Below are positions 1 through 64,000 of a stretch of 64,000 nucleotides of DNA, one piece after another. This stretch comes from Planctomycetota bacterium (GTDB taxonomy: Bacteria; Planctomycetota; UBA8108; SXIK01): positions 8,320,001 to 8,384,000 of the forward strand of contig OZ244999.1 of assembly GCA_965223265.1 (NCBI GenBank), given 5' to 3'. How positions within the stretch are numbered: position 1 is the stretch's first letter; each line of letters opens with the position of its first letter. The position numbers were made by a program, and so were the translations under genes. Under the pieces are notes generated by a model, which worked only from the letters and a program-made list of their open reading frames with translations, searched no databases and was not told the DNA's origin.

Positions 1-2
1 TC

Positions 3-2330
3 GAGCGAGGGCCGTTGATCCAAGGCACGACGTCGCACGCGCCCGGTCTCGTCGGTCAGCTGCGTTCCGATCGGTCGCTGACCCAGATGTTAATGTACAG
101 CGTTCAGCTCTACAGCGAGCTTGAACTCGACGGCGAAAAAGGCTATTGGGGCGTCGGATCGCTGCGCGCTGCGTCGACTCCCGAGCGCCTCGACGAACTC
201 AAGTCGCAGCACGGGTTCGCGCAGGCGGTGGGACTCGAGGCGGAGCTCATTGGCGCGGACGAAGTTGCCAGGCGCTTTCCGCTCGTCGACGCGTCGCGGG
301 TCGAGGGGGCGCTCTTCCTGCCGGGCGACGGCTCTGCAAATGCGATGACTCTCGTGCGCGCTCTGCAGGAGCGTGCGCGCCAAGGAGGCGTCGAGTTCTT
401 CGATCACTGCGTGGTGGAGTCCATCGATACGAGCGCCGGTGCGGTCACCGCGATTGAGACTTCGAAGGGAAGGATCGAAACGGAGATTGTCGTCGTCGCT
501 GCCGGGATCTGGTCACCACAGTTGGGGCGACTCGTCGGCGTCGGGATTCCGCTCGTACCGATGCAGCATCAATACGTCAGAACGGCACCCCTTGCAGAGC
601 TCAGCGGACTTCGGCTGCCGAACCTTCGCGATCCCGATCATTCGACCTACCTGCGACAAGACGGCGAGTCGCTGGTCATCGGCGGCTACGAGAGCAATCC
701 GGCGCCGTTCTCCGTCGACGCGATCCCTGACCGTGCTAACCCGACGGTGCAGGAATTCGATGTCGAGCGTTTCGAATCGCTGCGGCGTGGTAGCGCGGTG
801 ATGACGCCGTGTATTGCGGGTGCTGACCTTGTCGATTGCGTCAACGGCCTCGAGTCGTTCACCGCTGATGGTGAGTTTATTCTCGGCGAAGCGCCGAACG
901 TCAAAGGCTTCTGGGTCGCGTGCGGGTTTTGCGCCCATGGCGTCTCCGGTGCCGGCGGGGTCGGGCGTGTCATGGCCGAATGGATCGTCAGCGGCGAACC
1001 GAGTTGGGACCTCTGGCACATGGACGTGCGCCGCTTCAGTCGTCACGCCGCCGGCAGCGACTACGTCCGTCGGCGTGCGATGGAGATTTACGGCAACTAC
1101 TACGCCCTGGCGCACCCGCACCGTGAACGGGAGAGCGAACGTCCCTTGCGAACGAGTCCGGCGTACGATCGCGTTAAGCGCCTCGGTGCCGTTTTCGGTG
1201 AGAAAGCGGGATGGGAGCGAGCCAATTGGTTTCAGCCGAACGCCAGCGGCGACCGTCACACACCGACGCGGTGGCGGCCTCGATCTTTTGCCGCGGAACA
1301 CTGGTCCGAGGCGATCGCAACGGAGCACGCTGTGACCCGCGAGCGAGTGGCGCTCTTCGACGTCTCATCGTTCAGCAAATTCGAGCTCTCCGGCCCGCGA
1401 AGTCTTGAGTCGCTCGAACGGTTGTGTGCCAACCGCATCGACCAACCCGTCGGCTCGGTGATCTACACACAGATGTGCAACGCGAGCGGCGGCATAGAGT
1501 GTGACCTCACGGTGACGCGACTCGAGGCTGACCGTTTCCGTGTCGTGACTGGGACTGCATTCGGAGTTCATGACGGCGCTTGGATCCGTCGACATCTGCC
1601 GGCGGACGGGAGCGTGGTGCTGCGCGATGTCTCAGGCACCTATGCAGTCTACGGTGTCTGGGGGCCGCGCGCGCGCGACTTGATGGAGTCGCTCTCTGAC
1701 GACGATTTTTCCGACGCGGGATTCCCATATCTGACGGCGGCGTCGGTGACTCTCGACTCGGTGCCAGTCGAAGCTTCAAGGGTTACGTACGTCGGCGAGC
1801 TCGGCTGGGAGCTCTACTGCACGGCGGAGTTTGCGCTGCGGCTTTGGGACACGCTGTGGCGCAAGGGCCAAGAGTTCGACGCCGTGGCAGCAGGCTATCG
1901 CGCGATCGACTCGCTGCGTCTCGAGAAGGGCTATCGCTACTGGGGCGCCGACATCACGAGCAAGGACACACCGTACGAGGCGGGACTTGGGTTTGCCGTC
2001 AAACTTGACAAGGGCGACTTCATCGGCCGAGAGGCGCTACAGAGCGCGAAGGCACGCGGCCTTGAGCGTCGACTCCGCTGCCTGACGATTGACGATCCAC
2101 GCGCGACCGTGATCGGCGGGGAGCCTTGTTTTCAGGGGGGCGAAGTGATCGGCTACGTCACCAGTGGTGGCTACGGCTACACGGTCGAGAAGTCGATCGC
2201 GTTTGCTTATTTGCCCGCGGCCATCAAGCGTGGGGCACTGCTGGAGCTCGAGCTCTTCTCGGAGCGCTTTGAGGCTCGCGTTGAGCGTGAACCCTTGTTT
2301 GATCCCAAGGGCGAGAAGATTCGGGCCTAA
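3..2330 (+). CDS. FAD-dependent oxidoreductase with GcvT domains (dimethylglycine/sarcosine dehydrogenase-like), 5'-partial
   Basis: TTSHAPG FAD region, then GcvT motifs TYVGELGWE and SLRLEKGY. The frame is open from the window edge. Confidence 0.9.
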   Translation, partial: ERGPLIQGTTSHAPGLVGQLRSDRSLTQMLMYSVQLYSELELDGEKGYWGVGSLRAASTPERLDELKSQHGFAQAVGLEAELIGADEVARRFPLVDASRVEGALFLPGDGSANAMTLVRALQERARQGGVEFFDHCVVESIDTSAGAVTAIETSKGRIETEIVVVAAGIWSPQLGRLVGVGIPLVPMQHQYVRTAPLAELSGLRLPNLRDPDHSTYLRQDGESLVIGGYESNPAPFSVDAIPDRANPTVQEFDVERFESLRRGSAVMTPCIAGADLVDCVNGLESFTADGEFILGEAPNVKGFWVACGFCAHGVSGAGGVGRVMAEWIVSGEPSWDLWHMDVRRFSRHAAGSDYVRRRAMEIYGNYYALAHPHRERESERPLRTSPAYDRVKRLGAVFGEKAGWERANWFQPNASGDRHTPTRWRPRSFAAEHWSEAIATEHAVTRERVALFDVSSFSKFELSGPRSLESLERLCANRIDQPVGSVIYTQMCNASGGIECDLTVTRLEADRFRVVTGTAFGVHDGAWIRRHLPADGSVVLRDVSGTYAVYGVWGPRARDLMESLSDDDFSDAGFPYLTAASVTLDSVPVEASRVTYVGELGWELYCTAEFALRLWDTLWRKGQEFDAVAAGYRAIDSLRLEKGYRYWGADITSKDTPYEAGLGFAVKLDKGDFIGREALQSAKARGLERRLRCLTIDDPRATVIGGEPCFQGGEVIGYVTSGGYGYTVEKSIAFAYLPAAIKRGALLELELFSERFEARVEREPLFDPKGEKIRA

Positions 2331-2489
2331 CAGCCCGTTGAAAAAGTCATTCGGCCGAGAAACTACCCTCTTCACGCCCAGCTCGACCGCGTCAATACTC
2401 AATAATCTCGGAGATTACCTGCGTTTGCCGCAGCCGATCTGGACGCGAAGAGACCAGTTTTCGGCTCGAAGCACTTTTTCACCGGGCTG
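2331..2489. mobile_element. 159-bp MITE with IS5/IS1182-like ends
   Basis: Terminal IR CAGCCCG(T/G)TGAAAAAGT, flanked by CTAA on both sides (2327-2330, 2490-2493). The first 15 bp match the ends of the IS at 34778-36296. Confidence 0.85.
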
Positions 2490-2685
2490 CTAAGGCGTTG
2501 GCGGTGATGTGGCAACCGCCTGATCCTTCTTTCGCAGCTCTGACGTTTGGCGTACGATGAGCTGATTCAGATCTCCATTGGTAGTCTGCGCCTGCCGGCC
2601 AGCGCTTTGCACACAGGGCGCACCGGGTGCGACTCGAGAGTTGCGTGATGAGATCACCTTGCGGCAAGGGATGACGGGGAGAGGT

Positions 2686-5600
2686 ATGGCAGCGCAAACG
2701 CAGAGACAAGTGTGGCCTTGGCGTGATTTGAGTTTCGCTTTGACTCTTTCCGTGCTCGTCTGCGCACCTGGTGACGCCGGCGATTGGCCGATGTTCCGGC
2801 ACGACGCGGCGCGCACCGGGCACACGCCCGAAGAACTTGCCGCGGAGCTCTTCCCGCAGTGGGTTTATCGTCACCCAGAGGCGCCGCGTCCCGCTTGGCC
2901 GCGGCGAGGTCGATTGAGCTTCGACCGAGCGTACGAGCCGGTCATCGCCCGCGACATCCTTTGCTTCGGTAGTTCCGCAGACGGTGCTCTGTACGCCCTC
3001 GACGCAGCAACCGGGCGTGTCCTCTGGACGTTTCAGACGGACGCGCCGATTCGTGTCGCGCCCGCAATCGCCGGTGACGTCGTCCTTGCCGGTAGCGACG
3101 ACGGGTTTTTCTATTGTCTCGAACTTCACAGCGGTGAGGAGCGCTGGCGTCTTCGCGCCGCACCCGAGCCGGATTTTCTCTTGGGCAACGAAGCGCTCAT
3201 ATCGCGATGGACTGTTCGAGGTGGTCCGGCGGTGGAGGGCGGTGTCGTATACTTCGCTGCGGGCATTTGGCCGTCGGAAGGGATCCATCTCTATGCCGTC
3301 GACATCGCGACCGGAAAAGTCATCTGGGCCAATCGCGATTCGGGCGGCATCCACATGCCGCAGCCGCACGGAGGCGCCGAGGCAACGAGCGGCGTTTCAG
3401 CGCAGGGGCATCTCGTGGTCACAGACACACAGATTTTCTTGCCAACCGGGCGCGCGGTACCGGCTGCCTTTGACCGTCGCGACGGGCGCTTTCAGTATTA
3501 TCACCTGCAGCGCAACGGTCACGTTGGCGGTGCCGCTGCTATGGCTGTCGACGGGTCTCTCTTCAATGGCGGGGTTCGCTTTGCCGCCACGAGCGGCGAA
3601 CTCGAGGAGAAGCTTGGCCCCGGTGCAACTGCGGCCTTGGCGTCTGGGAGCGGCGTCGTCCGGGCGGCGGGGGACGGGCTCGCTCTCTACCAGTGGGCGG
3701 AGCGCGAAAAGGTCGATCGCAAAGGGCGAGCGTTGATGTGGCGTGGACTCGAAGAGACCTGTCGCATCCCGAACGCCGGCGCCGTGTCGGCCGTCATTAC
3801 AGCCGGCTCGGGCATCGTTTCGGGCGGTGATGGCCGCGTTACTTTGAGCGATCAGATCGAGCAGCGTGTGCTCTGGTCCGCACCAGTAGAAGGTGTCGCG
3901 CGCGCCCTGGCGGTCGCTGGGGGAAGACTCTATGTCAGTACCGAAGAAGGCGTGATTCACTGCTTCGGGCGCGAGCGCGTGCCGTCTGCGCCCACGCCGG
4001 CATCCACGGCTGCTGCCACGCGCCCAGCGATTGCCGACGACTCGCAGAGCGAGTTTTTCGCAGGCCTCGCTACCGAGACCATCGACCGAACGGGCGTGAC
4101 GTCGGGCTTCTGCGTCGACCTCGGCGCCGGCGACGGTACGTTCGCCTTGGAGCTGGCACGACGCTCGAATCTGATCATCTACGGTGTCGAGTCGGATCGC
4201 GACTTAGTCGAGCGCGCGCGCTCGAAGCTGCGTCGGGCAGGTCTTTACGGGCAACGTGTCGTGATGCATCACCGACCGCTCGACGCGACACACTACCCGA
4301 ACTATTTCGCCGACCTGGTAGTTTCTTCGCATGCTGCAAGGTCCGCGCGGGAAGCCAAAGGGCGCAGTGAGCAAAGTGGCACGCCGCACGATCAGAAGAG
4401 CCTGCGGCGTGAGGCGGAGCGCCTGCAGCGGCCGTACGGCGGCGTCATCGCGCTCGGTCCGCCGGGTGCGATCGAGGTTCAGCGCCGCGGGCCGCTGGCT
4501 GGGGCGGGCTCGTGGACACATCAGTACGCCGACCCAGCCAACACGATCTGCTCGCAGGACGAGGTCAAAGGACGCTTGCGTCTCCTCTGGTTCCGCGAAG
4601 TCGATCAAGACCTAACGCAGCGTCATGGACGCGGTCCATCGCCACTGTTCGTTGACGGGATGATTCTTTCTGAAGGCCTTGATTCCCTCGTGGCGGTGAG
4701 CGCGTACAACGGGAGGCTGCTGTGGGAGTATGCACTCCCCGGCATCCTTCGCGCGTACGACGGCGATCATCTCATGGGTACGGCAGGCACGCACAGTAAC
4801 TACTGCGCCGGTGACGCCAGCGTGTTTGTCCGTCGCGCTGACGCGTGTCTCGAGATCGATCTTGCCACCGGCAAGCTCAAGCGTGAGATCAAGCTCCCAG
4901 AACATCGCGACACACGTGGCGAAAGAAATGCGACGAACCAAGTCGCGGCGACGCCACGGCGTTGGGGTTACATTGCGACGGCCGACGGGCTGCTCTTCGG
5001 TTCCGCCGCCGACCCTCAACACGTCGTCACGTACCGCTACAAGCCAGGGGGCGACCTCAGCGCTCAGTTGACCGAGTCGTCGAGCTTTTTTGCGATCGAT
5101 CTCGACACATCACGAATCCTATGGCATTACAAAGCCGAACATTCGATCCGGCACAACGCGATCGCTATCGGCGCTGGTCGGGTTTATCTCATCGATCGAC
5201 CGCAGGCAGCCTACGATCGCAAGCGTGGTCGGCGGCCAGAGCAGGCGCGGGACGAGACCGGCGCGCTGTTGGCGCTCGATGCGCGGAGTGGCGAGGTCCT
5301 CTGGCGCAATGATCGCGACATCTATGGCACCGTGCTGGCGCTCGACGTCGCGTCTCAGGCGCTCCTCATGAGCTATCAACCAACGGACTTTCGACTCGCC
5401 TCGGAGGTTGGTGGGCGCCTCACGGTGTTCGGGACGCCGAACGGCCACAGGCGCTGGGAGAAGAAGGCACAGTATCGCTCGCGCCCGTCGATCAACGGCG
5501 GCACGATCTACGCCCAGGGCGGCGCTTGGGATGTGGGCAGCGGCGAAGAGCGGCAGTTCCCACTCAACCGTTCGTACGGCTGCGGCATCCTCGCCAGCGG

Positions 5601-5817
5601 CCGACACCTCATGGTTTTTCGCTCCGCGACGCTCGGTTACGTCGAAATCGGCGGCTCGCGCGGCGTCGAGAATTTCGGCGGCATGCGACCGGGCTGCTGG
5701 ATCAACGCCATCCCTGCCGGCGGTCTCGTGCTGGTGCCCGATGGTTCTTCCGGGTGCGTCTGCAGCTACCAAAACAAAGCGTGGGTGGCACTCGAGGGCG
5801 TGGCGCGAGCGGATTGA
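2686..5817 (+). CDS. Secreted PQQ-like beta-propeller repeat protein with a central class I SAM-methyltransferase-like domain
   Basis: Signal-like N-terminus, DWPMFRHD, repeated ALDA.TG..LW motifs, VDLGAGDG SAM motif. Start placed at the ATG after GGAGAGG. Confidence 0.8.
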   Translation: MAAQTQRQVWPWRDLSFALTLSVLVCAPGDAGDWPMFRHDAARTGHTPEELAAELFPQWVYRHPEAPRPAWPRRGRLSFDRAYEPVIARDILCFGSSADGALYALDAATGRVLWTFQTDAPIRVAPAIAGDVVLAGSDDGFFYCLELHSGEERWRLRAAPEPDFLLGNEALISRWTVRGGPAVEGGVVYFAAGIWPSEGIHLYAVDIATGKVIWANRDSGGIHMPQPHGGAEATSGVSAQGHLVVTDTQIFLPTGRAVPAAFDRRDGRFQYYHLQRNGHVGGAAAMAVDGSLFNGGVRFAATSGELEEKLGPGATAALASGSGVVRAAGDGLALYQWAEREKVDRKGRALMWRGLEETCRIPNAGAVSAVITAGSGIVSGGDGRVTLSDQIEQRVLWSAPVEGVARALAVAGGRLYVSTEEGVIHCFGRERVPSAPTPASTAAATRPAIADDSQSEFFAGLATETIDRTGVTSGFCVDLGAGDGTFALELARRSNLIIYGVESDRDLVERARSKLRRAGLYGQRVVMHHRPLDATHYPNYFADLVVSSHAARSAREAKGRSEQSGTPHDQKSLRREAERLQRPYGGVIALGPPGAIEVQRRGPLAGAGSWTHQYADPANTICSQDEVKGRLRLLWFREVDQDLTQRHGRGPSPLFVDGMILSEGLDSLVAVSAYNGRLLWEYALPGILRAYDGDHLMGTAGTHSNYCAGDASVFVRRADACLEIDLATGKLKREIKLPEHRDTRGERNATNQVAATPRRWGYIATADGLLFGSAADPQHVVTYRYKPGGDLSAQLTESSSFFAIDLDTSRILWHYKAEHSIRHNAIAIGAGRVYLIDRPQAAYDRKRGRRPEQARDETGALLALDARSGEVLWRNDRDIYGTVLALDVASQALLMSYQPTDFRLASEVGGRLTVFGTPNGHRRWEKKAQYRSRPSINGGTIYAQGGAWDVGSGEERQFPLNRSYGCGILASGRHLMVFRSATLGYVEIGGSRGVENFGGMRPGCWINAIPAGGLVLVPDGSSGCVCSYQNKAWVALEGVARAD

Positions 5818-5890
5818 GAGTCGACTTCCATGACCGTGACCATGACCGAGGCCGTGAGTTTCGACGCACGACTCCATCGGCGCCTGAGCA

Positions 5891-8416
5891 TCAAAGAGCC
5901 GCGAGGATGATCGCCACGTAAAGCGCCGTCGGTGCCCAGCGGCAGGTGACGTCGGGAGCTCGGCGCGGCATGACGACCGCGATAGCGAACGCCGCGGCAA
6001 GGAGCCACCACGAGACGCGGGTGAGCTCGGCGGTTCCGGTTGCCAGGGGTGCCAGCAGCGCTGCCAACGCCGCCGCGGTCAAGAGTCGGCGTGACCACAC
6101 GAGGAAAAGCGCCAGGGCTTGACTCTCTTGACCGCTTTCGATGCGGCGTTCGATCCATGCGGAGATCAACACGCAGAGGCTCGGCAGCGTCGCCAGCCAC
6201 AACATCGGCTCGCTGGTTGTGGTGAGAAGAAGCAGAGCGGACGCACCGAGGAATGTGGATTTGGCGAAACGCCAACGTCGATCGGCGAACCCCAGATCCT
6301 CACGAAAGCGCCGGTTTTTGAGGTGAGCGAAGAGCGCGAAGGGGGCGAGAAGACTTAGGGGAAGACTTGCGCATGCAAGGTCGCGCCAGGAACTGAGTTG
6401 GTTTGGGCTGCTGAGCGGCCAGAAAAGATGGTGCGAGATGTTTCCACCAAGTCTGGGTGCTAGCGCGTGGGTGACGGTGAGGTGCCAAAGAAGAGTGACG
6501 CCGATGGCAACGAGCACGGCGATCACGGTGCCGCGGCGCAGGAGGTGATGGAGTGACTTTTCCCCGGCATGGAACGTCGCGATGCCGACTGCTGGGAGTA
6601 TCCAGCCTCCGACGCCGCCGAGGAGGAAAGCGCCGAGCGCCATCATCAGAGAGAGCGGTGCTGCACCGCGACGCGCTTGAGCGTTGACAGCCTGGCCTTT
6701 CAGATAGAAGAAGAAACTCGATTGGACCAGGGCGACGAAGGTGAGTGCCGCGGCCGGCTGTGCTGCGGCGTTCAAGAACAGCAGCGTCGTTGTCAGCAGC
6801 GAAGCACTCAGAATACCCGCCGCCTGACTTCCCGTTCTGCGTGCAAACAGATACGTCAGGAGCGACGTCAAGACGCCCGACACGACCGCTAGTATCGATG
6901 CTATAGCGGACGCCAGGCGTGGCGTCGCGTCAACAAGACCGCGTGCGAGCGCCGCGACTCCGGCAAATCCATCGCCCGCGAATTGAGCGATATCGGGAGC
7001 GCTCTGCGCCGTTGCGATGGCGCGCAGGCGGACCGCCGTCAAGATCAGCGCAGTAGCGATGAGAAGGTCACGAGTCTGCAGCACGGCAGCAAGCGATAGC
7101 CGCTTCGAGGCCGGTGCCGGCGGTGCGTTTGTTTCGAGTGCCCCTTGCCTACGTGAAGCGTCGTGATGCGCCTCAGCCGGAATCGCGACGCCCGTACCGG
7201 CACCGTCGGTCTGACGAGCGTCTGAAGGTTTTCCGAGGCCACCGATCGCAGTGGACTTCGGTCTTTCGTCGAGCTTCGTCGCGCTACGTACTGCAGTGCT
7301 GAGTTCTGTCGCCACCTCGTCGACCGCGATGGACTTCATGCAGTAGCTCCACGTCGAGTGGTCGCACTCGCGCCGGCTGCACGGGATGCAGCTCGCCACC
7401 TCCGGGTGGTATGCGACGGTCACGTGCTCGCCGATGGGAGCGGTGCGGTCGGGGTCCTGCGGTCCAAACAGGGCGACGCAGCGCAGGCCCGTGGCGGCTG
7501 CGATGTGGAGGCAGCCTGAGTCGCCACCGACAAACGCGTGACCGGGTGCCGGCGACTGCGCCAGGAGCTGAAGAACGGCGCTGATCTCGGCAAGCGAGAG
7601 CGTGCCGACTTCGAAGCGCAATCGATCGTGGGCGCTCGGCAGGTGCTTTCGGACTTCCTCGCCGCTGGTGATTTCGTCGGGTCCGCCGCAGACAAGGACG
7701 CGCGCGCCAGCATTGAGCAAACGAACGGCAAGCGCTCCGAACCGCTCCGCAGGCCAGCCGCGGACGTCCTCGAGTCGACTCAGCTGTAGAACGACGACAC
7801 GCTCGGTCTCGAGGTCGATCCCGCGTAGTGCCTCGCCCGCACGCTCTCGTTCGGCTGCCCTAGCGTTTAACCCAAAGCGGGGTGTCGTATCTGGCAGCCC
7901 GAGCCAGTCGGCAAATTCGATGGCGCGACGGGTTTTGTTCCCAGAAGAGAGTTTAGGAAGCTTGTAGTTCGTGAAGAGTGGGTTCCAGTGTTCACGGCAA
8001 TCGCCGCGATGGAATCCGAGTCGGATCCGCGCGCCGCACAGCACGTCGACGACGCCGCTCTTGAGATTGCCATGTAGGTCGACGACTGCGTCGACATTGT
8101 GCTGGCGAAGAATACGCTTCCACGTTGGCACTGCCTTGAAGAGCGAACCTCTCGGCAGTGCGATGACCGAATCGAGAGCTCCAACGTCCTCGAGCAGCGG
8201 TGTGGAGCCGCCATGTGCGATCCAGCTTAGCCGCACATCGTCGCCGACGAGGTCGCGGAGAAACCAAGCAATCGGCAACGTTGCGACCACATCGCCGATG
8301 CTGCCGAGTCGAACGATCGCGACGTGCTGTGCGCTTCGCAGCAGCTGGGCAACTTCTTCGGCCGGGCGAGCCTTGGCGTTCGCTGCTCTGAGATCCATCC
8401 GCTGATGCTGGTTCAC
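5891..8416 (-). CDS. GT9 heptosyltransferase-like domain fused to an ArnT/PMT-like multi-pass membrane domain
   Basis: RLGSIGDVV, DLHG, GGDSGCLHIAAA, ALFGP (GT9). After a linker, about 400 aa of hydrophobic helices. Confidence 0.75.
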   Translation of the reverse strand: MNQHQRMDLRAANAKARPAEEVAQLLRSAQHVAIVRLGSIGDVVATLPIAWFLRDLVGDDVRLSWIAHGGSTPLLEDVGALDSVIALPRGSLFKAVPTWKRILRQHNVDAVVDLHGNLKSGVVDVLCGARIRLGFHRGDCREHWNPLFTNYKLPKLSSGNKTRRAIEFADWLGLPDTTPRFGLNARAAERERAGEALRGIDLETERVVVLQLSRLEDVRGWPAERFGALAVRLLNAGARVLVCGGPDEITSGEEVRKHLPSAHDRLRFEVGTLSLAEISAVLQLLAQSPAPGHAFVGGDSGCLHIAAATGLRCVALFGPQDPDRTAPIGEHVTVAYHPEVASCIPCSRRECDHSTWSYCMKSIAVDEVATELSTAVRSATKLDERPKSTAIGGLGKPSDARQTDGAGTGVAIPAEAHHDASRRQGALETNAPPAPASKRLSLAAVLQTRDLLIATALILTAVRLRAIATAQSAPDIAQFAGDGFAGVAALARGLVDATPRLASAIASILAVVSGVLTSLLTYLFARRTGSQAAGILSASLLTTTLLFLNAAAQPAAALTFVALVQSSFFFYLKGQAVNAQARRGAAPLSLMMALGAFLLGGVGGWILPAVGIATFHAGEKSLHHLLRRGTVIAVLVAIGVTLLWHLTVTHALAPRLGGNISHHLFWPLSSPNQLSSWRDLACASLPLSLLAPFALFAHLKNRRFREDLGFADRRWRFAKSTFLGASALLLLTTTSEPMLWLATLPSLCVLISAWIERRIESGQESQALALFLVWSRRLLTAAALAALLAPLATGTAELTRVSWWLLAAAFAIAVVMPRRAPDVTCRWAPTALYVAIILAAL

Positions 8417-8470
8417 CGTGGTGTGTTGTCGTGCGGCATTGCCTCGCGAAGAGCTTCGCAGCCGGAAGGC

Positions 8471-8944
8471 TTACTCCACCTCGGCGAATACACTGAGCTG
8501 CACCGCCGCATCAAGCGGCATTTCGTTGATCCCAAGGGCTGTCCGCGTGTGTCTTCCACGCTCGCCGAAGATTTCGTTCATGAGCTCGGAGGCGCCATTG
8601 AGAACTTGAGGATGGCCACGGAACCCTGGCGCTGAGTGGACGTTGCCCTCGAGGCGCACGATTTGGCGGACGCGGCTCAAGTCACCAGTGGCTGCCCGCA
8701 ACTGGGCGATGGCGTTGATCGCACAGAGGCGCGCCGCCTGATAACCTTCGTCGACCGACAGCTCGCCGCCCAGTTTGCCGGCGTAGGCCATCTCGCCGCC
8801 GCGCCAGGGCAACTGACCCGAGGTCATGACCAGGTTGCCCGTGCGAATCCAGGGCAGGTACGCGGCGACCGCGGCCGGCGCTTCCGGGAGCTCGATCCCC
8901 AACGCTTGAAGACGATCCTCCGGTGTCTGATTCTGTGCCGTCAT
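8471..8944 (-). CDS. RidA/YjgF/UK114 family protein
   Basis: SGQLP, NGASEL, GRHTRTALG..MPLDAAV. Confidence 0.9.
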   Translation of the reverse strand: MTAQNQTPEDRLQALGIELPEAPAAVAAYLPWIRTGNLVMTSGQLPWRGGEMAYAGKLGGELSVDEGYQAARLCAINAIAQLRAATGDLSRVRQIVRLEGNVHSAPGFRGHPQVLNGASELMNEIFGERGRHTRTALGINEMPLDAAVQLSVFAEVE

Positions 8945-8972
8945 GGCTGATTCTTCCTCAATGGCCCTTGGA

Positions 8973-9371
8973 TCATGCCGTTCCGACGTGCAGGTCTCCG
9001 ACCTCGATCACGTATCCATCCAGATCACGAAAAAAGAAGCGTTCGAACGGTGTGTCCCGCTGCGGGTCGATCAGTCGACCGCCATGCTCCACGATGCGTT
9101 TCTTGAGTTCAGCGAAACCGCTCTGAGGATAGGCGAATGCCACGTGGCGTCCGAACTCGGCCTCATAGCGGCTGATTTCGAAGTCACTCACTTCGAGGAG
9201 ATGCAGCTCCGTACCCGCAGCGATCGACAGCCATGCCGCCGGCCGCTCGATGTTTTGCGGCCGCTCGATCGGCTGCCACCCGAACGCTTTCGTGTAGAAA
9301 CTCGCGGCGCGCTGAACGTCGCGTGTTGCCAGAGTTAGATGCGCGAAGATGGGAGACGTCGGCTGAGCCAT
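8973..9371 (-). CDS. VOC/glyoxalase family protein
   Basis: HLTL..RDV..A..FY, HVAF, FFRDLDGYVIEV. Confidence 0.85.
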   Translation of the reverse strand: MAQPTSPIFAHLTLATRDVQRAASFYTKAFGWQPIERPQNIERPAAWLSIAAGTELHLLEVSDFEISRYEAEFGRHVAFAYPQSGFAELKKRIVEHGGRLIDPQRDTPFERFFFRDLDGYVIEVGDLHVGTA

Positions 9372-9652
9372 GGTAGGTTCCGTATGCTTCAACGGTCGAC
9401 CCAATCATCGACCGCGGATAGGGTACAAGTTTCTCGTCATGAAAGCACTGCTCGCGCATCCCGAGCCGCGAAATTCGATCGTGGAGCGTCGCGATGGCCG
9501 CTCTGCAAGAGGCTGTTTCGGCGCCCTTCCGGCGGTTCCCGACTGCGCGTCGGCGCGGTGGATTTCGTCGCCAACTCTGGTAAGCTACGCCAGGTGTACG
9601 GATGGCGACGTGGCTCTTTTCTCTTGGTCTTCTCTCCTCTCCACGCAGACGC

Positions 9653-10447
9653 ATGCAACAATACCTCCAACTGATGCAGCACATTCTCGACCATGGAGTC
9701 GAGAAAGCGGACCGTACCGGCACTGGGACGCGCAGCGTGTTCGGTTACCAGATGCGTTTTGACCTCAGCGCCGGGTTTCCTCTCGTGACGACGAAGAAGC
9801 TGCATTTGAAGAGCATCATTTACGAACTGCTCTGGTTCATCCGCGGCGACACGAACACCAAGTACCTCAACGACCATGGTGTCAGCATTTGGGACGAGTG
9901 GGCCGACGCCAACGGCGACTTGGGTCCGGTCTACGGTGCGCAGTGGCGATCCTGGCGCAGCGCGGATGGTGGCGTGGTGGATCAGTTGTCCCAAGTGATC
10001 GAAACGCTGCGCGTGAAACCCGATTCTCGCCGCATGATCGTGTCAGCGTGGAATGTCGGCGAACTCGACCGTATGGCGCTGCCGCCTTGCCATCTCCTTT
10101 TTCAGTTCTACGTCGCTGGCGGCGCTCTCTCTTGCCAGCTCTACCAGCGCAGCGCGGACGTCTTTCTCGGCGTGCCTTTCAATATTGCGTCGTACGCACT
10201 GCTCGCCATGATGGTAGCGCAGGTTGTGAACCTTCGTCCCGGCGAGTTCGTCCACACGCTTGGAGATGCGCATCTCTATCTCAACCACCTCGATCAGGCG
10301 AAGCTCCAGCTTAGCCGCGATCCGCGGGCGCTTCCGACCATGGAAATCAATCCAGACGTCACGGACCTTGAGGCGTTTGATTTCGACGATTTCTCCCTGA
10401 ACGGGTACGACCCGCACCCGCACATCAAGGCGCCGGTGGCGGTGTGA
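9653..10447 (+). CDS. thyA: Thymidylate synthase
   Basis: [32 protein letters not shown]. 264 aa from MQQYLQL. Confidence 0.98.
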
Positions 10448-10451
10448 TGCT

Positions 10452-10985
10452 GTGATGGTTTCCTGCATCGTCGCCATGTCGGAGAATCAAGTCATCGGCC
10501 GTAGCGGCGACTTGCCATGGCATCTGCCGGCAGACCTAAAGCGCTTCAAGCGTTTGACGATGGGCCACCACATCATCATGGGGCGAAAGACGTGGGACTC
10601 GATCGGTCGGCCGCTGCCTGGCCGCACCAGCGTCGTGGTCTCGCGTGACGGCGCGTTTGCCGCGCCTGGCGCCAGTGTCGTCACGTCCATCGATGGGGCG
10701 ATTGAGTTTGCCGCTGCTGCTGGTGACGACGAGCCGTTCGTCATCGGTGGCGCGGCGATCTACGACTTGGCGCTGCCTCGCATCGGACGTCTCCACTTGA
10801 CGTGGGTCCATGCCATTGTCGAGGGCGACGTCTTTTTTCCTGAGTTGGATCTTGCGGCGTGGGAGTTGGTGACGGCGGAGCGTCACGAGGCGGACGCGCG
10901 CCATGCGTACGCGTACAGCTGGTGCGTCTACGAGCGGCGATCGGCAGCCGTCCCATCACCCAGCGCGAAGCGAACGACTTCGTAG
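10452..10985 (+). CDS. folA: Dihydrofolate reductase
   Basis: LPWHLPADLKRFK, IMGRKTWDSIGRPLPGR, IGGA.IY. Directly follows thyA. Confidence 0.96.
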   Translation: MMVSCIVAMSENQVIGRSGDLPWHLPADLKRFKRLTMGHHIIMGRKTWDSIGRPLPGRTSVVVSRDGAFAAPGASVVTSIDGAIEFAAAAGDDEPFVIGGAAIYDLALPRIGRLHLTWVHAIVEGDVFFPELDLAAWELVTAERHEADARHAYAYSWCVYERRSAAVPSPSAKRTTS

Positions 10986-11722
10986 GTGAACTTCTCCGGC
11001 GCTTCGACGTGGGGATTGTGACCTGAGCCATCGATCACGATGACTTCGGCGGTCGGAAAGTGGTGGCGGATCAAAGTCTCGTCTGCAGGTTCGACGAAGC
11101 TCGACTGCTCACCGATCAGAGCGAGCACGCGACCGTCGAACACCTCCGTACTTTGAAGCGGCGCCGCGCGAATGTCGCTCAGTCCCGCTGCCAGCCCCGA
11201 GAGATTGAGCCGCCAGCGAAACCCTCCGTCTGGGTCACGGCGAAGATTAGTGAGGAGAAACTGACGTGTTGGACGGTCACCAAGGTGCTTTGCGAGCTCA
11301 ACGTCTGCCTCGCGGCGCGATCTGAGGACGCTCAGGTCGAGGGCGCGAAGCGCATCGAGCTCGCGCGAACCGACGGCATAGTCTTTCGGTGCGATGTCGA
11401 CGAAGGTCAGGGAGCGAACCAGCGACGGCGCATCGATTGCGAGGCGCATTGCGACCTTGCCACCCATGCTGTGGCCGAGAAGGTGCACGGGGCCAACGCC
11501 GAGGCTGTCGATGAACTTCGCCACGTCTGCGGCCAGATTCGGATAATCCATCCCCGCTGCATGCGGCGAGGCACCGTGATTGCGTAGATCCGGCGCCCGG
11601 ACGTGGAAGGCATGCGCCAAGGACTTTCCGGCGACGCTCCAGTTGTTGGATGAACCGAAGAGCCCATGGAGAATCACCAGCGGCTCCCCGTCGCCGCCGA
11701 AGTTCTGAGAATGTAGCGCCAC
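10928..11722 (-). CDS. Alpha/beta hydrolase (YbfF-like esterase)
   Basis: LHGLFGS, DLRNHG.SP, GHSMGGK nucleophile, GHNPH. Confidence 0.9.
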   Translation of the reverse strand: MALHSQNFGGDGEPLVILHGLFGSSNNWSVAGKSLAHAFHVRAPDLRNHGASPHAAGMDYPNLAADVAKFIDSLGVGPVHLLGHSMGGKVAMRLAIDAPSLVRSLTFVDIAPKDYAVGSRELDALRALDLSVLRSRREADVELAKHLGDRPTRQFLLTNLRRDPDGGFRWRLNLSGLAAGLSDIRAAPLQSTEVFDGRVLALIGEQSSFVEPADETLIRHHFPTAEVIVIDGSGHNPHVEAPEKFTYEVVRFALGDGTAADRRS

Positions 11723-11984
11723 GCACACAGCTGAAGGGCCTCCGGTTGAAACAGCTCGAATTCTTGCCTTTGCGATCCCCTTTTATCGGAAGTGCCGGGA
11801 AAAATGTCGAAGCTCTTTATGGGACGAGGTCGATAACAACGACAACGTTCAGTTCGTCTCTCGCACCTTCGAGGTGGCGCGATCTCCAAAGGCATGCGTT
11901 TGAGGCTCGCGGCACAGCGACGCGGAGGCGAACTGAGGATCTGATCGATTCTTTTACGTCCGACGGTTTTTCGGGGAGGTCATC

Positions 11985-12269
11985 ATGATCAGGAGACTTT
12001 TCTCACTGATCGTCAGCGTGGCAATCCGGCTTGTTGGCCTACCGGCCAGGATCCGGACCGTGCTCCGCGCTGCTCGGCGTATTCGGCGCCCGACGGCCGA
12101 AACGCGTGTCCCCGCGTTCAGGAGTCACTCTTCGAACGCGAACAAGGCATCGATTGCTTCGGTGCCGTCAGGAGTAGAGGTCAGAACTTCTTTGACAGTG
12201 TGGGGCGACCGGATCTTTATGCTCAGCGGTCCGGGGCCACCGCTGGCGACGGCGGTGACGGCTGCCTGA
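11985..12269 (+). CDS. Possible small hypothetical protein
   Basis: GGAGGT RBS 5 nt before ATG, fills an intergenic gap, followed by a terminator-like hairpin. No family recognised. Confidence 0.4.
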   Translation: MIRRLFSLIVSVAIRLVGLPARIRTVLRAARRIRRPTAETRVPAFRSHSSNANKASIASVPSGVEVRTSLTVWGDRIFMLSGPGPPLATAVTAA

Positions 12270-12302
12270 ACGCGTGGCCGTCTAACATTTCAGAGTACGC
12301 GG

Positions 12303-12347
12303 CGCCTCGGAGTTGTCAGGGCGAAAACTCCGGGGCGTTTTTCTTTT
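12303..12347 (+). terminator. Rho-independent terminator-like hairpin
   Basis: CGCCTCGGAGTT...AACTCCGGGGCG followed by TTTTTCTTTT. Confidence 0.6.
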
Positions 12348-12364
12348 CACCTGTTCACGCGCAC

Positions 12365-14347
12365 TCAGAGAATCAGCTCGACGCGGGCTGGCCGTCCGGG
12401 GATGAGGCGTCCCGCTGCGATTGCTTCTGGCGAAAGCTTGATTTCGCCCTCTTGCATAGCCTGGTCGACAGCTGCCGTGCAGTGAAGCGATCGCAGCCCC
12501 CCCAGCCACCAGCGCCGATCCGTCACGAACAGCAGGTCGCCGCTTTCGGCGCCGAGGTGTTGCAGGTCGCGCGGGTGCAGAGCGACCACCGCCGTCTCTC
12601 CCCGTGCGTCACGTGAGGGTGCGCCACGCGTCGTCTTCGACGTCGTCGTCGCTGACGCGGTCTGCGCGCTCTCTGGCGCTGCGCCCTCGTCCGTCTTTGA
12701 TGCGGCGCCGGTCGCATCACCCGTGGCGCCGACCGCGAGCGTCACTTCGATGTGTCGTCCTGTACTCTCCTTGAGCCGATCAGCGCCCTTGAAGCGCCGC
12801 ATGGCGGCTTTGAGGCTCCAGATCGTCAGGCCGTTCGTGCTCGCGGTGTTTGGCATCAACATCGTGCAAATGACTGCCAGCACCCCGCAGACGAGGATGC
12901 CGTAGAACGCACGCATGAACTTGAAGCCACTGCCGCCGCTCATGCCGTGTGCGATCGGCTGAATCAGCGCCTCTGGAAACGCGAACGAGAAAAAGATCGC
13001 AACGCTGCCGCAGAGGATCGTGGTCAGTGCCGCCCGACCACCGAAGCGGGGCCACACACTGCCGAAAAGAATCACGATGACCAGCGGCGGCGTGATCGCT
13101 GCAGTGAACGTGGCGTGCGCCACGTAGAGCGACTTGAAACTCATGAAGAGTGGTACGAGGACGACACCGAAACCTGCCGTTGCGAGTGAGATGACACGCG
13201 CGACGCGCAGGTAGTGGCGTTCGCTCGCTCGAGACCGCGTCAGCGGCCGGTAGATGTCGTTGACACAGACGGCGCTGACGGCGTTGATCAAAGTGTCGAT
13301 CGTTGACATCAGTGCGGCGGTGAGCGCAGCGAGCACGAGACCGAAGACGCCGGGGCGAGTCAGAAGCTTAGAGACGGTGACGAAGACGTCTTTCGACTCG
13401 TTGACGTCGATCTCACCACGCGCGGCGAGTGCAGCGCCGATCCAGCCGGCACTCGAAACGGCGATCGCCGTCAGCGGCATCATGACGAGCGCTATCCAAA
13501 CGACCGCTTTGCGGCTCTCCGCTGGGCTCTTAGTCGACAAGAATCGCAGCAGAATGCCCTGGTTCATGAAGTAAAAGGCAAAGCTGTTGGCGATACCGTC
13601 CTGCCAAAAAAGGCCGACCGCATTGAAGCCGTCCGGCGTGTTGAAGTCGGCCATGCCGTACTTGTGCGATGTGGGTAGTGCACCCCAAAATTCGCTCCAA
13701 CCGCCCAGGTGCTGCATACCGAGAAAGAGCACGCCAAAGCCGACTGCGAGAAGCAGAACACCCTGGAGGAGATCCGTCATGATGACCGACGTCTGGCCAC
13801 CTGCGGTGACGTAGATACCGCAAAATATGGCCGTCACCCAAACGATCTGCATCTCCGTGAGGCCGACGATCGGCCGCAGCGCCACCGCAATCGTGAAGAG
13901 GTTGTAGCCGATGTAGCCGAGCATGTAGAGCAAGATGATCACGGTGCCAGCGGCGCGAGTCGCGCGGCCAAAGCGGCGCTCGAAGTACTCCGGCACCGAA
14001 AGAATGCGATTGAAGTAGACAATCGGCAGCCACGCGAACATGAAGAGAGGCAGGATGAACCAATCGTTCAAATAGGTGCTGGTCGACGACAGGCCGTAGT
14101 TGTAGGCGGCCTCGGAATACTTCAGGAAGCTGTAGGAGCCAACGAGCGTCGCGATGTAGCTCGCTGTCACCAGCCACGCGCTGAACCGCTGCCCGGACGT
14201 GAAGAAATCTCGCGTCGAGCGTGTATGGAGTCCAAAAAAGGCTCCGAAGGCAAGGATCGCAATCAAGTAAATCGCGATCACGGCCAGGTCCAGAGACGTG
14301 CCCGCTGCCTGCGCGAACCACACTTCAAAGCCGACGAGCGGCGTCAT
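12365..14347 (-). CDS. Sodium:solute symporter (SSS) family protein
   Basis: SVPEYFERRFG, GG..SVIMTDLLQ, AALMSTID. About 13 TM helices. Confidence 0.92.
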   Translation of the reverse strand: MTPLVGFEVWFAQAAGTSLDLAVIAIYLIAILAFGAFFGLHTRSTRDFFTSGQRFSAWLVTASYIATLVGSYSFLKYSEAAYNYGLSSTSTYLNDWFILPLFMFAWLPIVYFNRILSVPEYFERRFGRATRAAGTVIILLYMLGYIGYNLFTIAVALRPIVGLTEMQIVWVTAIFCGIYVTAGGQTSVIMTDLLQGVLLLAVGFGVLFLGMQHLGGWSEFWGALPTSHKYGMADFNTPDGFNAVGLFWQDGIANSFAFYFMNQGILLRFLSTKSPAESRKAVVWIALVMMPLTAIAVSSAGWIGAALAARGEIDVNESKDVFVTVSKLLTRPGVFGLVLAALTAALMSTIDTLINAVSAVCVNDIYRPLTRSRASERHYLRVARVISLATAGFGVVLVPLFMSFKSLYVAHATFTAAITPPLVIVILFGSVWPRFGGRAALTTILCGSVAIFFSFAFPEALIQPIAHGMSGGSGFKFMRAFYGILVCGVLAVICTMLMPNTASTNGLTIWSLKAAMRRFKGADRLKESTGRHIEVTLAVGATGDATGAASKTDEGAAPESAQTASATTTSKTTRGAPSRDARGETAVVALHPRDLQHLGAESGDLLFVTDRRWWLGGLRSLHCTAAVDQAMQEGEIKLSPEAIAAGRLIPGRPARVELIL

Positions 14348-14541
14348 GCTTTGGGTACCAGGAAAACGCTGGCGGCATGCACGAGCGCGTAGAGGGTGAA
14401 GCCGCCGATCATGAGCGCCAAGCTGCGCCGGCCGCTACGACTGCTGAGGTCAATGGAACCGGATCGTACGGAAAGATATGTGCCGACGCCGAAGATGATC
14501 CCGCCGATTCCGTACTGATACAGAAATGACCAATGGTGCAT
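14344..14541 (-). CDS. Small two-TM membrane protein coupled to the SSS gene
   Basis: MHHWSFLYQYGIGGIIF..., 65 aa, ATGA overlap with the symporter start. Confidence 0.65.
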   Translation of the reverse strand: MHHWSFLYQYGIGGIIFGVGTYLSVRSGSIDLSSRSGRRSLALMIGGFTLYALVHAASVFLVPKA

Positions 14542-14996
14542 GGTGGTGGCGTGTCCTTCGTGCGAGCCCCTCCGACTCTGCGGCGGCAACACGTTAACAC
14601 CGCTCGGGAGCGAAAGAAACGGCCGTGCGGTCATTCCTGGCGAAACGCGCCGTCGCCCAACGGGTGCGCGGCATTTTCCGCGCGTCTCAGAGTCCACTTT
14701 CCCGCCGGCCGCTCGGGTCATCGTCGCCTGAGCGAACCATTCGGTTAGGGCAAGGTGCGTGCCGAACGCGGCGCAAATGCCCGGCCCGTCCGCTGGGCCT
14801 CTCGAGCGCTGTGAGGGTGTTTTCTGGTCTCGAATCGTCCGCGCCTCGGATACAATGGGTGCAATTGAATTCCCATGCTCATCCGGTCTTTCGTGTGTCC
14901 ACCTCGAACGCGTCCTGCCGCCGAGGATTGTTGAGCCATGCGGGGAACTGGTCGCAACACGGTTGAACTGAGCGAAGATCATTGGAGAACTGTGGT

Positions 14997-15986
14997 ATGA
15001 AATGCACCATCGCGCTCGCGATTCTTTTGTCGGCGGCTCCTGCTCTTGCGGACGAACTCAAGGGACTGGAAGGCAGCAGCAGCTGGGTCACGGCGCTCGC
15101 CTACTCACCGGACGGCAAGCTTCTGGCGACCGTGGGTGGTCAAACTCTTTTGTATCGTCCCGGCACCGTGGAGGTTTGGGACGTTGCCCAGGGCGAAGTC
15201 ATCGCGAAACTTGAGGGCCATCAGACTGCGGTCTGGTCGGTCGCATTTTCGCCCGACGGCAAGCAAATAGCGACCACTGGCTATGACAGCTCAGTGAAGA
15301 TTTGGTCTTTGGAGAGCAGCAAGGAAGTCGCCTCACTCGAGGGACACAAGAATTGGGTGCTCGACGTAGCGTTTTCACCGGATGGCAAATTGATCGCAAC
15401 GGCGAGCGAAGATACGACGATCAAACTGTGGGAAGTCGCCAGCGGCAAGGAAGCGGCAACGCTCTCTGGTCACGAGGCGACGGTGCGTGCGGTCGTCTTT
15501 TCTCCAGACGGTAAGTCTTTGGTGTCGTCGAGCCATGACAAGACAGCCAAGGTGTGGGACGTCGCGGCGCGCAAAGAGATCGCGACGCTCGGCGGTCACG
15601 AGGGTTGGGTCATGTCTTGTGCGTTCGCCCCCAGCGGCAAACGCCTTGCCACGACCGGCGCTGACAACGTCATTCAAGTGTGGGACGGCGGCGGCGGCGA
15701 ATGGAAGAGCGTTGCAACGCTCAAAGGCCACAAGAACTGGGTGACGTCGGTGAGTTTCTCACCGGACGGCTCGATCATTGCCACAGGCGGTCTGGATCGC
15801 CAAGTGAAGCTTTGGGACGTGGCGACGGCCGCCGACTACGTCAGCACTGATTCCCTCGACGGTACGGTTTGGTCAGTGGCGTTTGCGCCCGATGGCAAGA
15901 ACGTCGCCGTTGGCCTCCAGTCGCGAGAGAACGAAGCCATCAAGCTGCTGCCGGTAGGCGCTTTGCCGCAGCTCGAAGCGTTCTAG
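14997..15986 (+). CDS. Secreted WD40 repeat protein
   Basis: Signal peptide, then about 7 repeats of GH..WV..VAFSPDG..IAT.S.D.TVKLWD. Confidence 0.93.
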   Translation: MKCTIALAILLSAAPALADELKGLEGSSSWVTALAYSPDGKLLATVGGQTLLYRPGTVEVWDVAQGEVIAKLEGHQTAVWSVAFSPDGKQIATTGYDSSVKIWSLESSKEVASLEGHKNWVLDVAFSPDGKLIATASEDTTIKLWEVASGKEAATLSGHEATVRAVVFSPDGKSLVSSSHDKTAKVWDVAARKEIATLGGHEGWVMSCAFAPSGKRLATTGADNVIQVWDGGGGEWKSVATLKGHKNWVTSVSFSPDGSIIATGGLDRQVKLWDVATAADYVSTDSLDGTVWSVAFAPDGKNVAVGLQSRENEAIKLLPVGALPQLEAF

Positions 15987-16137
15987 AGTTTCGGCGCTGC
16001 GCTCGAGCGTGTGACGGCGGGACGTGTGGGATTCGTGACGCCGTAGGTTCGCTCGTGTGAGGATATTGACCCGCGTTGAGGGTCGTCTCGTGGTTGGTGT
16101 GTGGCGGACGCGCGGGTCCGCCGGAGCGGAGAGCGTC

Positions 16138-16959
16138 ATGCCGGAGCTTCCCGAGGTCGAGACGGTGCGGCGGAGTCTCGTGCCAGCTTTGGTCGGACGG
16201 CGGATCGAATCGGTCGACGTCTTCGAGCGGCGGCTACGATACCCCGTGCGTCCGGCGCGGCTGCGGCGGGCGTGTGACCAGACGATCGAACGTCTCGGGC
16301 GCCGTGCCAAATACTTGCTGATGCACCTCGAGGACGCGACAACGATCGTGGTTCACCTCGGCATGAGCGGCCGGTTGCTGACCGCGCCGCGCGGGGCGCC
16401 GCGGCCGTCTCACGTTCATGTCACGTTTGGGCTCAGCGGCGGTTTGGAGCTGCGGTTTCGTGACCCGAGGCGGTTCGGGCTTGTCGATGCCGTCACGACC
16501 CCCGAGTTGGAACGCGATCGGCGCTTCGCCCACCTGGGCGTCGAGCCGCTCTCGGAGGCGTTCGACGGGCGCTCTTTTCATGAGCGCTGCCGGGGCGTCC
16601 GTCGTCCGATCAAGAACTACCTCATGGACGCCAGACAGGTGGTGGGGGTCGGGAACATTTACGCCAGCGAGGCTCTCTTCTTGGCCGGAATTCACCCGCG
16701 CCGCGCGGCGGGCAGCCTCAGCCGCAAACGGTGGGAGCGTCTCGTTGCCAGCGTCAAAGAGGTGCTTGACGCCGCCATCGAGGCGGGTGGCACGACCCTC
16801 AACGACTTTCAAAGCGGCACCGGCGATGCCGGTTACTTTCAGGTGCAGCTACGCGTCTATGGGCGCGAGGGCGAAGCTTGTCTGCAGTGCCGGAGCAAGG
16901 TGAGACGACTCGTGCTGGCGGGGCGTTCGACGTACCTTTGTGGCCGCTGTCAGCGGTGA
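16138..16959 (+). CDS. mutM: Formamidopyrimidine-DNA glycosylase
   Basis: MPELPEVET N-terminus, HLGMSG, GVGNIYASE, C-terminal zinc finger. Confidence 0.97.
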   Translation: MPELPEVETVRRSLVPALVGRRIESVDVFERRLRYPVRPARLRRACDQTIERLGRRAKYLLMHLEDATTIVVHLGMSGRLLTAPRGAPRPSHVHVTFGLSGGLELRFRDPRRFGLVDAVTTPELERDRRFAHLGVEPLSEAFDGRSFHERCRGVRRPIKNYLMDARQVVGVGNIYASEALFLAGIHPRRAAGSLSRKRWERLVASVKEVLDAAIEAGGTTLNDFQSGTGDAGYFQVQLRVYGREGEACLQCRSKVRRLVLAGRSTYLCGRCQR

Positions 16960-16993
16960 GCCGCGCGGCGCCGGATCCTCGGCGCCACTATCT

Positions 16994-17833
16994 TCAAAAC
17001 ACGAAGAGCATGTTCTCGTCGCGTCGCAGCGTGATGCAGTGAGCCGCGCGGCGGCGAAATGCGTCCTTGGACGCCTGTGGGCAACATAGGCTGGTCTGAT
17101 AGTCCCGCCACTCCTTGGTCTTCGGTTCGTCTCCCAGGTAGCCGTAAATCGCTTCCAACCGCGCCGAGAACGCGGCCTGGTTGAAGAGCCACTTGGCGCT
17201 GTGGATGGCGAGCTCGGCGGCGTCGAGATAGTGGGTGCGCTGCTGCGCGTCATCGAGGTTGTTGGCACAGCATGCCAAACAGATGTACGTCGCCAGGTGT
17301 TGATCCGGTCGCGCTGAGGCGTCGTCTGCTAGCTCGAGAAAGTACTCGCGCGCCTCGGCAGGATGGCCGACGTGCAGATGGTAGAGCCCCTGGATGCGCT
17401 TGCGCAAATTGAGCGCCATGCGGACCTCGGGAAACTCGTCCAGGACTTCGTCCGGAAGCTGCGGGAGGAACGGTTGGACGCCGATTTCGCCGCGCTCGGC
17501 GTCTTCGAACAGGAGCACGTTTTCGAACTTGAAGACTTGCAGGAGGAACGTGCGCACTAAATTCGGAATCGTCGGGTCGGCAGACTCGGCGAGCCTGTCA
17601 GCCTTGTCGAACCACTCGCACGCTTCATCGGGCCGACTCTGTAGAGAGCGAATTCGGCCTCGCTGCGAGTAGCCGTGAAAATGACGACACTCCCGGAGCT
17701 CTGCGAAAGAAGCTTCCAGATCTACGCCATCGAGTAAACGGTCGCCCCAACCTTTCGGTAGAGGGCTGTCTGGGATCGCCACGGCCAACTCCTTTCCAGT
17801 TGACATTGTAACGGGAGTCGGCCGTGGGATCAC
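16994..17833 (-). CDS. Hypothetical helical (TPR-like) protein
   Basis: 279-aa ORF with TPR-like segments (GLYHLHVGHPAEAREYF). No family recognised. Confidence 0.6.
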   Translation of the reverse strand: MIPRPTPVTMSTGKELAVAIPDSPLPKGWGDRLLDGVDLEASFAELRECRHFHGYSQRGRIRSLQSRPDEACEWFDKADRLAESADPTIPNLVRTFLLQVFKFENVLLFEDAERGEIGVQPFLPQLPDEVLDEFPEVRMALNLRKRIQGLYHLHVGHPAEAREYFLELADDASARPDQHLATYICLACCANNLDDAQQRTHYLDAAELAIHSAKWLFNQAAFSARLEAIYGYLGDEPKTKEWRDYQTSLCCPQASKDAFRRRAAHCITLRRDENMLFVF

Positions 17834-17860
17834 CTTTGAAAAACATCCTCACTATTTAGC

Positions 17861-18235
17861 TCACGGACACTGATAGTCTTCGCAGCCAGGGTTCGGACTG
17901 GTCGTGTCCGGGTCGCAGTTCGGATTATAGGGCCCTGGCGCCGGTGGTGCCGGCGCGCCACTATCGTAGAGCCAGTTACTCAAATAGATGACGTCGGAGT
18001 TGTCGATATCGCCGTCATCGTTGACGTCGGCCTGGTTCAAGCAGGGCGGTTCGTCGCCGTTGCTGAAGAGAAAATTCGACAGGAAGATGATGTCGCTGTG
18101 ATCGACATCCTGGTCGTTGTTGGTGTCCCCGCGTTTTCCGATAAGGAAATCATCGCCGGGAAGGCCCGCCCAAGTCACACTCGAAACTCCACACACCAGC
18201 CCGAGAACCAACCCAAACCCAAACCATCGGGACAT
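17861..18235 (-). CDS. Small secreted stand-alone dockerin-like protein
   Basis: Signal peptide, then RGDTNNDQDVDHSD and ADVNDDGDIDNSD EF-hand-like pair, then a Pro/Cys tail. Confidence 0.8.
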   Translation of the reverse strand: MSRWFGFGLVLGLVCGVSSVTWAGLPGDDFLIGKRGDTNNDQDVDHSDIIFLSNFLFSNGDEPPCLNQADVNDDGDIDNSDVIYLSNWLYDSGAPAPPAPGPYNPNCDPDTTSPNPGCEDYQCP

Positions 18236-18562
18236 AACAACCTCCTTGAAAAAGGCACTTCGTGAGACACTTCGAGGTGGAGGGATGCCCGATCAGCTCC
18301 GCCGGTCGTCAGGTGGCCAGGCTGACGACACCTTGCGGGGGTCGATGTTTGTCGTCCGAGATGCGTAGACCCAACTCATTCAAACTGATTAAGCACTCGT
18401 GAGCGGACGACCACGGGGCATCTCGGGAGCTTGAATGTGCAACGTTGGTTCCACGGTTTTTCTTATGGAGACCGCCTTCTCGGCCGATGTAGTATGGCTG
18501 CGAGTTGTCTGTGAACCGTTGGTCTAACGTCGGGCTGTTTCGGCCTTTGGAGAGGTGTTGTT

Positions 18563-18967
18563 ATGGCGTCCAAGCGCAGTCAAGAAGCTGGACGGAAAGC
18601 TCCGAACTTGAACGAAGTTCACACTCGTTTGGTAGAGCTTCTCGAGGAATTGCTCAACTGCGTTGACGAGGAAATCGGGCTCGATTCGGCGGCGTTTGCG
18701 TCACAGTCGGTGAACGTTTTGGCGTACGCAGTTCGCAATCATCAGTCGTATGCACTCGTCCAGATGCCGATCGAGGAGAAAGTTCCTCTCACCGAACGCC
18801 AGCGCGAAATCGCCGTGCTCGCCAGCTACGGCATGAAAAACAAGACCATCGCTTTTCGTCTTGGCATCTCGTCCGCGACGGTGGCGGCACATCTCCGACA
18901 CATCTACCGCAAGCTCGAGATCAGCAGCCGCACAGAGCTCGCGCACCGCACCAAGCTGCTCAGCTAA
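18563..18967 (+). CDS. LuxR-type HTH transcriptional regulator without a receiver domain
   Basis: LTERQREI...G..NK.IA..LGIS..TV..HL..IYRKL. Confidence 0.9.
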   Translation: MASKRSQEAGRKAPNLNEVHTRLVELLEELLNCVDEEIGLDSAAFASQSVNVLAYAVRNHQSYALVQMPIEEKVPLTERQREIAVLASYGMKNKTIAFRLGISSATVAAHLRHIYRKLEISSRTELAHRTKLLS

Positions 18968-18999
18968 CGACGCCGTCGGTGCATGGATCCGCGCCCGCT

Positions 19000-19806
19000 C
19001 TATGATCCGCGCGGCGGCTCCGTCGCGGCCCTTAGTCCGCGGAGGAATGCAGCGTAGCCCTTTCGGCCTTCCTTCTCCCACGCCTCGAGGCATGCGGTGC
19101 CGACGATGGCGATTTCGGCTCGACCGTGCAGGGCTTCGACGTCGGCAGCTGTCTTGATGCCGAAACCGAGCGCCAGGGGCAGATCGGTTGCCGCGCGGCA
19201 GCGCTCGAGAAAACGGCCGACGTCGTCTCCGAGCTGTGTCTTTTTGCCGGTGACGCCCTTGCGTGCCACACAATAGACGAACCCTGAGGCGCGTTCGGCG
19301 ATGGCCCGAAGGCGTGGTTCAGAGTTTGTTGGTGTCATCAGGAGAACGGGGTCCAGGCCTCGCGCACGCCCTTGGCGATGCAGTTCGTCAGCTTCCTCCG
19401 GCGGCAAATCGGCAACGATGTAACCCTTGGCGCCGGCGTCGTGGAGGCGCTTGCAGAACTCGGCTGTGCCCATGCGAAAGATGCTGTTGTAGTAGCCCAT
19501 GAAGAGGATTGGGAACGTCACCGCCGCGGCAGCCCGCTCCAAGAAGTCGAAGTAATCCTGCCAGGCGAGGTGGTGGTCGATTGCCACTTGGTTGGCTTTG
19601 ATGAACCATGGGCCGTCAGCGATTGGTTCACTGAACGGGAGCTGCAGCTCGACGACGTCGACGCCCGCATCGCTCATGCACTCGAGCATCTCCCAGTTGG
19701 CCTCAAGCGAAGGATAGCCGACGACGGCGTGCGCCATGAGCAGAATGGGGCGCTCAGCGAGGCGTGAGTCGAGGTGCTCGCGCAGGGAGCTGTGGCACGG
19801 GGTCAT
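19000..19806 (-). CDS. trpA: Tryptophan synthase alpha chain
   Basis: ELQLPFSEPIADGP, GFVYCVARKGVTG, LGFGIK. Confidence 0.95.
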   Translation of the reverse strand: MTPCHSSLREHLDSRLAERPILLMAHAVVGYPSLEANWEMLECMSDAGVDVVELQLPFSEPIADGPWFIKANQVAIDHHLAWQDYFDFLERAAAAVTFPILFMGYYNSIFRMGTAEFCKRLHDAGAKGYIVADLPPEEADELHRQGRARGLDPVLLMTPTNSEPRLRAIAERASGFVYCVARKGVTGKKTQLGDDVGRFLERCRAATDLPLALGFGIKTAADVEALHGRAEIAIVGTACLEAWEKEGRKGYAAFLRGLRAATEPPRGS

Positions 19807-21077
19807 TCGGAACCCTCATACTCAGCGGCCTTCGCGCGCAGGAAGTCGCGCCACCTTTCGTCGCCAAGGGCATCGGCGATGGTGAAGATGTCTTTGTCGC
19901 CCCGTCCGGAGATGTTGACGAGCACGATGTCATCCGAGCTGAGCTCCTTCGCTTCCCGCAAAGCGCCGACAATCGCGTGAGTGCTCTCAAGGGCTGGAAT
20001 GATGCCTTCGTTGCGCACCGTCAAGCGGAACGCCTCGACGACTTCACGATCGGTGGCGCTTTCGAATCGAACACGTCCGACATCATGAAGGTGAGCAAGA
20101 ATCGGCCCGATGCCGATGTAATCGAGCCCTGCTGACACGGAGTGGGTGTCGTTCATGAGTCCTTCGTTGTTCTGAAGGAAGTAGGTCTTGTAACCCTGGG
20201 CCACGCCTGGCGTTCCTTGGCCGCCCGCGATGCGTGCCGCATGCTGACCCGTCTCCAGGCCGAGACCGCCGGCCTCGACTCCCACGAGTTCGATGTCTGG
20301 GTCATCAAGGAAACCCGCAAAAATTCCGGAAGCGTTCGAGCCGCCGCCGACGCACGCGTAGACCCGGCTTGGGAGCTCGCCCACCGCATCGAGCATCTGC
20401 TGACGCGCTTCGCGACCGATGATCGACTGGAAGTACATGACCATTTGTGGAAACGGATGCGGCCCGCAGACGGTGCCCATGACGTAGTGTGTGTTGGCCA
20501 TCGATTCGACCCAGTCGCGTAGGCAGGCGTTGATTGCATCCTTGAGTGTCTTGGTCCCGTCGTCGACCGAGATGACTTCGGCGCCCAGCTGTTCCATCCA
20601 AAAGACGTTCGGCCGTTGCCGCGCGACGTCTTCAGCACCCATATAAATCGTGCACTCCAGCCCAAAGCGTGCTGCCATCGTCGCGGTCGCGACGCCATGC
20701 TGCCCCGCGCCCGTCTCTGCAATGACTCGCGTCTTTCCCATGCGCTTCACGAGCAGGCCTTGGCCGATGACGTTGTTCGCCTTGTGGGCACCTGTCTGGT
20801 TGAGATCTTCACGCTTCGCGTAGATGCGTCCGCCAGATGCGATCCGACTGAGGTTTTCACAAAAAGTGATGGGTGTCGGGCGACAGGAATAGGTCGACAT
20901 GACCGACTCGTACTCGCCCCAGAACTGGGAATCACTCTGCGCTGAAGCGAACGCTTGGCGCAGCTCCGCGATGGTCTCGTGCAGAATCTCGGGCACGAAG
21001 GAGCCACCAAACTCGCCGTAATACCCTTCGCGTTCAGGTTTGAATTCAAACAGTTCTCTAAGCATCTCAGCTGTCAC
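19803..21077 (-). CDS. trpB: Tryptophan synthase beta chain
   Basis: KREDLNQTGAHK (PLP Lys), AETGAGQHG, SAGLDY, NISGRGDKD. Confidence 0.97.
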   Translation of the reverse strand: MTAEMLRELFEFKPEREGYYGEFGGSFVPEILHETIAELRQAFASAQSDSQFWGEYESVMSTYSCRPTPITFCENLSRIASGGRIYAKREDLNQTGAHKANNVIGQGLLVKRMGKTRVIAETGAGQHGVATATMAARFGLECTIYMGAEDVARQRPNVFWMEQLGAEVISVDDGTKTLKDAINACLRDWVESMANTHYVMGTVCGPHPFPQMVMYFQSIIGREARQQMLDAVGELPSRVYACVGGGSNASGIFAGFLDDPDIELVGVEAGGLGLETGQHAARIAGGQGTPGVAQGYKTYFLQNNEGLMNDTHSVSAGLDYIGIGPILAHLHDVGRVRFESATDREVVEAFRLTVRNEGIIPALESTHAIVGALREAKELSSDDIVLVNISGRGDKDIFTIADALGDERWRDFLRAKAAEYEGSE

Positions 21078-21176
21078 TCGTAGCGCTCGGGAGAGCGTGA
21101 GTCGAGGTTCCGATCAAGACAGGAGCTGTAGGTCGTACGAACCTCGTCGCTACTTGGTTCGTTCGTTTCGACCATC

Positions 21177-22199
21177 TTACTCGCTACCGTCGGTTGCAGC
21201 GTCGTCGTTCTTGCGTGAGCGGAGAATGTTCAGGCCGGGAACGCCCGTCAGGTCGAGTCGGTAGAGTGCTCCAGGCTTTCCGCCCGTCACATAGAGCTGG
21301 TCGAAGTTGGGGCCACCAAAGGCAACGTTGCTGGTGGTCACGTTGCCGCCGGGGTAGCTGCGTTTGATTCGGCCGTGACGGTCTATGACGTGCACGCTCT
21401 GCATCCCCCAGTGCGCTACGTAAAGGTTACGAAAGAGGTCGAGACAGATGCCGTCAGGCTGGTTGCGCATCGGGTCGCCACTGGGGTGTTCAGGTAAGGT
21501 CACGAAGACGCGGCGATTGGTCACCTTTCCAGGCGAAACGACGTCGTACGCGAGAATGTGGTTTCTCTGACTTTCAGCGACGAAGAGGACGGTGCCGGGG
21601 GCGGTGATGACGATCCCATTGGGAAACGCAAGGCCCTCATCCACCAGGTGCGTCGTGCCTTCGCTATCGACGTAGTGAATCGTGCCGATGGGTGCGTCAG
21701 CGCTCGATCCGCCGGGGTCGGTGAAGTAGAAACCGCCGTGGCGATCGAGCGTCAAATCGTTGGGACCGCGAAGCGGTTTGCCTTCGCACTCCGACGCTGC
21801 TTTGCCGACAACGTCGCCGCTTGCGTCGAGGTGGAGGACGGCATGATGGCTCGCGTCGCACACGAGATGTGTCCCATCCGGGAGGATCTTGTGTCCGTTA
21901 GGCTCGCCGGTTTCGGCCCACTGGCGATGCGTTCCGTCGGGTGCAACCACCGTGATGATCTTGCCGTGGGAAAAATAGATATTGCCGTCGTAGTCGACGA
22001 CGACGCCTTCCGAGTAGTCGTTAGTGCGCACAACTTCCACAGGCGTCACGGCCCCGGCCGAGGGGAAGCTCTGCTGCGGAAACTTCATGCACGACGTGGC
22101 GAGAGAGCTTGCGATGAATGCGGTGATCGCCCGCACTGCGACTCCGTGTCGAGTCATATCGAACCTCGTTGCTTGGGTCGTTCCATGGGTCCAAGACAT
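21177..22199 (-). CDS. SMP-30/gluconolactonase family lipoprotein
   Basis: SEG, GPNDL, FPNGI, PDGI, SNVAFGG. Lipobox-like LATSC. Start uncertain. Confidence 0.88.
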   Translation of the reverse strand: MSWTHGTTQATRFDMTRHGVAVRAITAFIASSLATSCMKFPQQSFPSAGAVTPVEVVRTNDYSEGVVVDYDGNIYFSHGKIITVVAPDGTHRQWAETGEPNGHKILPDGTHLVCDASHHAVLHLDASGDVVGKAASECEGKPLRGPNDLTLDRHGGFYFTDPGGSSADAPIGTIHYVDSEGTTHLVDEGLAFPNGIVITAPGTVLFVAESQRNHILAYDVVSPGKVTNRRVFVTLPEHPSGDPMRNQPDGICLDLFRNLYVAHWGMQSVHVIDRHGRIKRSYPGGNVTTSNVAFGGPNFDQLYVTGGKPGALYRLDLTGVPGLNILRSRKNDDAATDGSE

Positions 22200-22299
22200 T
22201 GAATGATTGAGCGCAGCCTGGGATCATAGCACGGCGAGTCGCGCGGATTGAACCGCCGAATCGACTGTGCCGGCAACGCCAACGGAGGACGAGAAGAAA

Positions 22300-23265
22300 A
22301 TGACTGACACGGAGAGTGTCGGCGCGGACGCTCAGGCCACGTTTGCGGATCTGCCACGCCTCGACTTCGCCACTCTGCACCGTCGCCGTCAGCGCCTGCT
22401 TCTCCTTTTCGCCGGTATCTTCCTTGGCGCCATGGCGATGCTGAATATCCTCGGCATCACGAAGTTCCTTCAGATTGGCGCGCTAGCCGTCGCGGTGGGC
22501 GTTCTACCGTATCCTCTGACCTTTTTGTGCACGGACTTCATCAGCGAATTCTACGGCCGGCGCACGGCGAATTTCGTTGTCTTCGTGGGGCTGCTCGTCA
22601 ATCTCGTCGTCTTGGCATTCATCGGCCTCGGCGATTTGCTGCCGGTTGCCGGCGGCAAGCCGGCGCCATTTCAGGTCGTTCTTGAGCTCGAAACAGGCAC
22701 CATCGAAGCGTATCGTGCCGATGGTCAAATGGTCACCATCGAGCCCCGCGGGCCGCAGCACGACCCAGCGCAAGAAACCCTCGTACCGCGTCTCGGCCCG
22801 GACGGTCAGCCACTCCTCGGGCGGCGCGACGGATTTCCCATCCTCGACGAAGCCGGTGACGGGCGCCTGCTCTTTCGTCAAGTCGGTCTCTTTGATCGCA
22901 TCGCAACGACGACGCGCATGGCGATTCTGGCCAGCATGATCGCGTACTTGTTTGCTCAGTTCATCGACGTCTACCTCTTTCACTTTTGGCGCAAAGTGAC
23001 GCGCGGGCGCCACCTGTGGCTACGTAACAACGGCTCGACGCTCGTCAGTCAGCTGGCCGACACCGTAGCCGTCGTCCTCATAACCTTTTGGGGGCCGATC
23101 GTCGCCGGCGACATGGGGAGCGCGGAAGTCCTGAGATACATCTGGGGTGGCTACACCTTCAAGCTTCTCGTCGCTCTCGCGGACACCGTGCCATTCTACC
23201 TGGGCGTGCGGTACATCGGTCGTTACCTGCGGATCGACTCGGTGGGGTCGGCGTCGGGAGCCTGA
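22300..23265 (+). CDS. Queuosine precursor transporter (YhhQ/VUT family)
   Basis: YPLTFLCTDFISEFYG, HLWLRNNGSTLVSQ, ALADT.PFY. Confidence 0.9.
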   Translation: MTDTESVGADAQATFADLPRLDFATLHRRRQRLLLLFAGIFLGAMAMLNILGITKFLQIGALAVAVGVLPYPLTFLCTDFISEFYGRRTANFVVFVGLLVNLVVLAFIGLGDLLPVAGGKPAPFQVVLELETGTIEAYRADGQMVTIEPRGPQHDPAQETLVPRLGPDGQPLLGRRDGFPILDEAGDGRLLFRQVGLFDRIATTTRMAILASMIAYLFAQFIDVYLFHFWRKVTRGRHLWLRNNGSTLVSQLADTVAVVLITFWGPIVAGDMGSAEVLRYIWGGYTFKLLVALADTVPFYLGVRYIGRYLRIDSVGSASGA

Positions 23266-23543
23266 ACTCGCCAGCGCCGCAAACGTGACGGCAAGAACCG
23301 TCTTCGCCTTACCACTCTTTGGGGGCTGAGGGCTGCCGAATGCGTCGACCGGCGGACCACGTAGCGCTGCGTCGAGTGGCGCCCGGCGCAGCAAGTTCCT
23401 GCGTTTTTATCTCCCTTGAAGGATTTCGGGGCCGGTGGCCGATACGATGAGACTATGGCCCCGGTGGGGACGGCCTCGACTGCGGTCGTGGCTCCTTTGC
23501 CAGCGACCTTCTCAAGACTTCGCACCAGCGAGCTCGCAGACCC

Positions 23544-24017
23544 ATGAGCGACGACACCCTGAGCCTTTCGAACTCCATCCTGCGGCCTCTTGACGTCGAG
23601 GACGAGGCGCTGTACGAGGCTGCCTGCGAAGTGATCCGACGCCGTTTTGAGGTTGGGAGGCACCACGTTGGCGCCGCCGTGCGGACTCGGTCTAGGAAGA
23701 TCTACGCGGCAGTGCACCTGCAGGGAGTGATTGGTGAGCCTGCCGTCTGCGCCGAGAAGATCGCCATCGGACGTGCCATGACCGTGGCCGCAGATCCGAT
23801 CGCGCGTTCAGTGGCAGTTCGCCATCCGAAGGCGCACGAAAGAGATGGGCAGCTCTTTGTTCTGCCACCGTGCGGAAGTTGCCGAGAGTTGATCGGAGAC
23901 TACGGCGGGCCAGAGTGCTGGGTGATCCTCGATGTCGACGGGCGTCTTGCCAAGGCACGAATCGCCGACCTGCTACCGTTTCGGCGCTGGTCGCGCGGCG
24001 CGTCACCGCCGCGCTAG
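23544..24017 (+). CDS. Cytidine deaminase-like protein
   Basis: HHVGAA, VCAE and PPCGSCRE zinc motifs, DLLP. Confidence 0.88.
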   Translation: MSDDTLSLSNSILRPLDVEDEALYEAACEVIRRRFEVGRHHVGAAVRTRSRKIYAAVHLQGVIGEPAVCAEKIAIGRAMTVAADPIARSVAVRHPKAHERDGQLFVLPPCGSCRELIGDYGGPECWVILDVDGRLAKARIADLLPFRRWSRGASPPR

Positions 24018-24079
24018 CCGACGAGCGTATCCCGACCGTCGCGCACAGCGCTGCGCGGCGGGAGCGTGACGTACCGCCG

Positions 24080-27000
24080 TCAGCTGAACAGGACTTCCAG
24101 GTCGTCCTTGGTCAGATCGCGCATGATGTTCTCATCAGCTGTGACGATCGCATCGGCGAGCTTTCGTTTCGACTCCTGGAGATCGGCAATGCGCTCTTCG
24201 ATCGTACTCTCCGAAACGAAGCGGTAGGCGAACACTTTTTTGTCCTGACCAATTCGGTGGGCGCGATCGATCGCCTGGGCTTCCACAGCGGGATTCCACC
24301 AAGGGTCGAGGATAAACACATAGTCGGCAGCCGTCAGGTTGAGTCCGACTCCACCGGCTTTCAGGCTGATGAGGAAGAATCTGCAGTCCTCATCCTCTTG
24401 GAAGCGGTCGACACGCTCCGCGCGATTGCGAGTCTGCCCATCGAGGTATTCGTAGTTCTTTCCAAGCCCATCCATCGTCTCACGCACGATCGAAAGCAAA
24501 GACGTGAACTGGGAAAAGATGAGTGCTTTGTGGCCTTCGTCCTCGACTTGCTCGAGCATGTCGATGAGAGCGTTGAATTTGCCCGATTGGCTCTCTGCGT
24601 ACTCGTCGTCGATTAGGCGTGGGTGACACGCCGCCTGCCGCAATCGCAGCAGCGCTTCCAGGATATGTAACTTGGAGCGCGCCAGTCCCTTCGATTTGAC
24701 TTGAGCCAGCACCGAGTTGCGACAGCGCTCCTTGAGCTCGTTGTAGATCTTGCGCTGCTCTGTTTCCATCTGACAGAGGATCGTTTCCTCGGTTCGCGGT
24801 GGAAGATCTGGCGCGACCTCTTCTTTCTTGCGACGCAGAATGAATGGCCGCAACGTTCGACGCAAGAATGACAGGCCGCCCGCGTCCGAGAGTTCGCCGC
24901 CAAACCGTTTCTTAAAGGCATTGTAAGTGCCAAGCATGCCGGGATTGAGAAAATCGAAGAGCGACCAGAGCTCACCGAGATGGTTCTCAACCGGCGTACC
25001 ACTCAGAATCAGACGGCGCTGGCCGTTGAGGACGCGTACAGCGCGAGCGTTTTGTGAGTCGATGTTTTTGATCGCCTGCGCTTCGTCGAGGATCACGTAA
25101 AGAAACGGAATACTGGCAAGCTGCTCGACGTCTCTTCGCACCGTACCGTAGGTGCTGAAGATCACATCGTACTCATCGAGTTTCTCCAGGATCTTGGCAC
25201 GCTTGGGCCCCAAATAGCTGGCGCACTTGAGGTTTGGCGTGAAGCGCTGGGCTTCTCGTTGCCAGTTGAACACCAGAGACTTCGGCGTGACGATCAGCGT
25301 CGTGCCGGTGCGGCCTTCTTCCTTCAGTAGCTGCAGGTGCGCCAGCGCTTGGATCGTTTTGCCAAGACCCATATCGTCAGCTAGGCAACCACCCCACTCC
25401 ATGCTGTCGAGAAAACGAAGCCAGCCAACACCGAACTCCTGATAGGGGCGGAGCGTACCGTTGAAGTTCTCGGACGCCTCGTGCTCTTCGACGCCTTGGA
25501 AACTGTCGAGACGATCTTTTTCGGTGCGGAAACTCTGATCCAATCGAGCCTTGATGTTCTCTTCCACCAGGGCGTCGACCATAGACGACTGGTTGCGGCG
25601 CAGTCTAAGTTTTCCGTCATGGACATGTCCCAGCTCCATCCACGCGGCGTTTTTTTCGATCCAGTCCGATGGAAGCACGCCAACGACACCCTGCTTCAGG
25701 ACAATCATGCGATTTCCTTGCTGCATCGCTTCCATGAGCTCAGGCACCTTGATGCTTTGGTCGCCGAAATGTACGCGGACGTCGACATCGATATAGTCGG
25801 TCCCGGTTTCGACCTCGACCTGCATGTCCGTGGGAGGACGGAAAGGCATCCGCTTGCCGTGGAGCGTCCAGCCGAGCTCGAAGAGCTCCGGTGCAGCGAC
25901 GACGAGGCGATCAGCTGAGAGGCTAAAAGAGTGCTTGCTCTCATTGTAGAGGAAGCCCAGCTGAAGAAGTTCTACCGCGCGAGCGCCCTCGGACTCCAGA
26001 TTGCGAACGATGAGGCGTCGATTCTTGAGTGAGAAGAACCGTTTGCCAGGACGCGCAGCACGCACCAAGTTGTCGCCGTAACGGAACGTCACTTCGGCGT
26101 CGACCTCCTGAGGGCCGCTCTCCAGCTTGAGCTCAGGGCGTGGTTCGATGCCGGTGACATTTTTGATCTTGAGCGCGCTGGGGAAATGCGCTTCCGGCAG
26201 CGTGGTTGAACGCTCAAAAATTTTCAGCAGAGACGAAATCTTGCGCTTCGGGACATGTCGAAAACGGCCTCGACGCAAGGCCTTGAGCCAGGCGACTGAA
26301 CCAGAGAACTCGACATCGCTGAGCTTGCCTGAGCGACGCAGGAGTTGTCCTTTTTCGCCGTCTGTGATCAACAAGACCTGGGATTTGTACAGGAGCGTCT
26401 TGTGGCCTCGAACGAAGCGGCACGTCAGGTGGAAGTCACCGCGTTTCTTGATGCGTTCGAGCAAGAGGTGAAAGTCGAGAGGTGGGCGATCTTCCCGCAC
26501 GATCGGTACCACCCGAGTGGTGCCGGAGTGGAGCAAATAGACGCGTCCGCTTTCGATCAGCAGGGGCAAGAGTGTCCGCCAAGCCTTTTCTGTGACCGTC
26601 ACCGCGGACGTGTTGGGTGCCGAGGAGCGGACTTTTCCGCGTTTACGCTTGGACTTCTTACGCTGAAGCGCAGCTTTCGACTGGCGCGGCAGACGGAGGA
26701 GGATCGACGTGAGCGCCTCGTCTTCTTCGTGCTTGGAGAACCTCGGTAGATGGCGGTCAATGGCCACTGGGAGGATCGCGGAACCGTGCTGGCCCTGCGG
26801 GCCTGGTTGTCGAAAGAAGACTCGTACGACTCCGGTCGCGCCGATCGGCGCGTTGGCTTCGACAACATAGATCAGCCCGGCTGGCCCCGGCGGCACTTGG
26901 GGTAGCCGTGAACGACCAGAACCCTTTGAACGACGTTTGCCATGGCGGCCACCGGAACGTTGTCCTTTTGATGGACCTCGCTGTCCGTGACGCCGACGGT

Positions 27001-27670
27001 TGCGATCTTGTGAGCGTCCACCGTGACGGCCTCGATCCGTCGTTGTCGCCATGCCGCCGTTGTTTCTGTTGGTCGCGGATGCGTCGCTCTCGTTCTGTCG
27101 CTCGCCACGCGGTGGCGCAGTGCCATTCTTCCCTTCGCCGCCGGCGTCCTCTCGGCCGCTGGTTCTACGCGGAAAAGGGCGACGCCCTCTTCGCGACTCG
27201 GTTTTGGCCCGGCTCGCGGGAGGAGCAAGAGTTGCGGTTTCGCCTTTCTTTCCCGTCGTCTTTGTCTCTAGCTGCGCGCCCCGCGAGGCGGCGTCTGCCG
27301 CGGCAGTACCTGTCGACCTCTGCACACGATCAGGCGCTGCGACCGCTGCTGTTTGGTCAGGTGCTGCGCTGGCACGCTTCTTTGGCTTCGACTTTTCTGT
27401 CGAAGTCTTGCGAACGGTCTTCGCGTTCGATTTCGCCGTCGGTGTTGTCTTGCTGCGACGAGTCGACGCCCCGGACTTCTTCGCCGTCGAGCTAGCCTGA
27501 GTTTTTTTCGCCGTGGTTTTCTTCGTTTTCTTCGACGCCGTTTTTTTGGCTGTACCTTGGGAAGCCGAGGCGGTCGAGTTAGAAGACGCCTTCTTACTTG
27601 CTTTCGAAGTCTTCTTGCTTGCCGTCTTTTTCTTCGGTTTGGACGGCTTTCTTGTCGGCTGGCTAGGCAC
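24080..27670 (-). CDS. SNF2-family helicase with a long basic low-complexity N-terminus
   Basis: LRPYQ, LADDMGLGKT, DEAQ, SGTPVEN, QAIDRAHRIGQ. Start placed at GTG after GAGGA (uncertain). Confidence 0.9.
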   Translation of the reverse strand: MPSQPTRKPSKPKKKTASKKTSKASKKASSNSTASASQGTAKKTASKKTKKTTAKKTQASSTAKKSGASTRRSKTTPTAKSNAKTVRKTSTEKSKPKKRASAAPDQTAAVAAPDRVQRSTGTAAADAASRGAQLETKTTGKKGETATLAPPASRAKTESRRGRRPFPRRTSGREDAGGEGKNGTAPPRGERQNESDASATNRNNGGMATTTDRGRHGGRSQDRNRRRHGQRGPSKGQRSGGRHGKRRSKGSGRSRLPQVPPGPAGLIYVVEANAPIGATGVVRVFFRQPGPQGQHGSAILPVAIDRHLPRFSKHEEDEALTSILLRLPRQSKAALQRKKSKRKRGKVRSSAPNTSAVTVTEKAWRTLLPLLIESGRVYLLHSGTTRVVPIVREDRPPLDFHLLLERIKKRGDFHLTCRFVRGHKTLLYKSQVLLITDGEKGQLLRRSGKLSDVEFSGSVAWLKALRRGRFRHVPKRKISSLLKIFERSTTLPEAHFPSALKIKNVTGIEPRPELKLESGPQEVDAEVTFRYGDNLVRAARPGKRFFSLKNRRLIVRNLESEGARAVELLQLGFLYNESKHSFSLSADRLVVAAPELFELGWTLHGKRMPFRPPTDMQVEVETGTDYIDVDVRVHFGDQSIKVPELMEAMQQGNRMIVLKQGVVGVLPSDWIEKNAAWMELGHVHDGKLRLRRNQSSMVDALVEENIKARLDQSFRTEKDRLDSFQGVEEHEASENFNGTLRPYQEFGVGWLRFLDSMEWGGCLADDMGLGKTIQALAHLQLLKEEGRTGTTLIVTPKSLVFNWQREAQRFTPNLKCASYLGPKRAKILEKLDEYDVIFSTYGTVRRDVEQLASIPFLYVILDEAQAIKNIDSQNARAVRVLNGQRRLILSGTPVENHLGELWSLFDFLNPGMLGTYNAFKKRFGGELSDAGGLSFLRRTLRPFILRRKKEEVAPDLPPRTEETILCQMETEQRKIYNELKERCRNSVLAQVKSKGLARSKLHILEALLRLRQAACHPRLIDDEYAESQSGKFNALIDMLEQVEDEGHKALIFSQFTSLLSIVRETMDGLGKNYEYLDGQTRNRAERVDRFQEDEDCRFFLISLKAGGVGLNLTAADYVFILDPWWNPAVEAQAIDRAHRIGQDKKVFAYRFVSESTIEERIADLQESKRKLADAIVTADENIMRDLTKDDLEVLFS

Positions 27671-28674
27671 GCTGTTCCTCAACAAACTCTCTGAGATGCA
27701 ATGATTCTGCGGTCATGCGAAGTCGCTTCGCGGCACGAAAGCACGAAACAAGCATCCCTTCGTTACATGTCATTCTACGCTGGCGGGTCATCCCTCTTCT
27801 TGACCTCGAAGGCTGTGCTCTCGCCTTATGACGTCGGGTCCATAGAGACCCCGTACCGAGAGCTGTTCACTTCTCCGGTTTTACCGGCTGCTACCCGTGA
27901 CCCACCTCGATCCCCCATGATCTCCGCCCCAATCCCCGCGAACCGCCCTTGAATCTGAGCCTGATTCGGCGACGCTCGAGCAGAGTGTCGACCGATTCAC
28001 GTCAGTCGAAGTACCTGAGTCTATGAACGCCTCTCGACTCTACGGATGTGCTTCTGAGCGGTGTCCGTCACCGCAAGTCGTGCACTCACAACCGAAGCGG
28101 TTTGGAGACTCAACCCGAGCTGCCAGCGGGCGGGGCTCGCACACGCAGGAGCGGGTGCTGAGTCGTTGAGCCTGCTATCATCCTCGGATTTGCGCCGTCC
28201 GCACATGAGGAAATGTTGGGTGTTCTTGCTCCGAATGACCTTTTCTGACCGACACCAAATCGCTGCAGCACGACTGTGCCGTTGGTGACATGCGTCATGC
28301 GCTGCAATTTGGCTAGCGCTGGCGCCATTCATTACGGAATCAAACCAAAGACCTACGAAGAGGCCGGTAAATCCTACTGTTGCCGCCGTCCTCGCTGGCA
28401 CCGCGGCAGACTAAACTCCCCGTGCTTCCCAAGCATGTCAGCGGAAGGCTGCGTTGCTGCGTGCTGCACCTTCCGATCTCCAGCGACGCTGCGCTCAGGG
28501 CGCAGGCGGTTGGAGCGGGGTTTCGTGCGTAGGCTCTTCAACCTGTAGCCTACGCCCTAGAAAGGATAGACGTTTCTGCTGACGCCGTCAAGGCCCGAAG
28601 CAGATTTTCCGCGTTGACTTGCAGCGGACCGTCGCCTCACGATGGTTCGGGGCGCTCGAAGGACAAACGGAAGA

Positions 28675-29124
28675 ATGGCGAAAGACCGCAAGCGAAGCGT
28701 GCTGTTTTTGTGCACAGGCAACTCGTGCCGGAGCCACATGGCGGAGGCATGGCTTCGCGCCCTGGCTCCTGAAGCGTACGAGAGTCTCTCAGCCGGCGCG
28801 CGACCGAGTGGTTCTATTCATCCCGTCGCCGCAGAGGTCATGCTCGAGGTCGGGATTTCTCTCGCGGGTCACAGCTCCAAAGACATCCGCGACTTCCTGC
28901 CGCCAGTTGGAACGCCTCCGGACGTCGTCGTCAGCGTGTGCGATCGCGCTGCGGCAGATTGTCCCGTTTTTCCCGGGCAGGTTTCTCGACTTCATTGGCC
29001 TTTCGAAGATCCGGCAGCGATCGTCGCGGCTGACGAACGCCTTCGGGTTGCTCGGTGCGTCCGCGATGAGATTCGAGGCCGCATCGAGGTTGCCCTAGAG
29101 AGCGGCGAGTTCGACGGCTCGTGA
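28675..29124 (+). CDS. arsC: Arsenate reductase / LMW-PTP family protein
   Basis: LFLCTGNSCRS, CPVFPG, HWPFEDP. Confidence 0.9.
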   Translation: MAKDRKRSVLFLCTGNSCRSHMAEAWLRALAPEAYESLSAGARPSGSIHPVAAEVMLEVGISLAGHSSKDIRDFLPPVGTPPDVVVSVCDRAAADCPVFPGQVSRLHWPFEDPAAIVAADERLRVARCVRDEIRGRIEVALESGEFDGS

Positions 29125-29219
29125 GATCTGGCCGCTTGGCGGCGTAGAGCGGCGCGTTTCACTACAGACATTGACGACTGCGTCGTCGAAGTGCAGAGCA
29201 CGAACCTCTTCGACAAGCG

Positions 29220-29897
29220 TTACGCGACCGCGGGCGGAACCACGTAGTAAAAAATCGCGAGGTAATGGCAGCCGCTGCCGCAGAGGACGAAGAGGTGCCA
29301 AATGGCATGGAAGTACCGGTTGACGTCGCGCATGTAGAAATAGACGCCGGCCGTGTAGAAGAGACCTCCTGCCAGCAGCAGGTACAGAGCACCGGCTGGG
29401 ACACTCTCAAGCATCGGTTTGATCGCCACGAGGCAGATCCAGCCCATGAAGAAATACGTCGCCACCGAGACAAACTCGGCGCACCGATGGCGTAGGCGAA
29501 GTTTGAATACCGTACCGCTCGCTGCGAAGATCCAGATGGCCACGAGCAGAAGCCAGCCCCAGTTTTGCCGCAGGTGAACCAGCGTGAACGGCGTGTAGGT
29601 TCCAGCGATGAACAGGTAGATGCAGATGTGGTCAGCAGTCCGTAGCGTGCTCTTCATCGGCTGCTTCTTGGAGCCGTGGTAGAGCGTCGACACCGCATAC
29701 ATTGATAGCAGCGTCGCGGCGTAAACTGAGCAGCCAGAGATTTGCCAGACGTTGCCTCGACTTCCCACCTCGGTGAGCAAAAGCGCGACCCCGGCGACGC
29801 TGAGAAGGAGGCCAACACCGTGAGTGACGATGTTGGCGAATTCCTCGCCCTGCAGGCCGTAAAGTGCGCGCGGAGCTGTCACGGGGTGGTGATCCAT
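29220..29897 (-). CDS. Hemolysin III / PAQR family membrane protein
   Basis: EEFAN.VTHG, STLYH, DH..IY..IAGTYTP, HAIWHLFV. Confidence 0.93.
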   Translation of the reverse strand: MDHHPVTAPRALYGLQGEEFANIVTHGVGLLLSVAGVALLLTEVGSRGNVWQISGCSVYAATLLSMYAVSTLYHGSKKQPMKSTLRTADHICIYLFIAGTYTPFTLVHLRQNWGWLLLVAIWIFAASGTVFKLRLRHRCAEFVSVATYFFMGWICLVAIKPMLESVPAGALYLLLAGGLFYTAGVYFYMRDVNRYFHAIWHLFVLCGSGCHYLAIFYYVVPPAVA

Positions 29898-30201
29898 GGA
29901 AAGCGAAGGCTCGCGATCGTGTGTGTGGAGGGGTGGATATCTCTATTGTAGGGCGTGCGTCACGATCGCGCGCGGGGGCACGTTGGCGGCTCACCTTGAG
30001 CACGGTTTCTAACCCTTTCAAGGCACCCGCGTTGTGATCGCTCGTTCGACGAAGGCGAGAGAACGTTGGCACGGGATTTGATTCGGTAGATGTGCAGCCC
30101 CAAATCCGCTGCGTCTTCGTCTCTCGTCATGCACCGAAGGGTTGCCGCGTGCTCGGCGTCCGGAGGTTTCGCGTCATGGGGATGAGGCGGACGCTCTGGT
30201 C

Positions 30202-31836
30202 TCAAACGACGCGGGCGACTCCACCGCGTCGAGAGTCTCCGGCTCCCTCGAGGTGCCCGGACGCGCTGCGCCGCGCGACGTGGACTCCACCAAAGTAGAG
30301 CGTGGGGGCATCGAAACGTTGTTCGCCGAGGGCCAAGCGTCGCGCAGCAGCGAGGACTGTGTCACCCTGCGCACCGACGAAAAGAAAGTTCTCAGAGCTC
30401 AGTACGCCATCCTCGTAGTGGAGGCGCGGCTGCTGTAGGGACTCCTGCAGCGACAAGCCGTCATCAACGAGCCACGAGATGAATTGCGGCACGACGGTTC
30501 GAATGCGATTTGCACCTCCAGAACCGAGAGCTGTCATCGCGGTGTGACCGTTCCCTTGTCCGCTCTCGACATCGCCGCCGAGGAGAATGCATGGAGCCAT
30601 CATCGTTCGGAGGCGTTCGCCGGGAGTGAACCTAAGAAGCCCTTCCGGAAACAGATCTTCTTCGCCGAGGAGGTTGTTCATGAAGATTCCCGTGCCCGGA
30701 ATCTCGTAGCCATTTCCCTCACCGTGGCTGAGCGTCATGGTTGCAACGTTGCCGTCGTCATCAATGGTACTGATATGCGTCGTGTTGCCGACTCCGTCCC
30801 CACTGCCGCGGCATGCGGACGGAGGACCCGGATCTTTCAAGATGGACGCCACGCGATTGGTGATTCTTTGCAGCGCGTCCTTCTCGGTAGCGATGGCAGG
30901 AGACGCGCGGCGTGCTTCCGCGATGGCTCGCAGAATCGCGGTGAGGAGCTGATACCTCTCTTCGCTACCCAAGCAAGTGGACGCGAGACAGTGGGCGCGA
31001 AAAGTCGCCAGCGTGAGGGCTACCAGCGGGCCGCCGAACGACGGTGGTCCCAGAGTGTAAACACGCGTCGAGCCGTAGTCGACGACAAGCGGTCGCTCGA
31101 ACCGTGGGGTGTAAGCGTCAAGATCGGTCGAGGTCAGATACCCTCCCGCCTCGTAGCTGAAGGCGCTAAGGATTGCTGGACGTAGAGTCGAACGATCGAA
31201 TTCGTCGTAGCCTCTTGCACCGAGGCTCTTGAGTGTGTTCGCGAGCCGTGTGTTCGTGAACAGCGCGCCGGGACGAAGTCGCTGCGCCTCCGCGTCATAG
31301 AAGAGCGCACGTCCCAGTTCCGACGCACGTAAGATAGGCTCAAGCGTCGCGTGGCAGCGGGCTTGGTATTCGGTGACGACGCTCCCACGTTCGAGAAAGT
31401 CTATGGCCGGATTGAGGATCGTCGTCAGCGGTAGCGTGCCCCAACGATCGCGGGCGGCGCACAGTCCGCGGATCATCCCAGGTACTGCGGCAGCGCCGCG
31501 TCCGATGTGAAACGGCTGCGCGTGCCCGCCGGATTGAAAGTCAACGTTGACGCTGCGGAAGTCGCGCGGCGGAGCGGTAGCTGAGGTGTCGACTGCCCGT
31601 TGACCCAGACCTGGTGCCGCCGCGAAGAAGTCGCACACCGTGACTTCTCCACTCTCTCCGTTGCGCCAAAGGAGAACGCCGCCACCTGCAAGACTGCAGA
31701 TGCTTGGGTCGCCGGCGGCCGTTGCGAATGCCGCTGCGACCGCCGCATCCATCGCATTGCCGCCGCGCTCAAACATCTCTGCGGCTGCGGCTGCGCTCTC
31801 CTCCGAGCCTGCGGCGACGACGCCATGCTTGATCAT
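30202..31836 (-). CDS. Gamma-glutamyltransferase family protein
   Basis: GGNAMDAAVA, AVPG, NTTHIS catalytic Thr, GSGG, DSRRGG. Confidence 0.88.
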   Translation of the reverse strand: MIKHGVVAAGSEESAAAAAEMFERGGNAMDAAVAAAFATAAGDPSICSLAGGGVLLWRNGESGEVTVCDFFAAAPGLGQRAVDTSATAPPRDFRSVNVDFQSGGHAQPFHIGRGAAAVPGMIRGLCAARDRWGTLPLTTILNPAIDFLERGSVVTEYQARCHATLEPILRASELGRALFYDAEAQRLRPGALFTNTRLANTLKSLGARGYDEFDRSTLRPAILSAFSYEAGGYLTSTDLDAYTPRFERPLVVDYGSTRVYTLGPPSFGGPLVALTLATFRAHCLASTCLGSEERYQLLTAILRAIAEARRASPAIATEKDALQRITNRVASILKDPGPPSACRGSGDGVGNTTHISTIDDDGNVATMTLSHGEGNGYEIPGTGIFMNNLLGEEDLFPEGLLRFTPGERLRTMMAPCILLGGDVESGQGNGHTAMTALGSGGANRIRTVVPQFISWLVDDGLSLQESLQQPRLHYEDGVLSSENFLFVGAQGDTVLAAARRLALGEQRFDAPTLYFGGVHVARRSASGHLEGAGDSRRGGVARVV

Positions 31837-32086
31837 GCTGGGATTCTACCGAATCGACCCTATCAACGCAGCGGGGTAGTGTGTCGGAGTTGGTCTACCG
31901 TCCGCGGCGCGCCAAAGAGAAGCAGAGCGCGTCGGGCAGCGATCGGTAGACGTTCCCTAACGCGGTGATTCGGTGGCGGAAAGCACGAGCGGAGGTTGGC
32001 CGGGTTGTGGGCTGGGGTTATGATACATGCGTGCAGGAACGGATCCTTGAGGGGCTGGGGACAGTGCTGGAAGGGAGGATCGCAAG

Positions 32087-34348
32087 GTGATGCTCGTAGC
32101 GAAGCGATTGTGTGGTGGCGGTGTTCGAACCGTTTCGAGGTGCATCGTTTGCCTGTTTTTGACCGCCGTGACTGCCGCGCCGAATGTCTTCGCGGCACCA
32201 AAAAACGATGCGTTCGTGGATGCAACACTTCTTTTCCGGGTCTCGGGCCGGATTGAATCGACGAACGTCGACGCGACGAGTGAGGCAGGTGAACCGCTGC
32301 ACGCTGGAGAGCGTAGCCATTCGGTTTGGTGGCGATGGACTGCACCCGATAGCGGTTCGCTTTCAGTCAACACGTTTGGAAGTGGCTTCGATACGACGCT
32401 TGCAGTGTATAGGGGCGACTCGATCACCTCTCTCGCGCGGCTCGGCGAAGACGATGATGACCCGTTGGGCGTGCCTTATAGCCTGGTCGATGTAGACGTG
32501 CAGAAAGGAACGACGTATCGGATCGCAGTCGATGGATTCGAGCAGTCACAAGGCAGCATACGATTGACGTGGTGGTTCGAGCGCAGCGGCGAGCGTCCCT
32601 TGAACGACGTCTTCGACAGTGCGATCCCGATCGAAGCGGAGCGCGGCGAACTTCTCGCCAGTAGTGTCGGCGCAACCGCCGAGCCCGGCGAGCCCGACCA
32701 TGTCGGTGTTCCCGGCGGCGCGTCCGTGTGGTGGAGATGGCGTGCGCCGCGCGATGGAATTGCGAGCGTCGAGACTGCCGGCAGCACGTTCGATACGCTT
32801 CTTGCGATCTATACGGGTTCGCGGGTTTCGGCGCTGCAGCCGATCGCTGCAGACGACGACGGCGTGCTGCGTGCGAGCGCGACGGTCTTCCGCGTCACGG
32901 CAGACACGCTGTACCACATCGCGGTCGATGGCTACGACGGCTCCAGTGGCATGATCGCGCTGCGGTGGCAAATTGAGGCGCCGTGTCGACCTGAATTGCC
33001 GCGGGCGCCGATTCCACCCGTCGGCAGCGAGGGTGTGCAGCGAGACGTGACGCTGCGGTGGGACGGTTCCACGATGTTGCGCCAGGCGGTCGTCTACGGC
33101 GACGATGACCGGTTCGATCTCTACCAGGTCGAGGACCCGAGCCTCGTCGCGGCTGCTGCCTCGACCGCCGCGCTCGTACTTCGCGACAACCTCGTCGACA
33201 ACGGCGACGGAACGTACACCCTCAGCGGCCTGTCACTGGCAAACGCTGACGGGCTTTGCCCTGGTGAGCCTTTCGGCGACCAGCCGACGCCCGCTTTCTG
33301 CTCCGGTTTCCTCGTGGCCCCTCAAATCATTGCTACAGCAGGTCACTGCATCGATCTCGACTGTGCACGGGTTGCCGTCGTCTTCGGCTTTCAGATGCTC
33401 GATGCGCGCACGCCGGTCACAGTCGTTCCCGCCAGTGACGTCTACTTTTGTTCCGACTTGATCGGGCGCGAAACCCAAACCGATTTCGACTGGGGACTGT
33501 GGGTTCTGGACCGCGCCGTCGCGGACCGCGACCCGCTACGCATCCGGCGCCAGGGGCAAGTTCGTCGCGGTCAGGAATTGGTGATGATCGGATATCCCTC
33601 GGGGCTGCCAGTCAAGGTCGCCGGCGGCGCGTCGGTACGCTCCCTCAGCGGGTCCGACGCGTTCATTGCCAATCTTGACGCCTTTCAGGGGAACTCCGGC
33701 TCTGCCGTCTTCGACCGTCAGACACTCATCATCGAAGGTATTCTCTACGCCGGCGAGGAAGACTATGTGGACAGCGGGGAATGCCAACGAGTGAATCGTT
33801 GCTCCGACACCGGTTGTGAAGGTGAACTCGTCGCCTCCACGGTTCGCTTCGCGGATTTGATCCCGGCCCACGAGGAGTCACTCAGCGACGTTGTGCATTT
33901 CGGCAAATGCGGCGAACTCGTTGCCGTCGGCACCACGTCCGATCGCAGCTGGACCGTGAGCGACCTCGACGTGGGTGAGGAGTACTGCTGGCGGGTTGTT
34001 CGCAGCGACGATTGCGGCGACATCGAGGGGCCTCTCTGGCGCTTTCGCGTCACCGATGTTGAGACGCCGATGTTTCGGCGTGGCGACGCGGATGCTAACG
34101 GCGGCAAAGATCTGTCGGATGGCGTCTCCGTGCTGAATTTTCTCTTTCGCGGTCAGCCGGAGGCTGTGCCGTGTCCGAAGGCCGCGGACTCTGACGATGA
34201 CGGCGTCGTCAATCTGGCCGACGCCATGGCCATCCTTCTGCATCTCTTTCGCGGCGGACCAGCTCCTGCGCCGCCGTACGACGCCTGCGGCAACGACCCG
34301 ACGCCAGACGACCTGGAGTGCAGCAGCTTCGCGGCGTGCGAGGGGTAG
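32087..34348 (+). CDS. Secreted trypsin-like serine protease with two PPC-like repeats and a C-terminal dockerin-like domain
   Basis: Two ND.F...SVWWRW.AP...FDT.LAVY repeats, TAGHC and GNSGS catalytic motifs, RRGDADANG dockerin. Confidence 0.88.
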   Translation: MMLVAKRLCGGGVRTVSRCIVCLFLTAVTAAPNVFAAPKNDAFVDATLLFRVSGRIESTNVDATSEAGEPLHAGERSHSVWWRWTAPDSGSLSVNTFGSGFDTTLAVYRGDSITSLARLGEDDDDPLGVPYSLVDVDVQKGTTYRIAVDGFEQSQGSIRLTWWFERSGERPLNDVFDSAIPIEAERGELLASSVGATAEPGEPDHVGVPGGASVWWRWRAPRDGIASVETAGSTFDTLLAIYTGSRVSALQPIAADDDGVLRASATVFRVTADTLYHIAVDGYDGSSGMIALRWQIEAPCRPELPRAPIPPVGSEGVQRDVTLRWDGSTMLRQAVVYGDDDRFDLYQVEDPSLVAAAASTAALVLRDNLVDNGDGTYTLSGLSLANADGLCPGEPFGDQPTPAFCSGFLVAPQIIATAGHCIDLDCARVAVVFGFQMLDARTPVTVVPASDVYFCSDLIGRETQTDFDWGLWVLDRAVADRDPLRIRRQGQVRRGQELVMIGYPSGLPVKVAGGASVRSLSGSDAFIANLDAFQGNSGSAVFDRQTLIIEGILYAGEEDYVDSGECQRVNRCSDTGCEGELVASTVRFADLIPAHEESLSDVVHFGKCGELVAVGTTSDRSWTVSDLDVGEEYCWRVVRSDDCGDIEGPLWRFRVTDVETPMFRRGDADANGGKDLSDGVSVLNFLFRGQPEAVPCPKAADSDDDGVVNLADAMAILLHLFRGGPAPAPPYDACGNDPTPDDLECSSFAACEG

Positions 34349-34362
34349 AAAGGGCGGAGAGA

Positions 34363-34387
34363 GCGCGTCTCTTTTGCAACAATGGGG
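34363..34387. mobile_element. Orphan right end of the 210-bp MITE family
   Basis: GCGCGTCTCTTTTGCAACAATGGGG versus GCGCGTCTCTTTTGCAACGTTGGGG at 34596-34620. Also followed by ACAGAG. Confidence 0.7.
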
Positions 34388-34410
34388 ACAGAGACGGAGA
34401 CAGAGACAGA

Positions 34411-34620
34411 CCCGACAGTTGCATAAGTTTTCGCAGGAAGGGCTCAGAAACCCTTTCCCTGAGGTTCGATCGGCAGTTGAAGGACGTCGCGGCGGACCTC
34501 ACGTTTGGTGAGGTTGACGGTGTGCCGTGTTCCCCCTCGCCCACGCACACCCACACGCAAACTTTCACTCAATCGCAATCGCGCACGGTCTTAAGGCGCG
34601 TCTCTTTTGCAACGTTGGGG
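34411..34620 (+). mobile_element. 210-bp MITE, copy 1
   Basis: Near-identical inverted copy at 51251-51460. Imperfect IRs CCCGACAGTTGCATAAG and CCCCAACGTTGCAAAAG. ACAGA on both flanks. Confidence 0.88.
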
Positions 34621-34710
34621 ACAGAGACAGAGACAGAGACAGAGACAGAGACAGAGACAGAGACAGAGACAGAGACAGAGACAGAGACAGAGACAGAGAC
34701 AGAGACAGAG
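34621..34710. repeat. Microsatellite (ACAGAG)x15
   Basis: Perfect 90-bp hexamer array. Confidence 0.97.
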
Positions 34711-34777
34711 AGTGTTCCGCCCAAGCGCGGCTTCAGCCTCAGGCTGCGATGTCCACGAGCTGCCGCACGGCCGCTAG

Positions 34778-36296
34778 CAGCCTGTTGAAAAACCCTCACC
34801 GGTCAGTCGCTGCGTGACCGTCGTCCTCCAGCCCATCGACGTCGTCACGAGGCATATGTTATACTGCCGCTTCACTTGAAGAGAAGAGGAGCGCGGTATG
34901 TCACTGGGAAAACGTAGAGAGAGCCGCCAGCTGTCGTTTCTGCTACCCGACAGCCTGCCAAAATCGCCAGGCCACCCATTCTATCAGAGATTGAACGGTC
35001 TGCTTGCGGAGGCTGGCTTCGATAGCTGGCTCGAGGATCGGTGTGCGGAGTACTACGCCGATAGCGGCCGTCCTGGAATCCCGCCAGGAGTGTACTTCCG
35101 CATGCTGTTCGTCGGCTATTTCGAAGGAATCCAGTCTCAGCGTGGAATCGCTTGGCGCTGCAGCGATAGCCTTTCGATCCGTTCGTTCCTGGGACTGCCG
35201 ATCGAGAAGGAATCACCGGATCATTCGAGCCTGACGAGGGTGCGCAAGCGCCTCCCTCTGGCGGTGCACGAAGAGGTGTTTTGTCGGGTCTTGACGCAGG
35301 CGATCGAGAAGAAGCTTTTGAAGGGAAGTACCGTAGCCGTCGACTCTACGACGCTCGAAGCTGACGCCGCGATGAAGTCTATCGTGCGTAAGGACACAGG
35401 CGAGAGCTACACCGAATACCTCCGGCGCCTGGCGGAGGAAGAGGGCATGGACGATCCGACGGACGAAGATCTGAGGCGTTTCGACAAGAAGCGCAAAGGC
35501 AAGAAGACGTCGAACACCGAATGGAAGTCCACGACGGACTCGGATAGCCGAGTCACGAAGATGAAGGATGGCCGCACGCACCTTGCATACAAAGCAGAGA
35601 ACACCGTCGACCTGGAGACTGACCTCGTGCTTTCGGCGAACGTGTTTCACGCTGATCATGCGGACAACGACTCGCTGACGATCAGTTTGGTCAGTGCACA
35701 GAAAAATCTCATCGAGAGCGGTAGCGAGGCCGCGATCAAAGAAGTCGTCGCTGACAAGGGCTATCACAAGGCAGAAACGCTAGCCGACCTCGACGCCATT
35801 GGAGTGAGATCGTACGTACCTGAGCCAGAGCGAAAACATCGACGACGCTGGAAAGCGAAACCGGCATCGCACAAGGACGCAGTGTACGCCAACCGACGCC
35901 GGGTGCGAGGTGAACGAAGCCGCAGATTACAGCGCAAGCGCAGCGAGCTCGTTGAGCGCACCTTCGCGCATATGTGCGAGACGGGCGGTGGCCGTCGCTC
36001 TTGGCTCCGCGGGCTCAGAAAAGTGAGCAAACGCTACTTGATCCTCGCCGCAGCGCGAAACCTCGGAGTCATTCTGCGTGCGCTGTTTGGATTCGGAACT
36101 GCGAGGTCACTGCAGCGGGGTATAGAGGGCCTTTCTGGCTACTTTTCAGCCGCATGGCGTTATCTAGAAGCTCTGGTGCGCCATCTTGACGGCATCGATC
36201 GAGCGATGACGATTTCATCCGTCAAACTTGCGAGTTGACGGACCGTGTCGCTTAAACGGCGAATCGAGCTCTGAGCCGCGGTTTTTCAACGGGCTG
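34778..36296 (+). mobile_element. Complete insertion sequence, IS5/IS1182-like (1519 bp)
   Basis: 17-bp IR CAGCC(T/C)GTTGAAAAACC. CTAG duplication at 34774-34777 and 36297-36300. One transposase ORF. Confidence 0.93.
34898..36238 (+). CDS. DDE transposase (DUF772-type N-terminus)
   Basis: GRPGIPP..YFRML, PDHSSLTR.R, VDST, ADKGY, R...VERTFAH. Confidence 0.93.
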   Translation: MSLGKRRESRQLSFLLPDSLPKSPGHPFYQRLNGLLAEAGFDSWLEDRCAEYYADSGRPGIPPGVYFRMLFVGYFEGIQSQRGIAWRCSDSLSIRSFLGLPIEKESPDHSSLTRVRKRLPLAVHEEVFCRVLTQAIEKKLLKGSTVAVDSTTLEADAAMKSIVRKDTGESYTEYLRRLAEEEGMDDPTDEDLRRFDKKRKGKKTSNTEWKSTTDSDSRVTKMKDGRTHLAYKAENTVDLETDLVLSANVFHADHADNDSLTISLVSAQKNLIESGSEAAIKEVVADKGYHKAETLADLDAIGVRSYVPEPERKHRRRWKAKPASHKDAVYANRRRVRGERSRRLQRKRSELVERTFAHMCETGGGRRSWLRGLRKVSKRYLILAAARNLGVILRALFGFGTARSLQRGIEGLSGYFSAAWRYLEALVRHLDGIDRAMTISSVKLAS

Positions 36297-37334
36297 CTAG
36301 GCGTACTGCGTCGCCATCGTTTCCAGCGACATCGGCTTGATCTTGCCCGCTTGCCCAGCTTGGCCGAACGCGGTCATGCGTGCGATGCAGACTTCCTTCA
36401 TCGCGGCCCGGGCTGGCTTGAGCCAGTCACGCGGGTCGAACTTCTCCGGGCTTTCCATCAGCACCTTGCGCACCGCACCGGTCATCGCCAAGCGGTTGTC
36501 CGTGTCGACGTTGACCTTGCGGACGCCGTGCTTGATGCCTTCCTGGATCTCCTTGACGGGCACGCCCCACGTCTGCTTGATCGCGCCGCCGTAGCGATTG
36601 ATGATGTCTTGTAGTTCCTGCGGCACGGACGACGAACCGTGCATGACGAGATGGCAGTTGGGTAGGCGACGATGGATTTCGCGGATGCGCTCCATCGCGA
36701 GAATCTCGCCGTCCGGCTCGCGGGTGAATTTGTAGGCGCCATGGCTGGTGCCGATGGCCACTGCGAGTGCATCGCAGCCAGTGGCCGCCACGAAGCGTTC
36801 GGCTTCTTCGGGGTCAGTGAGAAGCTGATCACGCGATAGAGTGCCTTCGAATCCGTGACCGTCTTCTTTGTCGCCTGCGAGGGTTTCGAGAGAGCCAAGG
36901 CAGCCGAGTTCCCCCTCGACCGTGACGCCGCGGCTGTGCGCTTCGCGTACGACCTCGGCGGTGACGCGCACGTTGTAGTCGAAGTCGGCCGGAGTCTTTC
37001 CGTCCTCTTCGAGGGATCCGTCCATCATGACTGACGTGAAGCCCATGTCGATGGCGCTCTTGCACGTCGCCGGACTGTTGCCGTGGTCTTGGTGCATGGA
37101 GACAGGAATCTGCGGATAGAGCTCTGCTGCTGCAAGCATCAAGTGGCGCAGGTAATTGTCCTGGGAATAGGAACGCGCGCCCCTCGAAGCCTGGACGATC
37201 ACTGGTGACTCGGTTTCCTCCGCGGCCTCCATAATCGCTTGGATCTGCTCCATGTTGTTGACGTTGAACGCCGCGATTCCATAGTCGTTCTCGGCGGCGT
37301 GGTCGAGTAGGTGGCGCATCGGTACGAGAGGCAT
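36297..37334 (-). CDS. fba: Fructose-bisphosphate aldolase class II
   Basis: [39 protein letters not shown]. Start at MPLVPMRH. Confidence 0.97.
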
Positions 37335-37677
37335 CGGGTACTCCTTGATTCCTCGACGCCGAGGCCGGAGCTGAGCGGCTGATTCGAGGCAGATTTTTGT
37401 GTCTGGGTTCTCTTGCGATCGGAAGTGCACTTGCGTGCGGTAGGTCCGGTGGCGTCTCACGAGGATGCCCCGGACCTTTCCCAGGCGGGCCGTGTCCGCG
37501 AGGCGTTTCGCGGGCGTCCGGCCGCCTGAAGGCGGACGGCTACCTTACCCTTTTCGAGGCCAAAACTCAAACCCAGTTCCCCGGCGGCGGCGGCTCCTCG
37601 CTCACTAGAACAGACCATGAGCGAGACCGCGTTTAGCAGTTCCTAGCGCCGCCTGACAGAGACGACTCACATTGAAG

Positions 37678-38160
37678 TCAGCGCTGCTTGCCTTTGCCGC
37701 GGCCCAAGCCGACGACGCACCGGTAGTGCTGCGGTTCTACCGGTTGTACCGAGAGGCGCTGGCCACGTCGCGTGACCAGCATACCCTCGAGCGCGCGGGT
37801 CGATTTGAGCGTGTCGAGGGAGACAATCTCAGGGAATTTCTCGACGAACTCTAGGTCGACCATCATCCACGTTGGGTCATCCCGCTTCGACTTGGGGTCG
37901 TAGTGTGGATCCTTGGGATCGAACGCGGTCGGGTCTGGGTACGCCGTACGGCTGACGCGCGCCAGTCCTGCAACGCCTGGCGGCTTGGCATTCGAGTGGT
38001 AGAAGAGCACCTCGTGACCGACAGCCATGTCGTCGCGCATGAAATTGCGCGCCTGGCAGTTCCGCACGCCGTCCCACGGCGCTGTCCGATCGCGCTTGAG
38101 GTCGTCGATCGAGTAGACGTCCGGCTCGCTCTTCATCAGCCAGTAGCGTTTCTTGGCCAT
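37678..38160 (-). CDS. EVE domain protein
   Basis: YWLMKSEP, WDGVRN.QARN, FYHS, RLSVQPV. Confidence 0.94.
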   Translation of the reverse strand: MAKKRYWLMKSEPDVYSIDDLKRDRTAPWDGVRNCQARNFMRDDMAVGHEVLFYHSNAKPPGVAGLARVSRTAYPDPTAFDPKDPHYDPKSKRDDPTWMMVDLEFVEKFPEIVSLDTLKSTRALEGMLVTRRGQRLSVQPVEPQHYRCVVGLGRGKGKQR

Positions 38161-38260
38161 GCGTGGTGTGGTCCTTTCTGCTCCGAGATTGCTCAACGCT
38201 TGTTATGTCATAGAGATGCGAAGCGGAGTGATTCTTCGCAACTCCTTTGTGCCGCTCAGT

Positions 38261-38929
38261 TCACTCCGAGGGCGCCGGGCCGGCGCCAGTGCGGGTTGTT
38301 GTGAGCCGTGCCAGCTCTTCGAGTAGGAGCTTGACGGCGAGCGCGCATGTTGAAGTTGGTAGGGTTGGTGCGTGTGGAGAGTTCTCGGTGCCGCCCAGGG
38401 TTTGCAGTTGTGAGGGGTCGATCGGCAGGTGGACGAACATGGACCGCGTTCCCGCGCCGGTCGTGGCCGACCAGTGGCGGCTCCAGTAGAGCGTGGCATT
38501 GCAGAGATACGAGCCTGCCGACGTAGAGACGCGCGCCGGAATTCCTGCAGCGCGGAGGATCTGGGCGCAGCGGGCAAGCGGCAAGTTCGAACGGTACGAC
38601 GTCGGCCCACCCTTGAGAAGGGGGCGTAGGTCGCCAGGGTCTTCGTGTGGTTCGCGATGGAGGTTGAGACCGATGGCTTCGAGTGCGACATCAGAGCTGT
38701 GGGCCGCCTGACCCAGGTGCAGTGCGAAGTCGGGCTTGATCGCGAGATCAGCTTCGAGGCGTTCTCGGATCGAGGCGAACTCAACCGGGTAGATCCGCGT
38801 CGTCAGGTCGATCGTCGGTGGCCACGAGCCCGCGAGAGCCTCGAGGCACAGCGCGCTGGAGTTCGTCTGCCAGTGCGCAAACGGTTCGAACGCGGTGAGG
38901 AGAACGCGGGTGCTCGCTGGGGGCTTCAT
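38261..38929 (-). CDS. pcp: Pyroglutamyl-peptidase I
   Basis: LLTAFEPF, NSS, SAGSYLCN, FVHLP. Confidence 0.88.
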   Translation of the reverse strand: MKPPASTRVLLTAFEPFAHWQTNSSALCLEALAGSWPPTIDLTTRIYPVEFASIRERLEADLAIKPDFALHLGQAAHSSDVALEAIGLNLHREPHEDPGDLRPLLKGGPTSYRSNLPLARCAQILRAAGIPARVSTSAGSYLCNATLYWSRHWSATTGAGTRSMFVHLPIDPSQLQTLGGTENSPHAPTLPTSTCALAVKLLLEELARLTTTRTGAGPAPSE

Positions 38930-38973
38930 TGATTCGTTTCGCTCTTGCGGTCTCGAGGTCCTCTAGCAGTCTG

Positions 38974-39675
38974 TCAGCTGCCGAACGGCAGGTACAGAGT
39001 TCGGATGGCGATCTCGAATAGCGGCCAAAACACGGTCGGAAAGCACTTCCACGCGATCAGCAGCCCGAGGAGTGACCACATCGGCTCGCTGAAGAAATCC
39101 TGAAAGCGCGTCGCCATCCGTTTCGGCAGAAAGAGCACAGCTACGCTGCTGCCGTCGAGAGGCGGCAAAGGTATGAGATTGAACGTGAACAGGATCATAT
39201 TGAGCGAGAAAAAGACGCTCAGCAAAAGAGCGACATTTTCGAAGCGGCCGAGTTCGCTTGCCTGAGCGATGCTGCTGAAGGTGAGGCTCTCAGGTGGCGC
39301 GAACACATCAAAACCGATGCCGATCGCGAGGAGGGCGCCCGTGAGAATCACAAGCGACAAGTTGGCCAGAGGACCGGCTAGAGCCATCAGCGCTGCCCGT
39401 CGCGGATGGTTGTAGGACCAGAACGGATCGTACGGGGCGCTGGCCCAGCCGATGCAGTACCCGGACAAAAAGAGCGACACGAGAGGAACCACCACCATGC
39501 CCACCGGCTCGCGCCGAATGTGCGGCAAGGGGTCGAGAGTCACTTGGCCGCCCAAGTAGGCCGTGCGATCTCCGAGCTTCAGCGCGCTCCAGGCGTGCGC
39601 GGCTTCGTGGAGCGTCGCCGAGATGACGAACACGCCATACCAGACGATGCCGAGGACTAGATCGTTCGTAGCCAT
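38974..39675 (-). CDS. Site-2 protease (M50) family protein
   Basis: HEAAH, ALAGP, FNLIPLPPLDG. Confidence 0.93.
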   Translation of the reverse strand: MATNDLVLGIVWYGVFVISATLHEAAHAWSALKLGDRTAYLGGQVTLDPLPHIRREPVGMVVVPLVSLFLSGYCIGWASAPYDPFWSYNHPRRAALMALAGPLANLSLVILTGALLAIGIGFDVFAPPESLTFSSIAQASELGRFENVALLLSVFFSLNMILFTFNLIPLPPLDGSSVAVLFLPKRMATRFQDFFSEPMWSLLGLLIAWKCFPTVFWPLFEIAIRTLYLPFGS

Positions 39676-39897
39676 CCGATACGTATCCCGATGAGACTCA
39701 GCGTGTCTATCGCTAGGCTAGGGTCACCTCAGCACGGGAGGCTTCCATTCGACAGTCGTTACCCGCCCATTGTCAACTTCGACCGGAATCGGCGATGGTA
39801 TCCTCTCGGCAGAACCACCGCGGAGTTCGTGTGACGCGCGCTCCGTGATCGAGCGATTGCCGTCGTCGCCACACGAGACCACGCCTTCGAGACGGCG

Positions 39898-40584
39898 TCA
39901 CGTCTCGGCCGAGCGTCGCGCGGCGACCCGTCGTCGCCAGCTCTCCGCGCTGCTTCGCCGACCGCGCATGAGGAGAATTCGCTCCATCAAGAGATCCAGC
40001 GTCGCTTCTAAGCGGCTCGCGGCCTGCTCTTCACCATGGTGCGAGAGCACTCGCGATGCCGCCTCAAGCGTGCAAAAGTGGTTGCGGTCACGAGCGCGTC
40101 GTCCTTGCCAGCGCGGTGGGGGTTCCGAGGCGGGGAGCGCGACGTGCTGCAGGTCGATCAGTCCCGGCACGCGTGCGAGCATTCGCCTCGCCTGTCCCCA
40201 AGTGCCGTCCAGAAGCACGTACGTCAGCGGACCCCTTCCTGCGGTCGCTTCTGGTTGGCGGTCCGCGGTGGCAGCGCCTGCGAGCGGAAAAAGGATGAAG
40301 CTAGTCGTCGGATCGAGTGGCGCGATCGTTGGCGCTGCGCTGTCGTGCTCGCGATCCTGCCGCGACTCGCCATGAATGTACAACGCGCTGTTCGTGAGTG
40401 CTCGATGCACCCAGCGGCCGGTGTTACTTTGGCGGGGCAGCTCCGAGGCGTGCTGCACGACCACGAAGCGGGTCCGCGACGCGACGGGTCGTATGAGATC
40501 GCAGACGCAGAGATGCGGCGCGAAGTAGCAGTGGCGACAGCAGGCGGAATCTCTGAGGGGCTTTGCAGCTGAGCGCATTGACAC
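39898..40584 (-). CDS. DTW-domain tRNA aminocarboxypropyltransferase (TapT-like)
   Basis: C..C......C.C, H..E....SNTG, LLDGTW.QA, CTLEA. Confidence 0.85.
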   Translation of the reverse strand: MSMRSAAKPLRDSACCRHCYFAPHLCVCDLIRPVASRTRFVVVQHASELPRQSNTGRWVHRALTNSALYIHGESRQDREHDSAAPTIAPLDPTTSFILFPLAGAATADRQPEATAGRGPLTYVLLDGTWGQARRMLARVPGLIDLQHVALPASEPPPRWQGRRARDRNHFCTLEAASRVLSHHGEEQAASRLEATLDLLMERILLMRGRRSSAESWRRRVAARRSAET

Positions 40585-40590
40585 CGGCAG

Positions 40591-42270
40591 TCACTCGTCG
40601 GTGACGCAGCCCTCCGATGCTGATTTGACCCGCTGAATGTACTTGAAGAGGGTGCCGCGTTGAGCTTCGTACGGTGGAGCGCTCCATTCGCCGCGGCGTT
40701 TTTCCAGCTCCTTGGCATCGAGTTCGACGTCGAGGCGATTGTTGATTGCGTCGATCGTGATCTTGTCGCCGGTTCTCACGAGTGCGAGCGGACCGCCCTC
40801 CTGTGCCTCCGGAGTGATGTGGCCAACGATGAAGCCGTGGGATCCACCTGAGAAGCGGCCGTCGGTCAACAGCGCGACACTGTCGCCTAGGCCAGCGCCC
40901 ATGATCGCCGAAGTGGGCGTGAGCATCTCGGGCATACCGGGGCCACCTTTTGGGCCCTCATAGCGGATGACGACGACGTCTCCCGGCTTGATGGCGCCCC
41001 GCTCGAGCGCCTCGAGCATCTCTTCTTCTGAGTCGAACACGTTCGCCGTGCCCGCGAAGCGCTCCCCTTCCTTGCCCGTGATCTTCGCAACGGCGCCTTC
41101 GGGTGCGAGGCTGCCCCTCAGGATCTGCAGGTGTCCGGTCGGCTTGATGGGGTGTGCCATGTCGTGCACGACGTCTTGGCCGCTCTGGAGATCTGGAAGC
41201 TCCTCCAAGTTCTCGGCCAGGGTTTTTCCAGTGACCGTCAGGCAATCGCCATGCACGAGGCCTTCCCGAAGGAGCATCTTGAGCACACCTGGCAGCCCGC
41301 CGACGTTGTGCAGATCTTCCTGTACGTACTTGCCGCTTGGCTTCAGATCGGCGAGGTAGGGGACGCGGTCGCTGACGGCTTGAAAGTCATCGATTGTGAG
41401 CGGCACGTCGACCGCTCTCGCCATGGCGATCAAGTGGAGAACGGCGTTTGTTGATCCACCCAGGACGATCACGGTGACCAGTGCGTTTTGAAACGCCTTC
41501 GGTGTCATGATGTCCGTCGGTTTGATGTCGCGCTCGAGCAGCTCGCGGATCGCCGCCCCGGAGCGAAAACACTCGTCGAGTTTGCCTGGGTCGACCGCAG
41601 GGGTCGACGAGCTATAGGGAAGCGACATGCCCATGGCTTCGATCGCCGACGCCATCGTGTTGGCTGTGTACATACCGCCGCAGGCGCCGGCCCCCGGGCA
41701 GCTGTGCTGGACGATGGTCTTGCGCGTCTCATCGTCGATGCGCTCGCTGATGTATTCGCCGTATGCCTGAAATGCCGAGACGATGTCGAGCTTGAGGTCA
41801 TCGCACAGCCCCGGCTTGATCGTGCCGCCGTACACCATGAGTGCCGGGCGATTGACTCGACCCATGGCGATCAAGCAGCCGGGCATGTTTTTGTCGCAGC
41901 CGGGAATCGAGATATTTGCGTCGTACCACTGGGCGCCCATGACGGTCTCGATCGAATCGGCGATCAAATCGCGTGACTGGAGCGAGTAGCTCATCCCAGG
42001 CGTACCCATCGAGATGCCGTCGCTGACGCCGATGGTGTTGAATCGCATGCCGACAAGCCCCGCGTCGACCACACCTTCCTTCACCTTGGCCGCGAGATCG
42101 TTGAGGTGCATGTTGCACGTGTTGCCTTCGTACCAGACGCTCGCGATCCCGACCTGGGCTTTGTCCATGTCGCTTTCGCTGAGGCCGGTACCGTAGAGCA
42201 TCGCCTGCGACGCTCCCTGGCTTTTGACTTGGGTGATGCGAGAGCTGAATTTGTTGAGCTTTTTCGTCAT
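40591..42270 (-). CDS. ilvD: Dihydroxy-acid dehydratase
   Basis: [38 protein letters not shown]. Confidence 0.98.
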
Positions 42271-42333
42271 CGATTTGTCTTGTTCTTTTCGTCCCTATCG
42301 TTAGCCAGCATTGTTCGTCGTGGAGAACGCCGC

Positions 42334-43413
42334 TCAGACATCAGATGATTTCTCCGCGCCGAATCTGTGGATCGTTGTCTGGCGATACGTCTCGCCTGGG
42401 CGCAAGAGAGTTGACGGGAATTCAGGCTTGTTCGGCGAGTCCGGATAGTGCTGCGTTTCGAGACAGAAAGCTGAATGCTTCTGAAACGTTTTGCCGCCGG
42501 CGCCGCGGATGCCGTCCAGGTAATTGCCGGTATAGAGCTGAACGGCAGGCTGCGTCGTCCACACCTCGAGGACACGTCCAGTCGCAGGTTCGACCACACG
42601 TGCCGCGAATGTCGGCTCTGTTTGTTCGTTACCACTTCGGTCGAGGATATGACCGTGATCGAGAATATAACAATGGTCGTAGCCGACGTCGAGCTCGGCG
42701 ATGCGAGCGCCAATGCGCGTGCTACGCGTGAAATCGAGCGGCGTCCCGCGCGCCTTCAGCAGCTCTCCCGTTGGCACGAGGTCGTCGTCCAGGGCGAGGA
42801 CATGGTCGCCAGCGATCAGAATCTCGTGGTCGTACACGGTGCCTGAGCCGGGGCCGCGCAAGTTCCAGTAGGTGTGGTTCGTCAAATTGACATGCGTCGG
42901 TCGGTCCGTTTGCGCCTCATAGTCGATGGCGAGGCTACCGTCGTCGTCGATGGAATACGTTACCGCGACGCTGAGTGCGCCAGGGTAGTTCTCTTCGCCG
43001 TCCGGGCTGGCGTAGTGAAACGCGATACCTGCACGCTGGGAATCGACGACCTCGGTTGCCGCCCACACGGCTTTGTCGAAGCCGCGTCGGCCGCCGTGGA
43101 GATGCGTTCCTGGCAAGTTTTCGGCGAGACGGTACTCCTTACCGTCTAAGCTGAAGCGCGCTCCGCCGATGCGGTTGGCATAGCGCCCTACCGTGGCACC
43201 GAAGTACGGGTGCTCGGCCTCGTACTCTGCCAGCGTATCGAAACCGAGCGTCACTTCTTCAGAGTGGCCGTCGCGATCGGAAATCTTCAGCGACGTCAGG
43301 ATGGCCCCGAAGTTGATCACCTTGGCGACCACCCCGCTCGGGTGAGATAGTGTGTACTCGCGGATCTCGTCCCCACTTGCCGTTTCCCCAAAGGCTCGGC
43401 TTTCGATCTTCAT
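42334..43413 (-). CDS. galM: Aldose 1-epimerase (galactose mutarotase)
   Basis: GRYANRI, HLHGG, NLTNHTYWNL, FCLETQHYPD. Confidence 0.95.
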   Translation of the reverse strand: MKIESRAFGETASGDEIREYTLSHPSGVVAKVINFGAILTSLKISDRDGHSEEVTLGFDTLAEYEAEHPYFGATVGRYANRIGGARFSLDGKEYRLAENLPGTHLHGGRRGFDKAVWAATEVVDSQRAGIAFHYASPDGEENYPGALSVAVTYSIDDDGSLAIDYEAQTDRPTHVNLTNHTYWNLRGPGSGTVYDHEILIAGDHVLALDDDLVPTGELLKARGTPLDFTRSTRIGARIAELDVGYDHCYILDHGHILDRSGNEQTEPTFAARVVEPATGRVLEVWTTQPAVQLYTGNYLDGIRGAGGKTFQKHSAFCLETQHYPDSPNKPEFPSTLLRPGETYRQTTIHRFGAEKSSDV

Positions 43414-43434
43414 GTCTTCGGCTCTATTTGAGCG

Positions 43435-44829
43435 TCATCGCGCCACCGCGTTTGCCGGGCGTGGCCCTTGCCACGGTACGCCTCCGGTGCGTCGGATGTG
43501 TTCTCGGAGCGCTGCGCCGAGCTCTCGCATCTTCACTGAATGGAGTTGGGAGAGATCGTTTTGCTCGCGCGGATCGAGCCGAAGATTGTACAACTCTTGG
43601 GGTGCATAAGGCGAGTTTTGTAGCAGTTTCCAATCGCCGCGGATGACCGCTTCGATCGTCTTGCCACCGTACGCTCTGCCGCCTTCGCGTCGTGTAAAGA
43701 AAACGTCGCGCGCTGGATAATCCACTTTTTCGCCAAGAAGCGTCGGAAGAAAGCTCCGACCGTCGATCCCGGCAGCTGGTTGGGCACCCGCCGCCGCGAG
43801 CAGAGTCGGAAAAATGTCCATCGTCAGGGCGACTTCTTGGGTGGTCGTCGCCGCACCAATGTGTCCCGGCCAGGCTGCGATCGTTGGTACGCGAATTCCA
43901 CCCTCGTATACGCTCTGCTTGCCGTCGCGATAGGCTCCGTTGTTGGCGCCGACGCGGAGCAGACCGCCGTTGTCGGACGAGAAGATCACGAGAGTGTTCT
44001 CTTCCAACCCGGTCTTTTTCAAAGTGTTGAGTACCTTGCCGATGCCGGCATCCAGGTGTTCGATAAAAGCTACGAGACGGGCTCGCGTCGGCGAGATGCC
44101 CTTCTCTCGTGCGAGGACTTTGTCGACCCACTCCTGCGGCGGCTGAATCGGTGTGTGAGGCGCGTTGTAGGCGAGATAGAGAAAGAACGGAACAGTTGAT
44201 CGACTCATCTCGATCAGGTAGTCAGACGCCCACGCGCTGAACAGATCTGTCGCATGACCGGGAGGATCGATGACGGTATCGCCCCGGCGCATGTAGTTGA
44301 TGCCGTGGCGGCGATGGTTGTAGTAGTCATCCATCATGTCGCCGAGAAAACCGTGGAAGAGATCGAAGCCTCGATCGTGCGGTCGATTCGGTTTCTCGAG
44401 GCCGAGATGCCATTTGCCCACGAGCGCAGTGTGGTACCCAGCTGCCTTCAGAAGTTGCGGCAGGAGAACCGCGTCAGCGCTGAGATAGCCCCAGTTGTTC
44501 TCGGCGTGGGTACGGACGACGCCGGGGATGCCGACCAGTTCGGGATATCGCCCCGAAAGGAGTGCGGCGCGGGTCGGAGAGCAAACCGGGCAGTTGGCAT
44601 AGAAGTTCTTGAACGACATACCGCGCGCCGCCAGTGAATCGATGCTCGGCGTGCGCATGTCTTTGGAACCGTATGAGGACAGGTCGGCGAAGCCGAGGTC
44701 ATCGACGAGAATGACGAGAAGATTGGGTCTCTTCGGAACGCCCTCTTGAGCCATCGTCGTCGCTGTCGTCAAGAGGAGATAACAAACGGAGAAAACCAAA
44801 AAGGTGGCGAAGTGACACTGTCGAAACAT
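43435..44829 (-). CDS. Secreted sulfatase
   Basis: DDLG, CSPTRAALLSG (formylglycine motif), GKWHLG, SDNG. Confidence 0.95.
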   Translation of the reverse strand: MFRQCHFATFLVFSVCYLLLTTATTMAQEGVPKRPNLLVILVDDLGFADLSSYGSKDMRTPSIDSLAARGMSFKNFYANCPVCSPTRAALLSGRYPELVGIPGVVRTHAENNWGYLSADAVLLPQLLKAAGYHTALVGKWHLGLEKPNRPHDRGFDLFHGFLGDMMDDYYNHRRHGINYMRRGDTVIDPPGHATDLFSAWASDYLIEMSRSTVPFFLYLAYNAPHTPIQPPQEWVDKVLAREKGISPTRARLVAFIEHLDAGIGKVLNTLKKTGLEENTLVIFSSDNGGLLRVGANNGAYRDGKQSVYEGGIRVPTIAAWPGHIGAATTTQEVALTMDIFPTLLAAAGAQPAAGIDGRSFLPTLLGEKVDYPARDVFFTRREGGRAYGGKTIEAVIRGDWKLLQNSPYAPQELYNLRLDPREQNDLSQLHSVKMRELGAALREHIRRTGGVPWQGPRPANAVAR

Positions 44830-44914
44830 GGATGATGCAACCTCGATGGATGTCGACTCTGTGGTGGAAGGTGCGACGTGAGTGGTAGCCCGAGCGTCAG
44901 TCGCCTAAAGTTAA

Positions 44915-44963
44915 CAACCTGCCTGAAAAAGTGCTTCGGCCGAATGACTTTTTCAACGGGCTG
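44915..44963. mobile_element. 49-bp minimal MITE of the 2331-2489 family
   Basis: TTAA|CAACCTGCCTGAAAAAGTGCTTCGGCCGAATGACTTTTTCAACGGGCTG|TTAA. Equals the two ends of the 159-bp element joined. Confidence 0.8.
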
Positions 44964-46230
44964 TTAAGAGGCGGAGCACGTTTTGGCTGTCTTCGGCCGC
45001 TTTGACTTCGGTGTTCTTCTGTAGGATTTTGCCGTTCCTTCCGATCACGAATGTCCAGCGCTGTGCGGTTACGCCGCGCGTCAACGTCAACTTCTTACCG
45101 TCAACGGTGCGCTCGATCGATCCTCCTGGACGTAAAGGCACGCCGAATCGCCGTGCGACGCTGCCGTCTTCGTCCGCAAGCAGCCGAAAGTTGAGATCAT
45201 AGACGCGCTTGAAGATTTGGTGGTTGGCGACGCTGTCGCCACTGACGCCGACGATCTCCGTGTCCTTGCCCGCAAACGTCGCCAGTGCGTCGCGGAAGCC
45301 GCAGGCTTGCTTCGTACAGCCGCCAGTCATGTCGGCAGGATAGAAATAAACGACGACGTTTTTCTTCCCGAGGCGATCGAGTAAACGCCACGTCTCGCCG
45401 TTTTCGTCGACGGCCTCGAAGAGCGGTGCGAAATCACCCACCGCGACACTGCCTGCAGGGGTTGTCGACTTGTCGCGGTCCGTCAGTGGCCGAATCCAAA
45501 CGCTGCGAAAGCTCACAGCCGAGCCGTGATCCTGTAGGAAAAGAGGTTTCTTGTAGAGGGGCTTGGCAGGAACGATTGAATTGGTCGGACCGTAGATCGT
45601 GACGTTGTCGTGAATGAGGACGCCGTTGTGGAACACCGTGAACGTGCCGCGCTTGACCTCGTTGCCGATTGAATCGAAACGCGGAGCCCGGAAGATGATG
45701 TCGAAGCTCTCCCATTCGCCTGGCTTACGGCTGGCGTTCACCAAGGGGGGATGCTGCACGTAGACGGCGCCTGCCTGCCCTTCCGGACGCACCTCGCGCA
45801 TGTAGGAGTTGATGATCTGGATCTCGTAGCGTTCGTGAAACTTGATGCCGCTGTTGCCTTTATGCTTGTCCGCTTCGACATCGGCTGACGTACGCCATTC
45901 GACGTGGAACTGACAGTCCCCGAACGCGTCTTTGGTCGAGATGCTCCCGCTGCCGTTGCTCGTGACGATGCCGTCGGCGACCGTCCAGCGCGCTGGCCCC
46001 CGATCTTCAGTACTGACCCATTTCGAAAGGTCTGTGCCGTCGAAGAGGACGATCGCGTCGGAAGGCACACGAGCGGGTTGTTCGGCTGGAGGGCCAGGAT
46101 TGACATATCGCGGCGGCGGAACGTCGAGCCGTTTCTTGTCAGCGTTTACGGAGCCAGAAGTGAGCGAAATCGTCAGCAGAACTGCGAGCGACGCGAATCG
46201 ATGCAGCAAGACTCGATGGATAGAGCTCAT
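44953..46230 (-). CDS. Secreted DUF1080 (family 16-like) domain fused to a BCP-type peroxiredoxin
   Basis: LFDGTDLS.W, GNSG, YEIQI, LQDHG..V.FR..W, then YFYPADMTGGCTKQAC.FRD. Confidence 0.85.
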   Translation of the reverse strand: MSSIHRVLLHRFASLAVLLTISLTSGSVNADKKRLDVPPPRYVNPGPPAEQPARVPSDAIVLFDGTDLSKWVSTEDRGPARWTVADGIVTSNGSGSISTKDAFGDCQFHVEWRTSADVEADKHKGNSGIKFHERYEIQIINSYMREVRPEGQAGAVYVQHPPLVNASRKPGEWESFDIIFRAPRFDSIGNEVKRGTFTVFHNGVLIHDNVTIYGPTNSIVPAKPLYKKPLFLQDHGSAVSFRSVWIRPLTDRDKSTTPAGSVAVGDFAPLFEAVDENGETWRLLDRLGKKNVVVYFYPADMTGGCTKQACGFRDALATFAGKDTEIVGVSGDSVANHQIFKRVYDLNFRLLADEDGSVARRFGVPLRPGGSIERTVDGKKLTLTRGVTAQRWTFVIGRNGKILQKNTEVKAAEDSQNVLRLLTAR

Positions 46231-46300
46231 CGGCGTACCTCAACGAGATGATTGGGCAGGAGGGATTGTTCTCCACGCATCGATCGAGTCGCGGAAAACT

Positions 46301-46481
46301 TAGCCCGCATTTCTCACCAGAATCCGAAGCGAGGAGCCGTAAGTCGTGTCGTGGCAAGGAAGACTTTGCGATGCGACCGCAGGCGTGCTTCCTGCACATT
46401 GAGGATCGAATCGTGAAGTCTGACGCAGTCCACGGCGCGACTTACAGCCCGCAGTAGGAATCTGGTGAGAAATGCGGGTTA
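46301..46481. mobile_element. About 180-bp hairpin MITE with 25-bp terminal IRs
   Basis: TAGCCCGCATTTCTCACCAGAATCC ... GGAATCTGGTGAGAAATGCGGGTTA, plus an inner IR. TA at both ends. Confidence 0.75.
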
Positions 46482-46615
46482 CATGGGAGACCACCACTCT
46501 AACCCGCAGCTGTCCCGGATTCTACCGCCCGGCAGCCCGGTGTTGGCCGGCATCTCGAGTTGCTAAAGGCCGCGAAGCGACAGCGGCCAAACTGGCGAGT
46601 CGCCAGGTCTGCGCA

Positions 46616-47641
46616 TTACTTCTGCGGCGAGTTCTTGCGGTGTTGGCTCAGCCAGGCAACGCTTGCGGCTGGCAGCATTTCGTGACCACCTTCGAAAATG
46701 GTCAGGCGAACTTTTCCTGCGGATCGGCGCAGATGGATTACGCGCCCGTACGTCGGGTCGACCACCTGGTCAGACGCCTGAGGGTTTCGCAGGTGACCGT
46801 TCTGGCGCGACAGGTCTTTGATGTCGCCGGCTGCCACCACTTCGCCTCCGGCCGCCGCCGCGACGACGTTGTACGCCGCGACGCTGTGCCACACTGGAAC
46901 CGAGCCGCGGTGGCCGTCGTGGACTCCTGTGGCAATATCGAGCGGCACGTTCGTCGCAGCCTCGAGAAAGTGGATCGGGGAACGCTGGTAAAACTCGGCT
47001 GTCACCTCCGCGCTGGTTCCAGGAGCGCCGCCGCAAACGCGTCGCATCATTTCACCGTAGCTCGATCGAGCTTGGAACCGGTGCCACTCCGTGAGGTCGC
47101 TGATGCCTGCCCAGGCGCTCGCGGCCGTCCACACTTCAGGATGACGGGCTACCATCAGCAGTGTCATGTGCCCGCCGCCCGAGACGCCTGTGAGGTAGAC
47201 GCGTGAGGCGTCGACTGCGTGATGCTTCTTTGCCCACGCGACCGCGTCGAGGATGTCGCGGCGCGCCTTGTCGGAGCCGCAGGCGTCGGGTTGATCGTTG
47301 CGGCCGCGAAAATGAGGAAAGAGATAGATCCACCCCCGTTCAAGCGCCGCCCGTTCGAGTTCGGTGTGGCGCTGCTCGAGTCCGCCACTCCATGTGTGCA
47401 GAGCGACGAGAAGCGGCACGGCGGGGCTGCGTTTGTCGTAGCCGGGCGGAAGGATGATCCAGCAAGGCTGCTCCGTGCCGTCGAGGCTGCTTGTGATGAT
47501 GGTCTTCTCGCGATGCGATCCCGCGGGAAGTTCGTCGTCCGCGGCGGACCCAGGTTCGCAAAGCGTGAGCGCACTAAGAAGCAAGCTGAGGAATCGAATT
47601 GACGCCACTTGTCGGCTGGTCGAGAGGGAACTACGTCTCAC
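46616..47641 (-). CDS. Secreted S9-like serine peptidase / alpha-beta hydrolase
   Basis: LLVALHTWS, GVSGGG nucleophile elbow, FEGGHE. Confidence 0.85.
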   Translation of the reverse strand: MRRSSLSTSRQVASIRFLSLLLSALTLCEPGSAADDELPAGSHREKTIITSSLDGTEQPCWIILPPGYDKRSPAVPLLVALHTWSGGLEQRHTELERAALERGWIYLFPHFRGRNDQPDACGSDKARRDILDAVAWAKKHHAVDASRVYLTGVSGGGHMTLLMVARHPEVWTAASAWAGISDLTEWHRFQARSSYGEMMRRVCGGAPGTSAEVTAEFYQRSPIHFLEAATNVPLDIATGVHDGHRGSVPVWHSVAAYNVVAAAAGGEVVAAGDIKDLSRQNGHLRNPQASDQVVDPTYGRVIHLRRSAGKVRLTIFEGGHEMLPAASVAWLSQHRKNSPQK

Positions 47642-47791
47642 TATCCGCTATCCTGTCGTTGTGGATGTGTGGAAGAACCGCTGCGGCGACGCGGTTTGCT
47701 GCGATCGTGGGTGGGAGTGCGGCGGGGAGGGGCTAACCATCAAGCTACGCAACGAATCGCACGTAAACAAGCGGAAACGACTGCGCGTCGC

Positions 47792-48217
47792 TCACTCGTG
47801 GAAGCGGTCCACCCATTCGGGACGCGGAATGTGACAGGTCTCGCGTCGCCCGAACCAGCGGTAGCGGTTGCGAGCAATCCAGCGATAGACGGCGTCGCGG
47901 ACGAACACGGGAACGACGCGAAAGGCGGCGAGGAGTTTCCACGGCAGCGGCAACTTCGCAAACACGCGGAGGATGGCGGTCGAGTGTGTCGACACGGAAC
48001 CGTCGACCTCGACGAGGACGACGCTCTCAAGGCTATCCTGAGGCAAGTCGTGGCGGTGCAGGAGGCCGCGCGCGAACTCCGATTGGAGCGGTGCAAAGTG
48101 GAACAGGCCGCCTCGGTCGCGCTTGAGAACGAAGAGGACCGTTCGGTCGCAGAGGTGGCAGACACCGTCGAAAAGCATGACTGGATGTTCCAGTCCGCTG
48201 CCAGCGGGTGATTTCAT
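47792..48217 (-). CDS. DCC-family thiol-disulfide oxidoreductase (YuxK-like)
   Basis: LFDGVCHLC, FAPLQS, RD.VYRWIARNRYRWFG. Confidence 0.9.
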   Translation of the reverse strand: MKSPAGSGLEHPVMLFDGVCHLCDRTVLFVLKRDRGGLFHFAPLQSEFARGLLHRHDLPQDSLESVVLVEVDGSVSTHSTAILRVFAKLPLPWKLLAAFRVVPVFVRDAVYRWIARNRYRWFGRRETCHIPRPEWVDRFHE

Positions 48218-48385
48218 CGATGGCTTAGACCCGGCGTCCATCTTCTTCTGCTTCGAAGTTAAAAACCTAACAGGTGGGAACGTCGTCTCTTCCCAACCGC
48301 GGAATCGCGGCGGCGATCACAGTCTTTCTACCGTTTTCGCCACGGCGCCGCTCTCCCTCTCTTCGTCTCAACTCAGCATCTGACT

Positions 48386-49087
48386 TCACTCGTGCGGCTC
48401 GACCGCCAGAAACGGCAGCTGACCGTCCGGGCTTGAGACGAGCCGCGGAACGAGGTCGCAGACTTCGGTGCGCAAACAGTACTCAAGGTCCGCTGTAGGA
48501 TAGTTGGTGTTCGTCGGATCGAGAAACTTCTCCCCCTGCGGGTGGCTGCGAATCGTTTCCCAAGCCGCTTCGAGGTCGAAACGCCTGCCCTCGATGAGCG
48601 CTTCGACGTACGCAGCGGCGAGATCATCCTCGGGCGACGGTATCTCTCCGGCGGTGCCGAGCGCCAGGAGCGACACCTGAGCAGGTCGAGCCCCGTCGAT
48701 GTAGCTCTTGACGGCGTGCGCGTTGAGAAAGGAGCCGCAAATGACCTCTGACGCTTTCTCCCAGGCGGCGACGAAGCCGCGACTGCCCGCGGAGGTGGTG
48801 AGGACGACCGTGCGCCTGGTCAGATCGATGCTCGCCGTCTCCGTCGGTGAGTTCCCGAGATCGAAGCCTTCTGGTGGAATGCCGCCGCGCTCGCCCGCCA
48901 AGACGTAGTCAGGGTGCGCCGCTTTGACCTCTCGCGCTTTGGCCACGGTGGCGACAGGAATGACCCGATCGGCACCGCGGGAGAACATCGTGACGATGTG
49001 GGAAGAGGCACGAAAGACATCGAAGACGACGGCGAGTCCGGTCGCGCGGCGGGCGCCCTCGACGAGCTGAAGTTTCTTGATCTGCAC
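48386..49087 (-). CDS. comB: 2-phosphosulfolactate phosphatase family protein
   Basis: DVFRASS, LAGERGG, FDLGNSP, LTTS.G, EDD.AA. Confidence 0.88.
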   Translation of the reverse strand: MQIKKLQLVEGARRATGLAVVFDVFRASSHIVTMFSRGADRVIPVATVAKAREVKAAHPDYVLAGERGGIPPEGFDLGNSPTETASIDLTRRTVVLTTSAGSRGFVAAWEKASEVICGSFLNAHAVKSYIDGARPAQVSLLALGTAGEIPSPEDDLAAAYVEALIEGRRFDLEAAWETIRSHPQGEKFLDPTNTNYPTADLEYCLRTEVCDLVPRLVSSPDGQLPFLAVEPHE

Positions 49088-49338
49088 TTGCGCTGGAAGG
49101 AGGGGAATCGTTCCGGAAAAAGTTGATCAGAACGAGGCGAATCGAGGTGTCGTCGATGCTGCTTCGGTGCACCTACTCGCGTCATGCGCCTCCGTCGCCC
49201 AATTCGAACTATACACTTTCAAGCTCGTAGTAGAAACTCATCAGCGCTCCGGGTTAGTGTGGCGCCTACCAGAGACGCGGTACTCGAGACGCTCGCGAAG
49301 CGCTGAGCGTAAAGACTTCGATTGCTGAGAGGTCCCCC

Positions 49339-50367
49339 ATGAACACGAATCACGAAGAGCAGAAACAAGAGCTCACGCGCCGCTCCTTCATCGGCACCGG
49401 AGGATCATTGGTCGGCGCAGCGGCGCTTGGCGTCTCGCTGAGCGGATGCGAGACCAGCGCTCAGCTCTCCGGCGCCTCGAAAGGGTCTACGGACCTCGGT
49501 GAGATACCGCGTCGGCTGCTCGGACGCACAGGAGCGAAGGTCAGTCTTCTTGGCCTCGGTACTGCGTGCACTGGTGAAGGGCCTCAAACCACGGCCGAGT
49601 GCGTCGAGGTCTACAGCGAAGCGATCGACCGCGGTATCAACTACATCGACACCGCGCGAATTTACGGCAATGCCGAGGAGGCGCTGAAGGGGGTGCTGAA
49701 GACGCGGCGTGACGACGTCTTTTTGGTCACGAAGTGTTTTACGGACACGGCAGCCGAAGCGCAGGAGTCGTTCGAGACCTCGCTGCGCACCATGGGCGTC
49801 GATCACGTCGACGTTCTGCATTTACACTCGGCGGGCGATCGTGACCTCGATCGTGTTTTGGCGCCTGGCGGCGCCTGGGAGTATCTCCTCAAGATGAAGG
49901 AGAGCGGGAAAGCACGCTTCCTTGGCATCACCGGGCATAGTCGTCCTGCGAATTTTGTCCGCATGCTCGACACCAAACAGGTCGACGTGATGATGGTGGC
50001 CATGAACTTCGTCGACCGACACGTCTATGGTTTCGAGGAAAAGGTCCTCCCCCGGGCGCGAGAACTCGGCACCGGTGTCATGGCCATGAAGGTGTTCGGC
50101 GGAATCTTGGGTGGATTCGCATTCAACCGCCAGCGTCGTCCGTCGCAGATGAATCCCGCATTTCTGCAGATCGCGGCGCGCTACTCGCTCAGCCTTGAGG
50201 GTGTCACCGGCGTCGTGATCGGGTGTCACGACACGTCGGAGCTGCGGCAGAACATTCGTTACGTGCTCAACGCTCCGCCACTCTCCGAGGCGGAGCTCGC
50301 GGCTCTGAAGTCGCACGGCGAACGGCTGGCGGCAGAGTGGGGCCCGCGTTTCGGGCCGGTTGTGTAG
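49339..50367 (+). CDS. Tat-exported aldo/keto reductase
   Basis: TRRSFI Tat motif, LGRTG, GINYIDTARIYG, GITGH, AMKVFG. Confidence 0.92.
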   Translation: MNTNHEEQKQELTRRSFIGTGGSLVGAAALGVSLSGCETSAQLSGASKGSTDLGEIPRRLLGRTGAKVSLLGLGTACTGEGPQTTAECVEVYSEAIDRGINYIDTARIYGNAEEALKGVLKTRRDDVFLVTKCFTDTAAEAQESFETSLRTMGVDHVDVLHLHSAGDRDLDRVLAPGGAWEYLLKMKESGKARFLGITGHSRPANFVRMLDTKQVDVMMVAMNFVDRHVYGFEEKVLPRARELGTGVMAMKVFGGILGGFAFNRQRRPSQMNPAFLQIAARYSLSLEGVTGVVIGCHDTSELRQNIRYVLNAPPLSEAELAALKSHGERLAAEWGPRFGPVV

Positions 50368-50380
50368 TCGGCGTTAGGAT

Positions 50381-50617
50381 CAGAAGCAGAGACGGAAGCA
50401 GAGACGGAAGCAGAGACGGAAGCAGACGGAAGCAGAGACGGAAGCAGAGACAGAAGCAGAGACAGAAGCAGAGACAGAAGCAGAGACAGAGCAGAGACAG
50501 AAGCAGAGACGGAAGCAGAGACAGAAGCAGAGACAGAAGCAGAGACAGAAGCAGAGACAGAAGCAGAGACAGAAGCAGAGACAGAAGCAGAGACAGAAGC
50601 AGAGACAGAAGCAGAGA
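50381..50617. repeat. Tandem array of about 20 x 12-mer GAAGCAGAGAC(A/G)
   Basis: Read directly. Two units carry 1-2 nt deletions. Confidence 0.95.
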
Positions 50618-50642
50618 AGAGGTGTGCCGCCAAGGGGCGTTT

Positions 50643-50825
50643 GCGGCGGCGGTATTGTCGAGCGTAGCCGGAGTGCGGACGGGGTCAAGGGTGCCCTCGC
50701 TTCGCTCGGCGCTTCGCGCCTTCTGAGAGTGACCGCACCCCGTCCGCCCTGCGGCTCGGGGAGTGAAACGCCGCCGCGTCGGGCGTGCGGCGACAAGTCA
50801 CTGGGCCGTTGACCGGAGTCTTCTC
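50643..50825 (+). promoter_or_regulatory. Conserved nested-hairpin leader of four-helix-bundle gene A
   Basis: Two blocks near-identical to the reverse complement of 51994-52115. Stems at 50643-51/50769-77 and 50675-85/50737-47. Confidence 0.7.
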
Positions 50826-51149
50826 ATGGGCTTTCTCGCTTTGGATCACTCTGTTGGCATCGTTCGTCAGTTGCGTCCGCTTGTCTCGCGTGTGCGTCGT
50901 CACGACTCGAGGCTTGCCGCTCAGCTGCGCGACGCGGGGTCCTCCGTGGCGCTGAATTTGGGCGAGGGCAATCGGCGCTCTGGTCGTGACCGCGGGCATC
51001 TCTGGCGTGTTGCCTCAGGCAGTGCCGAAGAGGTGCGTACGGCGCTTCGTGTTGCTGAGGCTTGGGGCTACGTCGATGCGCAGGAGACAGCTTCGGTGCT
51101 TGGGGACATCGACGAGCTGCAGGCGATGCTTTGGAAGCTGACGCGCTGA
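50826..51149 (+). CDS. Four helix bundle protein A (23S rRNA IVP / bAvd-like fold)
   Basis: QLRDAGSSVALNLGEG and A.GSA.E family signatures. 107 aa. Confidence 0.9.
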   Translation: MGFLALDHSVGIVRQLRPLVSRVRRHDSRLAAQLRDAGSSVALNLGEGNRRSGRDRGHLWRVASGSAEEVRTALRVAEAWGYVDAQETASVLGDIDELQAMLWKLTR

Positions 51150-51163
51150 GCTTGGGGTCTTGG

Positions 51164-51193
51164 GCCCGTCGTGCCTTTTTTGGCGCGGCGGGT
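51164..51193 (+). terminator. Hairpin 3' of gene A
   Basis: GCCCGTCGTGCC-TTTTTT-GGCGCGGCGGGT, a 12-bp stem with G.U pairs on the sense strand. Confidence 0.5.
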
Positions 51194-51250
51194 TTGAGGC
51201 GGGGGAGAGGCAGAGGGAGAGACGGGGACGGAACCGGAGGCAGAGACAGA

Positions 51251-51460
51251 CCTCAACGTTGCAAAAGAGACGCGCCTTAAGACCGTGCGCGATTGCGATT
51301 GAGTGAAAGTTTGCGTGTGGGTGTGCGTGGGCGAGGGGGAACACGGCACACCGTCAACCTCACCAAACGTGAGGTCCGCCGCGACGTCCTTCAACTGCCG
51401 ATCGAACCTCAGGGAAAGGGTTTCTGAGCCCTTCCTGCGAAAACTTATGCAACTGTCGGG
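51251..51460 (-). mobile_element. 210-bp MITE, copy 2 (inverted)
   Basis: Reverse complement of 34411-34620, one terminal mismatch seen. ACAGA on both flanks. Confidence 0.88.
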
Positions 51461-51570
51461 ACAGAGTCAGAATCAGAGACGGATGACGGATAGAGATACA
51501 GAACCAGATGACAGAGTCAGCGACGGAGACAGAATCAGAGACGAGATGACAGAGTCGGAATCAGATCCAG
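51461..51570. repeat. Degenerate GA-rich hexamer tract
   Basis: ACAGAG TCAGAA TCAGAG ACGGAT...; a similar tract lies at about 51196-51250. Confidence 0.7.
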
Positions 51571-51584
51571 AAGTCGCCGTGAGC

Positions 51585-51612
51585 AGCGCCCGCTACGAAA
51601 GTAGCGGGCGCT
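51585..51612. terminator. Perfect hairpin 3' of gene B
   Basis: AGCGCCCGCTAC-GAAA-GTAGCGGGCGCT. Confidence 0.6.
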
Positions 51613-51624
51613 TGGGCGTCTCGC

Positions 51625-51948
51625 TCAGCGCGTGAGGCCGCTGAGAAGAGCTAGGAGTCGATCGAGGGTCTGGAGAGGCACTGAGACGTCTTCGGTCTTG
51701 AGATCGCCCCAGGCCACAGAGAGCTGCAGGGCAGTCTCGACCTCCCGGGCACTGCCGCGGGCAGCGCGGTAGAGGTGCAGCGGATCTTTCCCAGCGCGCT
51801 CGGCCCCCTCCGAGAGATTGAGCGCGACGGAAGAGGCAGCCCGACGAATCTGCCGATGGAGATCGGGATCAAGCCTCCGAAGCCGCAGCAATGGAGCCCG
51901 CAAGTCGCGAATCAAACCAAGACTGACATCGAGAGCGATGAAGCGCAT
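51625..51948 (-). CDS. Four helix bundle protein B (paralog of A)
   Basis: QIRRAASSVALNLSEG, ARGSARE. 107 aa, about 53/107 identical to A without gaps (hand count). Confidence 0.9.
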   Translation of the reverse strand: MRFIALDVSLGLIRDLRAPLLRLRRLDPDLHRQIRRAASSVALNLSEGAERAGKDPLHLYRAARGSAREVETALQLSVAWGDLKTEDVSVPLQTLDRLLALLSGLTR

Positions 51949-52115
51949 GAAAGACCTCCGCAGAACGTAGAGTGAACAGCTCCGCCGCGTCCGGGCGGCG
52001 GTACTCCACCCCCCGACGCGGAGCGGAGTGGGTGTCAAGGGCGCGCAGCGCCGAGCGCAGCGAGGGCACCCTTGACAGTTCCGAGCACCGCGTACGCTCG
52101 ACAAGACCGCCGCCG
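51949..52115 (-). promoter_or_regulatory. Conserved nested-hairpin leader of gene B
   Basis: Stems GGCGGCGGT/ACCGCCGCC (51994-52002/52106-14) and TGTCAAGGG/CCCTTGACA (52033-41/52069-77). Confidence 0.7.
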
Positions 52116-52124
52116 TACGGTGAC

Positions 52125-52230
52125 CTCCCACTCCTCCCACTCCTCCCACTCCTCCCACTCCGCCTCCCACTCCGCCTCCCACGCAAACGCAAACGCAAAC
52201 GCAAACGCAAACGCAAACGCAAACGCAAAC
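52125..52230. repeat. Compound microsatellite: (CTCCCACTC)x4, two longer variants, (GCAAAC)x8
   Basis: Read directly. Confidence 0.95.
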
Positions 52231-52344
52231 GAAGAGCCTGCCACCTTGGCGGCCGAATGGCGAAACTCCGACTAGCTCAGCGCCAGACCCAGGCTAGAAC
52301 ACCGTCCGGCAACGAACACGGGGTCCCATCGCGTGCGTCCGCTC

Positions 52345-53478
52345 TCACGGCGACGGTTTCCCCGCCTCTGACTTTTGAAACCGCTGCTTCATCCGACCCC
52401 AAAGACGCTGCAGCCAACGACCGCGGACGACCTTCTCGGTCGTTGTCTCCGCCGAGGCGTCAAACAGGTGACGCAGATCATCGACGAAGGCATCGTAGGA
52501 TTCCAGCACCGACTCGTAATAGCCCTTTTCGTGGATGCGCCTGAACGCCGTCGCGTAGTAGTCGATGAAATTGTCGTCGATCAGATCGAGCGCCACTTTG
52601 GCCGCACCGTGCGCGGTCTTGCCGGCGCGCACCATTTGTGTGAACGTCATCATGGCGACAGCGTTCGACACCTCGAAGAGGGAGCGCCCTTCGAGGCGAA
52701 CTGTGTCCTGGATCTCATTCCAGACGCGCTCGATGTCTTTTATGGGAACGAGACTCGCGAGGTCGGTCGTCTGCGATTGCTCGCGGAGCTGGGCGACCAT
52801 GGCCCGCAATTGATCCACTGTGACGGGTGGTGTGTCGAGACCATCTGCGAGGGTCCCCGAGGTCTTTTGTAACGCGTCGAGGAGACCATCGACGTTTTCG
52901 ATCGTATCGCTTTCGTCGATGACGCCTTGCTGACGCAGCTCGTCAACGAGCGCGTTGAGATAGGAGCGTGCGCCGAGGGCCACGTCGCTAAAGATGGCGA
53001 TCACCCAAAGCGGTGAAACGTGCATCACGGAGAGCCCGGCGATGTCGATGACGTTGCCGACGGCCTTCTTGACGACGAATTGATCATCTTCGCCGCTCGT
53101 GGTCTTCGCGTCTGCTTCGGGATTGTCTTTGTCACCCGAAGGTTTCAGACGTCCGACGTCATCGGCAAGAAAACCGAGCATCTTTTGCACCGTAATGTCG
53201 TAGAGGCGGCCACCCTTGAACGCGTCCGGCACAACGACCTTGGCTGCGTCGCGGACCGTGCGGCTGGTAGTGCCGATCATCGCGCGAGCCAACCGCTCCG
53301 GCACGCTCAAGCCTTAGACGGCAGCGTCGACGGCGGCCGACAACGCGTCTGTTGCCCCATCTTCGGGGCGGTTCGCCTCTGGGGACGCCTCATTCTCCAG
53401 TTCTCCGGAGCGTACGGAATCGCCGCTGCTCGCGTCCATGTTTGCCTCTTGTGGCTGGGTGGGATCGTTTGCTGGCAT
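52345..53478 (-). pseudogene. Hypothetical protein with an in-frame TAA at codon 55
   Basis: ATG at 53478 (AGGTGA upstream) reads 54 codons to TAA (53314-16), then the same frame continues GLSVPERLAR for about 320 aa. Confidence 0.55.
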
Positions 53479-53767
53479 GTGAGGTCACCTGCTGCGGTGG
53501 TCGCCGACCGGCGTACTGCTCGAATAGACGTTGTGTTCCGCGGGTCGTTTCAAATCGTTCCCTAAAATATCGGCCATCGGGGTTCGAATTTCGCAGGAGA
53601 TTCTTGTGGAGCCAAGACACGGAAGCCCGCACGCGTACACGATCGCCTACTCCCCACGCCCACGCAATCGCCCACGCCCACCCACACGCAAACCCAAGTG
53701 CGAGGCAGATACGGCGTCAGTCGCACCCAGAGTACGGACGAAGACGCCAACTCCTCGGCCCACGGAA

Positions 53768-53792
53768 GCCGAATGACTTTTTCAACGGGCTG
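53768..53792. mobile_element. Orphan end of the IS5/IS1182-like MITE family
   Basis: GCCGAATGACTTTTTCAACGGGCTG, identical to 44939-44963, followed by CTAG. Confidence 0.75.
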
Positions 53793-54026
53793 CTAGGTCA
53801 CAACCCCGATCGTCAGCAGCAGGTTGGCGTAGATGCGCTGCTCGGCCGTCGCCACGGTTAGGGCCACGTCTGGTGAGGCCGCGGCGTCATAGAATGTGAA
53901 GCGCCCGAGGCGTTCCAGCTTGACGTCGGCTCGCGCCTCGACGAGGAGCGATCGGAACTCATCCCAGATTGGCGGCTCCACACCATCCGCAGGATCCATG
54001 ACCGCGGCGCTCTCGACAGGAATCGC
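53793..54026 (-). pseudogene. RbsD/FucU family gene, 3' fragment
   Basis: AIPVESAAVM...RFTFYDAA...ATAEQRIYANLLLTIGVV. In frame with the 5' fragment once the transposon is removed. Confidence 0.9.
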
Positions 54027-54267
54027 TGCTGAGTCCCACAAACTCTGGCTCGTGAGCAGCGACGAGTCTCAGATTCACTGACCCGGAAACGCCCCGGCAT
54101 ACCCCGCCGAACCGACCGTCCGATCATACCCCGCCTACCCCGCGCCCCCCGTTCGACGCTGCGCCCTGGACCTTCGCTCGACTCCTCGCCTCACCTCGAG
54201 TAAAGAGGGGAGCGGAGAGACCGGTGTTGGTGCACTTCTCTCCGCAAGTCCCCGTACGGAGAGAGCG

Positions 54268-54936
54268 ATGCTACCCCATTTGGTCAACGCGATACAGAGC
54301 TATGGCGAAGCTGTTCGCCGCCGTGAGATCCAGCCGACCTGTAACCGCTGCCCGAATTGCAGCGGGGAGCCAGATCGGTTCCGCTACCGCGGTCACCGAG
54401 AGCGCGTGTTCCTCGTTATCGTCAGGCGTCTGGTCGAACCTGTCCTGTCGCTTCTGAGTCGCTGGAAGTGTCCTCTGTGTAAGCGCTCCTTCACGCTCTA
54501 CCCGCCCTTCGCGCTGCCGGGGAAACGCTACGTTCGCGACTGCGTTTTCGATCACGCTCGGCGCTACCTCCAGATCGACGAGCTTTCGTATCGCGAAGCC
54601 GTCAAGGTCGAACACATGCCCGTCTTCCACGAGGGTGACGACAGGGGAGCGATCGACGAGCGCAGCCTCGCGCACTCAACACTTCATCGTTGGCTTTCGT
54701 TCTTTCGCTCTCTCAACGCCACGCTCCTGGAGGCTCTCCGCCTCATCCGAGAGCGCTCGGCGAGGTCCGACATCTTCCGCAAGGTCTTCGCCGTCCGTCC
54801 AGCCAAGTACCGAAGCGAATCACGGCGGGACACTCTCGTCGCGGCACTTCGAGCTCTCTCGATCGACCAGGTGTTCCGTTCCCTCTTCGGCCGATCGATC
54901 TTCCCCGACTTGGCAACCTCCGCAGCCTGGGCGTGA
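54268..54936 (+). CDS. Zn-ribbon/HTH transposon protein (DUF6431-like)
   Basis: CPNC...CPLCKRSFTLYPPFALPGKRY, STLHRW. Confidence 0.7.
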   Translation: MLPHLVNAIQSYGEAVRRREIQPTCNRCPNCSGEPDRFRYRGHRERVFLVIVRRLVEPVLSLLSRWKCPLCKRSFTLYPPFALPGKRYVRDCVFDHARRYLQIDELSYREAVKVEHMPVFHEGDDRGAIDERSLAHSTLHRWLSFFRSLNATLLEALRLIRERSARSDIFRKVFAVRPAKYRSESRRDTLVAALRALSIDQVFRSLFGRSIFPDLATSAAWA

Positions 54937-54976
54937 GCGAGAATCACGCCTCGCTCGCCCCATGCGAGGTGTGATC

Positions 54977-56539
54977 ATGAAAGCGAAAGATCTCGATTGG
55001 GCTATCTTCTGGGCGGCTCTTCTCCAGCCCGTCGTCATCGGCGAGGTGCCGGAGGAGGAAGCCGCGCGATTTCTCCGCGAGCTCGCCAAAGAAGAGCGCA
55101 TCTTTCCCGACGGATCGCGACGCAAGCCGGCTCTTTCGACCCTGAGGCGGAAGCTTCGCATCTATCGCGAGGAGGGCTTCGAGGGTCTTGCCCGCAGGCC
55201 GCGAAGCGATCGCGGGAAACCGCGTGCCCACGGCAAAGAGCTCGTCGAGAAAGCCGTCGAGCTGAAGCGTGATCAGCCACTGCGCTCCCACTTCGCCATC
55301 AACAAGTTCCTCCAGGCTCAGCACGGAAAGACCATTCCGCGTTCGACCCTCTTCCGCTACCTCAAGATCGCCGGCGCGACGCGGCTGAAGCTCGGTGTCG
55401 AGAGGAGGAAAGTCCGGAAACGCTGGACTCGTGACTCCACCCATGCCCTCTGGGTCGGCGACTTCGCCGATGGACCCTACGTGCTGCACGACGGCGAAGT
55501 CGTCCCCACCTTCCTCTGTGTTCTCATCGACTGCTACAGCCGCTCGCTCGTCGAGGGGCGCTACTACCTTCGGCAAAATCTCGAGGTCTTGATCGACTGC
55601 TTGCTGCGGGCGTGGGCCAAGCACGGTGCTTCGGACGAGCTCTATGTCGATCAGGCGAAGGTCTATATCTCCAAAGCGCTCAAGGCGGCATGCCTTGCCG
55701 TTGTCACCCGGCTCATCCATCGCGGCAAGGGCGATCCGCCACCGGGTGGTCTCGTCGAACGACTCATCGAGACGATACAGGGCCAGTTCGAGGCCGAGGT
55801 CAGAGCCGGCGAGATCCTCACTCTCGACTCGCTCAACGGAAGCTTCGATTCCTGGAAGACCGTGGCCTACCACCGCCAGGTCAACACCGAGACCGGCGAA
55901 ACACCCGAGGCACGAGCCGAGGCCGGCCTCAAACGGCCTATCCGACACGTCGACATTCAGCGCGTCACCGAGTTCTTCATGTGCCGCGAGACGCGGCGCG
56001 TTCACCCGGACTTCTCCGACGTCCAGCTCGATCGCCGCTTCTATCGCGTCGACAAGAGTCTGCGCGGTGACAAGGTCGAAGTCCGCTACGATCCCTTCTC
56101 CGCGCCCGACACGGTTCTCATCTACTCCAGCAACGAAGAGTACCTCGGAAAGGGCGTCCTTCACGAGCGCGAAGAGGGCGAGGACGCCGGTGCTCCCGCC
56201 CCTCCCGCCAAAGCGAAGCACAACTATCTGGAGCTTCTTCGCCGTGAGCACGACGAGGAGCTCAAGAAGCGCGCCCAGGGGATCGACTACCGTCGTGTCA
56301 TCGCCTCTCGCCAGTGGCCCTTCACCGACTTCGCATGCCTTCTCGGCCGGCTCATGGGGCGCAAGGGCGCCCTCTCGAGCTTCACCGCCGAGGAGCTCGA
56401 GGAACTCAAGAAGTTCTACAACCGTACTCCCAGCCTCACCGAAGTCCTCTTGCTGAGGGCCTTCGAGAAGGCTCCGGAGAAATCCATTCCCTACATCGCC
56501 TACGAGCTTCAACGACTCGCAGGCAGAAAGGAGGACTGA
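54977..56539 (+). CDS. Mu/integrase-like DDE transposase
   Basis: HTH with RSDRGKPR, WVGD, IDCYSR, LYVDQ, GLVER, Mu-transposase C-terminal-like VEVRYDP. Start MKAKDL after GAGGTG. Confidence 0.9.
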   Translation: MKAKDLDWAIFWAALLQPVVIGEVPEEEAARFLRELAKEERIFPDGSRRKPALSTLRRKLRIYREEGFEGLARRPRSDRGKPRAHGKELVEKAVELKRDQPLRSHFAINKFLQAQHGKTIPRSTLFRYLKIAGATRLKLGVERRKVRKRWTRDSTHALWVGDFADGPYVLHDGEVVPTFLCVLIDCYSRSLVEGRYYLRQNLEVLIDCLLRAWAKHGASDELYVDQAKVYISKALKAACLAVVTRLIHRGKGDPPPGGLVERLIETIQGQFEAEVRAGEILTLDSLNGSFDSWKTVAYHRQVNTETGETPEARAEAGLKRPIRHVDIQRVTEFFMCRETRRVHPDFSDVQLDRRFYRVDKSLRGDKVEVRYDPFSAPDTVLIYSSNEEYLGKGVLHEREEGEDAGAPAPPAKAKHNYLELLRREHDEELKKRAQGIDYRRVIASRQWPFTDFACLLGRLMGRKGALSSFTAEELEELKKFYNRTPSLTEVLLLRAFEKAPEKSIPYIAYELQRLAGRKED

Positions 56540-57330
56540 TGTTCACCACCCATTTCAAGATGACGACGCAGCCCTTTCTCGAGCGCGCGCCCGTCGAGCA
56601 GATTCTTTCCGACGAGCGCATCACCCAGGGACTCGCTCGACTGGAGTACCTCGCCAAGTCGGGCTCGATCGGCCTGGTGACCGGACTCACCGGGGTGGGG
56701 AAGTCGTCTCTGGTGAAGCTCTTCGTGCGCTCGCTGAGCCGCAACCTCTACGACCCGATCTATCTCTCGCTGACCTACGTCGGGGCAAACGGCATTCTGA
56801 AGCTCCTGGTTTCCAGCCTCGGCGAGCAGCCCCGCCGTGGCAAGGAGCGGCTCTTCCTCCAGATCCTGGATCGCGTCGGGGCGAACGAGCACACGACAAT
56901 CCTCGTCATCGATGAAGCGCACCTGCTTCCTTCGGAGTCGCTCACCGATCTGAGACTTCTGGTCAGCTCCGGACTCGAGGACGGCCCGCCATTGAAGATC
57001 CTCCTCAGCGGACAAGAGACCCTGAGAAAGGAGCTTACCCGAGCGCGCCACGCCGATCTCACGCATCGGCTCAGCGTGCGCTACCACGTGCCGCCGCTCA
57101 GCAAGGAGCAGACGGTCGAGTACATCGACTTTCAGATGCGCGCAGCCGGCGCCTCGCAGAAAGTCTTCGAGCCTGAAGCGAAGTCGCTCATCCACGACTA
57201 CTCAAGCGGCGTGCCGCGGCGCATCAACAACATCGCCACCGCCTGCCTCATTCAGGCCGCGAGCAAGAACGTCCAGAAGATCTCCGAGGCGCTCGTCAAC
57301 GACACCGCCCCCGAGTTCCATCTGCCCTGA
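56539..57330 (+). CDS. ExeA/TnsC-like AAA ATPase
   Basis: Walker A GLTGVGKS, Walker B VIDEAH, SGVPRRINN. TGATG coupling to the transposase. Confidence 0.92.
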   Translation: MFTTHFKMTTQPFLERAPVEQILSDERITQGLARLEYLAKSGSIGLVTGLTGVGKSSLVKLFVRSLSRNLYDPIYLSLTYVGANGILKLLVSSLGEQPRRGKERLFLQILDRVGANEHTTILVIDEAHLLPSESLTDLRLLVSSGLEDGPPLKILLSGQETLRKELTRARHADLTHRLSVRYHVPPLSKEQTVEYIDFQMRAAGASQKVFEPEAKSLIHDYSSGVPRRINNIATACLIQAASKNVQKISEALVNDTAPEFHLP

Positions 57331-57349
57331 GAACGGAGACTGACGCGCC

Positions 57350-57643
57350 ATGTTCCACAAGACCCTGATGCCTCGAGTCAACGACTTCGCCGAGTATCCT
57401 GAGCTCGCCGTTTTGATGACCCTCGCGACGAACCTCGAGATCGCCCTGTTCGCTCTGAACGCCGCGTACCCCGATCTCGACTTCGACTACACGCAACGCT
57501 CCTCCTACACCGAGCAAGACGCCTATCTCGCCGCCTTGGGCGCTCAGCTGCGAGCGCTCCAGATCGTCCTCGAAGAGTATCTCGAGAGCCTGCAACGAAT
57601 CCGATATTTGAAGGCGCCGAGCGGTGGAGGTGGCGTCGCATGA
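57350..57643 (+). CDS. Small helical hypothetical protein (transposon)
   Basis: 97 aa, GGAG RBS, overlaps the next start. Confidence 0.7.
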   Translation: MFHKTLMPRVNDFAEYPELAVLMTLATNLEIALFALNAAYPDLDFDYTQRSSYTEQDAYLAALGAQLRALQIVLEEYLESLQRIRYLKAPSGGGGVA

Positions 57644-57957
57644 CAGGACGATTCTCCGGCAAGCTCCTGCGGTCGTTGAGAAACGATATACCGATCGCGT
57701 GGCTCCTCGATCTGCTCGGCGTCCCCGCGAAAATCTCCGAGGGCTACGTGCGCTTCCTCTGTCCGCGGTGTCGCGAATTCAACACCGCGACGAAGGCGTC
57801 CACCAACCTCGCGCGTTGCTTTCGCTGCGAGACGAACTTCAACCCGATCGACCTGGTCATGATCGTCAAGCGGCTGAATTTCGTCGACGCCGTCGAGTTC
57901 CTCGCCGAGCTCCGCGATCGTCGCGGTGACGCTCGCGCCACGCCTCGCCCTTCGTGA
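57640..57957 (+). CDS. Stand-alone CHC2/primase-type zinc-finger protein
   Basis: FLCPRC...NLARCFRC..NFNPIDLVM...LNFVDAVEFL. Confidence 0.8.
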   Translation: MTGRFSGKLLRSLRNDIPIAWLLDLLGVPAKISEGYVRFLCPRCREFNTATKASTNLARCFRCETNFNPIDLVMIVKRLNFVDAVEFLAELRDRRGDARATPRPS

Positions 57958-57962
57958 TTCCC

Positions 57963-57996
57963 CGGGTCGTCGTGCCGTCCGGGACACGACGACCCG
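57963..57996. terminator. Hairpin at the end of the transposon operon
   Basis: CGGGTCGTCGTG...CACGACGACCCG, perfect 12-bp stem. Confidence 0.5.
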
Positions 57997-58091
57997 CGCC
58001 TTCTCGCCTCGCAAATCGCATCTCGCACCCGCGAATCAGCACCATGCCATTTAATCTGGGATTTCCGCGCCAGATACTGTGGGACTTAGCA

Positions 58092-58289
58092 AATCGCCGT
58101 TAGGAGGGCTTTGAGCGCTTGCGTGCAGCTGACGACGCCTGGAGCCAGGTTGAGCTCGACGAGCTCGGCGTTTGGGCCGAGCTTGGTCGCGAACGGGAAG
58201 TTGCCATCAGCTAGCAGCACCTTCGAGCCGTGCCCGGCACGACCCAGGGCTGCAAGAATGCGTGGGTGGATCAGCTCGTGTTTGAGCAT
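58092..58289 (-). pseudogene. RbsD/FucU family gene, 5' fragment
   Basis: MLK..LIHP.IL.ALGRAGHGS.VL.ADGNFP, truncated at LLTAI. Confidence 0.9.
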
Positions 58290-58345
58290 GACATGCGATC
58301 AGGCGACGCCTAGGTTCGATGCCGCAGATTCCGAACGCGCTGCAT

Positions 58346-58876
58346 TCAGTCCCCGAATCTCGGGATCTGTGAGCCACACGCCTGGATCGGCACGATCTTT
58401 TCCAGTTCCTCGCGCGGGATCGACGGTCCGGCGCGCTTGCAATGTTCATTGAAAGCCGCAGCCAAATCGTTGGCGATTTCGACTGGACCTCGCCCTTCGA
58501 TCTCGTGACGCTGCAGGATCTTGGCAACCTTCTTTTCCTTGAACAGGGCGATGCAGGGAGAAGAGGGCTGGTATTCGCTCATGTAGCCACGTGCCCGTTC
58601 GACGGCGTCGCGTTCCATGCCGGCGAAAACCGTCGTCAGATGGTCAGGGATCAGCTGGTTTTGCAGCGCCAGCATGACTCCGGGCCTGGCGTTGCCGGCG
58701 GCGCAGCCACAAACCGAATTGACAACCACCAAGGTCGTCCCTCCCTGGTCCATCACCGCATCAACGTCATCCGCGCTCAGCAGCTCTTTGACACCAACGA
58801 GCTTCAGTTCCTCGCGCATCGGGCGCACGGCTTCGGGGTCGTACATTGGCTGACCACCGAGGATATTCAAATTCAT
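58346..58876 (-). CDS. BrxA/BrxB-family (bacilliredoxin-like) protein
   Basis: PMREEL, VNSVCGCAAG.ARP, TVFAG, PSSP..ALFK, RHEIEG. Confidence 0.9.
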   Translation of the reverse strand: MNLNILGGQPMYDPEAVRPMREELKLVGVKELLSADDVDAVMDQGGTTLVVVNSVCGCAAGNARPGVMLALQNQLIPDHLTTVFAGMERDAVERARGYMSEYQPSSPCIALFKEKKVAKILQRHEIEGRGPVEIANDLAAAFNEHCKRAGPSIPREELEKIVPIQACGSQIPRFGD

Positions 58877-58939
58877 TCCGATATCTCCTAGTGAGACCTT
58901 CCTAAATCTTCTGGCGCGAGAGTTCCGGTCGAGCTCGCA

Positions 58940-59590
58940 TCACTTTGTAGAAGGACGGTTTTTCTTTTTCTTGCTGCTGCGCGGCGTCCGAGTTGTCGCG
59001 CCCTGCTTCTTGCGAGCGGCAGTGCGTCTCGTCTTCGCGCCGCCTGACGGCGTGGTTTTGGATTTGTCTTCAGCTCCTACCTGAGACGCCTCTCGGGCTA
59101 CAGATACTCCAGTGTCGTGACGGGCCTTTTGGCACTCGCGCGCAAACTTTCGCCGGAAGGACTGCGCCGCTGCTTCATGAGACAGGAGCAACTGCACAAG
59201 ACCCATGACTTTGTGTCCGGTGGTTGGGCTCAGGAGGTGCTCCATTTTACAGGCGTCGATCTGCGCCTGTTCGTCGTCGACTCTTAGAATCGTCGTCAAG
59301 AAATGGATCAACGTGGCGCGATTGTACACGATCTGGCGGGCGACAGATTCGCCCGATTCGGTGAGGCTCAAGTGTCGAGCGCGATCTTCTCTCACGAACC
59401 CGAGGTCTTTCAGGCGGCGAACCTCGAACGATACGGCGCTCTTCGTGACGCCGAGCTCGTCAGCGATATCTGTGATGCGTGCGTAGCCGTTTTCCGTGTG
59501 CAGGTCCCGCAGCGTCACGAGGTAGTGAGCCATCGAATGCGAGATCTCGTTGGCGTTGTACTCCTTCCAGGTCGAGTTGGGGTTGCCCAT
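58940..59590 (-). CDS. DtxR/MntR-family metal-dependent regulator
   Basis: HYL..., ARITDIA.ELGV, DACKMEH.LS. Basic C-terminal tail. Confidence 0.88.
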   Translation of the reverse strand: MGNPNSTWKEYNANEISHSMAHYLVTLRDLHTENGYARITDIADELGVTKSAVSFEVRRLKDLGFVREDRARHLSLTESGESVARQIVYNRATLIHFLTTILRVDDEQAQIDACKMEHLLSPTTGHKVMGLVQLLLSHEAAAQSFRRKFARECQKARHDTGVSVAREASQVGAEDKSKTTPSGGAKTRRTAARKKQGATTRTPRSSKKKKNRPSTK

Positions 59591-59845
59591 GCCGCACCTG
59601 GCTGTATGGAGATCACCGCTACTGCTGGCTTTCGAATGCGCTTTGTTCGACACGATTCGTCGGGTTTCGTGATCTACTGATCCTGGGGTGAGGCCGATGT
59701 ACGTACACGACGCGGCCAAACGTGCCATCCTCGTGAGAGGAACGATCACTGCATCTTTCAATCTCCGGCGGGATGTGTCAAGGAGTCGATCGCTGCGCGG
59801 TCCTGCACAATGGCTGCGCACGAACAGCGCACCGTCCTGTGCTCG

Positions 59846-61156
59846 TCAGCGACGACGGCGTGCCTCAGCCTCGTCTGCCGCCGCACGCCGCAGCAGCTCG
59901 AGCGCGAAAATGACGCTCTGCTCTCGAACTGCAGCTCGATTGCCCAGGAACCGTCGCTCGTGAGTAGCGGTTTGGATGACTCCGTCCCGATCCCTGCTCA
60001 AACCGATGTAGACGAGGCCGACAGGTTTCGCATCGCTACCACCGCCCGGGCCGGCGATCCCCGTCGTCGAGATGGCAAGATTCGCTTGGTAGCGCGCACA
60101 GGCGCCGCGGGCCATGGCTTCACAGACGGGCTTCGATACCGCGCCGTGGGCGTCGAGGAGGGCGCGTGGTACTCCCAGAAGCTTTTCCTTCGCCGAGTTG
60201 GCGTAGGCGACAACGCCGCCGAGGAAGTACTCCGACGAGCCGGGATTCTCCGTCAGGGCGGCTGCGATCCCACCGCCAGTACACGACTCCGCTGTCGCGA
60301 CCGTCAGGCCGAGCGGCGCGAGGTTGGCGTGGACGACCTGCGCGTGCGCGGTCTGCTGCACGGCTCCGGAAGCGTCGAGGATACCTTCCGGCAGCGGCAC
60401 GATCTCGCGTGCGAACTCGTTCTCGATGAGACGCTTCGCTGATTCAACGAAACGAAAACGGTCGCCTTGGTAGGCGACGACTTTGACGAGCAACTCGCCA
60501 GGACGTGCCGCGATACCATATTCGACGTGGTTGAACTCGATCGCCAGCTGCTGGATGCGCGCTTCCGCGACGGACTCGGGCACGCCGATGATCTTGGCGC
60601 GCCAAATGCGCGGCGGTTCGATTTCGAAGCGTGCCTCGAGCCGCGGCCGGACTTCTTGCTCGTAAAGTGCCTGAAGTTCTCGAGGCACGCCAGGGAGCAC
60701 GAACAAGAGGGCTCGCGTGGTTTCGAGCGCCATGCCTGGGGCTAAGCCCACCGGATTGAGCAGGACGTCCGCCCCCTCAACGACTTCAGCCTGTTTGAAA
60801 AAATTCGCTGGGATGTCGTCGTCGCTCGCAAATCGGCGCCGAGCGACCTCGTGCATTCTCCGGCGTGCTTCTTCGTGCCGATAGATGGTGCGGCCGAAGA
60901 CTTCGGAGACAATGGCGACCGTGTGGTCGTCAGCTGTCGGCCCTAGACCTCCCGAGACGATGACGACGTCCGCGCCTTGGGACGCGCCGTCGATCGCCCG
61001 CTTGAGCAGTTCCGGCTGATCCGGGACGAGCTGGATCTCATCGACGTGAACTCCAATGCTTGTCAGCTGGCGGGCGAGGTATGGGCCATTAGCGTCGTGT
61101 GTCTCGCCTCGAGTCAGCTCCGACCCCGTCATCAGCACGATCGCGCGTGGATGCAA
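59846..61156 (-). CDS. cinA: CinA-family protein (MoCF domain plus NMN deamidase PncC)
   Basis: GSEL, SGGLGPTADD, LPGVP.E, TAESCTGG, TTGIAGP. Confidence 0.93.
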   Translation of the reverse strand: MHPRAIVLMTGSELTRGETHDANGPYLARQLTSIGVHVDEIQLVPDQPELLKRAIDGASQGADVVIVSGGLGPTADDHTVAIVSEVFGRTIYRHEEARRRMHEVARRRFASDDDIPANFFKQAEVVEGADVLLNPVGLAPGMALETTRALLFVLPGVPRELQALYEQEVRPRLEARFEIEPPRIWRAKIIGVPESVAEARIQQLAIEFNHVEYGIAARPGELLVKVVAYQGDRFRFVESAKRLIENEFAREIVPLPEGILDASGAVQQTAHAQVVHANLAPLGLTVATAESCTGGGIAAALTENPGSSEYFLGGVVAYANSAKEKLLGVPRALLDAHGAVSKPVCEAMARGACARYQANLAISTTGIAGPGGGSDAKPVGLVYIGLSRDRDGVIQTATHERRFLGNRAAVREQSVIFALELLRRAAADEAEARRRR

Positions 61157-61219
61157 TTCAGGAGACTCCCACTGATCGCGCTCGGTGAGCGTCGCGGCTC
61201 GGTCGGGGGTGACGACCGG

Positions 61220-63043
61220 TCATGCGTCGAGACAACTTGAGAGAAGGCACTTCATGTCGTCGTCGGTGGTGTCGGTGGCGCACTCGAGCGGCGGTGACGG
61301 CACGAAAATCGTGAAGAGCGCGTTGAGCACGTGGATCGCGTCGCTGACGTCGATGTCGCCGTCGTCATTGGAGTCTGTCGCATCGCGGCAGACCGGCTCG
61401 ATGCTCAGATCAACGAACAGAAACTCGAGCGTAAATAGTGCGTCTGAGACGTCGACGTCGCCATCGTGGTTGCTGTCGCCGCGCAAGATTGGTGGACCGA
61501 CGAAGCTGACGCTGACGTCGACGAACATCGCCGACGATCGCTCGCCATCGCTCACGGTGACGCGGAAGCGGTACTCGCCTTCGTCAGTGAAGAGAATCGA
61601 CGTCGACGCGGCGGTGGGCTCCACAATCGTGTGGCCGCCTGGGCCGCGCACTCTCGACCATTCGAAACTCAAAGGCGCGCTGCCGTCATCCCCATCCGTG
61701 GAGGCGCTGGCATCGAGGATCACCTCAGCCGGTTCAGCTGTGATCGCGACCTCGGCTGGGTCCGGTGTGGTGACGACGCTGGGGACCGGCTCCCGATTGA
61801 TTTCACTGAGGGGGATGACTCGATAGAGTCGCCCGCCCAAGCTGCCGATGTAGACCTCTCCGCGGGCGTCCTGCCCGAAGCACGAGACGCTACTGATGTT
61901 GCCGTCGATTCCATCGTTCATGGCGTTCGTCCGGTCGACGACGTCTGCCACCGGCGCGTTGGGCGCGTCGGGATCGAACTCATAGTTGAACGTCGCGACC
62001 CAGCTGTTGCAGAAGTCTGCAAAGAAGTACGCTCCGTGCAGGTCGGGAATGCGACAGCCGCGGTAGACGACGCCACCGGTCACCGAGCAGCCCTGAATGC
62101 GGCCACTACCGTGCGGGTAATCAAAAATCGGGTCGACGAACGGTCCGAGAGCGTCATGCCGCGACGGACTGCAGTTACTGACGCTGCTTGGCTCAATGCC
62201 CTCCCGGGTTCGCCATCCGTAGTTCTCGCCACCGACGCTCGACCCTGGCGCGTAGCTGATCTCCTCACGGCGATTCTGCCCAACGTCGCCGATAAAGAGT
62301 TCGCTTGTCTCAGAATCAAAGCTGAATCGCCACGGGTTGCGTAGGCCCGAAGCCCAAATCTCCGGCAGGATTCCTTCGACCCCAACGAACGGGTTGTCCT
62401 CCGGAATGGCGTAGACCGGTTCGGCGTCGGGATTGAGATTGCTGACGTCGAGGCGAAGCATCTTGCCTAAGAGCGACAAAGGATTCTGTGCCAAGTCGGG
62501 AGGATCGCAGCCGCTGCCGCCGTCGCCCATGCCGACGTAGAGGAAACCATCGCTGGGTCGGAACGCGATCTGACCGCCATTGTGGTTGCCCGCGACTTGA
62601 TTGACCTCGAGGAGGATTAGCTCGGATTCTGGATCGGCGACGTCTGGGTCGTCGGTGACTTCGAATCGCGACACGATCGTGTTGTCCGAGTTCTTCTGCG
62701 TGTAATTGACGAAGAAGAACCCGTTGTCGGCGAAATTGCGATCAAACGCGAGCCCCAGCAGTCCCTGCTCGCCGCCGAATTCGACCAAACCGGAGATTGC
62801 AAGCAAAGGGGTCTCGTCCACTTGGTTGGTGGAAAGGCGGAGAATCCGGATGTCGCCGCGCTGTTCGACGACGAAGAGGCGCTCGAAGTCACCGGGGATC
62901 GATTGTATATCGACCGGGCTGCGCAGCGCCGAGGAGACCAGCTGGAGCGTGATTTCGTCTCCTGCTACCTGCGAACAATCCTGGCCGCAGATTTGCGCGG
63001 AGATCGTGAGGGTCAGTAGGAGAGCGCGGGTTAACTGAGGCAT
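61220..63043 (-). CDS. Secreted GSDH/PQQ-dependent sugar dehydrogenase-like protein with PKD-like and dockerin-like domains
   Basis: EQGLLGLAF, NHNGG, GDGG, GLRNPWRFSFD, GDVGQ, ENYGW, then LDAS.S.D and RGDSNHDG. Start at MPQLTRA. Confidence 0.9.
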   Translation of the reverse strand: MPQLTRALLLTLTISAQICGQDCSQVAGDEITLQLVSSALRSPVDIQSIPGDFERLFVVEQRGDIRILRLSTNQVDETPLLAISGLVEFGGEQGLLGLAFDRNFADNGFFFVNYTQKNSDNTIVSRFEVTDDPDVADPESELILLEVNQVAGNHNGGQIAFRPSDGFLYVGMGDGGSGCDPPDLAQNPLSLLGKMLRLDVSNLNPDAEPVYAIPEDNPFVGVEGILPEIWASGLRNPWRFSFDSETSELFIGDVGQNRREEISYAPGSSVGGENYGWRTREGIEPSSVSNCSPSRHDALGPFVDPIFDYPHGSGRIQGCSVTGGVVYRGCRIPDLHGAYFFADFCNSWVATFNYEFDPDAPNAPVADVVDRTNAMNDGIDGNISSVSCFGQDARGEVYIGSLGGRLYRVIPLSEINREPVPSVVTTPDPAEVAITAEPAEVILDASASTDGDDGSAPLSFEWSRVRGPGGHTIVEPTAASTSILFTDEGEYRFRVTVSDGERSSAMFVDVSVSFVGPPILRGDSNHDGDVDVSDALFTLEFLFVDLSIEPVCRDATDSNDDGDIDVSDAIHVLNALFTIFVPSPPLECATDTTDDDMKCLLSSCLDA

Positions 63044-63071
63044 GACTCTCCAACTAGTAACGGATGGATGT

Positions 63072-63998
63072 TCACTCGTCAACGAGCGGACAGTTCGAAA
63101 CTTCGCATCCGAAAGCGTCCGCTGACGAATCCGGTCCACAAACGTTCGGCGGTGGGATGGGCGCGCCGCTCGTGAACAAGAAGTTGAGCGTGAAGATCGC
63201 ATCGGAAATGTCCTGTCCGCCGTCATCGTTGGAGTCGAGCGCATCGCGGCACCGGTTGCTCTCTAACGCGCCGCCGAAGAGATCCTGAAGGGTAAAGATT
63301 CCGTCAGAGATATCGATGCTACCATCAGAGTTAGCGTCGCCCCGAACGAAACTGCCTGCAGCCACCACCCTAAGGAGGATCTCGACCGTGCGAGAGGTGT
63401 TGCCGTCATCCACCGTCAGCCGGTAGCGATAGGTGCCAGGCACAGTGACTTCTATGCTGGTGCTTGGGGCGTCTGGATCGTCGACGGCGCCGCCCTCGGG
63501 GCCCGACTCTTTCTGCCACGAAAAAGAGAGAGGGGACGTTCCGTCATCGCCGTCCGTGGAACCACTAGCGTCGAGTGTGACGCTGACAGATTCTCCCGAC
63601 AGCTCGACCACCGGGCCAGGATCCAGAGTCAGCACGACGTGTGGGGGTTGGTCCTCATCTTGACGCGGAGCGATCCGCATGATCAGTCCCGACCCGTGGG
63701 TCGCGATGTACATCTCTCCTGCCCCATCGGTGCCAAACGTAGAGATCGAATCGACGCCGACATTCACACCTTCGAGGAGATTGCTCGTGCGATCGATCAC
63801 TTCGGATACCGGATTCGGCTGCCCAGCGCCGTTTGCCGCGTAGCGGAAACTGGCGATCCAGTTGTCGCAGAAGTCTGCGAAGAAATAACTGCCGACCAGA
63901 TCCGGCATGCGGCAGCCCCGATAGACGACGCCACCGGTGACCGAGCAGCCGTTGAGCAGCCCATTCGATCGACCGTAGACGTAGATTGGCTCACGAAG
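63072..63998 (-). CDS. Paralogous GSDH-PKD-dockerin protein, 5'-partial
   Basis: GCSVTGGVVYRGCRMPDL, FFADFC, RGDANSDG. The frame is open to the window edge. Confidence 0.88.
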   Translation of the reverse strand, partial: LREPIYVYGRSNGLLNGCSVTGGVVYRGCRMPDLVGSYFFADFCDNWIASFRYAANGAGQPNPVSEVIDRTSNLLEGVNVGVDSISTFGTDGAGEMYIATHGSGLIMRIAPRQDEDQPPHVVLTLDPGPVVELSGESVSVTLDASGSTDGDDGTSPLSFSWQKESGPEGGAVDDPDAPSTSIEVTVPGTYRYRLTVDDGNTSRTVEILLRVVAAGSFVRGDANSDGSIDISDGIFTLQDLFGGALESNRCRDALDSNDDGGQDISDAIFTLNFLFTSGAPIPPPNVCGPDSSADAFGCEVSNCPLVDE

Positions 63999-64000
63999 CT

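Follow-up and report, generated by a model that had tools for sequence, protein, structure and literature searches.

The intergenic interval studied here, which separates two convergent host genes at their 3' ends, is repeated DNA of mosaic composition. At its core stands a single copy of the composite unit A-> <-B, which combines two PF05635/TIGR02436 cassettes. Each cassette is an mRNA-level module comprising a 5' hairpin of ~130 nt, a 107-aa open reading frame (ORF) and a 3' hairpin. The cassette family is probably selfish. More specifically, we give an even chance to the reading that these are selfish cassettes resembling the intervening sequences (IVSs) of 23S rRNA, without an enzyme of their own and copied with their orientation kept.

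The interval lies in contig OZ244999.1 (GCA_965223265.1) of a Planctomycetota bacterium. The window, that is the whole stretch of DNA analyzed, covers 64,000 nt (genome positions 8,320,001-8,384,000, forward strand), and coordinates are given within it unless marked as genome positions. The features of the locus are as follows:

49339..50367, + strand: aldo/keto reductase (AKR), host gene (PF00248, 120 bits), single-copy, with no repeat coverage
50381..50617, + strand: upstream array of A, (CAGAAGCAGAGA)x20 12-mer, a hexamer tract of class 1 (CRGANN on the + strand; TRF)
50618..50825, + strand: leader A (208 nt), covarying hairpin core at 50637-50780 (covariance model 103 bits, sense strand)
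50826..51149, + strand: gene A, A subfamily, four-helix-bundle protein of 107 aa (PF05635, TIGR02436, AF2, fold matches)
51165..51192, + strand: 3' hairpin of A, CCCGTCGTGCC / TTTTTT / GGCGCGGCGGG, 11 bp including two sense-strand U.G pairs
51193..51250, + strand: degenerate class-1 hexamer tract, left part
51251..51460, + strand: MITE 'C', 210 bp, bounded by imperfect terminal inverted repeats (CCYCAACGTTGCAAAAG ... CTTATGCAACTGTCGGG), with a variable ACGC-type tract inside
51461..51570, + strand: degenerate class-1 hexamer tract (NNCAGA units), right part (TRF 51460-51559)
51585..51612, - strand: 3' hairpin of B, 12 bp, 4-nt loop
51625..51948, - strand: gene B, B subfamily, four-helix-bundle protein of 107 aa (PF05635, TIGR02436)
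51949..52125, - strand: leader B (177 nt), hairpin core at 51992-52122 (covariance model 120 bits)
52124..52231, + strand: class-2 tract upstream of B, CSCANN on the + strand (TRF: (CCTCCCACT)x4.2, (CCTCCCACTCCG)x2.7, (ACGCAA)x8.5)
52345..53310, - strand: right-flank host gene of unknown family, single-copy, with orthologues in relatives G001 and G002

Genes A and B are convergent, both 324 nt long, align without gaps at 49.5% amino acid identity and share the ending ACGCGCTGAGC. The AKR gene is on the same strand as gene A, its stop codon 13 nt ahead of the 12-mer array; the right-flank gene is on the same strand as gene B, its stop 113 nt from the array. Copies elsewhere in the genome cover the interval from 50375 to 52250, and both flanks are single-copy. 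An earlier, sequence-only reading of this DNA had described a convergent pair of equal-length genes with arrays, leaders and 3' hairpins, and this layout is confirmed, with leaders of 208 and 177 nt and hairpins of 11 and 12 bp. The same reading had assigned a separate hexamer tract to each gene: the hexamers are present, but as one common tract, split by the 210-bp MITE. The MITE itself had been overlooked.

Both proteins exceed the family cut-offs in profile searches, scoring 54.5 (A) and 48.8 (B) bits against PF05635 (cut-off 33.8) and 56.5 (A) and 49.2 (B) bits against TIGR02436 (cut-off 24). The AF2 model of gene A shows four helices at a pLDDT of 97, and Foldseek matches this model, an up-down four-helix bundle, to 2rld (TM 0.88), 2gsc (TM 0.80-0.86) and bAvd (TM 0.81-0.85). 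These scores uphold the original assignment to the TIGR02436 / 23S rRNA intervening-sequence protein family with an Avd-like fold. To our knowledge, no function has been assigned to this very large family since its discovery inside 23S rRNA IVSs. The 107-aa ORF is kept by purifying selection, with median dN/dS values of 0.144 (A, 125 pairs) and 0.133 (B, 163 pairs). Because this helical bundle is all that a cassette codes for, the description of the unit as 'self-contained' does not fit.

A tblastn search of the genome returned 41 matches, 36 of them full-length and open and 5 decayed, although such counts overstate the number of independent events since the paralogues are akin. The intact copies form two subfamilies, A (17) and B (19), with identities of 80-98% within and ~50% between them. 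Convergent A/B pairs are present seven times, and the CDSs of six pairs are 91-99% identical at the DNA level to those of the window. Near-identical 1.5-kb pair units occupy six to seven unrelated sites, each right behind a host gene, and a remnant of the partner gene is found beside four to five single copies. Decay takes the form of frameshift, truncation, hairpin loss or fusion of the leader to the 3' end of the gene. The idea of mobile or amplifying units agrees with 36 intact copies, 5 decayed ones and 7 pairs, but the recently spread unit is the A/B pair and not the single-gene cassette that had been proposed.

The pair units sit close to their upstream neighbors. In five copies (four pairs and an A-only copy at genome 7738813) the pair-type array starts at most ~20 nt past the last upstream stop codon, and in two further pairs it starts ~60-110 nt past it. 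Cassette and upstream gene share a strand in 22/31 cases, a weak figure obtained with a crude ORF caller. Scans for sigma-70 promoters and intrinsic terminators upstream of A and B returned nothing, which neither shows nor excludes read-through. The cassette itself showed neither target duplications nor defined termini.

The leader is predicted to form a ~130-nt hairpin on the sense strand, in which 13 of the 32 predicted pairs have compensatory changes on both sides. Paired states account for 95.9% of cells, compared to 35-57% when the partner is slid, and the covariation score of 0.291 (0.119 in shuffles) was reached by 0/500 shuffles. The strand is indicated by 83 G.U cells, two invariant U.G pairs included, against 7 A.C cells, and by a covariance model scoring 97-145 bits in sense versus 31-41 bits in antisense at the same places. 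All 32 matches of at least 97 bits sit upstream of a four-helix-bundle gene. Judged from sequence comparison, the leader is a structured, putatively cis-acting RNA, with covariation on the transcribed strand and a link to the gene. Its apex is near-invariant among A, B and the relative G007. In the window, helix P3 of leader A is extended by a 12-nt insert and its P2 is divergent but keeps its complementarity, and leader B has six mismatched bases in helix P2b. C-to-T changes among copies of the 3' hairpin of A preserve pairing on the sense strand only. No Rfam family matched the leader, either at gathering thresholds on the window or at E<=10 on 50300-52300, where matches were at chance level only.

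Repeats accompany the genes far beyond this locus. Within 500 bp upstream, 29/36 full-length genes have a tandem repeat, compared to 8.3% of random 500-bp windows, and within 300 bp downstream the figures are 24/36 and 5.4%. In relatives, counting only genes whose flank is in the sequence, an array is found upstream of 19/20 and downstream of 15/29. All 8/8 flank-examined genes in a Sandaracinaceae (Myxococcota) metagenome-assembled genome (MAG) have an array (upstream 7/8, downstream 8/8). Together with the 32 leader matches, this bears out the association of homologues with repeats and a leader motif that the sequence-only reading had put forward for checking. The (CAGAAGCAGAGA) array itself, at 11-27 copies, lies upstream of A in six pair-type copies, namely the A-only copy at genome 7738813 and five pairs besides that of the window; a (GAGACA) array takes its place in the divergent pair at genome 8820275. 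At genome 8978541 the pair has a single 12-mer unit, that is almost no A-side array, so arrays that expand after arrival fit better than arrays needed as homology.

Tracts have a period of 6, also 12 or 18, and fall into the classes CRGANN (class 1) and CSCANN (class 2). A genome-wide regex search placed 132/186 tract loci away from any four-helix-bundle gene, a count for which the reversed-genome control is uninformative in class 2. Tracts also run in frame within ORFs, as (Ser-X)n. The module at 51251-51460 is a MITE that inserted independently into such a tract. Among the 17 near-full genomic copies of MITE 'C', which are accompanied by many fragments, 17/17 lie inside class-1 tracts (6 in one orientation and 11 in the other). 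Their ends are imperfect 17-nt inverted repeats with matching flanks of ~5 bp in most copies, a target duplication being hard to delimit within a repeat. Two of the seven pairs lack the MITE, and the others have it at two positions and in two orientations. Because most tracts have no gene and the MITE also lands in them, tracts would be a matrix or landing pad rather than a product, which speaks against the proposal that the cassettes generate simple repeats. Class-1 and class-2 tracts as pairing arms of a hairpin were considered and rejected: one unit variant only gives 4/6 matches.

Every A cassette runs in the same direction as its tract and every B cassette against it, and across the genome the tracts are oriented with the replication fork. 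Tracts on the two sides are direct and not inverted, with a single polarity across the whole locus, and CNNANN is on the sense strand in 17/17 A and 0/19 B. GC skew places ori at ~7.9 Mb and ter at ~3.5 Mb. Relative to these, A is leading and B lagging at 24/29 loci (binomial p = 5e-4); ordinary genes have no strand bias, with 50.6% of long coding-like ORFs leading. Tracts agree in polarity with the leading strand at 46/54 loci near four-helix-bundle genes and at 93/132 loci elsewhere. The genes of the Sandaracinaceae MAG show two fixed polarities as well (X genes 3/3 '+', Y genes 5/5 '-'), and in a FastTree phylogeny X and Y cluster together, apart from A and B.

The distribution among relatives is patchy. 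The gene was not found in three genomes of the same family (completeness 80-96%), and it is present in 5/17 other genomes searched from the same order; its occurrences extend to a second family and a second phylum. Of 21 genomes from the order, the leader model matches G000 and G007 only. The nearest genomes belong to other genera. In one of them, G001, the orthologues of the AKR and right-hand genes are 30 kb apart and differently oriented, so there is no orthologous junction for an empty-site comparison; neither array nor cassette follows the 3' end of the AKR orthologue in G001, G003 or G007. Patchiness and lack of synteny are both in line with the mobility proposed earlier. Our literature search turned up no publication describing free-standing four-helix-bundle cassettes that come with arrays, nor any on hexanucleotide tracts of Planctomycetes.

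The closest known parallel is the rRNA IVS. In the excerpted text of PMC4990558, 23S rRNA IVSs with an ORF (Leptospira; S23p of Coxiella burnetii) are sporadic, which is read as horizontal transfer, and are called selfish; the same text gives no known enzyme for their own movement and has RNase III cutting them. PF05635 occurs in both systems, and both pair a small ORF with a long stable RNA stem-loop. The cassettes differ in lying outside rRNA, in their direct six-base tract flanks, in numbering ~36 copies per genome, in forming convergent two-gene units and in an orientation tied to replication. Their hairpin is wholly upstream of the ORF, whereas an IVS ORF sits in the loop of a stem made by the element ends. 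Insertion in a 23S rRNA helix (9, 25 or 45) was rejected, the Rfam scan of the window finding no rRNA, as had been stated before, and the neighbors being protein-coding. Complementary IVS-type ends enclosing the ORF were likewise rejected, since the tracts on both sides have the same polarity. The cassettes also resemble BIME/REP clusters and MITEs, which are short modules of variable order in the 3' intergenic space of convergent genes and act, as here, as targets for other mobile elements; here, however, the modules have a selected protein gene and an RNA structure, and the matrix is polar microsatellite DNA.

In the reading that we prefer, that of IVS-like selfish cassettes, read-through from the upstream host gene would supply transcription. 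The long hairpin may be where the cassette mRNA is processed or controlled, and so released or gated, by analogy with the excision of rRNA IVSs by RNase III. New copies would arise by orientation-preserving copying in which the tracts on either side act as landing pad or homology arms, and such copying would account for the two orientation-locked lineages.

Replication-biased orientation is a hallmark of single-strand transposition (IS608-type elements), and the cassettes could instead be non-autonomous units moved in trans by a strand-specific enzyme coded elsewhere, with tracts only as preferred targets. Candidates would be an HUH/RAYT-type transposase acting on hairpins at the fork, or a serine recombinase recognizing the B leader. 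The bias at 24/29 loci, the hairpins as the most conserved part of the unit and a true MITE targeting the same tracts all point this way. So does a 2.7-kb element with a 702-aa large serine recombinase, which occupies one identical position in six other B leaders and is missing from that site in leader B of the window. That no dedicated recombinase is adjacent is true at the locus described here; the six leaders with this element lie elsewhere. This element, however, breaks into the leader and does not flank the unit, and no termini or target duplications were found. One strand-specific enzyme should give one orientation class, yet two homologous units are fixed in opposite orientations. A and B alike show the G.U asymmetry on their sense strand, so the strand that folds is the lagging template in A only. 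We consider movement in trans unlikely. An even more remote connection is to diversity-generating retroelements (DGRs), with the genes as their Avd accessory subunits. Avd (4DWL, 8UBE) has the same four-helix-bundle fold (TM 0.81-0.85), and according to the excerpted text of PMC10053308 it works on nucleic acid together with a polymerase, and PF05635 is the family most often found next to DGR reverse transcriptases. The sequences are 10% identical to Avd, and the cassettes have no nearby reverse transcriptase or template/variable repeats. As the sequence-only reading held, no reverse transcriptase is adjacent: the four RVT_1 matches in the genome, equal in score (1.90, 3.42, 3.52 and 5.91 Mb), are all distant from the 41 gene copies. 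We regard a role as DGR subunits as nearly excluded.

Strong purifying selection across 36 copies also fits a host-useful family, namely ordinary paralogues encoding small nucleic-acid-binding proteins with an autoregulatory leader RNA, the repeats being incidental in slippage-prone intergenic DNA. All 36/36 full-length copies are open at a dN/dS of ~0.14, the apex is near-invariant in A, B and G007 as a binding site would be, and tracts occur without the gene (132/186 loci) and in frame as (Ser-X)n. This explanation sits poorly with near-identical 1.5-kb pair units at six to seven unrelated sites behind host genes, with the many decayed copies, and with a gene not found in three same-family genomes and present in another family and phylum. 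Relatives in other phyla have arrays of other repeat units (19/20 upstream), and the strict polarity rule would be left without a reason. Ordinary host usefulness is in our judgment unlikely. The model first proposed from the letters, a self-contained cassette whose protein binds its own leader and makes or extends the adjacent repeats, for example by slippage or template switching at the fork, draws on arrays that are perfect and locus-specific, hence young, on the resemblance of the pair-type A 12-mer to the leader start (GCAGAGAAGAG), on tract polarity tied to replication and on the Avd fold, Avd being linked to nucleic acid and a polymerase in the excerpted text of PMC10053308. Most tract loci have no gene, however, and the polarity bias persists away from the genes, at 93/132 loci, which makes this model quite improbable.

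Cassettes and polar tracts might also be parts of one replication-coupled system, in which tracts, as portable landing pads or homology arms, arise with fork direction and the cassette is copied from tract to tract with its orientation kept, perhaps via a putative ring-forming protein on the apex or tract. The closest solved relatives, 2rld and 2gsc, were deposited with five chains each. We offer this as a speculative and unlikely reading. If it were true, orientation-locked lineages would have arisen independently in Planctomycetota and Myxococcota, and the PF05635/IVS protein family would gain a first function, in gene mobility without a transposase. The invariant-apex hairpin, the tracts in two phyla and the rule linking subfamily, polarity and replication point to candidate sites where the protein may act, namely leader RNA, tract DNA and the replication fork. 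These features also suggest that bacterial microsatellites can be insertion matrices for gene cassettes and MITEs.

The Shine-Dalgarno sequence in this genome is mostly predicted to be paired (mean unpaired 0.17), with an inconsistent partner. Other lineages have a different long hairpin at the same place: its 3' arm includes the Shine-Dalgarno sequence in G005 and in the Sandaracinaceae MAG, and in the MAG the start codon as well.

The two convergent genes at 50375-52250, here called A and B, belong to a multicopy, partly decaying and patchily distributed unit in which an RNA hairpin, an ORF under selection and polar repeat tracts stand behind host genes. Every part of this interval recurs at other places in the 9.18-Mb genome, and the genes flanking it are single-copy. 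Its parts are as follows.

50381-50617, array upstream of gene A, (CAGAAGCAGAGA)x20 (TRF)
Leader of gene A, 208 nt
50826..51149, + strand, gene A, 324 nt, 107 aa
51165-51192, 3' hairpin of gene A
51251-51460, MITE, 210 bp with imperfect inverted ends, in the spacer between genes A and B
51585-51612, 3' hairpin of gene B
51625..51948, - strand, gene B, 324 nt, 107 aa
Leader of gene B, 177 nt
52124-52231, array upstream of gene B, (CCTCCCACT)n, (CCTCCCACTCCG)n and (ACGCAA)x8.5 (TRF)

As the sequence-only reading had described, the two 324-nt genes encode proteins of about 50% identity (49.5%) that align without gaps and share the terminus ACGCGCTGAGC; both pass the curated cut-offs of PF05635 and TIGR02436. 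The cassettes can be aligned across leader, gene and hairpin, with the leader in places better conserved than the coding sequence. Hexamers had also been reported behind each gene, and these are present, but as one single tract that the MITE splits.

By tblastn, the family occupies 41 places in the genome, of which 36 are full-length and open (17 of subfamily A, 19 of subfamily B) and five are broken; a Pfam search gave 39 matches, 36 of them above cut-off. Identity is 80-98% inside a subfamily and ~50% between the two. The convergent arrangement recurs at seven loci, and in six of the seven pairs the coding sequences match those of the window at 91-99% DNA identity, each in a different unique context. 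At five pair-type copies the array starts ~20 nt or less past the last stop codon of the upstream sequence. Several single genes have partner remnants beside them: an A gene adjoins a piece of the B leader, and some B singles lie beside an A terminator or fragments of an A gene, so that at least the young singles are decayed pairs. Decay takes other forms too: one A gene is frameshifted, some B copies are truncated, one A copy has lost its hairpin by deletion, and in one remnant the first half of the leader (~100 nt) is fused to the gene's final 34 nt. Judged by median dN/dS (0.144 for A, 0.133 for B), the ORFs are under purifying selection.

To describe the leader, 22 leaders of the window's genome were aligned with five of G007, another genome of the same order. 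RNAalifold folded these 27 leaders into a single long hairpin of 32 pairs, with compensatory double changes in 13, concentrated in helix 2 (11 of its 14 pairs). On this structure 95.9% of cells pair, compared to 35-57% after shifting the partners by 1-3 columns, and the covariation score exceeded that of 500/500 shuffles. Because G.U cells (83, two invariant U.G pairs included) far outnumber A.C cells (7), the helix forms on the sense strand; a covariance model scores 97-145 bits there, compared to 31-41 bits for the antisense strand of the same sites. Each of the 32 matches of at least 97 bits lies directly 5' of a four-helix-bundle gene, and the weaker sense matches consist of the five interrupted leaders, a single deletion derivative and some five solo remnants. 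Across A, B and G007 leaders the apex GGGUGCCCUCGCUGCGCUCGGCGCUUCGCGCCC and one internal loop hardly vary, a pattern that would be expected of a sequence-specific binding or cleavage site. C/U changes in the 3' hairpin of A keep pairing on the sense strand only.

In A, B and G007 alike, CGCCGCCGC, which forms the 3' strand of the closing helix, has two potential pairing partners, the far 5' strand and a GGCGGC-type copy a short way downstream (window 50780-50800 and 51975-51995; alignment columns 142-165). It may form an alternative-pairing switch; its bases are invariant and hence without covariation. Among 21 genomes of the order, the leader is restricted to the window's genome and G007. In other lineages this position is taken by a different long hairpin, whose 3' arm contains the Shine-Dalgarno and start codon in a Sandaracinaceae (Myxococcota) MAG and the Shine-Dalgarno in G005, a further genome; consistent Shine-Dalgarno sequestration by the leader was not found in the window's genome. 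The Sandaracinaceae apex UUCGCUCUGCGCUCA (stretches L077-L081) and the planctomycete apex CUCGCUGCGCUCGG have the word UCGCU...CGCUC in common, on unrelated stems, and a small AT-rich hairpin, GGGAAAAGGGGAACGTCCCCTTTTCCC, recurs in the tracts of the same MAG (L077-L081).

Tandem repeats, which the sequence-only reading expected around the genes of the family, are enriched there: 29 of 36 genes have one within 500 bp upstream, compared to 8.3% expected genome-wide, and for the 300 bp downstream the count is 24 of 36, compared to 5.4%. Of the seven genes that lack an upstream repeat, five carry a leader interrupted by a 2.7-kb insertion. In relatives, counting genes with sufficient flanking sequence and including all 8 examined genes of the Sandaracinaceae MAG, a repeat lies upstream in 19/20 and downstream in 15/29; the Sandaracinaceae unit is TCCGNN (196 matches vs 0 in a reversed control). 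Since relatives keep the arrays with other units, it is the architecture that is conserved and not the repeat sequence, as had been proposed.

Tract units of the window's genome fall into two classes, CRGANN and CSCANN, and tracts on both sides of a gene have equal polarity, with these units on the sense strand in 17/17 A and the complement in 19/19 B. Of the two paralogues in the Sandaracinaceae MAG, one is '+' (3/3) and the other '-' (5/5); they cluster together in the tree, separate from A and B. GC skew places the origin at ~7.9 Mb and the terminus at ~3.5 Mb. The CNNANN strand, which covers both classes, is leading at 46/54 tract loci near genes and 93/132 others, A is leading-strand in 16/17 and B lagging-strand in 15/19, and A-leading/B-lagging holds at 24/29 loci (p = 5e-4), polarity and replication counts that overstate the number of independent events because the copies are related. 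Long coding-like ORFs are 50.6% leading. Of 186 tract loci, 54 have a gene copy no more than 900 bp away, and 105 of the remaining 132 have further short modules in common.

Some tracts lie in frame within ORFs and code for (Ser-X)n. The TCYGNN strand of class-1 (CRGANN) tracts gives Ser-X codons, as do the Sandaracinaceae units, and at ~2029547 of the window's own contig (G000:C1; T2029547) one such hexamer tract is in frame in an apparent long ORF as (Ser-Asp/Val/Ala/Glu)n. Junctions between class-1 and class-2 tracts carry a short conserved word, GAGACGGGCCGC, or a palindrome, GAGTACTC, at loci that include G000:C1 8820020, 1305930, 2327190 and 5503190.

Near-full copies of the MITE number 17, alongside many fragments. 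Every one of the 17 lies within a hexamer tract; they occur in both orientations (6 and 11) and show no leading-strand bias (6/17), and at most of them flanks of ~5 bp match. The MITE is missing from two of the seven gene pairs and in the others occupies two positions in both orientations, so the tracts behind A and B are one tract, later split. A second MITE in the window (34416-34620, region 34387-34711), 99.5-100% identical to the first, sits between (GACAGA)x4 and (GACAGA)x15 at a place with no four-helix-bundle gene. In L034, a G007 stretch, the inverted-end word GCAACTGTCGGG lies 3' of the gene beside cassette and tract; MITE, tracts and cassettes thus co-travel in two families of the order.

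The AF2 model of the protein has four helices (pLDDT 97). Its top fold matches are 2rld and 2gsc (five chains each as deposited), followed by Avd, the accessory protein of diversity-generating retroelements (DGRs); 2gsc is the sole PDB sequence match. The genome has only four RVT_1 matches, all far from every gene copy, which all but rules out a DGR subunit. Queried with protein A, three genomes of the same family (completeness 80-96%) gave no match and five other genomes of the order gave copies, with 15 matches in G007, many at contig ends; a separate search found the family in Myxococcota MAGs as well. In three relatives, orthologues of the left host gene, an aldo/keto reductase, have 3' flanks with neither array nor cassette.

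We infer that cassettes would be transcribed by read-through from the host gene, and, from the analogy of the intervening sequences (IVSs) of rRNA, which are described as excised by RNase III (PMC4990558), that the long hairpin may be where processing or gating takes place. Spread would proceed by a step that keeps orientation relative to the tract, because two orientation-locked lineages exist: an enzyme inserting at random would leave mixed orientations, and a single strand-specific enzyme would yield one orientation class only. A lineage's orientation would be retained if homology of the flanking tracts templates the copying, or if the inserting element includes the tract. One pair copy is nearly without an array, which argues that arrays are able to grow after a cassette has arrived, so that the tracts may be a landing pad or a by-product. 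Our literature searches found no description of free-standing four-helix-bundle cassettes of this kind. The closest described things, ORF-bearing 23S rRNA IVSs, resemble the cassettes in protein family and hairpin theme but differ in location, topology, copy number, tracts and replication polarity.

Cassettes are themselves interrupted. No recombinase had been noted beside the genes, which holds at the window's locus, where the B leader is free of insertions of the 2.7-kb element, but not elsewhere: this element interrupts six B leaders, each at exactly the same position. Its copies share 99.4-99.8% identity, and each codes for a 702-aa large serine recombinase. The B-type leader hairpin serves as attachment site of the element. 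The element also encodes a 149-aa ORF of no family (L096, G000:C1:7186300-7189300, and five further loci). Another small MITE lies inside one A leader. In the window, 2.4 kb from the cassettes, a DUF6431 ORF (54268-54936) precedes a Mu/Tn552-type DDE transposase (rve, Mu-transpos_C, HTH_32) followed by an AAA ATPase (54635-57330), probably a separate transposon.

Follow-up and report, generated by a model that had tools for sequence, protein, structure and literature searches.

Genes encoding small four-helix-bundle (4HB) proteins of the PF05635 family are preceded, throughout the genome of a Planctomycetota bacterium, by a hairpin with a near-invariant tip. Forty copies of this hairpin, each approximately 135–150 nt long, are present in the 9.18-Mb source genome; 39 were identified by their core sequence and one diverged copy by a covariance model. 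Our leading interpretation, which we hold tentatively, is that the hairpin is a structured RNA leader of a selfish cassette that is transcribed by read-through, and that it would present its tip to a host factor. The tip recurs across phyla, yet it is absent from the Rfam 15 catalogue.

Two convergent cassettes with conserved leaders

We analyzed a stretch of 64,000 nucleotides from the Planctomycetota bacterium assembly GCA_965223265.1 (contig OZ244999.1, positions 8,320,001–8,384,000, forward strand), hereafter the window. Coordinates in the following list are relative to the window.

49339–50367, + strand: co-oriented host gene upstream of leader A
50380–50618, + strand: short-period tandem repeats of the AGCAGAGACAGA type, between the host-gene stop and leader A
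50643–50777, + strand: leader A hairpin, an atypical variant (R1 score 104.8 bits)
within 50643–50777, + strand: outer stem of leader A, GCGGCGGCG(G) pairing with CGCCGCCGC
50684–50720, + strand: near-invariant 37-nt core of leader A, forming the hairpin tip
from 50721, + strand: 16-nt segment of leader A in place of the 3' strand of the tip stem
50815–50818, + strand: Shine-Dalgarno sequence GGAG of gene A, 7 nt 5' of the ATG, conserved in the leader alignment
50826–51149, + strand: gene A, encoding a 107-aa 4HB protein of subfamily A (MGFLALDH...; PF05635 54.5 bits, TIGR02436 56.5 bits)
51164–51197, + strand: GC-rich hairpin 3' of gene A, GGGCCCGYCG...CGGCGGG followed by TTTGA, from the downstream-region alignment
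51244–51447, no strand assigned: dispersed repeat of approximately 200 nt between convergent cassettes A and B, separate from the leader, found by BLAST
51585–51612, − strand: GC-rich hairpin 3' of gene B, AGCGCCCGCTAC-GAAA-GTAGCGGGCGCT, kept after type-B genes
51625–51948, − strand: gene B, encoding a 107-aa 4HB protein of subfamily B (MRFIALDV...; PF05635 48.8 bits, TIGR02436 49.3 bits)
51955–51959, − strand: Shine-Dalgarno sequence GGAGG of gene B (CCTCC on the + strand)
51994–52115, − strand: leader B hairpin, typical form (R1 score 114.1 bits)
within 51994–52115, − strand: outer stem of leader B, GGCGGCGGT pairing with ACCGCCGCC, and tip stem, UGUCAAGGG pairing with CCCUUGACA
52040–52076, − strand: near-invariant 37-nt core of leader B
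52126–52232, − strand: short-period tandem repeats of the GGGAGGAGT type plus CGTTTG (on the sense strand of B), between the host-gene stop and leader B
52345–53310, − strand: co-oriented host gene upstream of leader B

The sequence-only reading of this region had described two leaders that fold as nested hairpins, and most of its description was confirmed. The leaders lie where it had placed them, at 50643–50825 (+) and 51949–52115 (−), the limits of the latter being correct because the start codon of gene B is the CAT at 51946–51948. They share two blocks: CGGCGGCGGT(A/C)TTGTCGAGCGTA, identical at 22 of 23 positions, and GTCAAGGGTGCCCTCGCT(T/G)CGCTCGGCGCT(T/G)CGCGCC, identical at 35 of 37. 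The match between the cores is far above chance. The nested hairpin is real and the arm pairings attributed to each leader are present; what had been taken for two small CGCT(T/G)CGC hairpins is better read as a bulge and one GC-clamped terminal hairpin.

Both genes belong to PF05635/TIGR02436, and the proteins that they encode are identical at 52 of 105 aligned residues (~50%). Identity between A and B rises from ~57% in the coding DNA to 72.5% over the whole hairpin and 94.6% in the core; the leader is therefore better conserved than the gene, as had been claimed, and most strongly so at the tip. The sole relative of the 4HB protein A in the PDB is 2GSC. The GC-rich hairpin at 51164–51197 is kept after type-A genes and was not scored as a canonical terminator.

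A multicopy cassette in the source genome

Searching the source genome for the 37-mer core with up to six mismatches recovered 39 copies, compared to none for the reversed pattern. The hairpin copies are chromosomal, occur in both orientations, and lie between protein genes. The proposed tie between hairpin and 4HB genes holds in this genome: 34 of the 39 cores precede an intact 107-aa 4HB ORF that starts at +122 to +144, two precede frameshifted ORFs, and three have none. The genome contains 38 PF05635 matches, against the 39 cores and one diverged copy, and an intact 4HB gene at 5,176,314 has lost its hairpin by deletion. Four of the 40 copies, leader A among them, carry a 16-nt segment that replaces the 3' strand CCCTTGAC.

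The hairpin is one part of a cassette of approximately 0.55 kb that comprises, in order, short tandem repeats, the hairpin, a Shine-Dalgarno sequence, a 107-aa PF05635 gene, and a GC hairpin. A TRF array ends within 150 nt upstream in 29 of the 40 units. Seven pairs of cassettes are convergent, each formed by one A-type and one B-type unit, and in these the hairpins are the inverted outer ends. Separately, the ~200-nt dispersed repeat at 51244–51447 has 22 BLAST hits in the genome and occurs, in either orientation, in five of the seven convergent pairs.

When the closest upstream ORF of 200 aa or longer was considered, 24 units shared its orientation and 11 had the opposite one, with none found for five; in all nine units in which it lies within 500 nt, it is co-oriented. 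These counts rest on crude ORF filters (long-ORF calls). Gene calling by GC3 periodicity was dropped, since tandem repeats of 6 and 12 nt and the moderate G+C content confounded it, and a cruder ORF list was also noisy. In other phyla, upstream genes are likewise mostly co-oriented (34 vs 12), compared to 20 vs 23 for downstream genes; this orientation mostly reflects a location at gene 3' ends, a pattern that would also suit a DNA-level extragenic repeat. Such biases raise the prospect that the hairpin belongs to the upstream gene, as a terminator or a hairpin protecting its 3' end, or else is a free-standing small RNA gene. The short second hairpin that follows the rod in several lineages would agree with this, as would the many copies elsewhere that have no co-oriented downstream gene. 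We nevertheless consider it quite unlikely. Upstream stop codons lie anywhere between ~140 and several thousand nt from the hairpin, against the fixed position of the 4HB start codon, and tandem repeats of variable length separate host gene and hairpin. Moreover, a scan at leaders A and B found no T-tract after the hairpin, and genomes without the 4HB gene also lack the hairpin.

Covariation and strand of the hairpin

Whereas the lower stems vary, the tip is near-invariant; its parts are a UCAAGGG/CCCUUGA stem, the C-rich bulge UNCCCU, and a terminal hairpin with a GC clamp. In alignments of homologous leaders, the hairpin pairs were found to covary. RNAalifold predicted 39 pairs, 11 of which had changed on both sides. 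For a hand-drawn structure with 44 pairs, 91.9% of the cells were paired across 26 distinct copies, compared to 32.5–50.2% when slid; 15 pairs had changed on both sides and none of 500 shuffles reached the covariation score, with the caveat that a single protein binding both arms of an inverted repeat could produce a similar signal. G·U pairs outnumbered A·C mismatches in the hairpin by 117 to 13, a count to be read in light of G·T also being the most tolerated mismatch in single-stranded DNA. The folding energies of the single leaders A and B were no better than those of shuffles (z = −0.79 and −1.75, respectively); hence it is covariation, rather than energy, that supports the fold.

In all 26 distinct copies, the sense strand of the gene folds more stably than the antisense strand (mean −11.6 kcal/mol). 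This bias is confined to the present lineage: in other lineages the sense strand was the more stable in only 47 of 107 hairpins, i.e., there was no strand bias. In copies of type A, of type B, and of G007 (a related genome described below), a GCGGCGG farther downstream is an alternative pairing partner for CCGCCGC, the 3' strand of the outer stem. The Shine-Dalgarno sequence is not clearly sequestered in the source genome, and no ligand pocket can be inferred.

Two other explanations for the core were rejected. It is not a coding sequence, as the lengths of distinct cores, between 32 and 45 nt, differ by amounts that are not multiples of three. Mimicry of rRNA was dismissed on the basis that comparison of the core with the rRNA operon region gave at most 13 matches and that the tip motifs are absent there.

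The sequence-only reading had offered two functions for the leader, a promoter on single-stranded DNA or a cis-acting RNA. The latter, including a non-coding RNA, is compatible with our results because the nested hairpin is real, covaries, and is tied to 4HB genes in the source genome; the former, modeled on Frpo-type promoters, found no support. Frpo-type promoters occur in the leading regions of conjugative plasmids, ahead of genes of the ssb/psiB/ardA type; their −35 and −10 boxes are placed in long hairpins, and they are active on single- but not on double-stranded templates. The present leader resembles them in being a long imperfect hairpin with TTGAC in its stem that folds, in the source genome, on one strand. 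Nevertheless, it is very improbable that it acts on single-stranded DNA as a Frpo-like promoter or initiation site. No −10 element or promoter-like pair accompanies it: a promoter scan detected no promoter-like site in 50643–50825 or 51949–52115, the sole site in 50200–52400 being at 51508–51535; the leaders contain no TANNNT 16–18 nt from TTGAC and no −35/−10 pair in duplex register. TTGAC is instead accounted for by the conserved stem, whose 3' strand reads CCCUUGA(C); TTGACA occurs in some type-B copies only and most type-A copies carry the 5' arm CTCAAGG. The genomic setting also differs, with 40 chromosomal sites in both orientations, no adjacent conjugative leading-region genes, no match to the element in 72,556 plasmid records, and none in viral contigs.

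Distribution in related genomes and other phyla

The hairpin was found in four of the 59 genomes of the class, the source genome included. Genome G007 contains 11–12 copies, and all 11 hits are followed by a 4HB frame that starts within ~40 nt; five of these frames are complete, one is frameshifted, and five are cut by contig ends. In G021, the leader precedes all three 4HB genes. Three genomes of the same family have neither the 4HB gene nor the hairpin, and in G005 a close 4HB gene lies behind an unrelated perfect hairpin. Orthologues of both host genes are 30 kb apart in G001, where the site is not syntenic and so provides no empty-site comparison. Across the phylum, the exact tip pattern was present in three of 401 sampled genomes, compared to none for the reversed control.

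Long hairpins that end in this tip occur in at least seven phyla, including Planctomycetota, Actinomycetota, Acidobacteriota, Myxococcota, and Gemmatimonadota. In 59 sequences from across these phyla, the 16 pairs around the tip were 86.6% paired, compared to 35–45% when slid, and nine had changed on both sides. Of 61 distinct cores, 52 form a terminal stem of at least 5 bp, and this stem occurs in five compensatory versions. The neighbors of the tip elsewhere are 4HB, DUF222-HNH, IS91, or small zinc-ribbon genes, or there is no constant gene. The hairpin tip lies 160–230 nt 5' of co-oriented DUF222 genes in Actinomycetota, and the DUF222-HNH genes beside it score above the Pfam cut-off at two loci (L130 and L120). 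An IS91 transposase adjoins the tip at L175 (65.7 bits), while at L126 the tip is found where an IS3-type transposase ORF ends. At seven Thermoanaerobaculia loci, a tip-capped hairpin is located 65 nt 5' of a conserved 67-aa zinc-ribbon ORF, the Shine-Dalgarno sequence of which is buried by a second hairpin. The Sorangium copies have no constant neighbor gene, and in a Nocardioides genome the tip is repeated in ~470-nt tandem arrays.

This distribution bears on the proposal that the leader is bound by the 4HB protein itself, which we find doubtful. Under that proposal, the hairpin would be an autoregulatory operator, serving as an RNA or DNA binding site for the protein encoded behind it. The strict pairing of gene and hairpin in the source genome, G007, and G021 would accord with such a role, as would the occurrence of the same tip before two protein subfamilies with 50% identity. 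Avd, the nucleic-acid-binding protein found in diversity-generating retroelements, is related to the 4HB proteins, and the PF05635 family forms basic pentameric rings, as the account of a Xanthomonas S23p structure also indicates (PMC4990558). However, an identical tip is present in other phyla without a nearby 4HB gene, among them the Sorangium copies. Of 113 motif matches in other genomes, eight were positive with a profile built from the source-genome 4HB proteins and 29 had too little flanking sequence; this profile is too narrow for other phyla, for which Pfam was run on selected ORFs instead, and these neighbor-gene tests cover a minority of the 113 matches. The quite different hairpin ahead of the G005 gene also argues against an operator, and two subfamilies that differ at half of their residues would need to read an identical site. 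Altogether, we regard an operator as unlikely.

A DNA-level signal is a more serious competitor, although still somewhat improbable in our estimation. Here the hairpin would be a REP- or MITE-like extragenic palindrome, acting as single-stranded DNA or as a cruciform, that selfish cassettes use as a site for recognition, recombination, or mobility; the neighboring gene (4HB here, and DUF222-HNH, IS91, or another gene in other phyla) would travel with it or exploit it. The sequence-only reading had set its proposals against a REP-like repeat scattered independently of 4HB genes, a description that fails for the source genome but in part applies to the other phyla. Several observations suit a DNA signal. 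The hairpin is multicopy and patchy, from 40 copies in the source genome to none in three genomes of its family, and rare in the phylum as an exact tip. Copies are situated at gene 3' ends, and the seven convergent A and B pairs with inverted outer hairpins resemble REP-bracketed genes. In other phyla the tip accompanies DUF222-HNH, IS91, and IS3-type genes, forms the Nocardioides arrays, and folds without strand bias. In addition, a 2.7-kb element encoding a large serine recombinase is inserted at the same nucleotide of the hairpin in five copies, and the site is therefore recognized as DNA, at least by that enzyme. These five identical insertions define a natural multicopy attachment site.

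Against a DNA signal, the tip is conserved and the base variable, whereas transposon inverted repeats and attC sites show the reverse. Conservation of the tip also extends across phyla despite the differing neighbor genes, and thus no element-encoded partner can explain it. Candidate enzymes are poorly placed in the source genome: its only Y1 (RAYT-type) match is ~385 kb from the nearest hairpin copy, there is no DUF222 match, and its four IS91 copies are not beside hairpins. The alignments reveal neither target-site duplications nor sharp ends, with homology fading on both sides into differing tandem repeats. Finally, the sense strand is favored in every distinct copy of the source genome, and copies occur in both orientations within one region, unlike in strand-specific single-strand transposition.

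Comparison with known systems

Close parallels to the cassette are found in the intervening sequences (IVSs) of 23S rRNA. PMC4990558 describes IVSs with an S23p ORF in Coxiella, Leptospira, and others, and S23p/PF05635 ORFs that sit in RNase III-processed hairpin elements with heptamer repeats 5' of the ORF. The two systems share the PF05635 gene family, a long hairpin attached to the ORF, GACAGA-containing short tandem repeats just 5' of the ORF, a selfish-looking, patchy occurrence, and, presumably, a place inside a host transcription unit. They differ in that the complementary ends of the IVS, as described there, enclose the ORF, whereas the present hairpin is self-contained and lies 5' of it; the repeats flanking a unit are not complementary to each other. 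Furthermore, the one 23S gene found (2,007,925–2,010,917) contains no hairpin copy, and most of the present ORFs are intact and have a strong ribosome-binding site.

Like REP, REPIN, and BIME sequences, the hairpins are palindromes present in many extragenic copies, chiefly at gene 3' ends, and inverted pairs of them bracket genes. REPs are lineage-specific, approximately 20–40 nt long, paired with a Y1 transposase, and, in known cases, transcribed with neighboring genes. The present hairpin, in contrast, measures 135–150 nt, has a tip common to at least seven phyla, and is joined, with fixed spacing, to a 4HB gene whose product is not an enzyme; the sole PF01797 match in the genome is at 4,206,881–4,207,093, with the nearest hairpin copy at 4,592,759. 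In integron attC sites, one strand folds, the base (R boxes) is conserved and the terminal part variable, and the sites lie 3' of cassettes in an integrase-linked array. An imperfect hairpin attached to a single small promoterless ORF recalls this arrangement, but the conserved tip and variable base invert it, and the present copies are 5' of the ORF and dispersed singly or in convergent pairs.

Structured cis-regulatory leader RNAs, whether riboswitch-like or protein-binding 5' UTR motifs, are comparable in their fixed distance to the start codon, in covarying stems around an invariant module, and in recurring before orthologous genes in other lineages. The present hairpin departs from them in being a simple rod with no multi-stem junction, in its many copies, and in its link to selfish genes instead of a metabolic regulon. 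It also has no Rfam 15 counterpart. The Rfam search proposed in the sequence-only reading gave no match to Rfam 15 families in the 64-kb window, with only chance-level matches at E ≤ 10 in 50300–52400, and nothing was found on the hairpins at E ≤ 0.1 across 19 loci from six phyla. In the DUF222-HNH "13E12 repeat" family, a repeat element is an attachment site for a serine-integrase prophage; the same tip 5' of Actinomycetota DUF222 genes and the serine recombinase element in five hairpins of the source genome are reminiscent of this, although that genome has no DUF222 match. The titles and abstract openings of the literature on PF05635/TIGR02436/S23 proteins mention no leader, and a literature search with the 8-mers GTCAAGGG and CCCTTGAC returned, among the matches listed, apparently unrelated primers only.

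A possible role for the leader and its implications

We tentatively favor a model in which the leader is the fixed 5' module of the multicopy cassette and acts as RNA. The hairpin would fold on the sense strand of the gene, where the lower stems need only pair and the tip stays constant. As the cassettes have no recognizable promoter and follow co-oriented host genes at a distance of a few hundred bases, they are probably transcribed by read-through. By analogy with the RNase III-cut stems of 23S rRNA IVSs, the hairpin may delimit the cassette mRNA, with a role in processing and/or stability. It could also set the translation of the gene that starts ~45 nt downstream, by showing its tip to a conserved host factor.

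It is conceivable, if on balance doubtful, that the tip is more widely a portable recognition module for one conserved host factor across phyla, adopted separately by unrelated selfish genes, i.e., those encoding 4HB proteins, DUF222-HNH nucleases, IS91 transposases, and a small zinc-ribbon protein. In that event it might signal expression or copying from within foreign transcription units. That the motif is tightly kept beside such different selfish genes implies a shared partner, which could be fished for with the hairpin as bait.

To our knowledge, PF05635 4HB genes are among the commonest bacterial genes without a known function, and we know of nothing on their expression or spread outside diversity-generating retroelements and rRNA intervening sequences. 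If the tip is indeed such a portable module, it would represent a new class of structured RNA or single-strand element and could hint at the role of this very large, function-less family. The 40-copy cassette family, with its covariation-supported hairpin, provides a concrete and mutable element for work on PF05635.

Two hairpin leaders and their genes

Two cassettes encoding four-helix-bundle (4HB) proteins face each other in the window, and in each a hairpin leader directly precedes the gene.

Cassette features in the window
50643-50825, +: leader A
50826-51149, +: gene A, 107 aa (PF05635, 54.5 bits; also TIGR02436), its start abutting leader A
51625-51948, -: gene B, 107 aa (PF05635, 48.8 bits; also TIGR02436), its start abutting leader B
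51949-52115, -: leader B
50769-50795: alternative pairing of the outer stem, leader A
51975-52002, -: alternative pairing of the outer stem, leader B

The sequence at both leaders agrees with the description in the sequence-only reading: the two conserved blocks are identical at 22/23 and 35/37 positions, and the boundary of leader B was correctly placed, with gene B starting directly 3' of it. Proteins A and B share 52 of 105 aligned residues, and identity between the two cassettes is ~57% in the coding DNA, 72.5% in the hairpin and 94.6% in its 37-nt core, the nearly invariant tip of a rod hairpin. Folded alone, neither leader had a better energy than shuffled sequence (z = -0.79 and -1.75); the case for structure therefore depends on comparing copies.

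Both cassettes lie ~270-320 nt past the stop codon of a co-oriented host gene. A promoter scan found no promoter-like site before leader A or leader B, and a good Shine-Dalgarno site lies ~35 nt 3' of the hairpin. The earlier suggestion that the leader is a single-strand promoter or origin fails where it can be tested, and we regard it as highly improbable.

CCGCCGC, which forms the 3' strand of the outer stem, has an alternative partner in GCGGCGG just downstream, so that two mutually exclusive hairpins can form; the same is seen in other copies and in G007, a genome of the same order and another family. This pairing may be a switch or a mere by-product of GGC repeats.

A 40-copy cassette family

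The genome containing the window (G000; one contig, 9,179,496 bases, 60.8% G+C) carries 39 copies of the core with at most six mismatches and no copy of the reversed core, used as a control. A covariance model contributes one further, diverged copy (7,739,170-7,739,320), bringing the family to 40. PF05635 has 38 matches in this genome, 36 of them above the cut-off. Behind 34 of the 39 cores an intact 107-aa ORF is found at +122 to +144; the ORF is frameshifted behind two cores and missing behind three. The proteins divide into subfamily A (MGFLALDH...) and subfamily B (MRFIALDV...), with the same core ahead of both and a GC hairpin 3' of each gene whose version differs by subfamily. Seven pairs of copies are convergent at a spacing of ~1.15-1.4 kb, each combining one A with one B, and one of these pairs is that of the window.

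The closest ORF of 200 aa or more upstream of a unit shares its orientation in 24 cases and opposes it in 11, none being found in five; where an upstream ORF lies within 500 nt, it is co-oriented in 9/9. Two natural deletion forms were observed: at G000:C1:5176080-5176640 the hairpin has been deleted between two CGT(A/T)ACCG repeats ahead of an intact type-A gene, and at 8664787-8664924 the 5' half of the hairpin and the core run straight into the final codons of a type-A gene. In four copies, leader A among them, a 16-nt segment has taken the place of the 3' strand of the tip stem. In G000, the hairpin belongs integrally to the 4HB cassette and has a set orientation in it.

Covariation supports the fold

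From 28 intact copies, RNAalifold predicted 39 pairs, 11 with compensatory changes. We also drew a 44-pair structure by hand and evaluated it on 26 distinct copies: 91.9% of cells were paired, compared to 32.5-50.2% with the 3' partners slid, 15 pairs showed changes on both sides, and none of 500 shuffles matched its covariation score. The long middle stem is the variable, compensated part of the hairpin; the outer stem (G)GCGGCGG/CCGCCGC(C) and the top 45 nt vary little. There were 117 G.U pairs versus 13 A.C mismatches, and the sense strand was more stable than the antisense in 26/26 distinct copies (mean difference 11.6 kcal/mol), indicating that the fold is a property of the gene's sense strand. 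Such a one-strand fold fits RNA; single-stranded DNA also tolerates G.T.

Distribution among relatives

A covariance-model search found the hairpin in 4/59 genomes of the class, G000 included. G007 has 11-12 copies, and behind all 11 first hits a 4HB frame begins within ~40 nt (five complete, one frameshifted, five cut by contig ends). In another of these relatives, G021, the leader precedes 3/3 4HB genes. Three genomes of the same family as G000 yielded neither the hairpin nor a PF05635 match. A single, close 4HB gene in G005 instead follows (CGGACT)n hexamer repeats and a perfect but unrelated hairpin of ~31 bp (L210:1825-1900, -), whose 3' arm contains the gene's Shine-Dalgarno AAGGGAGG, burying the site; the layout of a hairpin before a 4HB gene thus persists with another sequence. 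The exact tip pattern occurs in 3/401 sampled genomes of the phylum and the reversed control in 0/401. Occurrence is thus patchy, with expansions in particular lineages.

A tip shared across phyla

We derived a pattern from the tips (stem UCAAGGG/CCCUUGA, bulge UNCCCU and a GC-clamped end hairpin) of G000, G007 and G021 and searched a collection of species-representative genomes. It was present in at least 107 stretches (113 matches, with 61 distinct cores among the matches listed). By record title, these came from Actinomycetota (Nocardioides and several MAGs), Acidobacteriota (Thermoanaerobaculia, Vicinamibacterales, Bryobacterales), Myxococcota (Sorangium, Polyangiaceae), Gemmatimonadota, Dormibacteraeota, Methylomirabilia and Planctomycetota. 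A match in Thiodiazotropha looks like chance. The pattern had no match in 2.9 million viral contigs, the leader none in a plasmid collection, and no Rfam 15 family matched the hairpins of the window or of other phyla.

Wherever the fold is good, the matched sequence forms the tip of a rod hairpin 130-180 nt long. Across 59 representative sequences, 16 pairs around the tip were 86.6% paired versus 35-45% when slid, with both-side changes at nine. Among the matches listed, the terminal stem reaches at least 5 bp in 52/61 cores, in five compensatory versions; in 11 cores a tip-stem G has become A and its partner C has become T, and this pair is non-Watson-Crick in just 4/61. We rejected a coding core because the cores differ in length by numbers of nucleotides not divisible by three. 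Many copies from Acidobacteriota, Myxococcota, Gemmatimonadota and Planctomycetota also have inner loops in common (5' GGUGCUCGG with 3' CCUGCGC, and 5' CAUUG), as well as a GCCAUCG/CGAUGGC-type outer stem.

Neighbouring genes in other genomes

A 4HB profile from G000 matched beside 8/113 motif matches among those listed, 29 having too little flank: the loci were from Planctomycetota MAGs, G021 and two Polyangiaceae, with Pfam confirming the 4HB at L147 and L189. Autoregulation by the 4HB protein is weakened by the tips without a nearby 4HB gene, and we consider it unlikely.

Other neighbours vary. Seven Thermoanaerobaculia loci (L137:640-1001; L096, L110, L132, L133, L157, L185) share a conserved 67-aa zinc-ribbon ORF with CxxC...C motifs, 65 nt past the core and without a Pfam match; a second hairpin between the tip hairpin and this ORF pairs CCCUCCCU with its ribosome-binding site, sequestering it. 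DUF222 genes lie 160-230 nt downstream at several Actinomycetota loci, above the Pfam cut-off at L130 and L120 and below it at L115 and L159 because these genes are truncated. An IS91 zinc-binding transposase domain (65.7 bits) lies ~390 nt downstream at L175, which L114 resembles by eye, and at L126 an IS3-type transposase ORF carries the hairpin at its end. In a Nocardioides sp. (L101:500-1900), three tandem ~470-nt noncoding units, each with a tip-bearing hairpin and other palindromes, stop short of a DUF222-type ORF, and the motif occurs at no fewer than 15 other loci of this genome. Sorangium genomes have 1-5 copies each with no constant neighbour gene, and the one copy of genome G440 has no 4HB ORF.

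Among 84 matches flanked by 700 nt on either side, sequence upstream reads as coding on the match's own strand in 34 and on the other strand in 12; for sequence downstream the counts are 20 and 23, respectively. Most of this asymmetry would be expected from elements that are tolerated at the 3' ends of genes. In these other genomes, the sense fold is the more stable one in just 47/107. A terminator or free small RNA, conceivable mainly for the other phyla, seems quite improbable.

Insertions and repeats around cassettes

Several repeats accompany the cassettes in G000.

Repeats in the window
34424-34617: ~200-nt dispersed repeat
51244-51447: ~200-nt dispersed repeat
50380-50618: short-period tandem repeats
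51450-51570: short-period tandem repeats
52126-52232: short-period tandem repeats

The dispersed repeat (22 BLAST hits) has ~14-nt imperfect inverted ends (CAACGTTGCAAAAG / CTTATGCAACTGTCG) and lies between the genes, in either orientation, in 5/7 convergent pairs. Tandem repeats with periods of 6, 12 or 18 nt (for example GAGACA, CACGCC and CAAACG) occupy many intergenic regions (604 genome-wide); 76 are within 1.5 kb of a cassette, ~10 times the genome share of those flanks, and such repeats also precede the G007, G021 and G005 cassettes. A small hairpin, (A)AAGTAGCAGGCACAC....GTGTGCCGTCCGG, recurs beside cassettes, sometimes in tandem (flanks of copies 4592759, 5650102, 5662557, 6172768, 5573704, 2583919 and 7189138), and has replaced the 3' half of the leader in copy 5573704.

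Five type-B hairpins, none in the window, are interrupted at an identical point, between ...GGTGCTCG.....GT and GTCAAGGG, by a ~2.7-kb element (G000:C1:7186400-7189300 (L221); 2583919; 6781799; 8597818; 8979553). Its product is a large serine recombinase of 702 aa that has Resolvase, Recombinase and Zn_ribbon_recom domains. The hairpin of the leader is thus an attachment site present in many copies.

A DNA-level, REP-like signal is the strongest rival to an RNA leader, and we judge it somewhat unlikely. It would account for the many, patchily spread copies, for convergent pairs whose inverted outer ends are hairpins, for the nuclease and transposase neighbours and absent strand bias in other phyla, and for the five recombinase-element insertions at one hairpin point. 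However, it is the tip rather than the ends that is conserved, no element-encoded partner is held in common, and no target duplication was seen. Moreover, in G000 the sole Y1 transposase match is ~385 kb from any copy, DUF222 was not found, and the four IS91 copies do not adjoin hairpins.

A putative RNA leader

Our best reading, held tentatively and drawn from sequence, is that the hairpin is a transcribed RNA leader of the cassette, because upstream genes are mostly co-oriented, no promoter-like site was found before either leader of the window, the Shine-Dalgarno site lies behind the hairpin and stability is biased to the sense strand. The cassette would be transcribed by read-through, the rod hairpin would delimit or stabilise its mRNA, and the conserved tip would be presented to a host factor. 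To our knowledge, 23S rRNA intervening sequences are the sole characterised habitat of the 4HB gene family, which by analogy supports an RNA leader. One account of these sequences describes an S23p ORF inside a stem-loop cut by RNase III and, in Coxiella, GACAGAT heptamer repeats preceding the S23p ORF (PMC4990558). The resemblance of these heptamers to the GAGACA/GACAGA repeats that precede type-A cassettes in G000 is striking.

The structured element is real and supported by covariation, and no Rfam 15 family matched it in the searches made. Its function is putative; in G000 the element is closely tied to a selfish-looking cassette present in 40 copies, and conservation of its tip extends across phyla.
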